Origin: Vicugna vicugna | Taxonomy: Eukaryota | Reading direction: 5' to 3' | Assembly (NCBI GenBank): GCA_013265495.1 | Contig: MU058198.1 | Coordinates: 3,980,419-4,044,418 of the forward strand | DNA: 64,000 nt | Shown here: one piece after another, positions 1-64,000 of the stretch | Layout: each line of letters starts with the position of its first letter | Numbering within the stretch: position 1 is the first letter of the stretch | Notes under the pieces: model-generated | What the model was told of the DNA's origin: nothing | What the model saw: only the letters and a program-made list of their open reading frames with translations | The model's database searches: none | Made by a program: the position numbers and the translations under genes

Positions 1-418
1 AATAGGATTTAATGGAAATGATGATGTATGACTTCTGAGGCTAAGCCATAAAAGACACTGTAGTTTCTGCCTTGCTTTATCTTAGATCACTCCTCTGGAG
101 GAAGCCAATGCCATGTTGTAAGGACACTCAAGTAGCCCTGTGGAGAGGTCCATGTGATAAGGAACTGAGGCTTCTTACCAATAACCAGCATCAACTTGCC
201 AGGCCCATGAGTCACATCTTGGAAGCAGATCTTACAGTCCCAGTCAAGTTTTCAGATGACTACAGTCCCAGCCAATATCTTGAATACAATCTCATGAGAG
301 ACTCTAGCCATGATCACTCATCTAAGGCAGTCCCAAATTCCTGACCCTTGGAAACTATGTGAGTTAACAAATATTTACATTGGGTAATTTTGTTACACAG
401 CAATAGATAACTAATACA
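1..418 (+). mobile_element. MaLR LTR (MLT1-like), cut by the window start
   Basis: Typical MLT1 3' end 'ttgttacacagcaatagataactaataca' and internal 'cagtcaagttttcagatgactacag'. Confidence 0.8.
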
Positions 419-2733
419 ACTGGGTCCCAGTATGACTACAAGAAGAATTACCACTGACTAGAAATGAGTGAGTGATACATAAGTGTCTATAGTGTTAAGC
501 TATTAAACATTTGGGGTTTATACTACATTGGATAGCAACTACTCTAACTATTACAGCATTATTAATTTAAATTTGACTCTCATCTCTCACTTTGTATGAG
601 AGACCCACATGGCATTAAAGGTCAGGGCATAGTAATACTTGAATTGTATGCATTTCTTTGTTCTTATATAGCACTGTTGTTTTCAAATTTTATTTTATAA
701 TGGAAATTTTTTTCCCAATAACACCTTTTGAAAGCCCCTAGTATAAACAAATAATATCTGAGATGGTTCAAATTGGAACAGGGTTGAACTCGTGACAAGT
801 TTGCATTGTCTGTCTATCCCAGCCCCCAACTCACCCTTTGAAGTTACTTTAGAACTTACAGGAAGCGTTTCCAAAAGGAAAGATGTGTTTTGAGATTGCA
901 GGCCCACTGAATATGAAATTCTGGGGCATTTTGCAGTGGAAACAGTCCTTGAAAGGATTAATTCCTCCCCCTAACTTCTCTCTCTTTCTCTCCCCCTTCT
1001 TCTCTCTATCTTTCCTTCCATCCTTCCTGCCCTCCCTCTTTCTCCCCAGCTACTAAATTATCCTGAAATAATTTGCACAAAGTAAGTAGGCATGTGTGAT
1101 GATGAATTCCAAGAAATGTCATTTGATTAGGGGAAAAAAATAAGCTCAACCAAAGTAGATACAATTTTGGAGAGTCAGAGAGAACTCTGAATGTTAAAAA
1201 GAGAGCCAAATTATACAGCTCCAGTTGGTGTGAGCCTTCTATCTCTGGTCAGCTCAGCAGTTAAAATCCTGTTCTCCTTGAAATACTTCTATGTTCTAAG
1301 ACTTCCTTTCTTCCATGGGAAAAGGCAAAGGTGATTCCAGTTAAAGCCAAAAATTGGCAGTGAGTTTGATGTTTAACTGCTCCCAGTTCACTTTCCAGAC
1401 AACTCTAGAAGAACATATTTCTTTTCTTTTTTTTTTTCACATTTTAATATTACATTTTAAAAGGGTGAAAAAAAATCCCTTTGTTCATGCTCAAGAAGAA
1501 TTAACAAGTATGGCTTCATCTCTTCCCTTAGGAAAGGTTTTGAAGGCAAGTAAAAAGTGTTATCATGTTAAATAGATGCTGCTGTCAAACCCAGAGGGTT
1601 CAACAGTCTGGGAATAAAGCTTGCCTGTAGGAAGAAACCCTAGTGGTTTTCAATGTTAATGAATTAACACCATCTTCCTTTTTACAATCATATGGATACA
1701 TTTATGAAACAAGAGTTGTAAGGTTGAAAATTTACCCACATTTAGCCTCATTTAGGATGCTTTTGGCTGCAAGGAAGAGATATTCATCTCAAATAGCTGT
1801 AACTTAGGGAATTTGTTCTCTCACATACCAGGCAAGATGGAGCTAAGGTGGTCATTTCAAGAGTCCAAAGCATCACCAAGGACACAGTTTCCTTCGAGCT
1901 TCTTACCGTACCCTCACAGTGTGTCGGCTGGTCCTCAACTAACCGTGCCCCTGGGCCCGAGTTGTCTACCACAGTTCTAGTCATTGCCTGCATTAAAACA
2001 GAGACTTTCTCCCCTGTATGTCTCTCATTTTCAATGAGGGAAGTCTTCCCAGATGCCGCCAGTAGCTGTCCCAATATTTCATGGACAGAAATGTTGCAGA
2101 AGCCCATGCATGCCTAAACTAATCTCTAGCAAGGGACTGGGACACAGTGACCAGTTTGGACTAATCACTATTTGCTTTTGAGTTGTGGGGGAAAGGGCTA
2201 CTTTCCCTGAATAAATGGCTGTCCAGAAAGGACACTTAAAACCAGGGTGACCAACAGTATGTGCTAAGCACCACAGCTCAGTGTGAGAAACATAAGTTTT
2301 CTCATTTGTCTGTAAATATCTTGCTCTTAAGATCCAATCCCACTGATGGCAGAGGTGGAAAAATCTTAACTTCCTATTAAAGTAATTTGGTCACTTCCAG
2401 CTCAGAACAGGCTCTCTCAAGTTGACTCAGTTTCTTTTGAATAAACATTTAATCCCATTAAAGGTTCAAATTCACTACCAGGGCTATCTCTCTCCACCCA
2501 AAGGTTGGGTCCCCATTCTCCTTCTGAAGATGGCATCTAGGTACATGGAAAATCCTACACTTCCTCCTGGTGATGGGGGTGTGGAGGCAGGAGGTCCCCA
2601 TGCTCCTCATCATGCTGTCTTCTGGATCTCCACTGCCTTCCACCAAGATGACCATTGTCTGCATCATCACTGAGGCTCCTTCTGACCTCTGCTGCTGATC
2701 ACCACAACTGGTAGAGTTCCTGGTCAATGCTCC

Positions 2734-3485
2734 TGTTACCCAAAAAACTGTCCTCTTGGTGAGCATTGAGCCAAAAGACACAACTGAGCCAAAGAGTGGG
2801 AGAAAGAAGGATTCATTACTTGCAGCAAGTATGGAGAACACTGGGGATCTTTCCTGAAGCAGCATCTCCCTGAATAGCAAAATTGGGGAAGTTTTAAGTT
2901 AAGGATACTTGCATATTCACAAAGGAGCTTGGACTGTTGACAGAGTCCAAGATTTAGTTCATTAAAGTCTCAAGGGCCAGAAAGTTGTTGGGGGGGGAGG
3001 TATAGGTCAAGTGGTAAAGCGCATGCTTAGCATGTACAAGGTCCTGGGTTCAATCCCCAGTACCTCCTCCAAAAATAAATAAATAAACCTAATTACCTCT
3101 CCCTCCAAAAAAAGTTAAAAAAAAAAAAAAGAAAGAAATTACAAGGATCAGAAAAGGTCAACATCATCATCCCTCAGGTTCCAGTTGCTGGAGGGTGGGG
3201 GTGAGTCCCTGCGGGGGTTAAATTCTGCAAAACAACTCAGGAAAGTGCTTCAAGTTAGTCCTTGCCACTGAAACAGAGTCTTGACAACTGATTTGTTATT
3301 TGCTATTGTTACTTCTCTTGCCTGATATCAGTCATTTGTTTCTGCATTATTTTGTTCCGTTAAGATCATTAATTACTGAAACCTATTCAAGTTACAAAAT
3401 GGGTGGGGCCAAAAATGGCTTCTCTTATGTCTAGAAAGCCACGCCTGGTTCTCTTTCTCCGGGGCCCTCCTTACTGTATCTTACA
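2734..3485 (-). mobile_element. Solo ERV LTR interrupted by a SINE
   Basis: Termini TGTTA...TTACA; flanks CTCC/CTTC fit a diverged 4-bp TSD; degenerate polyA signal on the minus strand at 2812-2817. Confidence 0.7.
2990..3135 (+). mobile_element. tRNA-derived SINE (camelid vic-1-like)
   Basis: A-box-like TAGGTCAAGTGG, B box GGTTCAATCCC, then aataaataaacctaattacc and an A tail. Confidence 0.9.
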
Positions 3486-3517
3486 CTTCTACTCTGCTTG
3501 GGTTATATATATATATA

Positions 3518-3596
3518 TTTTTTTTTTTTAATGGAGATACTGGGATAGAACCAGTACTAATCATGCGCTCTACCACTGAGCTATCACCTGCCTCCC
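3518..3596 (-). mobile_element. Internally deleted tRNA-derived SINE
   Basis: Reverse-complement head 'ctctaccactgagctat' preceded by a T-run. Confidence 0.75.
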
Positions 3597-6489
3597 AGGT
3601 TGTACCCTTGTGTGGCTGGGCCAGCACCCTGTGCTGCGTGTGCCCCACCTTAGCTTTCACTGGTTCTCTGCATCCCTCTGAGTCTTGGTTGGGACCCCAA
3701 CTCAATCTCCCTGGCCCAGGTAATCCATCCTACAGCTCTTGGCTACAGGGTCATTTTGACCTTATAATAAACAGGCAGCCAGGACATTCGATTGCCTTCT
3801 TTGTCCTTATTGGTGATGGTGGAGGGGGAGGTGCTGAGTGCTCCCAGGCTCTAGAGAACTGACAGTCTCAAGACCCCAGCACAGGCCCTCTCACATAAGC
3901 ACACTGAGCCCCCAGGGGTATAAATGCAACCTCCCAAGAGCGCTGTAGGGCTCCCTAGGACTAACTTGCAACCCAGAGTCCCAGATGGGGAGTGTGGCCC
4001 AGGCCCCACTGCTCTAGCATCGCCTCCAAATGCCTCTAGCTGCTTCTCATCCACCCTCCAGCCGCTCAGCAGCCCACTGCCTCGCCGCCTCCTTCTCCCC
4101 TTCCTATGCCAGCTGGGGTTTGCATCCCTCCTCTTTCCTGGGAACACAAATCTCATGAGTGAGCCTTAATAGAGAAAATGGTTCCCCTTAAGAGGGAAAG
4201 TGACTCAGATCGCTGAAAGAGGAAAAACACTTCTGTTTGCAAAACAGCACTCATTGGTATGGGTATTTTTAAAATGTTATCCCTGCTCCATCACTTGTCA
4301 ATTGTCTGTGTCAAGTGCATGTTTTTCAGTTTGAAACAGGCAAAGTTCTGTTAAAGACCATCCCTTGCACAAACATACTTAATTATGACAGGCATTCAGA
4401 GCAGTGACTCAGAAGCCAGGGATTCATTCACAGAGTTCTTGCGTCCCTGGGAGCAATGCGGTTCTATTAATTAGCTTAGTTTACTGGGTCATTATGATAG
4501 ATGTCCCTTGTTTAGAACCTACTACGCACCAAAAATTTTACATCCATTAAATCAATTATCTTAACTTTAATGCCTGACTCATAAGGTAGTAATTATCATT
4601 TCTGTCTGACATCTTACTAAAGCTCAGAGAAGCTAAGTAACTTTCCCAAAGTCATACAGTAACGAATCCAGAATTTAAGTCCAAGTCTTCTGACTCCCAA
4701 ATCTGAGTCTTTTCCTCCCCAGGGGAAGCTGCCGGGACAGAATAGCACAGTTAAGAGCACAGACTCTGGACTCTGACCAACCTGGATTCCAGTGCCAAGT
4801 GGCCAGTGTGACCTTGAACAAGTCATGTGACCTCCTTAACCCCCAGTTTTCTCATCTTTCAAAGAAGGTAATAATAGTTCATACTTCCTATGGATGTTGT
4901 GAAGACTGAATGAGATAAAATACCATACCCACTAGAGTTTAGGGCTGCATGCAGTGAGAACCTACTGATTAATTTTGGCCATTATTATTATTTTTATACT
5001 ATAATGCCACCTCTCCCAAGGGTCTTCCTGCTGAAAAGAACTTGGAGAGCCTCTGTTTCTACTGCAAAATTTTACAAATGAGAAAGTGAGACCCCGAAAG
5101 TTTACTTATCTATATTAACATATATAGATACATAATTTTATATATATATGTAAAAATATAGTCACCAAAGCCTGTAATAAGTGTATCTATATATAAATCT
5201 ATGATATATATGTATCTATATCACAGGCTTTTGAAACAAAAAAATTCATTGTTCTTTCAAAGACCAATACTGCAAGTTCAAAAGTAAATGGGTTCCTACT
5301 GGGTTCTTCTCCAATCCATTGGTTTGGGGGTGTCTGATGAACCTGTGGGGTCAGAAAGATATCAAAGATGCCATGGCGGGGGGAAGAATTCAGGGGTGTG
5401 TGCAAAGCAATAAATGAAAATTCTGGAAGTCAACTAAGAGGATTATGAAGGAAAACTGCCAGAGACCATGAGCAGTTCGTCTATCAGCAGAAGAAATCAG
5501 CTCATAATTTCAAAAAACAAATAAAAATTGGGCCATAATTAGGCCCAATTAACTCATCCTTCAAACACATTCTCTGTAGTGGACATCTGTTGTTTTGGCT
5601 GCCTTTCTGGTAATTACAACCCAGTTTCCCTTCGGAGGAACAATACGATTGCCATAGAATTGTTTGGGGGTGACCCCATTGTTAGCTCCAGGAGTGGGTC
5701 CCCATTGACTTTAACCAATCAGCTAATCTTATCCCCCAAGCCACAGTTCAGACAGAGGCACCGAACCCATCAGAGCCAGTGAGACTTGAAGGTGTGTGTC
5801 TGGGGGAGAAGCAGCTTTCACTCTTTCTGAGTATGTCACAGCCGTCTCGCCACCACCTGAGGGTGAAGCTGACCTAATGAGGAAAGCAGTTGGGATGGTC
5901 ACACTGTTCGAGGCTGAATGTAGATTACTCCCTGAACTTCTCAGTACTGTGAGTCTGTCCTGACCTCCCCACACAGGATGGATATCATTTACACAGCCCA
6001 GTGAGAACTACAGTGCCACCTCTTTCTCCAGGAAATCCGGGACTCAGCTAAAGTAGAACTGCCTGGTGTCACAGAAGCCAGGATTTGCACCTGGTTCTCT
6101 CTGCCTGCTTCTATAATCCTCACAGTAAACTGAAACTCAGAGAGGTTAAGTAACATGTCCACAGTCACACAGGAGTAGGTAAGAGCTGGAGCTGGACTTT
6201 CCACTTAGAATTATTAGTCTCCAAAACTCGTGTCCTCTGCTCTGCTTTTACCCTATGAGCTGGTTTTTGAGTCAGAGCAGACAAGAAGATGAACACATGG
6301 TTTTAGGAGTAAGTTTCCAGATCCCATGAGGCTTGTGCACGCCAAATAAATTTCACATGCTTATATAACTTATTCTTAAATTCCGCTCTAATATGATACA
6401 GAAAGAGGGGCAGGAAAGAGAAATGTCATGATAACCTCACTATGCACAGACAGATACCCAGCTGGGTTTGTATCCTGCTTAGAGGATCC

Positions 6490-6925
6490 ATTGGATGCCA
6501 CCAGCTTGTCGGCAAATCTCGCCTCTCCCTCTTTTTGTGTATGTCACCGAACTGAATTTCCCAGCCTCCCTTGCAGTTAGATGTGACCAAGTGATGCAGT
6601 TCCTGCCAGTGGAATTCAAGTGGAAGTAATGTGTGCCTAGGCCCTAAGCAGTGGGCGTGGCTCCTCTGTATTCTTTCCATTTCCCACCGGCTGGAACCCT
6701 TGACCATGCAGATGAAGCTAATGCCTTAGCATATAAGGCAAAGCAACATGATGGAAGGAACCTTGGTCCCTGAAAGACCGAGCAGATTAGAACCACTCTA
6801 GCAATGGTGAGTGCTCACCTCAGAACAGTTACATGAGAGAGAATAAATTGCTTTGGTCTTTAAGCCGAGTGTTGTTGGGTATTTTTGTTATAGCAGCTTA
6901 GCATCTGTACCCTGACTAAGACAAG
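6490..6925 (+). mobile_element. MaLR LTR (MLT1-like)
   Basis: 'atttcccagcctcccttgcagttag...tttttgttatagcagcttagc...tgactaagaca' motifs. Confidence 0.7.
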
Positions 6926-7414
6926 GGTCTAGTCATCTGGCAGGTGAGCTCAGGGAGAGTAAGTAAACTCAGCTTTTTACCTCTGGTTGAAAACTACAGA
7001 GTTGCATGCATCTTTGTTAGACTTTCAGCATGAATGATTGCTGCGGTGTGGAAATAAAGCGAGCACTGGGTCAGGGACGAGGGCGGGCTGCAGGGTCCTT
7101 CAAGCATGGAACAGACAGCAGAGGAAGAGGACCACACGGCTTAGAAGTGTTTCTTAAAATCCTGATGCTGTGAGCAGAGCCTTGGGGAGAACAGGTGGAC
7201 CTCAGAAACATCTGTTACATGAAGGCCAAATATGAGACGCCTCTTCTGCCCGGGGGGAGCTTCTGAAAATATCACTTTGATGGGGTTTCTTAAAAAAGAA
7301 ATCAAACAGGCCAGCAATTCACTGATGGCCAAGGACTAGAACTTCTTTTCTCTCTCTCCTACTTCTCAGTTCAGAAATACCTTTGGATAAATTGATTTCC
7401 CAGTATAAACAGTA

Positions 7415-7605
7415 CACTCAACAGATAAACAACAAATTTATACTGCATATAGCACAGGGAACTATATTCAATATCTTATAGTAACCTATAATGAAAAAGA
7501 ATATGAAAACAAATATATGTATGTATATGTATGACTGAGCTATTATACTGTGCACCAGAAATAGACACAAAATTGTAAACTGACTATATTTCAATTAAAA
7601 AAAAA
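7415..7605 (+). mobile_element. 5'-truncated L1 3' end
   Basis: 'tatagcacagggaactatattcaatatc...ttgtaaactgactata' followed by an A tail. Confidence 0.8.
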
Positions 7606-9384
7606 TAGTATGTTCACAACCCCTTTGAGCAGATAGGTGTTACCCATTGTGGGTAAGTGTACAGGGAATTGACTACCTCGTACTTAACTGCTCAAAATGT
7701 TGGAGAAGCAGCGTGCAAGGCGCCGTGGCTGGGAGCTAGGACTCCAACACTAGCTGTAACACTTCCCAGCTCTGTGACCTGGGCAACCGCTGCTGACTCA
7801 GCTTCAACATCTGTAAAATGGGGATGATCATAATAGTACCCACCGTGTAGCATTATCACAAGGATGTTCTTATAAGAGTGCCCGGCACATAGTAAGCACT
7901 ACGTAAATATTTGTTGAATAAATGTTGATCCCACCTTTAAGGAAGGACTTTGATAATGTCCATCAGAAGCCTTGACTCAGCAATTCCACACCTACAAATT
8001 TTTCCTAAGGAGATCATCATGGGTGTGTGCAAAGCTTTTTTTATCTTCAAAAAAAGCTTGTTGCAATCATAAGTGACCATCAATAGGGTGCTGGCTAAAT
8101 AAACAGGAGTTCAGGACAGTCATATTTTATGCAAGGGATTGTATGGCTGAAGGTCTCGCAGAATGCAAAAACTCACATTGTGCAAGATTACATTTCCTAT
8201 CAAAAGTAAATGCAAGGCAGGATTCACATTTTTTCAAATTTTGCCCATAAAGCAAAATTTAATTAGTATTTTATATCCTACTATTTCAAACTGTGTAATT
8301 CCAATTTGCATTAACTGTAACCTACTGTATATTTATTATGAAGCCACACAAAAATTTATGTTATAGAAGAAGAAGCAGTGGCTGAGGAAGACAGCCATGA
8401 GACATCAAGTTTTAGAAGTGTGACCCCATTTTCATCAGTTAGACGTTTTTCAATGCTGGGGAAATATACGTCAAAATGCAAAGTGTGCTGGCAGGATTAC
8501 TGGTAATTTTGGGGCCCTTCTTCTTATTTACCTACATTTTCTAAGTGTTCTACAGGGAGCATGAATTATGTTTGTAATAAGAAAAAATAAATGGAAATTT
8601 TAAGGACTAAATGTATCATTGATACTAACCTAATTTTGAAAATTGTTATGGAAATATCTATGTGGACAAATAGCTTCATAAAAGAAGATAGTTTCAAGCT
8701 GTTAAGTGATGTCTACAGCTTTGGGGAACTGGAGATTTATTTTCCCCTAATATATATTTGGTCCCAGAGACAGGTCTGGACAGGAAAGAGCAGAGTTGAC
8801 CAGAGCTCAAACTGAGGTTCCATTGGCCTAATCCAGAACCATTTAAATCAAATCGCGTTTCAGAATGCAGCAAAGAACACTTTAGAAGCCAGATTATGCT
8901 GGATCACTAGCTCCATAGGCCTGTGTGTGCTTCTTTTTAAGATTCGGCCGTATCTTTAAATGAAAAAAGTATGCTGTGTTGGTGGCTCAAAAAAGAACAA
9001 GGGAACACCAAAGAGCACCCTTCTCTGAGCTTTTTTCCTGACCAGAGTTGGCGTGTTCCATGCAAAGCTGAAAGGAGAAGAAAGTTGCAACTCTCCACTC
9101 ATTTCCTCCTTTCCAAGGAAAGGTAGTGGGGCCATGGGATGGTCTCCAAAGGACCCCAGGGAAGCAAAGCCCAGAGCAGGCTGTGGTCTCCTGAACTTTC
9201 TGCCCTGTGGTCAGTAACCAGTGGATGTTAATCTCATTAGAGACCTTACAGGTGTTACCGCTCCCTACACCAGCCATTCTGAACCCTCTCGAAGTTGTCA
9301 ATCATTTTTCGTTTTGAACAAACACTCTGTGCTAAGTGAACACATTCACACGGACTGTCTGGTTTACCCATAACAGAAAGCCTA

Positions 9385-9705
9385 CGGACTTCCAGCTGTA
9401 AGACGAATGAGGTCTGAGGAGCGAATGTGAATCCTGGTGACCGTAGTTGATAACGCTGTGTTGTATAATTTGAAATTTGCAAAGAGAGTAGAACTTAGAA
9501 AACTTAGAACTTAAATGTTCTCACCAAAAAAAAAAAGAAAGATTAATACATTAAGTGATGGAGGAATTAATTAGCTAGATAAAGGAATCCTTGCCCAATG
9601 TGTGTGTGTGTGTGTATGTCAAGTCACAATGATGTATACTTCAATATGTTACCATTTTATTTGTCATTAAAGTTCAATAAAGATGAAATAAAAGTAATTT
9701 TTAAG
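9385..9705 (+). mobile_element. L1MA-like 3' end containing a (TG)n tract
   Basis: 'tgaaatttgcaaagagagtaga...aaatgttctcacc...ttttatttgtca...caataaag'. Confidence 0.75.
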
Positions 9706-9761
9706 AAATGTAAGCCTACCAGGCAAACATGATTATTTTTCTAACCTTACAGAGTTGAGAG

Positions 9762-10357
9762 AGTTGCTGAAGATCGGCCACTGTCCCTGATGAGCCAAAT
9801 TGAGAGTCAGAGACCGGGTCTTAGAGCATAGGAGAAAAGAGACAGCTTTATTACTTTGTCAGGCAAAGGGGACTCAGAGCAGGCTGGCGCCTTCAGTACT
9901 GTGAACCCACCTTGGAAGTGGAGCAGGGTGATTACAGAGCCAGAGCTCAAACAACACAACATCGATAACCATCAACAGTTATTTTCTCATCGTAAAACTT
10001 AGAGTGGCGTCATGGTGCCTCCAGGAGACCAATTCTATAGAGGCTAGCGGTTGTCGCTTTTTCAATCTTTTTATCTCATAAAAGCGCATGACGTGGTCTT
10101 CTTGGTAATTCAAGCTATTTTGTAAGGTTACAATTCTATGACTTTCTCCCTGGAGAACAACTCAGGAAGCAAGTGTGATTATTGCTTTTGATTACTGGAA
10201 TAAAGCAGAAACGGTGAAATGAATAGCTTTATTTTAACAATGGGCCTGGAGCTGTGAGTAGCAACTGGTCAGTCAGGTTAGTTGGCCGTTTTAAGGGCAA
10301 GCATAAGAATAAGCAATCTGTTCACCTAAATGTGGCCATCTTATTAATTCTCCTTCA
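9762..10357 (-). mobile_element. Probable solo ERV LTR
   Basis: Minus-strand AATAAA (TTTATT near 9847) close to the left end; ends in CA; LTR-sized. Confidence 0.6.
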
Positions 10358-10359
10358 CG

Positions 10360-11128
10360 GGAGCCAGTGGGTATGTGTGGCTACTGAGTACCGGAAGTGC
10401 TAGTCTGAACTGAGATGTGATTTTAAGCATAAAATACACCCTGATTTTTGCAAAGATTTAGCATGATAAAAGAATGCAGTGACTTTTTACACTGATAACA
10501 CACTGAAGCAATCATAACTTGGTTTAAATAAAGCAAAATTAAAGTTAATTTCATTCGTGTCCTTTTTAAGGTGGCTGCTGTGACCAAGAGTCCTAGCTGG
10601 TACTGCTCACTGCACAACAGGCCAATAAATCAAGGGACGAGTTGCTGGGGCAAGGACTAGTGACTTTATTCAGAAAGCCAGCGGACCAAGAAGATGAGGG
10701 AACTAGTGTTCCAAAGAACCATCTTGCCTGAGTTAGAACTCAGGCTTCTTCTATGCTAAAGGGGGGGGGAGTTAAGCCAAACATTTCCTGGTTCCGGTCA
10801 GCCTCCGGAAGGGATGTGTTAATTTCTTCCTTCCTGCTGTCATTCACAGGTGGGCCTGGTCAGGATGTTTCCGCAGAGCTGAAGAAAGGCGTTTAGCTTA
10901 ACACTCATTACCCGGGAGGCAGGGTGCCCAGAGATGGGCCATCATGTATCATTGAAGCTTACAGGCAACATGTAGTTAACTTGTAGCAAAAGCAATAGAA
11001 TATGAAAGTTAAAGTAAAAGAACCAGATCCAGTATGGAGCCAGGTTTGCTCTACCCTATTACACGACCAGAACGTGTAAAATCGTGTGTGGTGGCTCACA
11101 TTATATTTCTATCAGCTAGCACTGCTCT
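10360..11128. mobile_element. MER3-like hAT-Charlie element split by a solo ERV LTR (LTR at 10579-11063)
   Basis: MER3 motifs 'atgtgtggctactgag', 'gaactgagatgtg', 'tggctcacattatatttcta...agcactg' flank a TG...CA LTR; diverged 4-bp flanks CTGC/CGAC. Confidence 0.7.
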
Positions 11129-14100
11129 GGAGGGAGAGGGCATCCCGGAAGGGCAGGCCTGGGCTGGCCACAGAATCTTAAAACCCATCCCAAGACAGGA
11201 AGCAGAATAAAGTGAAAGCAGACGAGATGGGGATGTGCAGAGGCAGATGTGATATATTCCATCTCTTGTTCTTCTGACTTCCTTCCGCACCCCAAACCCC
11301 CAGGCAACGTAACATGACTCACTCACCCATTGCCTTAGGGAGAAAGTTGTCATTGTAACATCAGAGAACAACGGAAGCAAATTCTCAGTGTTTAAGATCC
11401 AAAGCCGAAGAAAAAGCCACGCTCCAGACTAGATAAAGCCACCACCGGCTTTTGTCTACTTACAGCATCTGGGAGGGAGTGTTGGACCACCTGCATCCAA
11501 ATCCCAGCTCTGCCACTTCCCAGCTCTGTGACCTCCAACCGATGACTCCCATCTGTGTCAGCTCCTTCTTCTGCAAAAGGGGGCCCATAAGAGTACCCAG
11601 CTCACAAGGCTGCTGTGGGGGTTAATGTATACCAGAAGTTGGGATAAGGACGGATGCCTAGAAAATACAGCTGAAATGCTTGCTGTTACCTGTGAGTGAG
11701 TCCTGCACAGCATCAGGGCTGAAAGGCCATGGAACAGGTCCAGTAAGGATAGCAGAAGCTGCCACGCTGCCGAAACGATGTCCGTGTGAGCCCCGGTCAT
11801 CGCTGCAGGTCCATCTGATCAACCCCATGATGTCAACCTGCCCCGCTTGTCAATACTCCGGACTCCCTCAAATTAGCAGAAGCCCTCAGGCCTTAAAACA
11901 AGCAAGTGTGGCTGGGTTACTATGACTGCATTCGCATTCAGGATCCAAGGCTGTGCATGACTCGTCTGAGGGTGGTTGGCTGCGCAGCCTTCGATTTTAG
12001 GAGGCTTAGCAGGCGGCTTAGACCGGGAAGCCTGTCTATTCAGAGAAGAGCCGAGACTGGACCCAGGCTGCCCACTGCCCTCTCTCAGGGCAGCTTCTGA
12101 GATGCTCCCGGATCTTGGCACCTGATGAGACCGTCCAGTCCTGGTGCTTCTCTGCCCTTAACTGAAGAGGCCACAGTGAGTTCTGCTTCTAAGTGGGACA
12201 GGGTCAAGTACGCAGCAGACGTCCAGGGACGGTGGAGCCAGGAGGGGACGGGACCGAGGAGATCTGAACTCATAGCCCCCAGGTTGTCTCCTCCTGAACT
12301 TGAAGCTCTCAAAAGTCGGCACTGTACACCCCTTGTAACCCCAGAATTTATCAGGATACAAGCACAATGAGTGTTTGGGAATGAATGAGTGAATGAATGA
12401 ATGTGAATGAATTAGTGAGTGGCTTAGTCTTTAGGAGAGATTCCAACTCAAGTGCTCTCAGTGGGAAGGAAGAAAAGGGGGATATGTCTACTTTAAAGGA
12501 CGTTCGGTGGGAAGAGTCAAGCAAACAGCCACCAGCAAATACTTCTTTTCCTTTTTTTTTTTTTTAGTGCTTATAAGAGTTTATTATTCGTAGTACCATC
12601 ACCACTTTGTTGTTGCTTTTAATTTATTGAATGCCACTCTGTCACCAGATGCCAGCACACAAGGATAGACCCACCTCTGCCTTGAGGGAGCATTTATTTC
12701 TGCGAATCATTTGGAGAAAAATCTGAGTTTGCAGAGACGCCAGCAGCTCACCTGGAAGAAATGAGAATTGATTGGAAGTTTGTCCTATCTTAAAAGGTCT
12801 GTCCATATTCAGAACCTGTATGGGTATGACCCCCCAAAAAGCCACAGACAGAAAGAAGGAGGGCGAGATCAAGGGCGCTGTCTGGTCCAACACGCCTGAA
12901 AGATTTGGAAAGTGCTCAGAGCTTTTCATGGTTCATAGCTCCAGGCCTGAAATAAATCAGCTGGTTCTGAACGGCAGTCAGGCCTGGGCCCAAGCTAATC
13001 TCAGTCTTTCATGCCCCTATGCCATGTGTAAAATGAACCTAACAATACCCACCCAGTAGAGTAGGCATGAATGTAAAATTCTTTTAAAATTTCCCCACAC
13101 ATAGTTAACACAGAAATTATTACTTCCAGCTTTCTCTCTCGTCTCTTTTACACCCTAATGATTTCTCAAAAGTTACTCAACGTTATTTGCCCTCATTGGG
13201 AGTCTTCATCCTCTTGGCCTAGTGATAAAATCCGAGGACTGTTTGGGAGGGACAGAGGCACACCTTGGAAGGGAAGCGCCAAGTGTTCACTTTTTACGGG
13301 ACCAATTGCTTTTGGTCTCTGGATTAAGGAGCTTTGAATTTTGGGGTTAGCCTGACCTCTAGTGGTCAAACTGAGAACTGAGCGGAAAGCTGATAGGCGG
13401 GGCTCAAATGTCCAAATGTGGGCGGGGCCCCAGGAAAGGCTAGATTTCACTGAGAGTCTACTAAATGCTGAATTGTGTTGAATCCCCGGAGAAGTTACTC
13501 CCTGCGGTGACGTCCACACAGTTTATAAGTGGAAATGGAGGGGAGTTTAACCCAATCCCATCTGAGACCCTCTTGTTTATCCAGGAGGCACAGTGCGCGG
13601 CTGAAGAGAGCCATCGTCTTGCATTCAGAGACATAATCCCGCTTATAAACACCTTCTCTGACATCACTGGGACCACACGAACAACCAGTTTTTCACACCC
13701 AGAACCTGCAGTTCTAAAGGGTTTGCTCCAAAGTTATACGCACATGTACCCGTCCGTGCTGGGCACTACACTAGGCACTCACGGATACGTGGAAGGCAAA
13801 AGAAACAGGATGCCTGCCCTCGGAAACTGGAGGCTACTGCGTAGGTGCCACAGCGGAGGTCCCTCACTCTCCATTCAAATGCTGTTTTCCCTAGAACTTT
13901 AGAATCGCCGCCTCGGAAAGCCAGCTCATCTCAGGGCACCAGGCTTCCCACCTGGACTAGAAACTCAGCAAAAGGCAGATGCCACGGTTTTATTTCCTAT
14001 TACTCCATCCACGGAGCCTCGGGTGGGTTCTTGCCTGCAGTCAGCCCGGGGCTCAGGCTGCCCTCCAGTTACCTGGGTTGGAGGGACTTCGGTGTCATGA

Positions 14101-14539
14101 ACACCACCACTACTGGGATGAGCTACTGCTTGTTAAGTGTGGATCCCACCCCAGCCCCCCACCCCCAGCAGAGCGCTGAGCATTTTACTTGCCTCTCTGG
14201 GTTCGTTCGCCCAGCACCCCAGGGAGACAGGTTCTACAATATCATCATTTTACAGAAGAGGAAACTGAGGCTTAAAGAGGTTAAGTAACTCATCCAAGAG
14301 ACAGCAGAGCTGGGACGTAAGCCCAGTTCTGTCTGATTCCAAACACCACACTTTTCACCACACCCCTCTGTCGCCTCCTCCCTGACTTCTGAGCACTGCA
14401 GCTTGACCCATAAAGCTCGGGCACCCCAGGACCTTCTCCTCATTGGGCTCAGAATTGGGCTCCCAAGACAAGGATTTCAGTGCAAATTATTTGTTTGGGA
14501 AGCCATCCCAGGAGGCACTGAGAGAGGACTGGGGAAGGG

Positions 14540-14930
14540 TCCTAGTCTGCTGGGGCTTCCAGAACGAAGTGCCACACACTGGGGGGGCTTAAACGACAGA
14601 AGTACACTTTCTCACAGCTGGGGAGGCTGGAAGTCCAAGATCAAGGTGCCAGCAAGATTGGATTCCTCTGAGGCTTCTCTCCTTTGCTTGCAGACAGCCA
14701 CTGTCTTGCTTCCTCTTTACATGGCTGTCCTCTGTGTGCAGCCCAGATGTCTCTCTGTGTGCCCTAACTCCTCTTCTTAGAAGCTCATCAGTCAGATTGG
14801 ATTAGGGCCCATCCTAAGGGCCTCATTTTAACTTAATCACATCTTTAAAGGCCTTGTCTCCAAATAAATGCAGTCACATTCTGATGTCCTGGGGTTAGGG
14901 ATGGGGCAGGGTCACAGTTCAACCCATAAG
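14540..14930 (-). mobile_element. MaLR LTR (MLT1A-like)
   Basis: 'ggaggctggaagtccaagatcaaggtg', 'cagattggattagggccc', 'cacagttcaacccataa'. Confidence 0.85.
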
Positions 14931-15793
14931 TAGGTACAGGAAGTAAGACAGGAGAAGGAAAGAAGCCAGTGAGGGGAGCTTTCCTGAGCCGATTGCTGCT
15001 GTGGGTCACTGGAGACAATGGGAGACAGTGCAAAACACTCTGAGTTATTCCATCCATTGTTGCTGGTGGCTGCTCCCGGGCACCGGCCCCCCGGGACCCC
15101 TAGTCCAGCAGGAAGTGCTCAGGCTGAGCTGCAGCTGCTTGCAGGAGGACGCAGTCAGCATGGAATGGAATCGAGAGTGCCAAAGGCACGTGGGTGGGCA
15201 CTAGATGTCTGCTGCGTCAATCCCCCATCCACTCCTAAATCCACCGGATTCTTCTGTTACAGTCCCTGGCTCCAACCCAACTCCGGGTGATTTCAACAGC
15301 TGATCTCACAATGATCTTTCTACCAACTGCATATGTTAACACGCAGCAGAGTTAAGTCAGAGCACGTCCATCAGAGCTTGCCTGGTTTCCCTTTTTGCTA
15401 CTCTTCCCATCCCCATGGCAGGAACAGTTTCATTCTTCACACCTTCTGGTTCAACCTTGTAAGAGTCAGGACTCTTTCATTGCAAATGGCAGAAGCTCAG
15501 TTCAAATTGGCTTAAAAATAAAGGACGGGGAGGTTGGTTGAAAGGTTCGTGTAACTGAACGTGCCAGCCCTGCTGGATCAGGCGGTCAGAAAAAAGCCCT
15601 GGGAATGTGTCTTTCTGAACCTCTTGGCTCAGTTTGCTTGTGTTGGTTTCTCTTAAAGTAGGATTCCTCTGTGTGGTGGCACAGGTGACCATGAACAACT
15701 CCAGGTCCATCCACATCCCACCAGGAGCTTTATCCATTAGGATGCCTTTGGCTACTAGTAACAGAAAACCTGGCTTAACAATAAGGAGAGCAA

Positions 15794-15935
15794 GGGGCAG
15801 GTTATGGCTCAACTGGTAGAGTGTATGCTAAGCATACACAAGGTCCTGGGTTCAATCCCTAGCACCTCTTCTAAAAATAAATAAGCAAAGATAATTACCT
15901 CCTCCAAAAAAAATATAAATTAAAAAAATAATAAT
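15794..15935 (+). mobile_element. tRNA-derived SINE (vic-1-like)
   Basis: TGGCTCAACTGG...GGTTCAATCCC, ataattacctcc, A-rich tail. Confidence 0.88.
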
Positions 15936-16410
15936 AAGGGTCCAGAGGTAGGCTGGACTTTCAGTATTTTATTTAGCTATTCAGTATGAATACAGCCAAG
16001 TCCACCAGGCAATGGCTCCAAAGAAGTGAATGGCATAAAATATGGACCTGCGTTGGACCATGATGTAAGAAATACAATTTTATGGTATTTAGGGGTCACT
16101 TAGATTTAGGGGTCATTTGTTACAGCAACTCATGTCATTTACTTTAACCAATACATCAGTCTAATCCTAGCTCCAATTCTCACTTAGCGATTCAGTGACT
16201 ACAGCCAGGCCCACCAGGTAGTGGCTCCAAATAGGTGAAGGGCACAAAATATGAGCTCTGGCTGCTTGTTCCTGCCCTCGTCTCCAATCTCTTTCCCGCA
16301 CAGAATCCACCCCAACTGACCCTTTATAATGCAAACAGAACTCCATCCCTCCCCTGATCAAAAACCTTCAGTGGCTGCCTCTTGCTCTTTGGGAACCTTC
16401 ACCGGCAGAG

Positions 16411-16640
16411 ATGAATGCAGCCTCTGTACTGAGTGCACCAGGTGAGTTCTTTTCCGTTCCCATCAGGAAGGAGGACCCAGCGCAGCTCCATTTGCTTGTC
16501 CAAATCAGTGGTCTTGTCCAGAGCTGTCCCAACTCTCTTGCTGTTTGTCACAGTGTAGTCTCAAGGGATCTTGCTCTTCTTGACCTGTGGGATGTCCCAC
16601 AGAACATCGCTCTCATTACCACACAGGACATAGGATTGCT
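16411..16640 (+). mobile_element. Decayed ERVL-type reverse transcriptase fragment
   Basis: FFSVPIRKED...LVQSCPNSLAVCHSVVSRDL...VPQNIALITTQDIGL resembles ERVL RT motifs FFSIP, LPQGxxNSPxxCH and YIDD. Confidence 0.75.
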
Positions 16641-16829
16641 ACTATAAGAGAATAGAGAAGAGGATTCTGGAACTCAGAGGATTTCCTGGGGTGCCCCTTG
16701 GTGCTCCCATGCCCAATTTTAACTGTGAAGACCCAGTTACAGAAACCCCAGCCTCCTTCTTGCATGGAAACCTGGGGCTCAGAGTCCTTAGGGATGAAAA
16801 CTGAGTCCAAACCACACAAGCAAAATTGG

Positions 16830-17665
16830 CTGCCCAAATAAGCACATGGAAAGATGCTCAGCATCATCAGTCATTGGGGAAATGCAACGCAAATCCGCAA
16901 TGAAATAGCACTTCCCACCCACCAGGATGTCCACGATCAAAAAGAAGAACAAGTGTTGGTGAGGATGTGAAAAAATTGGAACCCTCATGCATCGCTGGTG
17001 GGAATGAAACACAGTACAGCTGCTCCGGGAACGGCTTGGCAGTTTCTCAAAAAGTTAAGCTTGGAGTTACCATATGACCAAGCAATTCCACTCCTAGGTA
17101 TAGACCCAAGAGAAATAAAAACATATGTCCACACAAAAACTTGTACACTCTGTACAGGAATTATAGTACAATAAAGATGTTAAAAAAATAAAGACTTAAA
17201 CCTTAAAAAAAAACCAAACTTGTACACAAGTATTCATAGCAGCTTTGTTCATCACAACCAAAAGCAGAAACAGCCCAAATGTCCCTCTTGAATGGGTAAA
17301 GAAGATAGAATACTCATACAGTAGACTATTATTCTGCCATAAAAGGAACGAAGTACTGATATATGCTATGAGGTGGATGAACCTTGAAAATATTGTGCTA
17401 AGTGTAAGAGACTAGATGCAAAAGACTCCACATTTGTATGAATGGGCAAGTCCACAGGGACAGAAAGTAGGTGGGTGCCTGGCAAGGGCTGGATGGTGGG
17501 GTGGGTAAAGGGATTGGGCAGTGGCTGCTGATGGGTATGCAGTGATGAAAATGATCTGAAATTAGAGAGTGGTGGTAATTGCACGACATTGAGTGCATAC
17601 GAAAAGCCACCACACTGTCCATTTGACAAGAGTGAATGTTATGGTTTGTGACTTCTATTCCTATC
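16830..17665 (+). mobile_element. L1MB-like ORF2 end and 3' UTR
   Basis: 'aagatgctcagcatcatcagtcatt', 'agcaattccactcctaggtata', 'tggatgaaccttgaaaa'. Confidence 0.88.
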
Positions 17666-19109
17666 TTTCTTTTGAAAGGTATGAGAGAAAAAAAAAATTG
17701 CTGGCCGGAAGTTGAGGAGACTTAGAATGGTGACTGAGGATGCATGACGGCCTCAGGATCGACTGAGCAGGGATGTCGCGTATCCCACGGACACTCCTTC
17801 TGGCAATCTTTTTTTAAGGAAAGTGTCACAATGGGCCGCCACCTGAAAGGGTTGGTGACAGTACAGGGGGAAGAACATAAGGAGAAGCAAGAGGGAATCC
17901 AAGCACATAGCTTTCACTACAGCTTCTGTCTGCAGCAGCTGCAACTCTGCCCGAGGACTCTCTCTGGCCACCTGCAAGGAAGCCCACTTGGTCCCCGGGC
18001 AAGGAAGGCTGGGAATGCCCTTACCAAATGCTGATGAGAGCTGATGGATTACCCAGCCATTGCATTGGTTATACATTATACTAAAAAGACATTCTGATAG
18101 GGTGTGTACAAAGGTACAGTGTGTAGGATGCTAACAGCAGCAGTGTTGACAACAACAAAAAAAGGAAAACAACCAAATGTCCACATTAAGGATGTAATAA
18201 ATATGCAGGAAAAAAAGGAATTGATCTATCAGCACCCCGTCTCTCTCTCTTGGTTGATCTGGGATCACTCTAATATGTGATCTATGCTGTCTCCCAGAGT
18301 TCCCCAGTGAGGTTTGGTCCCCGGATGCCCACAGCAGTAAACTGCTCCATAAAACAGGTTGACTGGCTTCTTCCCCTTCCCTGTCTCATGACTCTAATCC
18401 CCTACTGAGGCTCCTTGGGATCCACTGTCACATAGCTACTGCACTTGCATGCTTGTGGGAGGGTATGATTCTCAGGGAAGTCCACTGGCCGCACTCCCTT
18501 CCAGGCAGGATCTCCCCAGTAGCCATCAGTAAATTCAAGTTTACATTTTTTTCTTTGAGCAAACTAAACTGCCATTTTCAAGCAAAAGGGACAATTATTT
18601 GAGATTTCCAGAATTCCCTTGGCCACCCCCCCCCCCCGGCCAGCACATTTCCAACAGTTGCCAATATTCCCTAGACTATTTTGTCGTATAAGAAGCCAGC
18701 AGTGTCTTGAAAGAATCTTGGTGTCCCACTGGAGTGGAATTTCCCCCAAGCTTTCCTTTCAGGGGAACATTGCAAGATGTCTCTGGCATGCAGGCGAGTG
18801 TTTCTAGATAGAAGCACTGCACCTTCACCAGGACAATATACATGATATAAAGGCAGTATTTTAAGTGGAGGAGCAAATTAAGCCATTGCATGCCACCCCA
18901 GAAGCCTCGATTTGTGATGGTCCCACGCAGTTCATCTGGGACGTAGGGCTCAGGGGACCTGAAAGCAGACATAGAAGGAGGCTGTTTGAGGCTACGCGGG
19001 TCCTGGGAGACAGAGAGGCCCACTTTTTTTTTTAGTGGAGTGAGTAGGAAGGAGGTTCCTGAACAGCATCTCTGTAAGGAAGGAAAGCACTTACTAAACC
19101 AACTTTAGT

Positions 19110-19275
19110 GGGGAAGGTCTAGCTCAGAGATAGAGTGTGTACTTAGCATGCATGAGGTCCTGGGTTCAATCCCTGGTACCTCCATTTTAGAATGAATGAA
19201 TGAACGAATGAATACATAAATAAATAAATACCTAATTACCTCTCCCCTCAACAAAAAAGGTAAAAAAAAATTTTT
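19110..19275 (+). mobile_element. tRNA-derived SINE (vic-1-like) with degenerate TSD
   Basis: TAGCTCAGAGA...GGTTCAATCCC; flanks taaaccaacttt / taaaccacttca. Confidence 0.9.
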
Positions 19276-19569
19276 TAAACCACTTCAATTTCCTGGGTAG
19301 TGTTGTGGCAATGAGAGTAAAGGGTTAATTAGCTTCAAGCCTGGGCTGGGGCAGGCATACCTGGGAATGACCTCAGGTTAAGTTCTCACAGCGCAGTTTC
19401 CTTGAAAAACAAAGAGTTCTGGTGAATGTGGAGTATTGTGAGCTGCTTCTGCTGAGTGGGAAGGCGCCTGTATTGGAGGCTCCCTGAATCAGCACACGAG
19501 CCTCAAGCCCACGTGATTAATATGGCATAAAAAAACTGGTGACAAATCGAGGCTGAGGCTTCTATGTCT

Positions 19570-19839
19570 AAAGGGGATTTATGCACATGTTGGCTCTTGT
19601 CAGGACAATTGCACACAGTTGGTGGCTGTCACAATGAGGAAGGATGCTACTGGCATCTGGGGAGGCTGTTAAACATCTGTCAATGCCCAGTTCAGCCCCC
19701 CACCCCAAATAAGACATGCAGATGACTAGCACATTCTATTTTTCCAAAGAAATTTTTCAGGGAAAAATACATGTGAAGTACTTTCAACATATTTCTATAG
19801 AAAGTTTTAAAGTGACTTTATAAAGACAAATTTGCTTTT

Positions 19840-19894
<55 letters not shown>

Positions 19895-19978
19895 TTAGAT
19901 AGAGTAACTTTTATAATTGAAGCCCCCCACCACAGATTATTCAGCCCAAAATGTCAAGAGTGCTGAGGTTGAGAAATT
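19570..19978. mobile_element. MER20-like hAT element interrupted by a locally duplicated segment
   Basis: 'tgctactggcatct' on the left; 'cagcccaaaatgtcaagagtgctgaggttgagaaa' on the right. Confidence 0.75.
19841..19890. repeat. (TAGA)n microsatellite, copy 1
   Basis: About 12 pure units. Confidence 0.97.
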
Positions 19979-20642
19979 ATTGAAGTCCGTGGTGACCGCT
20001 CTCAGTTTCTAAGACAGACTGCATTCTGTCTGTGGGACGTGTGGGTCTCTCTCCATGAACTCGCTTTCACTTAAAAAAATGTCTGTGGTGCCTCTTGAGT
20101 CTGACCCAGCCCAAACTTGTAACCAAAGCTCTGATACCACATGCTGACCTTGACCTTGGTCCACAAGAGAGTACTCATGCTGCAGGGATCAGACTGTTAT
20201 TTCTTTATGCCCTGGCCACACTGAGGATTATTACTCTCTCAGGATGCTGGCAGGAGAGAGGTGAGGGACCCGGGGCGGGGTGTGGGGGGGGGTCCTTGCC
20301 ATTCAGTGGGAGCAGTTTTGCAGAAGTCCACTAGGGGACAGCTATCAGCAGCATCACCTTGTGAAGGCTGCTTAAAATTAAATCAAAATCAGACAAGAAA
20401 AAGCTTGCCTTCTATCCCCAGGCTCTCCTAAACAGAGGTGAACGAGCCGGGAGTAATAGAGACACATGGGATAAAATTCCAGCTCTTCCATTTACCCATA
20501 TTTGCCCCCCAAATAAGACATGCAGATGACTAGCATATTCTATTTTTGCAAAGAAATTTTTCAGGGAAAAATATATGTAAGTACTCTCAACATATTTCTA
20601 TGGAAAGTTTTAAAGTGGCTTTATAAAGACAAATTTACTTTT

Positions 20643-20643
<1 letters not shown>

Positions 20644-20690
<47 letters not shown>
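20644..20690. repeat. (TAGA)n microsatellite, copy 2
   Basis: About 11-12 pure units. Confidence 0.97.
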
Positions 20691-22269
20691 TAGTGGTTTT
20701 ATAATTGAACGTACATGTGGAACAAAATTCAGAGGGTACAAAAGAATACACAACAGAAAGTAGGTCTCCATCATACTGTTACTTTCATGCCATATCAGTA
20801 AATTGGCAAAAAAACAAAAGTGTTGTAATTCTATGCGTTGGTATGAATGTCAATATGTCGGTATCGTCCCCTCAACTTCCAGAAGCCGTGTTTGTGTACA
20901 CTGTCCTCTGACTCTTCAGGCCAGCAAAATCAGGTATTTTGGCCAAGTTACAGCCACCTGCCCTCAGCACAGATTTGCCCTGCCTTGAAAACAGGGCATC
21001 CACTCGGCCCTGTCTCTTTCTTCCACGTGACAACACTCCTTGAGCACCTGCTTGGTTTTGGTCATTCCCCAGTGCCCTCAGGTAGTTAATTTTTTTCTAC
21101 ATTTTGTCTGGAGTGTATAGCTGTTAACAGTGCAGGATTGATCTGGGTTGTTACTCGGGTGACTGGAAGAAGGACGTGGCCTCACTCTTTTGAACTGCCA
21201 TGCTTCGCCTCCAGGGCAACCCTGCAAGAAAGGTATTATTGTTATTGCCTCCTCTCTGCAGAACAACGGGTCCTGTGTATCCATTGGACCCCAGGTCATT
21301 GGAGCATTTTGGGATCGAATGTGGGTTTGTGGGGGAGGGTTGTCTTTTCATTTTGATAAATTAAATACTTTCAGTCTGACCTTGGAAAGGTCACTTAACT
21401 TCGGTTCTCATTTGTAAATCTGAATAATGCTGATGCTTTCCTTACAGCGTGGACCTGGAGGTCAATGAAATTGCACAGCGATGGCCAATATTCACACGGC
21501 GCTTACGCTGTGTGGGTACCACTCCCTGGTGCTCTATTTCTTGCAATAGCCTGTGAGTGTGGTACACTGTTGACAGCTTCATTGGGCGGCAAGGAAACCA
21601 CGACATAGTGAGTCTTCCTGACTTGCCTGGTGCCCCTCGTGTTGTACGTGGCAGAGCTGGGATTTGAACCGACACTCTGTGGTGCCTGCATCTGTGCAGT
21701 TAACCACGTGCCACCTGGAACACGGTCCTTCATCCTAGCTGTGCAGCAGAATCACCTGCACATCCCACGAAGCCCTGCTGAATCTGCTCTCCGGGCTCTG
21801 CCTTGGCACAGAGTTGGTGCTCAAATATGGGCACCCCTTGCCCTCCCTGTTTCCCTTTTCCTGCCTCAGCGGGGAGGATTTCTTCTACCAGCCCCTTCCT
21901 CTACCAAGTCTCGGACCTAGATAATTAGGGTTACCTTTGACTCATTCCTGCCAGATCTACGCCACCAGCCTGCACAACAGGTGGAACAGGCTCCAGGAGC
22001 TGCGGGAAGGAATAGCTGTCCTTTGGCTCATCCTTCCCCACCTGTCTGATGCCTGACCCTGGTCATGTGACCACCGGGAAGGTTGTTATGAGCCATGGTG
22101 TATGTGCTGTCTTTAAATAAACCACACCTGACAACTGCATGCGATCCTGGGCCCCTTCAAGTTCCTGGTACCAGTCATACTCAGATTGCCCTGAGCACTA
22201 ACATCAGAGGATTCTGACTTCTTACAGCCCTCTAGGACGTTCCTCTCTAAATCGAAATTTATTTAAATG

Positions 22270-22765
22270 GCTTTTATGGCCCTACAGGATTGGACCCCGG
22301 CTTCTGCCTCTGGTCTAAGCCCTGTCACTCCCCATTGTTATCCATCCTTCAGCTCTCCCAGACTTTGGACTGTCCCCTGATCATACCTCAGGGTTCTTGC
22401 ACGTGCCGCTCATCCCACCCAGAAACTTCTTCCCCTAGAACCTCACACGGCTCACTCAAATGTCACCTGCTCACAGAGGCTTTTCTTGACCATCCAGTGT
22501 TAAGTCACCCTCACCCCTTGACCCCCTGTCACTCTCTATCTTGCTAACTCGGTTTAGTTTTCTTCAGAGCACCTGTCACATTCTACGATTATCTACCTTC
22601 TCTTTGCTTGTCTAGTCACTCATTGTAGCTCTCCCCCTAGCGCTAGAACGGAAACTCCAGGATAGCAGAATCCTCACCCACCGTGTTCACTGCGGTATCC
22701 CGTGTGCCTGGGACAGTGCCAGGAGCAAGCTGTCACTCAATAAGCATCTGGGAGATGAATGATGC
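22270..22765 (+). mobile_element. L2 3' end
   Basis: 'ctcaaatgtcacct', 'tgttcactgcggtatccc...ctcaataagcatctgggagatgaatga'. Confidence 0.7.
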
Positions 22766-24095
22766 CTTTGCCATGGGCAGCAAAGAAGACAAGGTAGACC
22801 CCCGACACACAGGTGACAGACAGACACCAACAGGATCCCCCGACAGGAAGAGTAAGCTCACCTACGGGGTTTGAATCTGGGCTCCATCACTACTAGCTGT
22901 GACCTTGGACTCACCTCTGGGTGTGTGACCTTGGGCTTCTCTCTCTGAGCCTCTGTTTTCCTGTGTCAAGCAGGGAAAAGAGTCAGACCTACCACACAGG
23001 TCACAGTCAGGATAAATGAGATAGTGCACTTCCAGGCCCATCCAACCAGCAATCCTGGATGCCGAGTTGGGGAGTCAGGGAGGGGCCGGCACAAGGCCTG
23101 AGAGATGGATGGCCTGTGGACCTCAAGGCACCCCCGCTGGCACTTCCTCCAAGGGTAGCTTCAAGGCCACTGCCCTGCTTTAACTTACCAAGCTGGTACC
23201 TGCTGGAGAAGCCAGACAGAACCACTTATCAGGAGTCATTTGGGGGCTCCACAAATAATTATCCAGCACCTACCAGGTGCCTGAGGCAGATGAGGTCCGT
23301 GCCCTCCGAGAACTTAATCTAGAAGCAGAGACCAGATAAAACATAGGCCCAAAGATAACAGAGGAGAAGTGGGAGGCGGAGGGAGGAAGGTGGGAGGCAG
23401 TCTGTTGGCAGTGGATCAACTCTGCTCCCAGTACCCGAAAGGGAGGGTGCCCCTCCCTGTGGGCCACTCAGTTGGACGCCTCTGTGGTCAAATAAAGTCA
23501 ACAGTTAAAGAGACCAAGCTCCCCAGCCAGGCACGCCCCATTTTAAATTATGGATCCTGTGTGACCTCAGGCACATGACTTCACCTCTCTGAACCCCATT
23601 GCCTCGTTTATTGGGACCTAGTCACAGGGTTCTTGGGAGGATTTAAGGAGATTTGCATTAAACGTATCTGGCATGGTGCGTAGGAAACGGGCGGGTGGGA
23701 AACACAGCAATAGTTGTTGTGTTGTTATTATGTGTATCCAAACTGCAAGCACTTCAGAGAAACATCTCTAGCATTTATCACTTGCATTTATTTCCCAAAT
23801 ACCACTTATAATGTGCTTCTGCGCCAGGCATTGCCAGGAAATTGTCTTAACAAACTTTTTTTTTCCCTCTGTCTTTGTTTTCTTTTTTTTTTTCTTTCTT
23901 TAAACACATGACAAATTTACCCTCCTAACCATTTTTAAGTGTATAGTTGAGTAGTGTTAAGTATATTTGTTGTGCAACAGATCTCTGGAATTTTTTGTCT
24001 AGCGACACTGAAACTTCCCATTTCCCCCTCTGCCAAGCCCGACTTTCTGTTTCGAGGAAAGTACTATTTTAACTCTGTCACAAATCAAGAAACCA

Positions 24096-24238
24096 AGACC
24101 AGCTACATACTTTGTGGGACTCAGTGCAAAAGGAAAATGAAACTTACAAGGAATGTCAAGACGGCAACAGCAGAGCATTAAACCAAGCACGGGGCGCTTC
24201 TGAGTGCAGTCACACAGGGCCCATGAAACAGGGCCTGG
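24096..24238 (-). mobile_element. MER45A-like hAT-Tip100 element
   Basis: 'tcaagacggcaacagcagagcattaaaccaagcac' matches the reverse complement of the recalled MER45A core. Confidence 0.75.
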
Positions 24239-24470
24239 GGGACGCCAGGGGCCAGAGAGGTTAAGGTACTTTCCTATAGCCACACAGCAAGTTTTGAAGC
24301 CTCTAAAATCACACAATTTCTCTTACTTACTGTAAACTCCCTGCAGGCAGGGGCTTTGATTTGTTCACTGCAGACCACCCAGCACCCAGCACTGTGCCTG
24401 GCAAATACGGGCACTGATTACAAAGTTCATATCTGGAGGAATGAATGAATAGGCCACTTTCACCCAAAAA

Positions 24471-24510
24471 AGAGAGAGAGAGAGAGCGAGAGAGAAAGAG
24501 AGAGAGAGAG
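24471..24510. repeat. Interrupted (GA)n tract
   Basis: Directly visible. Confidence 0.9.
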
Positions 24511-25048
24511 GCTCTGCCTCGGCTCTGGCAATAACATTCCAACCCTACTCTTCTTTTGTGTTTACTAGAGCCCTGGCATTTTTAGAAGCAAGCGTGGCGT
24601 GTGTCTGTCTCTACATAAAGTCCCCTGGCACTTTTATGAGGCCCCACCTCTTCAGAACATTCCTGCTTTTGAGTCCCACTTTTATAGGGTGAAGTGAGAA
24701 GACGCGGGATAATGTGACATCACTGATGGCATGTTTTGGCTCCAGGTCCCCAGGTCACTGAGAGTCTGATGGCCAAGTCCCCTCTCTGACCTGAACACAA
24801 GAAAATGAGAACTGAATGAAATATAAAATATAAGCAAAACATGAGTTTTATTTCCAGTTATGGAGTTAAATGAGGCAAGAGTTTGGGCAGTCAACCTAAT
24901 TTTCGTTTCATTTCATTTTTCTGTCTGGAACTTTCTTTGCCGGTAGTGGGATATATAACCAATATAATATGAGAAAGATAGTATATTTTTGGTTTGTCTT
25001 TTTTTTTTACATGTAACACAAAATGTATCATCTTAACCATTTAGAAAA

Positions 25049-25164
25049 TTTTTATTTATTTATTACTGTATTATTTAACTATTTTATTTTGGCGTGGAGG
25101 GAGCAGGTAATTAAGTCTGTTTATTTTTAGAGGAGGTACTGGGGATTGAACCCAGGACTTCATG
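25049..25164 (-). mobile_element. 5'-truncated tRNA-derived SINE
   Basis: 'ggaggtactggggattgaacccagga' and 'aggtaatta' are the reverse complement of the SINE body. Confidence 0.85.
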
Positions 25165-27149
25165 AGGAAGCTCATACATAAACCTGAAGGAAACATAAAC
25201 AAATAAATATCTAAGTGGGGTGCTGAACGGCCAGGAACTACATTTTAAAGTCTACAAGTAAAGTCAAAAGACGTAAAGGAAAAAAGCCTGATGGATTTTT
25301 ATTATATAAAAATGGAGAAAATTTTGTAGGCTGCAATATTAAATAAATATAAAGGTAATATAAAGGCAATCAACCATCTGGAGACGGTACCTTGATGGCA
25401 TGGGGACATATATATCCACTTTTGATGAATTTGGCCTGACAGTGTGGAGGCCACACTCAATCTGGTGACATCACTGCTACTGGGGCACTTGGGATTGGAT
25501 TATAAGTGTCTATAACAGCCTCCGTGGGGCACAAGCTTCATTCTAACTTCCAGAGCCTGGGTAGTAGCACAAGTTCTGTGCAGTGGACAAGCCGGGCTTC
25601 CTGAGTCTCCCAATTCTGAAATCTTAGCGAAGGGAAATAAGGTAGGGGATCTACTAGATGCATGTGTTTGATGGAGGCGTGAGGGTACAGTGGGTTTGAG
25701 AATAACAAAGGTATAAAATCCCAAGATGTGGGAGCCCTAGAATTGCCACATCAGAGGAGTTTGGAAAAGGATGCCTCATTCATTGTAGGTAGAGTACAAA
25801 TAGTTTCCTAGGGCTTACAAAAATATTGAAAGGGGTAGGTGGCGATATGCCAGTGGCAGGGAACGAAGTCCCATAGAACCAAAAGAAATTTACAAAATTG
25901 ATATCAGTAAAGGAATTTAATGAAACGGGCCAAGCGTCGCATTTCATCAATTAGTTAAGCAACTCAGTTATCTGATCATAAGTATATTTAATGTGGGTTG
26001 TGGGTACATTTTGACCTGTTTGGTGTGATATGAAGTGATATCTCCGTAAATGAGAGCTCAGGGTGAACGAAGCTTTGTAAAGGGCTCTCGGCTGAGAAGA
26101 CCGTTGGACCAAATCATAGCACTGACTACAGATACTCTTTCGAAGGACACTTACTCCTCTCCTGGCAGTGTTTTGATCCACTCCGCTCTAAGGATGTGGC
26201 CTCCTTTGAATCCCACCTGATTAAATTAAACTGGGGATGGAGGAATTACCCAAAGGCCAGGACACCTAGGTGATTCTTCATTTTCTGGTCCAGTTTTTCT
26301 TTCATTCATGTGATTTTCCTCCCTTCCTTCACGCAGAGGATTTTCAAGAAAAGCAGCTGTTCTAAAGTGGACCCGAGAGCAAGAACATTTTAGTGAGTTC
26401 CCAAAGAAGATAAAGGTGAGAGAAATTTGTTACATGTGAAAATCACTGACCATGATGTGGTTGAATTAAATTGTATTTGTGTGTCTCTGGGACTGCCCTT
26501 TATTTGCCAAAATCTTACCACTGCGGTATTTCTATAGATCACATAAACATGTATTTAGTTATGCAACACGTATTTATTGAGAACCTGCTATGTCCAGAGA
26601 TACAGCATAAACAAAAGAGATTTAAAAAATTCCTTTTCCCAGCTAGGGGAGAGACAGAGAATTTAGAAGTAAACATAAACCCTGTCAAGTAATGATGAGT
26701 GTTGGGAAAAAAATTAAAAAGAGTAAAAGATGGAGAATGATGGTGGTCCTCTTTAGGTAAGGTGGCCTCAGGAGACTTTTCTGATAAGATGACTGATTTA
26801 AACTGAGTTCAGAAAAAATCTGGACTGTGTGTTTAGGAAGTCCCTGGCAAACTTTGCTATGTCTTAGCTATGTGATCTTCTCAGCAACTAACTTCTCTCA
26901 GCCCATCCTGTAAGTTCAGAGAGGATGTGGAAAATGCATTTGTAAATAATAGCGATTATTGCAGTTTATGAATGCAATTTTATTATATTATGAATTTTAG
27001 AGATGTAATGATAACTTCCCCATGCACCAAGGAAAAAATGGTCCGCTGCACCGAGGGGATTCTTGGCACACTTCCTGGCATTTATAATTAGCGACAGAAT
27101 TTTGGACCCTTCCAATAAGCAGACATTCTCCTGATTCTGGGAATTCAGA

Positions 27150-27530
27150 AAGTGCATGATTGCTAGCTTCAGTTCCCTCACCTATAAATTGGAGATAATG
27201 GTAGTGCTGACCACCTCGGGTTTTTTGTTGATGTTGTTAAACTGACATTTACTGAGTCACATTGAACCCTGTGCCAGGCATGGTCCTAAACAATGGAAAT
27301 GTATTCATTCATTTAATCCATAATAACCCAGTAAACCAAGTGCTATGTTTAACAGCGTTTTATAACCAAGGAAACTGAGGCACAGAGGAGTAAAATCTAG
27401 TGTCCCACAGCTAGGGTTCCAACCCAGACAACTGGGCTCCAGAAACTGGAAATGTTATAAAGCGCTTAGCCCTGTGCCTAGCACATAGAAAGAACTCAAT
27501 CAATTTGTACAGTGGTGGCTGTTATCAGTT
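27150..27530. mobile_element. Nested MIR fragments
   Basis: 'cttcagttccctcacctataaattggagataat', 'aggaaactgaggcacagag', 'gtgcctagcacatag'. Similar MIRs near 4.6-4.9, 7.7-7.9, 11.5, 14.2, 21.4-21.7, 34.3, 43.0-43.2 and 51.0 kb. Confidence 0.75.
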
Positions 27531-27689
27531 CTATCCTGGGGCTGCTCCTGAATTTCTCCTTAGTATGAGTTTTAGGTAGTCAGTCTGCTGCGAGGGGAAG
27601 CTAGGGAGCGTTTGCATAGCAACCATAACGTTAACTTAAACTGGGTAGCTTGGGGGAGCTGATGAGGCTTGATGGGGGTGGTGGGGAAG

Positions 27690-29240
27690 GGGGAGTAGCC
27701 GGCCGCCCCTCCGCGGTGGAAACCAGCATAGCAGCAGCTGAAATCTGAACTCCCCTCCGGAACCCCTGTGAGCCGGTCCTCTTCGCAGCCTCCCCCCTCC
27801 CGCCCTTTGAGCCAGATGGTTTCTTCCGTTCTCCCGGCTGGTTCAGGTTCCGCGCTCGGGAGTCACAAAGCGCGGGGTCACGTGGGCGGGCCGGTGCGCT
27901 TTGTGACGCCGCGGGCCCCGCCCCTCGGCCCGCCTATCGGCGCACGCCAGCCCCGCCCCACGCGCGCCGCCCGTGCAATCCCTGCTTAAGAGACCCCGGA
28001 GTGGGGCGCTTGCCCGAAGCCAGGCCGCGTCCGCCATAGTGCCTGGCTTGGAGGTGTCGCCGGCGCCTGGTGAGGGCCCGAGAGCGGCAGGGGGGCGAGA
28101 CAAAAAGGGAGCCGGCGGAGCCCTCGCCGTTGCCCGGCGGTTTCCGGGCCTAATCTCGCGGTACCGGGCCGGAAGGCGACGGGAGCGAAAGGCGAGAGAA
28201 GCGCGGAGCACTCGGCGAGAGGAAGCGTCAGGGAGCCTCGGCGGCGTCGCCAGGGTCCGCCGAAGCCCCCCCGGCCGCGGGCTGGGGCCCGGGGTGGTGA
28301 GGAAGCGCTGCGAGGCCTAGCCGAGGCCTAGTACCGGCTTTGTGTCTGAGGCGGCGTTGGCGGCGGCGGCGGCGGGGGGGAGGCGGAGCCGGAGCCGGGG
28401 GCGGCCTGCGGGAAGGCCTCTCCTCCGCCGACCGCGCGTTTCGGCCTAGGCCGCGGGGCCGCTCGGGGCCTCCGGGGAGCAGGCGCCAGGGGTCTGTGTG
28501 TGGTGGGGGCCTGGGCCTGGGCCTGGGGAAGCCGACGCCGGTCGTCCGGAAGCCGGGAGGAGGCGAGAGGCCGCTCGTGGACTCCGGGCCTAGGCCCTCT
28601 CCCCTCAACCTTCTCCCGGGGCCTGGGTCACCCCCATCCACGGAGAGAGAGACCATCCGGGAGGTGCGGCCGCGCTATGGACCCCTGACCCCGCGGGGTC
28701 ATTCGGACTCTAACGTGTGGACTGACCGCTACTGACTGCACCGCCTGCCCCCGTCGCCTGCCGGCCCTTATTATGAGCGAGGGGGACCCAGCCGGGTGAC
28801 ATTGTGCCCGTTGGCGGATTCTCGCTTGCCCCCTTCCCGGTCCTCGTCCGCCTCCTCCCACATGAAGCGATTCTGAATATCCGGGGGGGTTCTGGATTAT
28901 TGTTTTTACGAACCCCTGCTTGTGGTTGGGGGGTTATTTAATCTGAGGCCTTAGGGTCCTGTCTCTGAGTGTTTTGTGTGTGTACATATTTTGCTCTTAA
29001 GTTTATAAATACACATATATTGAGAGTGTCCACGTCTCCTCGCTGAACCTTAGGAATCCTTTGGCACCATGTCCTGTGTGCATTATAAGTTTTCCTCTAA
29101 ACTCAACTATGATACCGTCACCTTTGATGGGCTCCACATCTCCCTCTGCGACTTAAAGAAGCAGATTATGGGGAGAGAGAAGCTGAAGGCTGCCGACTGC
29201 GACCTGCAGATCACCAACGCGCAGACGAAAGAAGGTAAGA
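27690..29240. promoter_or_regulatory. RBBP6: CpG-island promoter and 5' leader of RBBP6
   Basis: Very high GC and CpG density. E-box CACGTG at 27879-27884, GC box GGGCGG at 27884-27889, further CCGCCC copies, YY1-like CCGCCATAGT at 28031-28040. Confidence 0.92.
29069..29234 (+). CDS. RBBP6: RBBP6 coding exon 1 (DWNN N-terminal part)
   Basis: Kozak gcaccATG; MSCVHYKFSSK...NAQTKE; donor G|GTAAGA; 166 nt. Confidence 0.97.
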
Positions 29241-32200
29241 GCCGTCTGGGCTCCACATCCTTGCTGGTTGAAGATAGATGCTGGTGGTGAGGTGCCTGGC
29301 AGGAGACTAACCGCCATCACGTCTCTTGTGGGACTGCCCGTTCTAACACTTTTCGTACGACTTTCATTGATAGCCAAGTGTTGCAGCTGTCGACCTTCGA
29401 GTTTTAACTGACTTACTTGATTTCTGCGTACTTGGATCATCCGGAACAGGCTAATCCCCAATCTTGGAACTTTGATTATTCCTCCCCAATGCTTTTTAAA
29501 TGAACATTTTGGTGGCATAGGGTCGCGGTGTCGTCCAGGTTCTTTGGGTGCTTGCCCTGGAGCATCTTCTAACCTTTTTTTCATCAGGAGAAGAGGAGAG
29601 CATAAGCAAGGCTTCTTTCTTATTTGTTAAAGCAGCGCTAGAGAGACTTCTCTAACTGTCTATCCTAACAGCGTTTGGGGGTTTAATGACAAATTTTATG
29701 TGTTTTTCTCCTTCCTTTCATTAGTTAGCCCCTAATTTTAATTTTGGAGTTGCCTGGTTTGTGGAGAGAGATGAGATCCTCACTTTCTTGTTTTTGAGGA
29801 TTTAATCCAGCCAGTCTTTAAATGTTGAAATTGGCTTTTGAAATTTGGTATGTTCTGATGTGATCACTTGTGTGTGTAAATTCCAGAATTAGTAATACAG
29901 TAATTAAGTAGTTGAACTCTTCATCACATTACTTTTAAAGTTTAGCAATTTCATAAATATCAGAAGTACAGATTTTTCTTTTTTAACATAGTAATTGCTA
30001 GACTTTACATGATTATGTTGATACCAGGATACTGGAAAATAGTAGGCTGCTACCATATGAGTATAAATAAGCCACTTTTTAAGTTTGCTTTTTTTCTTAT
30101 TTATTTTTTTTTAAGTTTCCCCTCTTTTTTGAAGCATTTTATATAATAAGAATTTAATAAAGATATGAGAACTTGACAAAATGGCCTTTACAGTTCTGAC
30201 TCTGAACTTGTTTTGGTTTCTTTTTCTCGGTACTGTAATGCTGATGTGTAATTTTTAGTAGGTCAGTCTTTTGAGTTTTATTGATGGGATGAGAAGAAAA
30301 GTGAAGTTCTAATTAGCGTATTTTATTGATCACTGAATTTGGCTTAAGGTGTGACTTGGGTTCTTTTAGTTGAAATTGAAGGGGGGTCCCCCACTTCTGG
30401 TGTATAGTTTTGTAGGTAGAATAAATCTTGTTATGTACAAGAGCTGTTTTCTATTTACATCCAGACATAAGTGTAGTTCTATTATGTTAAGAAACAGCAC
30501 TACCCGTGCCTATCACGATTCAGAAATAATAAGGAAGAACTTTATTTGCTCACATAACACGTGAAAGAATATTCTTTACTTACCCCCTTTTTTCAATGTA
30601 TCATAACAAAGGGACACTTCATGTAAGGCTTTGGTAATTGTAATTTTGTGTAGCATCCCTCTACTTGAGAGGAAATATTGTTGGTGATCGTGAACATTTG
30701 AGAGAAACAGCTTTTTAAAATATTCAAGAAAATACCTTAAAGGAAATATTCTTTCCTTGAGGAACATTATAGTCACACTTAACAGAAGAGAAGGTAGGCC
30801 ATCTTGATATGTTATTGTTAATTAAGGAATGAGAGGAAGGAAAATATAAGTGAAATTGGAGAATATTATAGCAGTTTAAACTCTCATATACCATGTAAGT
30901 TTCATATTTTACTAGAGTATAACATGATTTACTCATTTGGGGCTAGACTTTGTCTTTTCCACCTAATAATTGATTACAACTTTGTTAGACTGGAGTAAAT
31001 TATGGTTGATGGAATTCTTGTCCACTCTGAATTTTGTGATATGTTATTTTTCTCCTAAGCCAGGAAATTATGTGATACATTACTATGCAGACGCTGAAAG
31101 CAGAGAAGTGCTTTGCCCAGCAGCATATTTTTTTTATTTGTGAACTGTTATTATTGGAGGAAACTTTGCTATTATTCTTGGTTAAGAGAAAATTCTTATC
31201 TCATATGATCCTCAAATTAGGAGAGAAAAAGTTACCTAGTCACTTAATGAGTTTTATGGGAAATAGTATCCAGTGTCAGAAGGCAGCTGATTAAGAATGC
31301 CACTTGGTTTCAGCACCATCTAGTGAATTAAAGAGGACAGAATAAATATAGCTTCATAGTTAGGAGATTGCCTAGGAAAGAATGCCGAACTGGATCACTT
31401 AAGTTTGTTTGAATTTATATTTAAATTACCTAATCTATCACGTTTCTATAAAACATTCCTTGCAGTTTTAGAAATTTGTCCATGTTTAGGACTCTTTTAT
31501 CTTGATTAGACAAAAATGCTTGGATCAGAATTTCATGTTTTAGATTTGAGAATCCTGCTTTATTTCTAGGCTCTATTTCAGAATGAATCTCAAATTATCT
31601 TTTTATATGGTTGTCCTGTATAAACTAGTTTTCCTACTTTTCTGCTTATTAGCAATCCCTTCTCCTCCTCAGCCCCGCCAAACGGAAAAACAAACCAGCA
31701 AAACAACCTTTATTCTGAACTTAGTGTGAAAGATTGGGAAGCTGAGGATGAAGTATTTTCAAAATACTGTTTCTCCATTTCTTAAATTCATCTTGTTTTA
31801 TATTTCATCCATGGTCTTCATGCTTTTGGATCAAAAATGACGCTGTTGGACCCTTTAAAAGGGTCTTTTGAAGTTAGTAGGCTACTTGTTAAGGAGGTAT
31901 TTTAAGACTAGGAAATCATCAATGTAATTCAGTTACTTAAAAGGTCAATTAGAGAACATCTGGCGTCAGGGGACCAGACTTTAAGCTTGACACACTACTG
32001 TGCTGATCAGATGAGTAAGTTGTCTTAGAAAGTGATCCATGAACACATTCGCTACTTGTTCCCACAGTGAACTCTTTTGGCTTAGAAACTTAACTGTCAG
32101 GTGTTTGACACCAAGTTTTGCTTCTAGAATTTTTCAAAGATCCCTTATCTCCCCTGCTCCTAATTTTTCTTACTCAGAGCTTGCTTGGCATTTGGGATTA

Positions 32201-33725
32201 TCATGAACTATCCAATAGATAATGATGATTGTCTTACATTGGTATGCCTGAATTCGGGAAATTGCATCACTTTAATCGGATACTTGTAAAGATACAGCCT
32301 ACTACTTAAAATGTACTGAAGAGTCCTTTCCTGAACAGTTTAGTTTATCATAGGAAATGCTAATAGTATGATTAAAAATAATAGAGCTGATATATATATG
32401 TATATATGTATATAAAAGCTTAAGTAACTTAAGTAAACTCAGTTAAGAGTGATCCCTAATACCTGATGGTGTGATTAAGGGGGATGGGTACATTTTGTTA
32501 TCTATCTCCCTGTAGTGGATTATTTTTGTTTTTTGTAGTTTTATGAGTTCCTTTCTTGGCAATTTTTTTTAACACCATAGTAGAAGTCATTGATCCAGTT
32601 TCTTTTTTAATTTCATTCTTTCAGAAGAAGTATTGCAAATAATAGACCGAAGAATAGAAAAATCCTTCTTTCCTCTCTCTTCTCAGAAAGTGACATCTCT
32701 TCATCCTGTTGCCTAAGCCAGGAACCCCGAAATTCATGCCAGATTCCCTTTTCCTTCATTCCGCACTCCCACCCCAAACCATCTGAAAGCCTTATCTATT
32801 TCTCTGTCACGTTCCAGAACATCGTTTATTCTGTTCTTACCTGAACTACAGTGCAGTTAACCTTATTAGTCACCCTGTTTCTATTCTTGTTCCCTTGCAG
32901 GTTCATTCTCCACTTAGATACCAGAGTTATCCTTTTTGTTTCGAATGTAGATTAGATTGTCATCATTTTTGTTTAAAATCCTTCAATGACTTCCTATTGT
33001 AGTCAGAAACAAAATATAAATATATATATATGTATGTATGTATATATAAATTTTTACTTTTCTACCTGTATTTTCAAGTCATTCTTTTATTTTCATCAGC
33101 TCTTCTGGCCTTTTTGGGTAATTTTTTCACATGCTTTTCTGTCTGAAACACTCTTTGCCAGCTTTTTGGCACATCTGGCTAGCTTCTTAAGTCTTCTAGT
33201 GTCAAATGTCACTTCCTCAGGGGGCCTTCCTTGAATCAACATTCTATCCAAAGTTGCATCTCACTTTTAGTTCTTTATTACAAAACCTTTCTGTGTTTGA
33301 AATGTGTCATAATTGAATTTTTTTCATCTGTCCCCCTATGTTTAGGGCCTCAGGGAAGGAAAGTGTTTTCATTCTAAATAACAGCTTTCTCTCATAGTTC
33401 AGATGTTCAGCTTTACTGGCTAAATAAACTAGAGAATGACTTGGTCTTACTGAGATTTGGGGTTCCACAAAAGTAGAGGTGCCAGAACCAAGAACCTGCT
33501 GACACTATTTGGTGTCCTTTGAAGAGAAAGAAGTCATTTATGGCTTTGGATATTTGTTCTGACAGTATCAGTAATCTAGATGCAAGGAACATGTAGTTAT
33601 TAATGCTCCTCTATATTTAAGATCATTTCCCATAAAATTTATGTTTGAAGTTTTCTAATTCTTGAAACCTATGATTTACCCAAATCCCCAAGAAGAAATT
33701 CAACTCTTTATCTTTTTATTTACAG

Positions 33726-33825
33726 AATATACTGATGATAATGCTCTAATTCCTAAGAATTCATCTGTAATTGTTAGAAGAATTCCTATTGGAGGTGTTA
33801 AATCTACAAGCAAGACATATGTTAT
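33726..33825 (+). CDS. RBBP6: RBBP6 exon 2 (DWNN C-terminal part, RRIPIGG di-glycine)
   Basis: Acceptor tttacag|; EYTDDNALIPKNSSVIVRRIPIGGVKSTSKTYV; donor AT|GTAAGT; 100 nt. Confidence 0.96.
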
Positions 33826-36020
33826 GTAAGTATCAAATCCCATGTCTAAGTTCTCAAGATAAACTTTTTATTTTGTGAGAAGGAACAGTATATTTTAGAA
33901 CTGAACCCATTGCTTTATCCTAATAAGTATATTTTCTTAACCTTTAAAATTATGAGGATGAGTTTGTTTTTTCCTAATTTCTTCCCGCAGTTAACCTGTA
34001 GTTAGGAGTAAAAGCCATTAGAAAGACGTTTTTCTCTATGTAGGTAATATTTACAAAGATGAGAAAATGATGTTCAAATTAGTGAGTAAATATTTCTGTC
34101 CCCTTCTTTGGTTTTGATCTGCCTGCACACTTTTTTTCACTACCATTTTTCCACTAAAATGTATGTTAAGTGTCTTAAGAGAGCTGTCCTAAATGTTGTC
34201 GGCATCAAGAGTGTTCAATAATGCTAACATTTGCTCCTCATCAGTAAATGGAGCTTTTGTTGGGAAGCTGTAGTGTTCACAGGATTTATGAGCACAGACA
34301 CTGGAATCAGGTTTAGGTTTGACTCCATTTACTGCTTCACACCAGTTGTATTACTTTGGATAAGTTACCCAAAGTCTGTACCTCATATTCTTTAAAATAA
34401 AATATGATACAGATATTTAACTCAAGGGAGTTGTAGGAATTAAATAGAGCCTGGCACATGGTAAATGCCCTTTATTGGAGTAAGAACAGAGCACTAACTT
34501 AGGAGTAGTCTAGAGCTTAAGATAGTCACTAAAGGGGCAGGATTAAAACTTTTATCTAACTTTCTGTGCTTTCTTGCAATATAAATGATGATAACAGAAT
34601 TATGATATGTGAAAAGGGTAGCAGCTCAGGCTATTTAAAGGGTAGTGATTTTTACTTAGAGGTTAAGGAGACTTACTTTAAATTCTGGCAAATTCTGCTT
34701 TTGGTCAGTAAAAAATACTGGAATTTGCCAGTCCTGAGAAATGGAATGTGTTCTTGGAATTGAGGTAAAATAAAGTCATTTCCTAGAGCTTTATATCTCA
34801 TGTGTGGGCAAGTTTTCATTCTAAGAATATTCACTTTAGTTTAGTGCAGTTATGTTCCATATCTTAACATTTGGAGATTCTTTTGTATAGTAATAACTTA
34901 AAAAGCTGAATCCTTTTTTTTCCCTGTAAATACCAAGTGAACTATGTGCCTTAAAAGTGCTTTTTAAAAAATAATGAACATTCAGTTTTAGTAGATTTTT
35001 TGATATTCAGAGACTTTTGGGGAGAGAATTGTTTAAAGTACATGGGAAAATAGTTGCTTCTTACAGAATTGCATGTTTATTCACTACGTATATGATTCTT
35101 TTTTAAAATATATTTGCCCCATAAAATGCTTTTGAGTTTGTTGAGCAAATACTGGTAAATGAAAATTTCATTTTTATCTCAGGACTTGCAAATCATGTAC
35201 AAACTTAGAAACTCCTTTCATATACTATCTAACATTTCTCTGTAGCCAGGATAGCATAAACTTAAAACTAAAACTAAGCCTTTAAAGGCTATATTTTAGC
35301 AACTCAACCGTTGTCCCCTTTCCTGTGTGAACTTTTAAAGGAATTACTTCTTGAGCTTATTTGTGTATGTGCTTCTGAAAATCAATTGTTCAATTCTCCA
35401 TAACCATTTGACTCTAACTTATTCTTTTAACTTAAATACTCTGTGAGACTGTGCTGGATTTTTCTGGAAGTTAGAATTCTTATTTACTCTTTGGTCATTG
35501 TCTTGAGACTTTAAGATTAAACTGCCAACCTGTCTTCATGGATTTGAAATTTAGTTTTTGGACCACAGCAGTTTCTTAGATCGAAATTACAAAATGTTAA
35601 CATTGATCTTGCTTTAAGGAAATTTTGTTGTATGAAAATTCACATCTGTACCTATTTAAAAACTGGGGAATAATATAATTGTTCAGTCTATTAAGAAATG
35701 ACCACAAAATTTCTTAAATAACAAAATCCTCATACTGCCTTTCAGAAAACATGTATTATAAGTGGCAAGATACATACCTATTCTAGAATTCCCCAGTATG
35801 GATTTTTTTTTTTTAAACCAGTAATGCATTTTAAACTGTTCAGATAGTAAAGACTGGTCAAGGTGGTGTATTTGTTACTTTGGAAATTGGCTGTTTTTAA
35901 ATCTTTGTGCCAAGGAAAAATTATGTTCCTAAAAATGTGTGATCAGAGAAGTGTTTTTAGCCCAAAAATTCATTAAAAGTTACAGATAACTAATGCTATG
36001 TTTCTTTTTGTTTTTTTTAG

Positions 36021-36057
36021 AAGTCGAACTGAACCAGTGATGGGAACTTCAAAAGCA
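36021..36057 (+). CDS. RBBP6: RBBP6 exon 3
   Basis: Acceptor ttttttag|; ISRTEPVMGTSKA; donor GCA|GTATGT; 37 nt. Confidence 0.95.
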
Positions 36058-36111
36058 GTATGTAAAAACACAATCTCACACTTTTTCTACACATTGTTTT
36101 TACCTTTATAA
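36021..36111 (+). CDS. RBBP6: Extended terminal exon 3 of the short DWNN isoform (isoform 3, 118 aa)
   Basis: Reading through the exon 3 donor adds VCKNTISHFFYTLFLPL* (TAA 36109-36111); 101+17 = 118 aa, the known size of RBBP6 isoform 3. Confidence 0.9.
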
Positions 36112-36168
36112 TGTAGCAGTGAAGTAAATCATTTTAGATCTTAATATCCAACTGATCATAGTTCATAT

Positions 36169-36545
36169 TGTAAATAAAATGTATTTTGATGACAGCTCAG
36201 TTGAATATGGATATATGTGGCATAATTTGCACACTTTATTTTGTAGAAATGGGTAATTTGTGCCTGAAAAGCACTGTTTCATATTAAATATGATAGCATT
36301 CTCCCTGTATGACGCTGTGTTGTACAGTTAATGTATGATCCTCTCTAGATCATGTAGGTTTTACACTAATGAACATGGTGACATGTTCTACATCTGTCTG
36401 TCTATAGTTAGTATTTTGTATGTATGTACAGGCTGTTGTGTGCTTTTTGTTTCTTGCAATAAAAAAATGTTTGGAGTGTATATTTTGCCATTTTCACGTT
36501 GTATCACTTAGTTTTTTTGGTTTTTGGTTTTTTTTTTTTCTGCCT
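36169..36545 (+). terminator. RBBP6: Intronic polyadenylation region of the short isoform
   Basis: AATAAA at 36173-36178 and 36458-36463; many TGTA motifs upstream of the second; T/GT-rich tract at about 36510-36540. Confidence 0.8.
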
Positions 36546-39500
36546 GACTGATGGCTTTGAAAAATGCATTAGCAACATCCAAAGCTTATATTTAAAGTTT
36601 GATGCTTTCTCCAAGTTGAGACACATCATAGAAAAGAGATTTACAGAGACCATTGATGCAGCTTTTATTTGGTTTTGCTTTATTTGGCAATTTTGAGCTC
36701 CTATTCTTTGTTTATATCTGTATTACAAAGGAAACCTGAAATTGGGCCCCCTACAAGTATATCAGTGTCTCGTCGATGATTTTGATGATTTTATACAGTT
36801 GAATGCATCATTCTCAAATTTTAATAGCGGTCTTCCACTTCTAGTCTGCTCAGTTGTCCCAATCTAAATATTTCCCCCTTTCTCATAAGCTATTAAAATG
36901 CTGCATTAATTGTAAGCTGTCTAAAAGCTGTAGCTTATCAAAGGTAACTCCCCTTAACCAGGGTAATATCTTAATTTTTATTATCATGGATTACCCTTAA
37001 GTATGACACCATTTTGACTTTGAGCTTTTAAGTAAAAGGCAGCAGCATTCCTAAGTTGTGGGGTGAAACATTGTTTCAGAACAGAGGTCTGGAGTAATTG
37101 GGTTCTGTAAACTTGATGGTTCTCTAAACATTTGACTACTCAGGCTTGATTTGTACACAATACAAGATGTTTGAAATCTTCACTTAGAATTTAAGGGTAT
37201 CGCTTGCTGTTTCACTTTATCCTTTTTAAATACTACTGATCTTTAATTGTGTATCAGGCATTTCACTAACCTGGGATCATTGGATCTTAAACATGATAAC
37301 ATAGAATATCTGAACTTTGGACTTGTTCTCTGAAGTATATGGCCTTTAGTTCTCATGGAACTAAATATAGTACTTCAAAAATCAAAACTTAGTGTTGGGG
37401 GATTTTTTTTTTCCCTCCTTGGGGTATATGGGTTTTTTTTCTTTTTCTTTTTCTTTTTTTAAGCATGATGCTGTAAAAAGTGTCCAAAAGTTTGTTTTGC
37501 TGGTAATTGGTTTAAACTGATTTTTATGTATCCAAATGCTAGCACAAATTAGATTGACTATCCTGGTGACTGTAGTAGTTAATGTAACACATTTTGTATA
37601 AAGTACATTTTTATATAGTATTTAAACTAATTCAGATGAAGTTTTATTTCTTGAAAAGAATTATTTCCTTTTTGTTTATTAGCATGTGTATAAACACAGA
37701 TCACATGTTCATAAATAAAGTTAACATTCTATTAGCCTTGTGTGTTCCCTGGCATGTCTGTATTACACTTATAAGAAGCAGTTTATTTTATGCTTATTTT
37801 AGGTTTCTCTTTTCTTTCTTCTTTTTTTAAAAAATAACTTTAAAAATGGCTTTAATTTTTAGGTAGAATTATTTAAAGTGGAGACATTAGATAACTTAAT
37901 AGCCCCGTCATTTATTTGCTTGGGGTACTTTTGCTGACATTTAGGATTTGAAAGAATAAATTCATAAAGCATAATTAGTACCCATCTTAGGAGACTTGTG
38001 TGTGTTATACACACAAAGCCAATTATGACAGAATCACTAAACCAGATTTTTAAATTCTGATTACTAAAATAAATTATTTACATTTTTGGTAACTTTTAAG
38101 TCAGCTCTAATCAAGGATGGCTGTTTCTGTCTATATTCTACGGCTTTGTCATTTGTAGTCATCCTTTCATGTTGGTACTCCAAAGCTGTAGGTTCTTCCT
38201 GCTAACTAAACATCTGAATTACATTTTGTAAGACCCTTTAATTTCAAGCACATGTATAGTTGGCATAAATTTTTAGATTCTTGCTCCCAGAAGCAAGACC
38301 ACAAATTAGATGTAAGGAGGTGGGTTGATCTTAATGATGTCTGTAGTGTGCATTGATCAGTTTTTTGGAAACTACTTTTTTTAAGTAGGTTTTTTTTTAA
38401 TCTGAAAGTTACTATATCAGTGTATAGTACATATAAATTCATCGTCATTTTTAAACTGCTCCTTGTTGGCATTTTACACCTCTCTCTTAATACCTTGCTG
38501 TATGTAGAAAACAGTTGGATGGCTTTCTAAATTTGTGGTAAATTTGACTTCCTTGTGCATTACAAAGTATTGAAGTGCTATGGTGATTATTTGGTGGAAA
38601 AAATGATTTAGATGCTGTTGAATATCTGAAACCACTTTTAACTAAATAAACACACAATAACTAATAACAAGTTGGCAGAAAGCTAAAAGAAAAGGTAGAA
38701 AAACCCCAGCATAATGACAAGACAGCTGTATCTTAGGAGTGGGAAGAAAGAAGAATATTAGTTTTTTAGTTCCAGCAGTAAAACAGGATAATGTAACTGA
38801 TGGCTTTCTTTCTAAGGAATTAATCAGTATGCATATTCTAGATAGTAGTGGGCTATTTTTAAAGGCTCTTAGTTTGTTTCATTGGTTAGAAGCATAGTGT
38901 AGATGATGATTGACAGCAATTTGTTCATTTCTTGTTACTTAAAATTCAGATAATTCCTAGTTTTGATGTAAAATGTTACCCTCTTCAAAAGAGATTGAAT
39001 AGATCAGAATTTAGTCTGGCTAAAAATAGGCTATTTATGTATTTTTTTTTTCAACTTCCCCCTAGTTCTTTAAGGAAAGAACACTTCGAAGCTGAACTAG
39101 AGTGAGAACCCACTGGTGGATTATATGGTTAGGATTGTAGGATTAGTGCTTATGGACCCTATAGTCTCTTAATGTGGAGCTAAGAACCTTTTGTTTAAAA
39201 TCCCAATAATACTATCCAGCAAACTAACTGTTAAAACTCTTAAGATATTGATGAGATATATTTTAAATTTAGCCAGCATTTTAATTTCCATTTATTGAAA
39301 TCCTGTGGTGGGCATTGTGCTAAGAACTTCATGTTGAAACTGGTTTCATTTCTATTTGGGGCTCTTAAGTCTTGCTGCTCTTATTTTTAATACTCTTATA
39401 CTCTTAGTTCCCTGGAATACTTGGAAAAATACATGATGAAGACTCACTTTTTTCCTTTGATCCAGACATCTTGTTACATTCTCTCCATTTTAAAGAAGAA

Positions 39501-40473
39501 TTCTGACCAATAATGCATGAGAAATTTACAACATGTTGAATAAGCAACCCTCTTACTACATTGGAAGCTAATGTTTTCATTTGGGTACACTTGCAGGGAA
39601 ATCGTTAGAGGTACATGCTAAAGGTGTGTGTGTATACATATGCACACACACATAAACACTTTTTTAAAAACTGATATTAACATCTCGAGGACAAATAATG
39701 AAGAATTTTTCAAAGTTACATTTGAAAATACCTTGTTTTGAAGCCCTCTTATATCCAGGTTTAATGCTTGCTCCGTTTGATTAAAATAGTTTTCTTTACT
39801 CTGCATATTAAAGTCCATCCTGTAACTGCTCTGTTAGACCTTGTCCCAGGGTACCTTTTGTTTCCCTTTATTTGGCCTAACACCTTTGCCCTGATAAAAG
39901 CTGCGATTTCTTTGGCAAGAAGTTATTGTTACTTGTATGGGAGAATAAACAAACTTATTCAGACTGAGCAGTACATATTTAAAAAGAGGAAAAAACTAGC
40001 AAATATTTGGGAGTTGTTTTATTAAAGCAATTACCTGAGCCTTTAAAGAGCTCCTTGTTTTTTACAATGTTGTATAATGGCATTACAGGAGTTAAATTTC
40101 TTATACTCTTCTCGTGTACATTGTCTTGAGCACTATCAAATTTAGAGACCATTGATAGACATGAGTCTCTTACTTAGAATTTTTCACCGCTCTGAACAGC
40201 TTTCCTATGTGACATACATACCTTTTTTTAAACCCTGTTTTTTCATTGTAATTGAGCCCCCCTCAACGATCAGCCTTTGCTTACCATATGTGAGATGTGT
40301 GGAAAGGATAAGTGGGGTGAACTACATTTCAGCTTTAAAACAAGATAACATTCTTTAGAAAATTTCTAATAAAATGCCCAGTATTTGAACATAAGTGGCA
40401 GTGGGGACTAAATGATCACTTTCAGATGTTTTCAGTGTGGAACTTGAATGTGTGTTTAATTTTTTGTGAACAG

Positions 40474-40518
40474 ATTGATGACTCTTCTGCGTCTATTTCT
40501 CTGGCCCAGCTTACAAAG
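40474..40518 (+). CDS. RBBP6: RBBP6 exon 4
   Basis: gaacag|IDDSSASISLAQLTK|GTATAT; 45 nt. Confidence 0.93.
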
Positions 40519-42587
40519 GTATATATACATATATATATTCTTGAAAGTATTAATCTTTTTCTAACATATCTTTTTTAATGTGGAACAATTGTTTTAAAAG
40601 GGGTTGGGGGAGGAGATATTTGGCAAAAACATTGTACATATTATTACTATCCTGTAAAGAGTAGTTGCTGTTTTGAAAAGATAGGGGGAGTATTTTGTCA
40701 GCCTCACCATAATGTTGGAGTGTTGTTCATCTTCAAGACAGAAGAAACACATGAAGCTACACTTGCTTTTTTCCCTCATACATTTTGTTTAATTATACAT
40801 TGGAAACTAACAAATTTCTGGAGGAATTCCCTGGTTTTGGCTGTAAATTATGTGGACTTTCTTTAAGCAGCCAAAATAGAAACTTTCCTTTACATGGACG
40901 ATTGCGTGGTTATTTCTTGAATATCTGAATTGATCCCATGAAGGTCAACATTTTAAATGTGATGCAATTGTTTCTTTATGCTATAGACTTGTAGTCTGTC
41001 TGCATTAGAAAAAGTTTTAAACAATCTAATTTGTTTGAACACAGACTACGTGAATTGTGTAAATGTATAAAGTTGTTTGCAGGAATATACCAATGTGTAT
41101 GTTTGGCAGAGGGGCAAGTTGTTACCTCCTGAAATCATTGTATATGCCATGTTTTTGCGATAAGATTGCTTGCAATTTTCTGCTCAACAATGTGTACCTT
41201 TTGTTTGGGAAAGCACTAGTGATGGATTACTTTTTAGAACGATAGACTTCGTTTGCAAATCAAGCCTTAAAAGAAGAGAGGCAGATATTACAGAATAGGC
41301 ATATTTTTGAGGGCCAAGAAGGAAGTTTTCTAGTTTTCCAAAAATGCTTTTTCCCCTGCTGTCAGAAATGTAAAACTAAATTTAGCAACCAAGGTTAATG
41401 AGTAGATGGTTTTTCCATTAGTGCTGTCCCTGTCTTGTCCTTGGCTTTGTTACAGGTCTCATTCTTATCCCTAGAATGTATCCCCACAAATGTCCTAGTA
41501 ACAAATAGAGCTTTTTAAGCTCCTGTTGTGGGAAAACTAAACATTAAAGTTGATTCTAAAACATAAAGTGGGCTAAAACCAATCTATAATTTTTTAATGC
41601 AAAGTGGTTTAGCATAGAGTTAACATCTCTAGCAGTTTGTAGTTCATTGTTTTAATTCTTATGTACTGTAAGGAACATATTTGAGTTTTTGGTCTATTCC
41701 TACGATTGTTTTTTTGTGGGAAGCAATTGGGGAGCTTTGGAGGTTTGGGGGATTTTTTTTTTTTTTAAGTATTTGTAAGTTAATGTTTGGGTTCAAACAA
41801 ATTAGTTGTTCAACATCTGTAATCCAGTTTTCTGTAAATGTTGCTGTTCTAAGCTCTGTTAATGTTAAGCATTCTTTGTATATACAATTACAATAAAATG
41901 TTAAAACTGGTTGCTTGTTTTGTGGATGAATGTAAAGACAAAACCCAGTGAATGGCTGGTATGAGTGCTAGATGCTTGAAAATTCAAGTTACTAGGACTC
42001 ACTCCCTTAGACCCTGCTTATATCTAGACTGTTGTATGTACTACTTTAAAAATGAAATTCGTAAGTCTTTGGAGAGTTGGATTTAAAATTTGCTCACTGC
42101 GTGTGCTTTGCACTTAATTTGAAATTTGACACCACTACCTAAAGAGCCTTCTGACTTTTGTATCTGCTGTGTAATATGTTCAGTTGTTCTACCTCCAATC
42201 CTGCCTCCAGGTTATATGCTTGACATTTGATGCTTAATGCTGTGACACTTGGATTATTTTAAGGTGTAAAAACATCAAGTGTTTCTCTCCTAACTTAATT
42301 TCAGTTTTTAACTCTTAGAAAAGTAGTATGCAAATCTAAATGTAAGGTACAAACAGGGTCTAAGGTTTGAGTGCCCCCCCAGAAAGACTTTTCTTCAGCC
42401 CTGTAGGCACCCAAACATCATGTAATGACCTAAGGAACTTCCAGTGCCTCTTCTAGGTTATACCTGTAAATAACTGTTTTTATGCAAGAGTAGATACTGC
42501 TCTTTACAGGATGCGTGGTGTTGTCTTTGGCTGTGTGGTCTTAAATGTGTTTCTAATGTGTGTGTCAAATAATTACCTGTTAAACAG

Positions 42588-42676
42588 ACTGCCAATCTGG
42601 CTGAAGCCAATGCTTCTGAAGAAGATAAAATTAAAGCAATGATGTCGCAATCTGGCCATGAATACGACCCAGTCAA
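42588..42676 (+). CDS. RBBP6: RBBP6 exon 5
   Basis: taaacag|TANLAEANASEEDKIKAMMSQSGHEYDPV|GTAAGT; 89 nt. Confidence 0.94.
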
Positions 42677-42797
42677 GTAAGTTCATAAATACTTTACGTA
42701 TATATGATAGGTACTTTGGGGTGGGTCATTTGCCCCCCACAAACCAAAAGCATGTTTTCAAATCTTTGTGTACATGTAATGTTTTTTTCCATTGCAG

Positions 42798-42894
42798 TTA
42801 CATGAAGAAACCTCTAGGTCCACCACCTCCATCTTACACGTGTTTCCGTTGTGGTAAACCTGGCCATTATATTAAGAATTGCCCAACGAATGGG
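42798..42894 (+). CDS. RBBP6: RBBP6 exon 6 (CCHC zinc knuckle)
   Basis: YMKKPLGPPPPSYTCFRCGKPGHYIKNCPTNG; ttgcag| and |GTAAGT; 97 nt. Confidence 0.96.
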
Positions 42895-43277
42895 GTAAGT
42901 TCCAAGTAGAAACTTACGATATACCTATTTTTCTTACAAGTTTTTCTTAGCCATATTATTTTTCTTGGTAAATACTGCTTTCTCTATTACAATGGCAAGT
43001 GAGCACAGCCTTTAGAGCCAAATTGCCAGGCTTCGAATGTTGACACTGCCACTTAATAGCTGAGTGAGCAAGTTACTTGGTTTCTCCAAGCCTGTTACTT
43101 CTTCTCTGTGAAATGAAGATAATAGTACTTACCTCACATGGCTCTTGTGAGGATTAAATGAGATGATATATGTAAAGCACTACAAATTACGTAAGTAGTT
43201 AGTAAGCACTGCGTGTTAGCTGATATTAAATAAAGATAACTGCTTTTTCTCTTCCTCTCTCCTTCCCATCCTTATAG

Positions 43278-43417
43278 GATAAGAACTTTGAATCTGGTCC
43301 TAGGATTAAAAAGAGCACTGGAATTCCCAGAAGTTTTATGATGGAAGTGAAAGATCCTAACATGAAAGGTGCAATGCTTACCAACACTGGAAAATACGCG
43401 ATACCAACTATAGACGC
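43278..43417 (+). CDS. RBBP6: RBBP6 exon 7
   Basis: DKNFESGPRIKKSTGIPRSFMMEVKDPNMKGAMLTNTGKYAIPTID; cttatag| and |GTAAGT; 140 nt. Confidence 0.96.
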
Positions 43418-44169
43418 GTAAGTGTTCAAATTCGGTGTGGTCTATGGAGACTGCAGTCAGTCCAGGGTACAGTGTTTTATTTAACCTTAGGCTTGTCAGT
43501 TGGCTACTTGGATTCCTCATGAACCTGTATACCAAGACTGTTAGTCTTCACATGTTACATTTCTGTGTTAAGAGTGAAAGGCTGCAGTCTGCTCCATTTA
43601 AAGCAAATTTAAAATTGATTTGGGGGTTTTTGTTGCCAGTGAGTGCCACTTCCCTTGTGGTCTTCTTATTTTTCTTTTTCTGTCATCCCCTGCTTTCTTT
43701 CTCATTCACATACATACTCCAACATAATCTTACATGCTTTTTACATTTTTAAGTGAACAAGACAAATATCTTAAACTTTTTGAGAAACAAGAGGCTTAAG
43801 AATAAATATTCTTCACAATGTCAAGGCAAATTTAAGTGCCAGGATTAAAAAAACTACTGAAGTATCTTGAATAAGTTTGCATATACTGTGTGTCTTAAGA
43901 TTCTGAAATATGATTTATTTTATAAACCATTAGTTCAGATCAACTCCAGCTGTATAAGCTATACCTTAGTGCTTACTCTTAATGTGTTTTCAGATTTTAT
44001 TTTGTGAGCCAATTTTTAATGAAATGGATAGACATGAAAACCTAGTGGCATAGTTCAACTAGATAACTTTCCATTTTATCTGCTTTTCTTAATACATTTA
44101 ATTACCATTTTGATAACAGTTGCAAACTCACACAGTATGCAACATAATATTAAATGTTCCTTTGGACTA

Positions 44170-44365
44170 CAGTTCTCTAACTTTGTGGTGCATAAGAATC
44201 TCTTGCAAAAGTGTGTTAAGTGATCTGGGTGCCCTGCCCACCCCTCCCACCATCTCAGGGATTATAATATGACAGGACTCTGATTCTGCATTTTTAACAA
44301 GTCCTCCAGGAGATTATAGGGTTAGGGGGTCCTCGGGACATAAACTGAGAAACACCAGTTTAGAG
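44170..44365. mobile_element. MER5-like hAT element in intron 7
   Basis: 'ttctgcatttttaacaag', 'tgagaaacac'. Confidence 0.65.
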
Positions 44366-46120
44366 AATAGATACCCGTGTTCTCAGTGACAAAATGTATG
44401 TTAAGAACAACTTCATGCTCTGTTGTCAAAATGTAGGGAGCAGGTAAGGACAGTGAAAATGGCTGTGCTATAGAATGATACTGAAAAAAGATTGTGTTTT
44501 TGAGTAGGTCCTTCAATAAATACATTGTTTTAGTTCACAGATAAGAATTAATGTTTTCCTAAACTCCCAACCCTGCTCACTTTCCCAACTTCACCCCCAT
44601 CTGTTTTTTATCAGTCCACCATCATGTGTTTTGTGGTTCATCATAGGGCAGTCTGTTGTTATGTTGTTTCTAGTTCAGACATTTCATACATGCTTGCAAA
44701 CAACTTTAGGTTGAAATTGATGGCTTTGACAGCCACAGTTTAAGAGCAGACCGCTTCATCTTAATAGAATAATGTATAGATGTAAAAGTGTTTAAATAAA
44801 AATTTGTGTTGGAAAAGTTAACATCACCTGTGAACCCTTACTAATAATTAACGTCATTGTTTTTGAATACTAAAATACAAAAGCCCTTTTGTGCCAGACA
44901 CACAGCAAGTATTGGGGAAAATGGGAACCCAAATATTTTAAATGAAACTTTCACCCTCTCCACTAACACCACTGATAAGCAACTCAGACTCTTCTTCTGT
45001 TTCTTTTTCTATCCTCTGTTCTCCTCTTTTTTTTTTTTTTCTTTTTTTCTTTTCTCTCTTTTGGGCAGTGGGAGACTCCTCTTTCACAAATTGGGAACAG
45101 TGGGGCATAAGCAAATTGATACTTATTTCTGGAATCGTGGTGATGTCTATGGAGCAACTGCAACACAAATAACACACCTAAGGTACCCTGCTCTGTCCAG
45201 ATGAGATTCTTTCATTTGCAGCATTGAGATGAACACACTCTGTTCCTAAATGAAATAGAAAGGATTTCTGTAGGAATTCCTGTGTTTTACAGATGTGCCT
45301 GACTACAGAGAAGATGGGGGTGTTGGAAGCAGTGGTGATAAGTCTGAGAATAGCACATTTTGTTTTTTGTTTTTATATTTAACACCCAACATTTCTGCAG
45401 AATACATTTCTTCAAAAAAAAAGACCCCAAATGTCTAAGGTGTTAATTTATATTTTTAATGCATATTCTAATTATTTGTCTTTAATATTTCTTAATTGAC
45501 TGTAAATAGATTAATCTCTCTTTTAAAATGTTAAATATGAGTAGACCATTGGCTTTGAAGTCTAATTCTGGCTACCAACTATTGGTGTGATAGTGACGTA
45601 TTGCCCTTGAATTATCCCCTTTAATTATGTAATGTTTGTGTCAGTTTTAGTTTCCCATGTTGTGTCATTCACACTAGTACCTTCACAGGTTTTGGGGACT
45701 TAGACTGTGGAGGAGAAATTTTTTTTCCCCCCAAGAACGTGGTAGGCTAGAGAAGATTGTGATTAGGGTGTTGTCATGGCTTGTTTCAAATCCTGTCTCT
45801 GTCATTTAAGTAACTTTGTGGCACTGAACGTGTCGCTTTATCTCTCTGGCTCTTAGTTCTTGGAGTTACAAATTCTAAGATTCTTTTAGCCATTTTTTTA
45901 ACCTTTTTTTTTTCTTTTTCTTTTTTGTTATACTTGTTTAGGATTTTGTTCAAGGGAGGATGTTCATAATTGCTCCCTATTTTGGAAGGCACTACACTTG
46001 TATAAACTAATTTGGCATCGTACTGAGTTATAACTTCCCATTATGGTATAGTAGAACATATAAACATCTTAGAAATACTTTGCCTTAACAGTGTTAAAAC
46101 ATGAAAACCTTCTTTTACAG

Positions 46121-46293
46121 AGAAGCATATGCAATTGGGAAGAAAGAAAAACCGCCTTTTTTACCAGAGGAACCATCATCTTCTTCAGAAGAAGATGATC
46201 CTATCCCAGATGAACTGTTGTGTCTCATCTGCAAAGATATTATGACTGATGCTGTTGTCATTCCCTGCTGTGGAAACAGTTACTGTGATGAAT
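46121..46293 (+). CDS. RBBP6: RBBP6 exon 8 (RING, first half)
   Basis: EAYAIGKKEKPPF...ELLCLICKDIMTDAVVIPCCGNSYCDE; ttttacag| and |GTAAGA; 173 nt. Confidence 0.96.
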
Positions 46294-47468
46294 GTAAGAA
46301 GCTACTTATCTTAGAGTATGTGTGTTTCCTTGGAAAGGCTCTTAGCAGTATTGTGTATTTTAATAACAAGAACTCTGTTTTTGTTGCTACTTTCTTTTTT
46401 AAACAACAGCCTCTTTGTCCTTTTACATATTAGAATTGACTGCCTCCTTTACCTTCAGCAGGGTAATATGACTGAGGTTTTATAAAACATGGGATTTTTG
46501 TTTCCTATATATTTTAAATGGTATACAGAATTTAAAAGCCATTTGGGCCTTAGATATTCCAGATATATTTTTAAATGATACCCAAATCCCTTTCCAAGGC
46601 TATGAAAAATAGGTTATTCTGAAATTCCTAAGTGTGATTGAGAACTGCTCTCTGTAAACATATTACCCAGAATTTGCCATGGAGTTACTTGTGAGTTTTT
46701 TCTCTAGTCATTTATATTAGTACTTGAGTTTTTTTTCTGCCACTTATCTTAAGTCTGTCCCTTCTTACCCAGATGAAAATGATGTCCTCTGAAAATTTCA
46801 TTGCTCAGTCCTGCTCTGGTCTTTTTCATTTCTAAAAGATAGTTTTCGAATAGAAATCTTTGTTTTGGGACCTCTTCAGTGAAGACCAAAGTCAAGAAGA
46901 GGTCACTTATGACTTGTTTCAGTGTGTGTCTTGTATTTAACAAACAACTAATTACTGAATTTTTTTTTTTTGACTACACTGGAGCATAATCAGTGCATCT
47001 GTAATTTAGTGTGTTTTCTTACCTGCTGTGCTATATAGATGTTTCTAATTTCCTTGCCTGAATAATGCTTCTTTTATTTATAATGCTCTTTTCTAGTAAT
47101 GCCTCTCTTAAAAACCCTGTGTTGGCCATATAAAGTTTTTGTCTCTTTCTAGACTATCTCTATTTCAATTTTTTTTCCCTATAATCCAGTTACTAGCTAA
47201 ACAAGGAGAATAGTATTTGAGAAAGAGCATCTTTTCTCAATTTAAATGCTTAAATTATATCCATGCCGTCTGTGTATAAGGTAGAGAGAAATTAGAGTGG
47301 AGGAGTGCTAATCAGGCAAGAAATTGTAAGTTTCTGAATCTAAGTATAGAAATTAGTGATGTGTGCTTGGAAAACAGTACTGTAACTGAAGACATGTAAG
47401 CTTTTTAACTCACCCTAAAAACTGAGTCCCTACTATGCTTTTCTTAATATTTAAAATCTTATACATAG

Positions 47469-47572
47469 GTATAAGAACAGCACTGTTGGAATCAGATGAA
47501 CATACATGTCCAACGTGTCATCAAAACGATGTCTCTCCAGATGCTTTAATCGCCAATAAGTTCTTAAGACAG
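47469..47572 (+). CDS. RBBP6: RBBP6 exon 9 (RING, second half)
   Basis: CIRTALLESDEHTCPTCHQNDVSPDALIANKFLRQ; catag| and CAG|GTAGCT; 104 nt. Confidence 0.95.
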
Positions 47573-47695
47573 GTAGCTAATGTATTTGTATCCCTTTTTA
47601 TGAAAAAAAATTTTTTTAATCTTTTAATTGATTTAACTGTACTTGAGTAAATAATACATTACATTTTTCTGCATTTTTATGTTTGGTGTTTGTAG

Positions 47696-48033
47696 GCTGT
47701 TAATAACTTCAAAAATGAAACCGGTTATACGAAAAGACTAAGAAAACAGTTACCCCCACCCCCACCCCCAATACCACCTCCAAGACCACTCATTCAGCGG
47801 AACCTACAACCTTTGATGAGATCTCCAATATCAAGACAACAAGATCCTCTGATGATTCCAGTGACTTCTTCTTCAACTCACCCGGCTCCCTCTATATCCT
47901 CATTGACTTCTAATCAGTCTTCTTTGGCCCCTCCTGTGCCTGGAAATCCATCTTCTGCCCCAGCCCCTGTACCCGACATAACTGCAACAGTCTCCATATC
48001 AGTCCACTCAGAAAAGTCAGATGGGCCTTTCCG
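47696..48033 (+). CDS. RBBP6: RBBP6 exon 10 (Pro-rich)
   Basis: AVNNFKNETGYTKRLRKQLPPPPPPIPPPRP...EKSDGPF; tgtag| and |GTAAGT; 338 nt. Confidence 0.95.
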
Positions 48034-49294
48034 GTAAGTCTGTGTACAGTTCTCCCCGTTAGGAAAGGCGAGATCAGGGCTGTAGTTCTTAGTGTGTGCC
48101 GCTTCAGCGGCTGTCGTAGTGGCCTGCACTACGTAGTGTGCTCGCAGAACCATTCTGCTCGGCAAGGTGGGTGACTTAGGAGAAGTGGCGTAGTCTTCCT
48201 GGAGGAGCAGGCAAATGAAGGAGGTTCATGTGCAAATGATTAAGCATCCCAAGGTCAAAAACTATACAAATCGCCATCAACCCCTGTTACATGTTGAGTC
48301 ACATCACATAACAGCTCTGCAGTTCACAGGAGGGAGAATTCAGTTCTGGTTACAATGATGGAATTAGGAAACAAAGCAGTAGGTTTGGGCAGGACTCAGA
48401 GCAATTTAGATAGAGAGGAGGGGATGAACACTGGTAGAGGCAGAGCGGTCAGAAATAATCATTGTTTTGGAGCATGATTATGTAGGAGAGTCGTGAAAAC
48501 TCGGTAAAATCCCACCACTCCTGAAATGAAAGGGACCTTTGACTGTATAGTCCAGTGGCTCATAAAGTCTTAAAAAAATTAACTAACTTTTGAAAAATAG
48601 TGCCAGGAGTTGGTTCCAGAGGCAGAATCTTCAGGAGTAGGACCTTTACAAGAAACGCCACTGACGTGCTTCAGCCTTCCGTTTGATTCGTAGTGGGAAC
48701 AGGTCCCACAAAGGTCGCTGAGTTACCTAAGACTTTGATTTAGTGGTCGAGCTGGAAGTAGAGTTTACTCTTTCTCTTTTTTTGTCTGTTTTCTGGGGCT
48801 TTTTGGTTCACAACTTCTTTTCTTTTTCTTTTTTTTTAAGCTTTCCTAGTCTTAAAGCTGAACCAGTTTCTGTCACATCTATCACAGACAGTACTTTTTA
48901 AGGAGGTTCCTTCACTTACACGTGAGGAATCCTTCAGAAGTGCAGTCCTCTCTCGCTTTTCTCAGATGTTTCCACCGTCCTTAATTTAACTCATCTTAAT
49001 GCAGGTTTGCTGGATAAACAGAGTTAGTAACAGCAGGATGTGATTTTTACTTTTTTTCTTTGATAATTCTTACCTACTCCATGCGAAAGGAAACCTTATA
49101 GTCCTTTTATCACAGGTTATATACATTCCTGAAACAAGAATATTTGTGCAATGTAGACATTTTCTTCAGATCTGTTGTTTTTTCTAACTTTGCAGGTATT
49201 ATAGAGGCCTCTTAAATACGACTCAATCTTTGTAGCATGGAATTTTCTTTTTTTTCCAAAAAATAGGGAAAATGTTGTCATTGATTGCCTGTGT

Positions 49295-49635
49295 ATTTTT
49301 TCCAGCTTTATGGAGAAATAATTGACATTGTAATATATGTAAATCGAACCATCACTGTATACATTTAAGGCACACAGCATGATGGTTCGATTTACATATA
49401 TTCTGAAATAATTACCACAGTAGGTTCAGCGAACATCCATCTTCTTACATAAATACAATAAAAAAGAAAAATTTTTTTTCTCTTGTGATGAGAAATCTTA
49501 GTGTCTGTGCTCTGCTACCCGCTTTCTCGTATACCATAGCGCAGCGTTGGCTGCCGTCGTCCTGTGGTACGTTACTTCCTGAGGCCTTACGTATCTTACG
49601 TAGTTGGAAGCTTGTGCCTTTGGTCCTCCGTTTCT
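49295..49635 (-). mobile_element. L1 3'-end fragment (antisense) in intron 10
   Basis: 'ttttttccagctttatggagaaataattgaca...ttgtgatgagaa' is typical of an antisense L1 3' UTR. Confidence 0.75.
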
Positions 49636-49675
49636 GACAACACGTTCATGTACTGTAAATTACATTACTTTCCAG

Positions 49676-49772
49676 GGATCCTGATAATAAAATACTGCCA
49701 GCGGCGGCGCTTGCATCAGAACATTCAAAGGGGGCCTCTTCAATCGCAATCACTGCTCTTATGGAAGAGAAG
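49676..49772 (+). CDS. RBBP6: RBBP6 exon 11
   Basis: DPDNKILPAAALASEHSKGASSIAITALMEEK; tttccag| and |GTAGGT; 97 nt. Confidence 0.94.
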
Positions 49773-49880
49773 GTAGGTTTTACTGGCTTTTAAACTAAGA
49801 GATTTTTTTTTTTATTGCAGTAGAGTTGTTTGTTTGTTTGTTTGTTTTTAACTATTCCCCTTTTGTGCTTTTTCCTAAAG

Positions 49881-49959
49881 GGTTATCAGGTGCCTGTACT
49901 TGGAACCCCATCTTTGCTTGGACAGTCATTACTGCATGGACAATTGATCCCCACAACTG
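49881..49959 (+). CDS. RBBP6: RBBP6 exon 12
   Basis: GYQVPVLGTPSLLGQSLLHGQLIPTT; cctaaag| and |GTGAGT; 79 nt. Confidence 0.94.
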
Positions 49960-50073
49960 GTGAGTAAAATCATTTTGGTTTGAACTTTGTTTTCCTTAAA
50001 AAAAATAATATTAACTTTATTTAACATGTGCTTTTATATTTACTTACTGTTTTTGTTTATTTTTGTTTCCAAG

Positions 50074-50128
50074 GTCCAGTAAGAATAAACACTGCTCGTC
50101 CTGGTGGTGGTCGACCAGGTTGGGAACA
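50074..50128 (+). CDS. RBBP6: RBBP6 exon 13
   Basis: GPVRINTARPGGGRPGWE; ttccaag| and |GTGAGT; 55 nt. Confidence 0.94.
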
Positions 50129-50625
50129 GTGAGTATATGTTTAAAATAGTCTTAAGATGCTTGCTTTCTAGCTAGATAATGGAAATACAATCAACAGTGT
50201 ATTGCTGAGTGTCTTTCATTGTGAACTCTTTTATATGCTGTGTTAACATAGTTTTTATGTAAAATGTCACAAATTCAAGACTATATGAGGAATTATTTTC
50301 TAAAAGAATGATGAGTAATTCTTTTCTAAAATAATAAAATATAAACTCTTATAAATTCTTTTTACTTTTATGACTTAACAAATGGTGATCTTGTCAGGAT
50401 CTCAGTTAAGAAACAGATAAAAATTACTTGAAAGAATATTCTAAATACTGAATCAGTTATTATCCTAGTAGATTAAAGTTTTTCCTATCTTTAATTTGGA
50501 TTTTCAGAATTTGATTTGAGTAAATAAACACGTACTAAGGTTAAAGGCTACCAAACACAAAATTTCTCATTTTGAATAGCTTTGAATAATGAAATTTGAT
50601 TGCATATTAAAATCTACAGGGTATG

Positions 50626-50705
50626 GGAGACCCTGCTTTCTGAAAAATCCTCAGTGTTACCCTTACTGCAAGTAATAAATCCTTCCTTCTCCTGAAAAAA
50701 AAAAA
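50626..50705 (+). mobile_element. Short polyadenylated ERV-LTR retrocopy with 17-bp TSD
   Basis: TSD AAAATCTAYAGGGTATG at 50609-50625 and 50706-50722; AATAAA at 50674-50679; A tail from 50695. Confidence 0.8.
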
Positions 50706-51431
50706 AAAATCTATAGGGTATGATTTTTCTGCCCTGAAGTACTGAGAACTTTGATTTTCTATAGGATGTTCTATGCATTAAAAATCAGATATATTTATTG
50801 TTTTTAAACAATTATTTCTGTTTACATAACCCATATTAATATTATATAAACTGGCTTATATTCTAAAACTTGAATCTTTTTGTAAGATAAACCAAACTTC
50901 TTGCAGAAAGTATGTTAATTGAGAGACTAGCAGAATATATCAGTAGGAGGAAGACGACAGGATTTGGAAACAGACCTGGGTTTGAATCCCAGATCCTGCA
51001 TTTACTGGCCAAATGACAGTGTCTGTGTGACTTGACTTCTCAGCCTCCATTGCCTCATCTGTAGAGTTGGAATGGTGTTACTCACCTCACATGTCAACGC
51101 CCCACGTAGTACCCATCAGATAAAAGGGCTCTCTTCCTTTTCTATAACAATAAGTTAAACAGAGTAACTTACAGAATGCTAATTAAAATATAACATTACA
51201 TAAAATATATATTGAGGTTTAATTATTGTTTATTATACATTAATAAGAAAAATATTTAATTTTAAGTAAATGTAATGCTTGCTCGTATCTCCTCTGTCTG
51301 GAACGAGTTTAAGAATCAGGATCGGGGGTAAGGGAAAATTTTCAGAATAGTTTTAGAATACGTATCCTAAAGTCTATGCACAGAAAGTTCTTGGATTATA
51401 CTCAAGCCTTTTTTATCCTTTTTTCACACAG

Positions 51432-51500
51432 TTCCAACAAGCTTGGATATCTGGTTTCTCCACCACAGCAAATTAGAAGAGGGGAGAGGAGCTGCTACAG
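51432..51500 (+). CDS. RBBP6: RBBP6 exon 14
   Basis: SNKLGYLVSPPQQIRRGERSCY; cacacag| and |GTAGGC; 69 nt. Confidence 0.94.
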
Positions 51501-51709
51501 GTAGGCTCGCTAAAAATCTTGAAAAACAGTAATTTGATGACACACTGAAAAATACAACACAAATTCAAGCACAGCAGTGGCAGACGGAATGGATTCATTT
51601 GTTTTACACTTACCTCACTGAAGTCTTAAGTAGTTGCCCTTAAGAGACTTAGAAAAGAAGAGATTACATTTAGTATCTTAAATGATGATTTTTTTATATG
51701 AAAACTAAT

Positions 51710-51983
51710 ATATGTGTGTATATGTATGACTAGGACTTTGTGCTATACACCAGAAATTGACACATTGTAACTGACTATACTTTAATTTAAAAAAAATATT
51801 AGGGGGAGGGTGTAGCTCAAGTGGTAGAACGCATGCTTAACATGCACGAGGTCCTGAGTTCAATCCCCAGTACCTCCTCCAAGAATAAATAAATAAATGT
51901 AATTTCCTCTCTCCCCACCCAGGAAACCCAAAATACAATAAATAAATGAAAATAAATTTTTTAAAAATTAAAATTTTTTTTTA
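51710..51983 (+). mobile_element. L1 3' tail fragment (51710-51800) followed by a vic-1-like SINE (51802-51983)
   Basis: L1 piece resembles 7515-7600; SINE TAGCTCAAGTGG / AGTTCAATCCC; both lie between AAAACTAAT repeats at 51701-51709 and 51984-51992. Confidence 0.85.
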
Positions 51984-52926
51984 AAAACTAATGAATGATA
52001 TGTATAGAGAATTTCAAATAAATAATTAATGATGATTTTTTTTTAGGGCTACATTTTTAGTACTCCTTCCCAAGGATTATTTTCTCCCTGTTAGCACACA
52101 GCAGAATATTGGCTTACATATACTCCACTGAGCGTAGAAGGAACTCAGTAAGGCCCAGACAATATTTAAGGTGTCTATTTAAGATGAATGTCAAGCAGCT
52201 CAGCTCCCAATTAAAAACAATTGGGTTTCTCTCTCTCCTAGACTCGGTTGTCCCAATCTTCTCCCACTTTCTCTTCCAAGAGAAGAGATAAGGGGGTTGA
52301 TAGAGGCCCTTGCCCTGGACAGGCACAAGCAATGTTAATCTAAGAAGTAAGCCATACAGGTCTTACCATCTAGGTCATACTTAACGTATCTTCTGGTGCT
52401 CCAAAGAGAATTGCTAAGCTTATGAAAGATAGCTACTATTTCATTGTTAGATCACATATTTATTAAGAAGATAATATTTACTAATTCAGACTTTCTGAAA
52501 AGAGGCTTAAAATCCAAACCCCTGCTGCTGCTGTTACATACCAGTTACTTATAATTTAAAGTTACTTATAGTATAAATATACTATAAATTAGAAATAAGA
52601 CCGCTCTTTTAAAGAAACCACTGTTTCTTTGATGAGGCAAAATTCAGAAACTTTGGCCAGCACTATTATTTTTACCTAATAACCCTTTGAGAGAAAACAG
52701 ATTTTCAGTTGTTAATTACAAACATTAAACTTATTCTACTTTGAAGGATCTTATTTCCTCAGAAAGATTATAGGAAGTGGTTTTTCTTCATTTAAACTCT
52801 TGGTCTTGGAAGGCATTTGAGGGAGAACTCGGTCACAGAGAATTAACCTGTCTGTCCTTCAAATGACAGATTCGGAAGTAACGAGATCATTGTGGAGTGA
52901 TAATCTGAATGTCACAAAAGAACTTT

Positions 52927-53058
52927 GGAGGGAGGGTCTAGCTCTAGTGGTAGAGTGCATGCCTAGCATGCAGGAGGTCCTGGGTTCAGTACCTCCATTA
53001 AATAAATAAGTTAAATAAACCTATCCCCGCCCCCCGACCAAAGGAATTAAAAAAAGAG
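52927..53058 (+). mobile_element. tRNA-derived SINE (vic-1-like) with TSD
   Basis: TSD AGAACTTT at 52919-52926 and 53059-53066; deletion just after GGTTCA. Confidence 0.88.
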
Positions 53059-53328
53059 AGAACTTTTAAATATAATATCTCCATATAGACAAGGCCCTGT
53101 GAACTTGTATCATCTCAGCCCCTAACTGGCCTTAAAAGTTACTTTAACGTATAAATGATGTTAACTTTTTTATGCATAAATGATATTGGTGTCCCTATGC
53201 TTATTTGAATAGTTGATTCTTTTCCATTGTTTGGAAGCTTTAAAATAATTATGGATAGAAAAGATAAGCTTACTTGTCTCTGATGCTTTTAGTTTGAGGA
53301 AATAATATCTTGGAATTTATTTTTCTAG

Positions 53329-53691
53329 AAGTATAAACCGTGGACGACACCACAGCGAAAGATCCCAGAGAACTCAAGGCCCATCACTACCAGCAACTCC
53401 AGTTTTTGTACCTGTCCCGCCCCCTCCCTTGTATCCTCCTCCTCCCCATACACTTCCTCTCCCTCCAGGTGTTCCTCCACCACAGTTTTCTCCTCAGTTT
53501 CCTCCTGGCCAGCCACCACCTGCTGGGTATAGTGTTCCCCCTCCAGGGTTTCCTCCAGCTCCAGCCAATTTATCAGCACCATGGGTATCATCGGGAGTGC
53601 AGACAGCTCATTCAAATACCATCCCAACCACACAAGCACCACCTTTGTCCAGGGAAGAATTCTATAGAGAGCAGCGGCGGCTGAAAGAAGA
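53329..53691 (+). CDS. RBBP6: RBBP6 exon 15 (Pro-rich, start of coiled coil)
   Basis: SINRGRHHSERSQRTQGPSLP...LSREEFYREQRRLKE; ttctag| and |GTAAGT; 363 nt. Confidence 0.95.
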
Positions 53692-53980
53692 GTAAGTGTT
53701 TTAATTTGAAATGATTATACACTTTCATTTTCTGATGTAACATTAACTAGGTATCTTTGGAAACATTTTTCAGTGTTTCCAGTTAGTAGAAGAAAAATCA
53801 CCTGAAAATTAAACCAAAGCCATGCAAGCAACTCCCTCAGGGATTCCTAGTTATTTGTAGTTGTAAAGTGGAAAACTGATGGCAACTTCATTCATTTCAT
53901 TCATGATCTAATTACATTTGTCTTGTTAGTTTTCTTAAATGGTTTTTGTTAACTTTCACTCTTTAACTTTATTTTACTAG

Positions 53981-54082
53981 GGAAAAGAAAAAGTCCAAGC
54001 TAGATGAGTTTACAAATGATTTTGCTAAGGAATTGATGGAATACAAAAAGATTCAAAAGGAGCGTAGGCGCTCATTTTCCAG
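53981..54082 (+). CDS. RBBP6: RBBP6 exon 16 (frame-preserving cassette, skipped in isoform 2)
   Basis: EKKKSKLDEFTNDFAKELMEYKKIQKERRRSFS; 102 nt, same phase at both ends; ttactag| and |GTTAGT. Confidence 0.94.
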
Positions 54083-54936
54083 GTTAGTGTTTTGCAAGCC
54101 TTCACAACAGAATTACAAATGGGACTTTGAATATCCAGGGATTAGCTATGGATATAAATAACATCACACTTACGGAATTTTTCTGATTCGGTCTAGGTTT
54201 ATAGAAATGGAAATGTAGCTTATTTCCCAATATCTGTTTTTTGAAATAATGTCTCACTGTAAATTCTATTGTGTAGAAGTAGCAGTTACGGGAATTAAAT
54301 TGCCCTTGTCCCTTGAAGTTATTTATAGTGTGAAATAATTGGGAAATGTTTGTGAAAGGAAAGAAATAGGGGACTAGCCAAAGATTACATTTCTGAGGAC
54401 TCTTTTACTTAAGGCTACAGCTTCTTGCTGGAACATTAACCTGTGTCATCATGAAGTAACAGTAGAAGACAAATTGCTTTATTGATAGAAAAATTGAATT
54501 ACAGAAATTCCCTGGAAGTTTGTTTAAGAGACTTATTTTTTTTTAAAAGCTTATGCTTGAAATGTGGTTCCTTTTAAAGCTAGATTATTGGTCAATATAG
54601 GACAGAAAAACTACTCCTACTTAAATAATCAGATAGGAAGTAAAATTTAAATTTAATTGCATTCTGTTTAATGTTGATTAGCTCATATAACTCACGGTAC
54701 ATTAATGCACTTCACTCTAATTGTTAAGATTTCACTTTTGTTTTGAACAAGTGATTGCTCTGATCTTTGTGTACTTTATTCCATTCCAGTAGAGGTCACC
54801 GTGCCTCTTTAATAGTCATCTAAGGTGAAACTTGTAAAGAAAGATGGAACCGTGAGGAGAGTGTACTTGAATCTGAGAGTCTTTTATTTTGTGTATATTT
54901 CTCAACTATCAACTGTTGTTTTATGTTTGTTTTTAG

Positions 54937-56694
54937 GTCCAAATCTCCCTATAGTGGTTCATCCTATTCAAGAAGTTCATATACTTATTCTAAATCAAGA
55001 TCTGGTTCAACACGTTCACGTTCTTATTCTCGATCATTTAGCCGTTCGCACTCTCGTTCCTATTCACGGTCGCCTCCGTACCCCAGAAGAGGCAGAGGGA
55101 AGAGTCGAAATTACCGTTCACGGTCTCGATCCCATGGGTATCATCGATCTAGGTCAAGGTCACCCCCATATAGACGATATCATTCACGATCAAGATCTCC
55201 TCAAGCGTTCAGGGGACAGTCTCCTAATAAACGTAACGTACCTCAAGGGGAAACAGAACGTGAATATTTTAACAGATACAGAGAAGTGCCACCACCTTAT
55301 GACATGAAAGCTTATTACGGGAGGAGTGTTGACTTTAGAGACCCATTTGAAAAAGAGCGTTACCGAGAATGGGAGAGAAAATACAGAGAGTGGTATGAAA
55401 AATATTATAAAGGCTATGCTGCTGGGGCTCAGCCTCGGCCGTCAGCAAATAGAGAGAACTTTTCTCCAGAGAGATTTGTACCACTTAATATCAGGAATTC
55501 TCCCTTCACAAGAGGCCGCAGAGAGGATTACTCTGGTGGACAAAGTCACAGAAGTCGAAACATAGGTGGCAACTATCCAGAAAAGCTTTCATCGAGAGAC
55601 AGTCACAATCAGAAGGATAATACAAAGTCAAAAGAGAAGGAGAGTGAAAATGCTCCAGGAGATGGTAAAGGAAATAAACATAAGAAACACAGAAAAAGAA
55701 GAAAGGGGGAAGAAAGTGAAGGTTTTCTAAACCCAGAGTTATTAGAAACATCGAGGAAATCAAGAGAGCCTACAAGTGGTGAAGAAAATAAAACGGACTC
55801 ATTATTTGTTCTCCCAAGTAGAGATGATGCTACACCTGTTAGAGATGAGCCAATGGATGCCGAATCCATCACTTTTAAATCAATATCTGAAAAAGACAAG
55901 AGAGAAAAAGACAAACCTAAAGCAAAAGGTGACAAGACCAAACGAAAAAATGATGGGTCTGCTGTGTCCAAAAAAGAAACTGTTGTAAAACCTGCTAAAG
56001 GGCCCCAAGAAAAACTAGATGGAGAGCGTGAAAAATCTCCTCGATCTGAACCTCCGCTTAAAAAAGCCAAAGAGGAGACTCCAAAGACTGACAGTGTGAA
56101 ACCATCATCTTCCTCTCAAAAAGATGAAAAGATCATTGGTACCCCCAGAAAAGCTCACTCTAAGTCAGTGAAAGAACACCAAGAGACCAAACCCGTCAAA
56201 GAAGAAAAAGGGAAGAAGGACTACTCCAAAGACGTCAAGTCGGAGAAGCCAGCTAGTAAGGAAGAAAAGGCCAGGAAGCCTAACGAGAAGAGTAAACCAC
56301 TCGATAGCAAGGGAGAAAAAAGGAAAAGAAAAACTGAAGAGAAAGGTACAGAGAAAGATTTTGAGTCTTCGTCAATGAAAATCTCTAAATTAGAAGTAAC
56401 TGAAATAGTGAAACCATCACCAAAGCGCAAAATGGAACCTGATACTGAAAAATTGGATAGGACACCTGAAAAAGACAAAATCTCATCATCAACTGCCCCA
56501 GCCAAAAAAATCAAGCTCAACAGAGAAACTGGTAAAAAAATTGGAAGTACCGAAAATGTATCTAACACAAAAGAACCCTCTGAAAAATTGGAATCAACAT
56601 CTGGCAAAGTTAAACAAGAAAAAGTCAAAGGAAAGGTCAGGCGAAAAGTAACTGGAACTGAAGGATCCAGCTCAACGCTTGTGGATTATACCAG
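54937..56694 (+). CDS. RBBP6: RBBP6 exon 17 (RS domain, Rb-binding region)
   Basis: ORF 54923-56698 trimmed to tttttag| and ACCAG|GTAACT; SKSPYSGSSYSRSS...SSSTLVDYT; 1758 nt. Confidence 0.97.
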
Positions 56695-57176
56695 GTAACT
56701 GGTTATGCCTGGGTGGGTCGGGGCGCATAAAGCAGAATATGTTAATTAAAGATGTACTGATGTTGGGGCTTAGGCTGCTTTACTCTTGTCTTTGAAGAAA
56801 GGAAATGTTAAAGATAAGATTATAAGTAGATTTTGGGGGGGTGAGCCACATGTCCCTGCCCAGCCACCCCCCACGATGAATGTGCCTTGCGCAGCCTGGG
56901 GACAGGCATAGCCGCCCAGGCCTCTGAGGGCTGCTCTAGCCCTGCATTCTGTCCCCTGGGAGCAGCAGAGCTCTGGGCAGGCAAACCTCGAGGAGACTGC
57001 ATTTGTCTTTATATAATCATACACTTAAATCATTTATCTCTCTCTCAGAGCAGAGTAAGTGGCTTTTGAAAGTTAAAAGAACATTTGTCATGTTTAAGTT
57101 AGCCTTTTTATATTTATCAGTGTTTAATAATAGTGAATTCTTTATTAATTAAAAAATATTTCAATTTTTTTTTTAG

Positions 57177-58752
57177 TACGAGTTCAACTGGAGGCAGTCC
57201 TGTGCGAAAATCTGAAGAAAAAACAGATACAAAACGAACTGTCATTAAGACAATGGAAGAATATAATAATGATAACACAGCTCCTGCTGAAGATGTTATT
57301 ATTATGATTCAGGTTCCTCAATCCAAATGGGATAAAGATGACTTTGAATCAGAAGAAGAAGATGTTAAATCCACCACCACACAGCCGATATCAAGTGTAG
57401 GAAAACCTGCCAGTGTTATAAAGAATGTTAGCACTAAACCATCAAATACAGTCAAGTATACTGAAAAGGAAAGTGAGTCATCAGAGAAAATTCAGAAGCT
57501 CACCAAGGAAGTGAGCCATGAAATTATACAGCATGAGGTGAAAAGTTCAAAAAACTCTGCATCTAACGAAAAAGGGAAAACCAAAGATCGAGATCATTCA
57601 GTGTTGGAAAAGGAAAGCCTGGAAAAGAGGAAGAACAGCGCTCAGCCAGAGAAAGATAGTAATCCGGACCGTATGAGTGAGCAAGGGAATTTTAAAAGTC
57701 TGTCTCAGTCTTCCAAAGAGACGAGAACTTCAGATAAGCATGATTCCACTCGAGGTTCCTCAAATAAAGACTTCACTCCCAACAGAGACAAAAAACCCGA
57801 CTATGACAACAGAGAGTATTCAAGCTCCAAACGCAGAGATGAAAGGAATGAATTAACAAGGAGAAAAGACTCTCCTTCTCGGAGTAAAGACTCTGCATCT
57901 GGACAAAAAACTAAGCCGCGAGAAGAGAGAGATTTGCCTAAAAAAGGACCAGGAGATTCCAAAAAAAGTAACTCTAGTCCCTCAAGAGACAAGAAACCTC
58001 ATGATCATAAAGCTACTTACGATACCAAACGTTCAAACGAAGAGACAAAATCTGTAGATAAAAATCCCTGCAAGGATCGTGAGAAGCATCTGTTGGAGGC
58101 GAAGAACAATAAGGAGTCAGGTGGCAATAAACTGCTCTACGTACTCAACCCGCCGGACCCCCAGGTGGAGAAGGAGCAGGTTACTGGGCAGACTGATAAG
58201 AACACCATCAAACCTAAACCCCAGGTGAGTCACTCCTCTCGACTGTCCTCTGACTTAACTAGAGAAACTGACGAAGCTGCTTTTGAACCAGACTATAATG
58301 AAAGTGACAGCGAAAGCAACGTATCCGTAAAAGAGGAGGAGACTTCTGGGAAAAATTCTAAGGAACCGAAAGATAAAGTGGCAGAGAAGGCAAAAGAGAG
58401 CCTGGACGCGGCGGCGGTCGGCCAGGCAGGCGCCGCCAGGAGCCAGAGCCAGAGCAGCCCCAGCGCCAGTCCGAGCAGGAGCCACAGCCCTTCCGGAAGC
58501 CAAACCCGAAGCCGCAGTAGCAGTGCCAGCTCTGCAGAAAGTCAGGACAGCAAGAAGAAGAAGAAAAAGAAGGAAAAGAAAAAGCACAAGAAACATAAAA
58601 AACATAAGAAGCATAAGAAGCACGCGGGCACTGAAGCAGAATTGGAAAAAAGCCAAAAACACAAACACAAGAAGAAGAAGTCGAAGAAGAGCAAAGATAA
58701 AGAAAAGGAGAAGGAGAAGGATGACCAAAAAGTGAAATCTGTCACCGTGTAA
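57177..58752 (+). CDS. RBBP6: RBBP6 exon 18 coding part (p53-binding region, Lys/His-rich tail)
   Basis: ttttag|T ACG AGT...KVKSVTV TAA; 1576 nt. Confidence 0.97.
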
Positions 58753-59143
58753 GAGGGCAGATTTTAAACATTGACTTAATTACTAAGTCATCTGTATTAA
58801 ATTTTGTTATAATGTAAAGAGATTCAAGCCCTGTAAATAATGATACGGAAGACCCTGTGCTGCACTTAAAATATTGCTGCTTGATTATTTGATTTTTACA
58901 TCAGAGCTTTATAACACGAACTTTTGTACAGAATTGTGAGTTGTGACCATGTAACATGAGAGGTTTTGCTAGGGCCTATTATTTTTAACCACCATTAATT
59001 AGTTGGGGTGGAGTTTACTGTACTGTGAAATTTTCACATTTGAATTTTTTTAATTGCCTGGCAGGAGCTGATATCAGTTCTAAAATATCAGCAGAATGAT
59101 TTGCTGAATTCATTACAACCCCGTTATGTCACTTTTTGATTAT

Positions 59144-59149
59144 AATAAA
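59144..59149 (+). terminator. RBBP6: PolyA signal of full-length RBBP6 mRNA (~400-nt 3' UTR)
   Basis: AATAAA with TGTA motifs upstream and T/GT-rich TTGTTTATTT downstream. Confidence 0.8.
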
Positions 59150-62100
59150 AGTTTTCAGTAAACTTTTCAAATGCTGAGTACTTGTTTATTTGAAGGGGAG
59201 TGTGCCATGTCTCTTTTCCCTGGTAGCTCCCTTTTTAACATTTGCTTTGAGCCTTTAGTGTAAGCCCAGCTGAATGTATAAAATTCTGAAGTAAACAAGG
59301 AAGATATATGTCATTAGTGGGCTGATAGTAAATGGCCAGAAATAAGAAATCATGGTTAATTGGAGATCAAATTGAATAAATTGGGAAGGGTCTTGAATAT
59401 AGTAGTTGAATTTTAGAAATGAGGAATTTTGTTCATGGTCATGTATTTGTCTTGAAACCCTGATAAGTGAGTATTAAATTCCTTGATAAAAGTGCTACAT
59501 AGCACACAACAGTGAGCCTCTGTGGCCTTCCCAGTCTACCCAGTGACAGAAGCAAGCAGCAATAGGTCTAGAAGCACTAGGTTAATGGGTTTCTTTAATG
59601 GCTGTGGTTCAGCAAGTTTATTGTAGGCAATAAAAAGCTATTGAAGGGATTTGGGGACTTAGGGTAAGAATGGAACTTTAGAAACAGCTGTAGAAATAGG
59701 CATTAAGAAGACGAAGGCTTAGAAGGAGGAAAAGAGACCCGTTCTGGTCAGTGGTGGGGATCCTAAAGCACTGTGGCAGGGGGCTTTGGACTGGAGTGGA
59801 AGAGGAAAGGGTTTACAGTAGCAGCAGCTTGCTTTTATTAACTCCCTGTCTCCTTGCCTTGGTTATTCCCAGTGTGTGCCATGTTTACAGTGCTGTATAG
59901 CATTGTTGATAGTCAGTTTTAGGTACAAACATACTTGAATGGGTCTTTTTAATGCAACATTTAATATTTGAGGAAAAACATCAAGTGATTTAAATAAAAG
60001 CTGTATGAGTGATAAACAGATGGTATTAACATCATGAAAACCAATTCAGGACTGAGTTAAGTTTGGGAAATGACTGACTTCTAAAGGGCTCTGTTTTTGT
60101 TATGATCCTTCAGTCACATTAATTCCCAGGCATCTCCATCACTGGGGATGGGGTGCCTGTTCTCCCCACTGCCAGCCTTACCCAGCCCTACCCACATCAC
60201 ATACCACTTGTCCGTTCAGATACTCCAGCCACACTATACTCTTTAGTTCTTAATCTCCACTCAAAGTACAGACTCTGGGTCCCACATTCTCTGAGGATTT
60301 TGGCATCCAGAACTCACTTTTTCTCATGAATTCCATCCTATGAGGTCAGTTTCATTACCTAGGCACATTGTTAGTTTAAGCTGAACTGACCTTCACTTTA
60401 ACTGCAGTCCACTCGTGTGACAATTTCCCAGAGTTAATTATCACTGGGACCATTCCTGTCTTCAACTTAAACTCCAGTATGTCATATACAACCTCATCTT
60501 CCAGTTCTGTTCTCTATTGGCTTTATTTAGACCTGAGGTTTCAACTTATCCCCTAGTCACTCTTCTGTTGTCTTTCCTTTCTACAGTTGCCTATATCCCA
60601 TCATGTCAACCCCACGCTAACACTCCCAAAACCTGCTCCCCCTTATCCATCTTGCTATACCTAACCAGCTCAGTCCCCAAGTCTAGACACAGGTGCTGAA
60701 CACTGCTTAGCAAAAAAGGCTTGAAAGAAAATTAAGAAAGAACTTTGCCAGGCACTGTGCTAGGTGCAGTACTTACCTGATCCTTAAAAATTCTAATGGC
60801 TCATGATGTCTAATGCTACTGTGAGCAGGAAACTCCACTTCCTATCAAGGTTCAATCCAATCTCGGATACTCAGCTCGTGCTTAACTAGTCCACCCCACC
60901 CCTGCCACTTGCAGTTGGACATGTAAAACCTACCTGTTTTCGCTGGTCTCCAAAAGGGCCATGTTATATCTCCTTACATTTTGCAGTTGGCTGTTTCATC
61001 TGGCTGGAATTTCTTCCACCCTTGCCTGTCTCACAATTCCCTACTCATTGTTTTGAGAGTTAGCTTAACTGTTTTGAATTATTCTCTCACAGTGCTGCCT
61101 GCCCACCCCCGTACACACTCACGATGCAACAGCATCACTGGATATGCTATAGTAACACTCCAAATTGCTTAAATCTGGGCTGTTTTGTTGTCTCCCTCCC
61201 TGGACCAAGTGTGAGCCCCGCAAAATGTGTATTTCAGAAGCCAAACCATTTCTTGCACGTAATGTTTGAATTGATAAGATGAAATAATTTTTTTTTTTAG
61301 ATTTAAAGTTACATTTTGCAAACTTCATGGAACCCAGCGATAAGTCAACTTTTTAAAGACAAGAATGTAACATTTGAGCTACTAGAGATTTGGGAGACAG
61401 TGTCCTTCAATGACTAGCTGCTTTAATATGCCAAGGATACTCTGAAGCCTTACAATGAAGGACCTGAAAATAATTCCTTTGCTAGTCTCAGCATGCCAAA
61501 TGAAAGAAATGAAATCCCGTCCAAAATGCTTTACAACAAGAATTTCAAAGAGGTAGAAAACTAATGGTTTAGAAAACTAGTTTAAGAGGTAGAAAACCAG
61601 TTAATGGCTTAGCCATCCTGGTCTGTGCAAGTGCCCCGTTTAGGTCTTGTCCACTTTTTCCTGTCTTTAATTTCTTTAATGAACACTGTTCTTATTGTAC
61701 AAAACTGTATAGAACAAAACGTCTATTTTGGAACATGCTTTTGAGTCCTTTTTGCACTACTGCCATTTTCTTAAGCTAGCTTCAGTGGGTCTCTTAACAA
61801 CAACAAAAAAGCCTCACTAATAACATACATGCATATAATGCACCCTGCTTTTTCTTTTTATATATCATAATCTCATCCTTTTGACATTAACATTTTTTAC
61901 ACTTTTAAGAATTGAGAATGATCATGAAAGAAAACTGAAAAAAGTAAACCACTTAAATCCTTGATAGAGTAACGTAGCTGCTGTTAAGTGAATAACAGGA
62001 AACTGAAAGAAACGGGATTAAACAAGAATATTCAGAGATTTCTCATGAATTCTTTCAGTAATATAATCTCAAGTATAAACTGTTTATCAAGACTTTCTTT

Positions 62101-62944
62101 GTTGCCTTTGAGATTTTTTTTTAAGATCATGTTAAAAGGACTTTTTAAAATAGCTATTGATATTTCATTATATACTGAAAACTGGAGGGTGAACATTTAT
62201 CTTTTATTCAAGTCAACACCAGCATGAATCTTGCTTCACCACTTTGCAGTGTGGCTATTTAGTAATTTGCTATCGAATTGGCATTGGCCAGAATGAATCT
62301 TTCTCAATTTAGTTTTCCATTTTTAAAGTCTTTAGTGGTAAAAGATACTAATGCAAGAGGAACATTAAAATATTCTTTTGTAGAGACATTGGCACCTTAA
62401 AATTTTGATAATTGTTTACTGCATATGTTTTTCCCTAGGCTTAATAATATATGAATAAAGCTGGACGACTGATTCATGCCCTAAAAATTAGTAACAGATG
62501 TAATGAAAAATGAACATGGGGCAAATTATTATCAGTGCTAGAAACCAGAGAAAGTATGGGAGGGGCAGACAGTCAAAAAGGTGTGATCTCTGTTACACAC
62601 TATATTTTTAAACTTTTTTTTTTTAAGAAAAATATGCACCTATAATTCTCTTCTTTGAGAAAGCAGATGACCTCTTGGGAAGTACAAATAGGTCACCATG
62701 GGCATTATGAATGCCTCGTGGGCTGGAGGGCCAAGGCAAGGTGGTGGAGCACGTGAGGAATATTCCCTTTGAGGCCACTTTTAATATGATGGAAAGTTGC
62801 ACTTGCAGTGTCCTTAACCTGAGGCCATACAACGTTGATGGGAAGAGGGGAATATTCTATCCAGAAATAGATGGCTACACCTGGTCTCACTACCAGGCCA
62901 CACAGGCCTCATTGCCCTGGCTATTACAGGTAAGGAGAAAAAAA

Positions 62945-63185
62945 ACACTTAAAAGATACATAATTTTCAAATCATGGTATTGGTACCAGCAAGGGCAGGC
63001 AAGTAAGTGGGATGGAATAAAATTCCAGAAATTGACCCCAATGTAAAAGTCACGGCTTCAGCATAAGTAAATGTGAAAAGGATAGATTTTTCAGTAAGTG
63101 GTTTGAGAGAACTGAATAACACTTTAGAGTAAATTTCTTTTTCACATCTTGAAAGTTTTAGATGGATTAAATATTTTTATCCAAA
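62945..63185 (+). mobile_element. Old L1 ORF2 fragment
   Basis: KSWYWYQQGQASKWDGIK resembles the L1 ORF2 motif KTxWYWxxxRxxDQWNRIE. Confidence 0.65.
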
Positions 63186-64000
63186 ATTTTATTACGTAAC
63201 CCAAGCGTTGATTAACTTTCTTCCAGTCTTCTAGGATCACCTTCTCTTTTAATAGTTCAGGTCTTTGTTTTTCAAATTGGCCAGTCAGCTGGAAACCCAG
63301 TCCTTCCTCAATATTTCTGATGATTCTTTTGAGATCGGGTTTATATCAGTTTACCCCTTTTTGATTTCCTGATGCTGATTTTTCTCTTCTCTTCTCACTG
63401 TAGTAGAATCTCAATCTTCATAAGTTTTATGACATTTCCCCAAGAACACATCCCATCCTCTCATCTCCCTATGTATCACATCAGCCTTTTCTGTCCTACA
63501 CCATAGGCTCTTCATCTTTTAAACTGAAATTAGTCAGTAAGGTACTTTTCTGAACCAAGAAAGAGTTCCCCTGTGATGAATTTATGCCATTAGAGGGCAG
63601 AAGAAGCTGCAGTTAGTTCTTTAAAATACCAACTCTTTTTTTTTCCCTCTACAACAATTTTAAAATTACAAACCCAACTATTACTCAGGAATACAAATGG
63701 CCAATTAACATTTGAAAAAGACGTCTGTCACTGGTAACAAAAATGCCAATAAAGCAAAGTTCTATTGACCTCAGGTGTTTAGAGTTATCTACAAGTCCAA
63801 GGCCAACCTGATTCCCCATCCTCCCCCCACCTTGATATTTGCACCAGGATTTGTCTATGATGGTTAATTCGCTTTTTCATGACGTTCACCCAGATCATGA
63901 TACCCACTCTCAGTTTGCAGGCTTTAAAATTTTCTATTTTGTTTTTAAACAAAGTCATACATAGTTTAAAAAGTCATACATTTCTTCAAGACTTACCGTC

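Follow-up and report, generated by a model that had tools for sequence, protein, structure and literature searches.

Intron 4 of RBBP6 probably harbors a conserved composite polyadenylation site that attenuates the full-length transcript

The RBBP6 locus

RBBP6 occupies the + strand of the window, our term for the entire 64,000-nucleotide stretch of the Vicugna vicugna genome analyzed here (contig MU058198.1, positions 3,980,419 to 4,044,418). Exon 1 matches the solved structure of the DWNN domain as well as RBBP6 proteins, and exons 2 to 10 keep the human exon sizes. By sequence identity, this is the gene of a core cleavage factor. According to PMC8887125, activation of the CPSF73 endonuclease depends on RBBP6, and the isolated UBL binds CPSF73.

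The papers cited here, as far as their available text extends, treat isoform 3 as the single intronic brake of RBBP6. Di Giammartino 2014 (PMC4201286) placed the isoform-3 polyadenylation site in intron 3 and, in the Discussion, proposed autoregulation for this isoform. In the window, translation makes isoform 3 an exon 3 read-through product of 118 aa, and intron 3 may contain two conserved polyadenylation sites, one at each of the hexamers at 36458 and 37714. Our subject is a site in intron 4 (40519-42587; 2069 nt, against 2057 nt for the human counterpart), which differs from the isoform-3 site because the latter lies in intron 3. The features that bear on it are as follows.

36458..36463, + strand: isoform-3 polyadenylation signal in intron 3, the known upstream trap (PMC4201286); a human 3'-seq peak maps here
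37714..37719, + strand: second AATAAA of intron 3, counterpart of a minor peak in human (naive B-cell usage 0.05)
40474..40518, + strand: RBBP6 exon 4, 45 nt (the same length as in human), with donor AAG/GTATAT lacking a +5 G
40519..40578, + strand: read-through coding extension, 19 codons plus stop, giving a 135-aa product with a hydrophobic tail (GRAVY 1.44)
40519..41915 (end approximate), + strand: putative composite terminal-exon extension with a 3'UTR of ~1.3 kb, deduced from the human Composite class and the mapped human peak
41663..41670, + strand: GTACTGTA, labeled a miR-101 8mer in the preliminary description
41877..41884, + strand: TGTATATA, a Pumilio-type element that also supplies one of the three TGTA motifs within 100 nt upstream of the AATAAA
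41892..41897, + strand: AATAAA polyadenylation signal, the sole AATAAA of intron 4 and the positional orthologue of the human peak at hg19 chr16:24566220-24566259
41908..41925, + strand: GT/T-rich downstream tract, identified by sequence (GT+TG count 12)
42588..42676, + strand: exon 5, whose acceptor competes with the site and leads to full-length RBBP6

A preliminary description of this DNA had proposed a second intronic terminal exon here, and its coordinates and lengths hold: the donor is as given, read-through yields 135 aa, splicing to 40987 yields 143 aa, splicing to 41045 yields 118 aa, and isoform 3 is 118 aa. The motifs it named at 41663 and 41877, the AATAAA at 41892, and the GT/T tract at 41908-41925 were likewise all found. 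Because the stop precedes exon 5, the predicted products that end in intron 4 keep the DWNN domain and lack the zinc knuckle, PSR, and RING. The zinc knuckle is encoded in exon 6, and all of the predicted intron 4 products stop before it.

The intron 4 signal and the exon 4 donor

A canonical hexamer, upstream UGUA, and a downstream GU/U tract are all present at the intron 4 site. Among the 19 AATAAA sites scanned in introns 1 to 8, the one at 41892 has the highest downstream GT+TG count (12), and three TGTA motifs within 100 nt upstream occur at only two, 41892 and the isoform-3 signal. Taken on their own, the intron 4 motifs are modest. Specifically, when 1000 dinucleotide shuffles are used to gauge chance, 41054-41897 contains 14 TGTA against 6.3 expected (P=0.002), the miR-101 8mer has P=0.013 (a weak value for a motif picked after the fact), and the Pumilio element has P=0.095. 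The single AATAAA in the whole of intron 4, compared with 1.9 expected, is at chance level when taken alone.

The stretch ahead of the hexamer had been described as TGTA-rich, repeat-free, and 3'UTR-like. The enrichment and the lack of repeats stand, but TGTA is equally dense past the hexamer (12 in tile 41076-41927 and 12 in 41928-42779). The intron 4 stretch is free of tandem repeats, copies of dispersed repeats, and Rfam families; the two Rfam matches obtained fall far under the gathering score, and both lie outside the part of intron 4 that precedes the hexamer. A fold test of 40640-41000 revealed no structure (z = -0.17). An A-rich patch at 41934-41944 (8 A in 10 nt), less than 50 nt past the hexamer, could prime oligo-dT in vicugna data.

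The exon 4 donor matches the U1 consensus at 6/9 positions by a crude score and carries A at +5. A +5 G is found in 11 of the 13 RBBP6 donors scored and is missing from two, exon 4 among them. The donors of exons 3 and 13 score lower still, at 5/9. Thus, the exon 4 donor, which had been called weak, is suboptimal but not extreme.

Use of the site in human cells

A human 3'-seq atlas from which internally primed peaks were removed (Singh 2018, PMC5928244) lists four intronic RBBP6 peaks. We considered all eight RBBP6 rows of its supplementary file 4, a table of differential rows that is confined to the cell types these rows cover. For the peak at hg19 24566220-24566259, the retained coding length is 402 nt (357 + 45), or 45 more than for the intron 3 peaks. 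Those extra 45 nt are exactly exon 4, and the human peak therefore lies after exon 4. Taking the human exon boundaries given by IPAFinder (PMC8559711), we mapped the peak to window positions 41860-41899 when anchored at the donor and 41872-41911 when anchored at the acceptor. Both intervals cover the AATAAA at 41892-41897, and the orthology of the hexamer is one of position rather than of DNA alignment. The donor-anchored mapping also puts two human intron 3 peaks on the hexamers at 36458 and 37714, such that three of the four peaks map to a hexamer. The human intron 8 peak, with usage of 0.55 in blood T cells and 0.42 in plasma cells (PMC5928244), has no AATAAA or ATTAAA at its mapped location, 46351-46413, and is either lineage-specific or an artifact.

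Usage of the intron 4 peak is 0.19 in naive B cells, 0.10 in germinal-center B cells, and 0.22 in plasma cells, while the isoform-3 peak reaches 0.11 in naive and 0.05 in germinal-center B cells (PMC5928244). The ratios of intron 4 to isoform-3 usage are 1.8 and 1.9 in the naive and germinal-center cells, respectively. In TCGA data, IPAFinder reports one RBBP6 event (PMC8559711). The event is designated intron_8, which corresponds to intron 4 in our numbering; it begins at the end of exon 4, is classed Composite, and is changed in all six tumor types tabulated (up in LUAD, HNSC, and PRAD; down in LUSC, UCEC, and BLCA). It ends 1208 nt into the intron, whereas the 3'-seq peak spans 1342-1381; the shortfall of 134-173 nt, we infer, reflects coverage taper. 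Given the human Composite class, read-through of the exon 4 donor is favored over splicing to 40987 or 41045.

The central proposal of the preliminary description, a second intronic polyadenylation site in use in intron 4, is thereby borne out: the 3'-end peak that it suggested looking for at the human orthologous site is present in a published table and maps, by position, onto the hexamer, and the region is conserved.

Candidate acceptors and conservation across vertebrates

Three candidate acceptors and one conserved block lie between the exon 4 donor and the hexamer.

40663-40676, + strand: candidate third acceptor, AG at 40663-40664, at the start of the chicken alternative exon; 3 codons then a stop, 119 aa
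40665..40973, + strand: chicken-conserved block with broken reading frames (tblastn E=1.5e-9), beginning just past the AG at 40663-40664
40987..41070, + strand: candidate acceptor A1 and its 27-codon tail, 143 aa; rank 8 of 117 intron 4 AGs
41045..41053, + strand: candidate acceptor A2, 2 codons plus stop, 118 aa; rank 18 of 117 intron 4 AGs

A1 and A2 do not stand out among the intron 4 AGs, as ranked by a crude pyrimidine score that discriminates poorly (the true exon 5 acceptor ranks only 49). Splicing to the AG at 40663-40664, a candidate absent from the preliminary description, would remove a mini-intron of 146 nt, and the pyrimidine tract there is poor in vicugna. We take the agreement in length between the 118-aa product of 41045 and isoform 3 as a coincidence, there being no conservation evidence for it. 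A poison cassette exon in intron 4 was also considered and is unlikely: the intron has no internal donor at 7/9 or better and three at 6/9.

Conservation was assessed in a set of 194 proteins, gathered from listings that reached 120 of 214 hits and 15 of 164 members; its rows are not independent because the set includes bird paralogue arrays and unspliced ORF calls. The exon 4 motif is present in 88 of the 194. Of these, 32 run into exon 5, 35 continue with valine, as read-through would have it, and 21 have another tail or a stop. Named isoforms ending after exon 4 exist in sharks, skates, sturgeon, eel, pike, salmonids, frogs, gecko, viper, and birds. Among the matches listed, no named mammalian protein ends there, the only mammalian candidates being three unspliced ORF calls without a name, and none of the 194 proteins carries the 40987 or the 41045 tail. 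The preliminary description's suggestion that the site is used mainly via those two acceptors thus finds no support among the listed proteins or in the human event, which is classed composite.

A second residue of Y, E, or H, present in 33 of the 35 read-through tails, requires A at donor position +5. Thus, the non-consensus donor looks conserved from sharks to birds. By sequence comparison, the read-through tail itself is not conserved across vertebrates: on average 2.6 of its first 10 residues are identical to those of vicugna, and 0/35 tails reach 8/10, compared with an average of 6.7 and 29/63 tails for the isoform-3 type. The notion of functionally distinct, "designed" tails is consequently not supported.

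Of ten tails aligned to intron 4, those of chicken and one mammal matched clearly, that of gecko matched marginally, and seven gave no match. In chicken isoform P0035, the tail of 108 residues aligned to 40665-40973 with many frame breaks and a frameshift-aware score of 66.9, where 200 shuffles reach at most 22.7 and 28 tiles at most 20.9. The mammalian ORF, P0128, aligns over 40523-40920. The gecko match, ~190 nt downstream of the chicken one, scores 23.2, a value reached by 0/200 shuffles and above the tile maximum of 20.8. Frog tails did not score above chance against the window (136 and 185 of 200 shuffles equaled or exceeded them). Because the chicken match persists through frame breaks, proximal intron 4 is conserved as non-coding sequence. 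The sequence comparison covers 40519-40973, and at the hexamer conservation is that of position. The site is thus shared between human and vicugna by position and with chicken by proximal-intron sequence.

Vicugna sequencing runs

In 14 of the 24 listed vicugna runs, 0.58-0.63 of the words of 40400-42700 are present. These 14 runs, from six studies, are RNA or guessed to be RNA; five of them, from two studies, are on record as RNA. Four runs of unknown kind hold 0.96 of the words; run X19, at 0.11, is uninformative. The word shares predicted by model are 0.65 for a composite exon, 0.43 for A1, 0.40 for A2, and 0.03 for spliced RNA only, and full-intron coverage at 1.5% divergence also yields 0.63. 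The observed share is therefore consistent with a composite exon and equally well fitted by whole-intron RNA or DNA from a species ~1.5% divergent, so it does not discriminate among them.

Discussion

With a probability of about two-thirds, we favor the reading that a composite polyadenylation site, conserved within intron 4, serves to attenuate full-length RBBP6, the DWNN-only product being incidental. The notion is that when the suboptimal exon 4 donor is not used in time, cleavage would occur after the AATAAA at 41892, ~1.4 kb into the intron, and that this cleavage, downstream of 41897, would compete with splicing of exon 4 to exon 5. The resulting mRNA would comprise exons 1 to 4 with a 1.3-kb 3'UTR and would encode the DWNN/UBL followed by a non-conserved hydrophobic tail. 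Together with the intron 3 site, a part of the transcripts would leave the full-length pool in proportion to cleavage and polyadenylation activity; if the human B-cell figure applies, the share diverted at intron 4 would be ~10-20%. The vicugna site would presumably be used as the human one is. In favor of this reading stand the human peak and its usage, the similar intron lengths, the Composite class, the chicken-conserved block, the +5 A implied by most read-through tails, the word share of the runs, and the attenuation of RBBP6 by PCF11 in human and zebrafish. Against it, the word share has the other explanations given above, the hexamer is orthologous by position, the IPAFinder end falls short of the 3'-seq peak, the downstream A-rich patch could prime oligo-dT in vicugna, the tumor changes go both ways (three up, three down), and the 194 proteins include no named mammalian one that ends after exon 4.

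Transcripts lacking a junction downstream of the stop should escape junction-dependent decay. The predicted intron 4 products have no such junction and should therefore escape. In reporters, hydrophobic intron-derived tails are BAG6 substrates (bioRxiv 2022.07.20.500724, available text), and the read-through RBBP6 protein may, by analogy, be short-lived. The isoform-3 tail is also hydrophobic (0.90), yet the isoform-3 protein is detected. Because the UBL alone binds CPSF73, any short form that accumulates could compete as isoform 3 does.

Could splicing, rather than read-through, deliver transcripts to the site? In this extension of the model in the preliminary description, exon 4 would join largely to 40665, 40987, or 41045, and stable DWNN proteins of 118-119 aa would inhibit CPSF as isoform 3 does. 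Isoforms that connect exon 4 to something other than exon 5 are annotated in chicken, gecko, three frogs, sturgeon, and skates; vicugna has an AG precisely where the chicken acceptor maps; the chicken tail and that of one frog share a four-residue match at the same offset; intron 4 lacks a donor of 7/9 or better that could make these exons cassettes; and the UBL in isolation binds CPSF73 (PMC8887125). The human event is, however, composite, and the acceptors differ by species, the gecko tail aligning ~190 nt downstream of the chicken tail. Moreover, the frog tails align no better than chance, A1 and A2 are unexceptional as AGs, and the word share of the runs exceeds what A1 alone or A2 alone predicts. 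We consider this route unlikely, though it retains some weight.

A functionally minor site is less easily squared with the data, and we think it quite improbable. Under this interpretation, cleavage in AT-rich intron 4 is leakage past a mediocre donor, and the conserved block has another role, for example in the control of intron 4 splicing or retention or as a DNA element. A single AATAAA at chance level would be expected of leakage, as would a gene with at least four catalogued intronic peaks, one of which, in intron 8, maps to a position lacking a hexamer in vicugna; the conservation tested covers 40519-40973, with the hexamer outside; and intronic polyadenylation in general costs only a modest loss of full-length transcript (PMC5928244, available text). 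Against it, usage is 10-22%, above that of isoform 3, and both the intron length and the site position are kept between human and vicugna, as is the +5 A donor across vertebrates. That there is no true cleavage here at all, and that retained-intron or pre-mRNA coverage combined with internal priming creates the appearance of a site, is very improbable. An A-rich patch does lie downstream in vicugna, and the IPAFinder end is offset from the 3'-seq peak, but the atlas was stripped of internally primed peaks, intron 4 is indicated by two methods in two data sets, and a canonical hexamer, upstream TGTA, and a downstream GT tract are found at the mapped place.

A composite attenuator in RBBP6 would resemble several known systems. 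Closest is RBBP6 isoform 3 itself (PMC4201286), which involves the same gene and the same logic: donor read-through, intronic cleavage, and a DWNN-only product without zinc knuckle or RING. The intron 4 site differs in lying one intron further, in including exon 4, in its 3'UTR of ~1.3 kb rather than ~0.35 kb, and in its non-conserved tail (2.6 versus 6.7 of 10); its product is known only as a predicted sequence. Intron 3 of CSTF3 (PMC3708835) and intron 1 of PCF11 (PMC6428223, PMC6458999) likewise combine a gene for a 3'-processing factor, a conserved intronic polyadenylation site, a weak donor, and truncation of the gene's own mRNA. In those two cases feedback was tested, whereas RBBP6 intron 4 is likened to them by sequence and position. 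Unlike CSTF3 and PCF11, RBBP6 has tandem traps in two successive introns of short to medium length, and its product keeps a domain able to bind CPSF73.

The idea of a sensor or of autoregulation is not new in kind, and for the intron 4 site we offer it as a proposal. Wang 2019 (PMC6428223) lists RBBP6 among the CPA-factor genes with IPA, uses the word "sensor" for Pcf11, and proposes a sensor-type idea for CPA-factor genes generally. In Kamieniarz-Gdula 2019 (PMC6458999), RBBP6 is PCF11-attenuated in human cells and in zebrafish, a result given at the level of the gene, with no RBBP6 site specified in the available text. The intron 4 site itself is already catalogued in human tables, though apparently undiscussed. 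The rows in Singh 2018 (PMC5928244) and IPAFinder (PMC8559711) agree with it in position and in the length of coding sequence kept, with the composite class given by IPAFinder; these are table rows and, in the portions available, are silent on conservation, tails, and function. The main text of the IPAFinder paper, so far as it is available, makes no mention of RBBP6, and PolyASite, PolyA_DB, and GENCODE probably list the site. Full-text searches, which leave most subscription papers outside their reach, returned no text discussing it. The supplements of PMC10651852, PMC10394034, PMC6428223, and PMC6458999 contain no RBBP6 intronic coordinates, a search for an equivalent mouse table came back empty, and the available parts of PMC7471841, PMC13226542, PMC13485574, PMC2775942, and bioRxiv 2023.02.09.527751 hold nothing on it. 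The novelty implied by the preliminary description therefore extends to the discussion of the site and not to its existence, which the Singh 2018 and IPAFinder tables record, nor to autoregulation, which was proposed in 2014 for isoform 3.

Since mechanisms of this kind are known and the site is catalogued, what is gained is not a new system but an element that has been overlooked and can be tested. This second site is used at 1.8-1.9 times the level of isoform 3 in two B-cell types and shifts in six tumor types. If it is the main attenuator, assays specific for isoform 3 overlook a large part of the truncated RNA, and one small deletion would suffice to test the autoregulation proposal of 2014. 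A bolder version, which we regard as speculative and doubtful, is that the intron 4 site and not the intron 3 site is the main RBBP6 attenuator vertebrate-wide, and that the proximal block picks between read-through loss and a stable DWNN inhibitor of 118-119 aa. If so, a single trap switches between silent loss, through a degraded hydrophobic tail, and dominant-negative feedback on CPSF73, and some of the "isoform 3" protein measured so far derives from intron 4, being of the same size.

Additional observations

Short RBBP6 isoforms of birds and python carry small extra exons in the interval between exons 2 and 3 (P0038, P0192-P0194, P0020, and P0013), and those of sharks and a skate carry them between exons 3 and 4 (P0062, P0069, and P0074). 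Arrays of diverged RBBP6-like copies occur in several bird genomes, including those of stork, loon, and crane (P0081-P0107 and similar). Elsewhere in the window, a dispersed tRNA-derived repeat, which we take to be a camelid SINE, is present at 2968-3129, 15770-15931, 19126-19270, 51778-51939, and 52904-53003, with no copy in introns 3 and 4. Finally, upstream of RBBP6, the segments 19703-19887 and 20507-20690 form a local duplication of ~0.2 kb, with 96% identity between copies that lie 803 nt apart.
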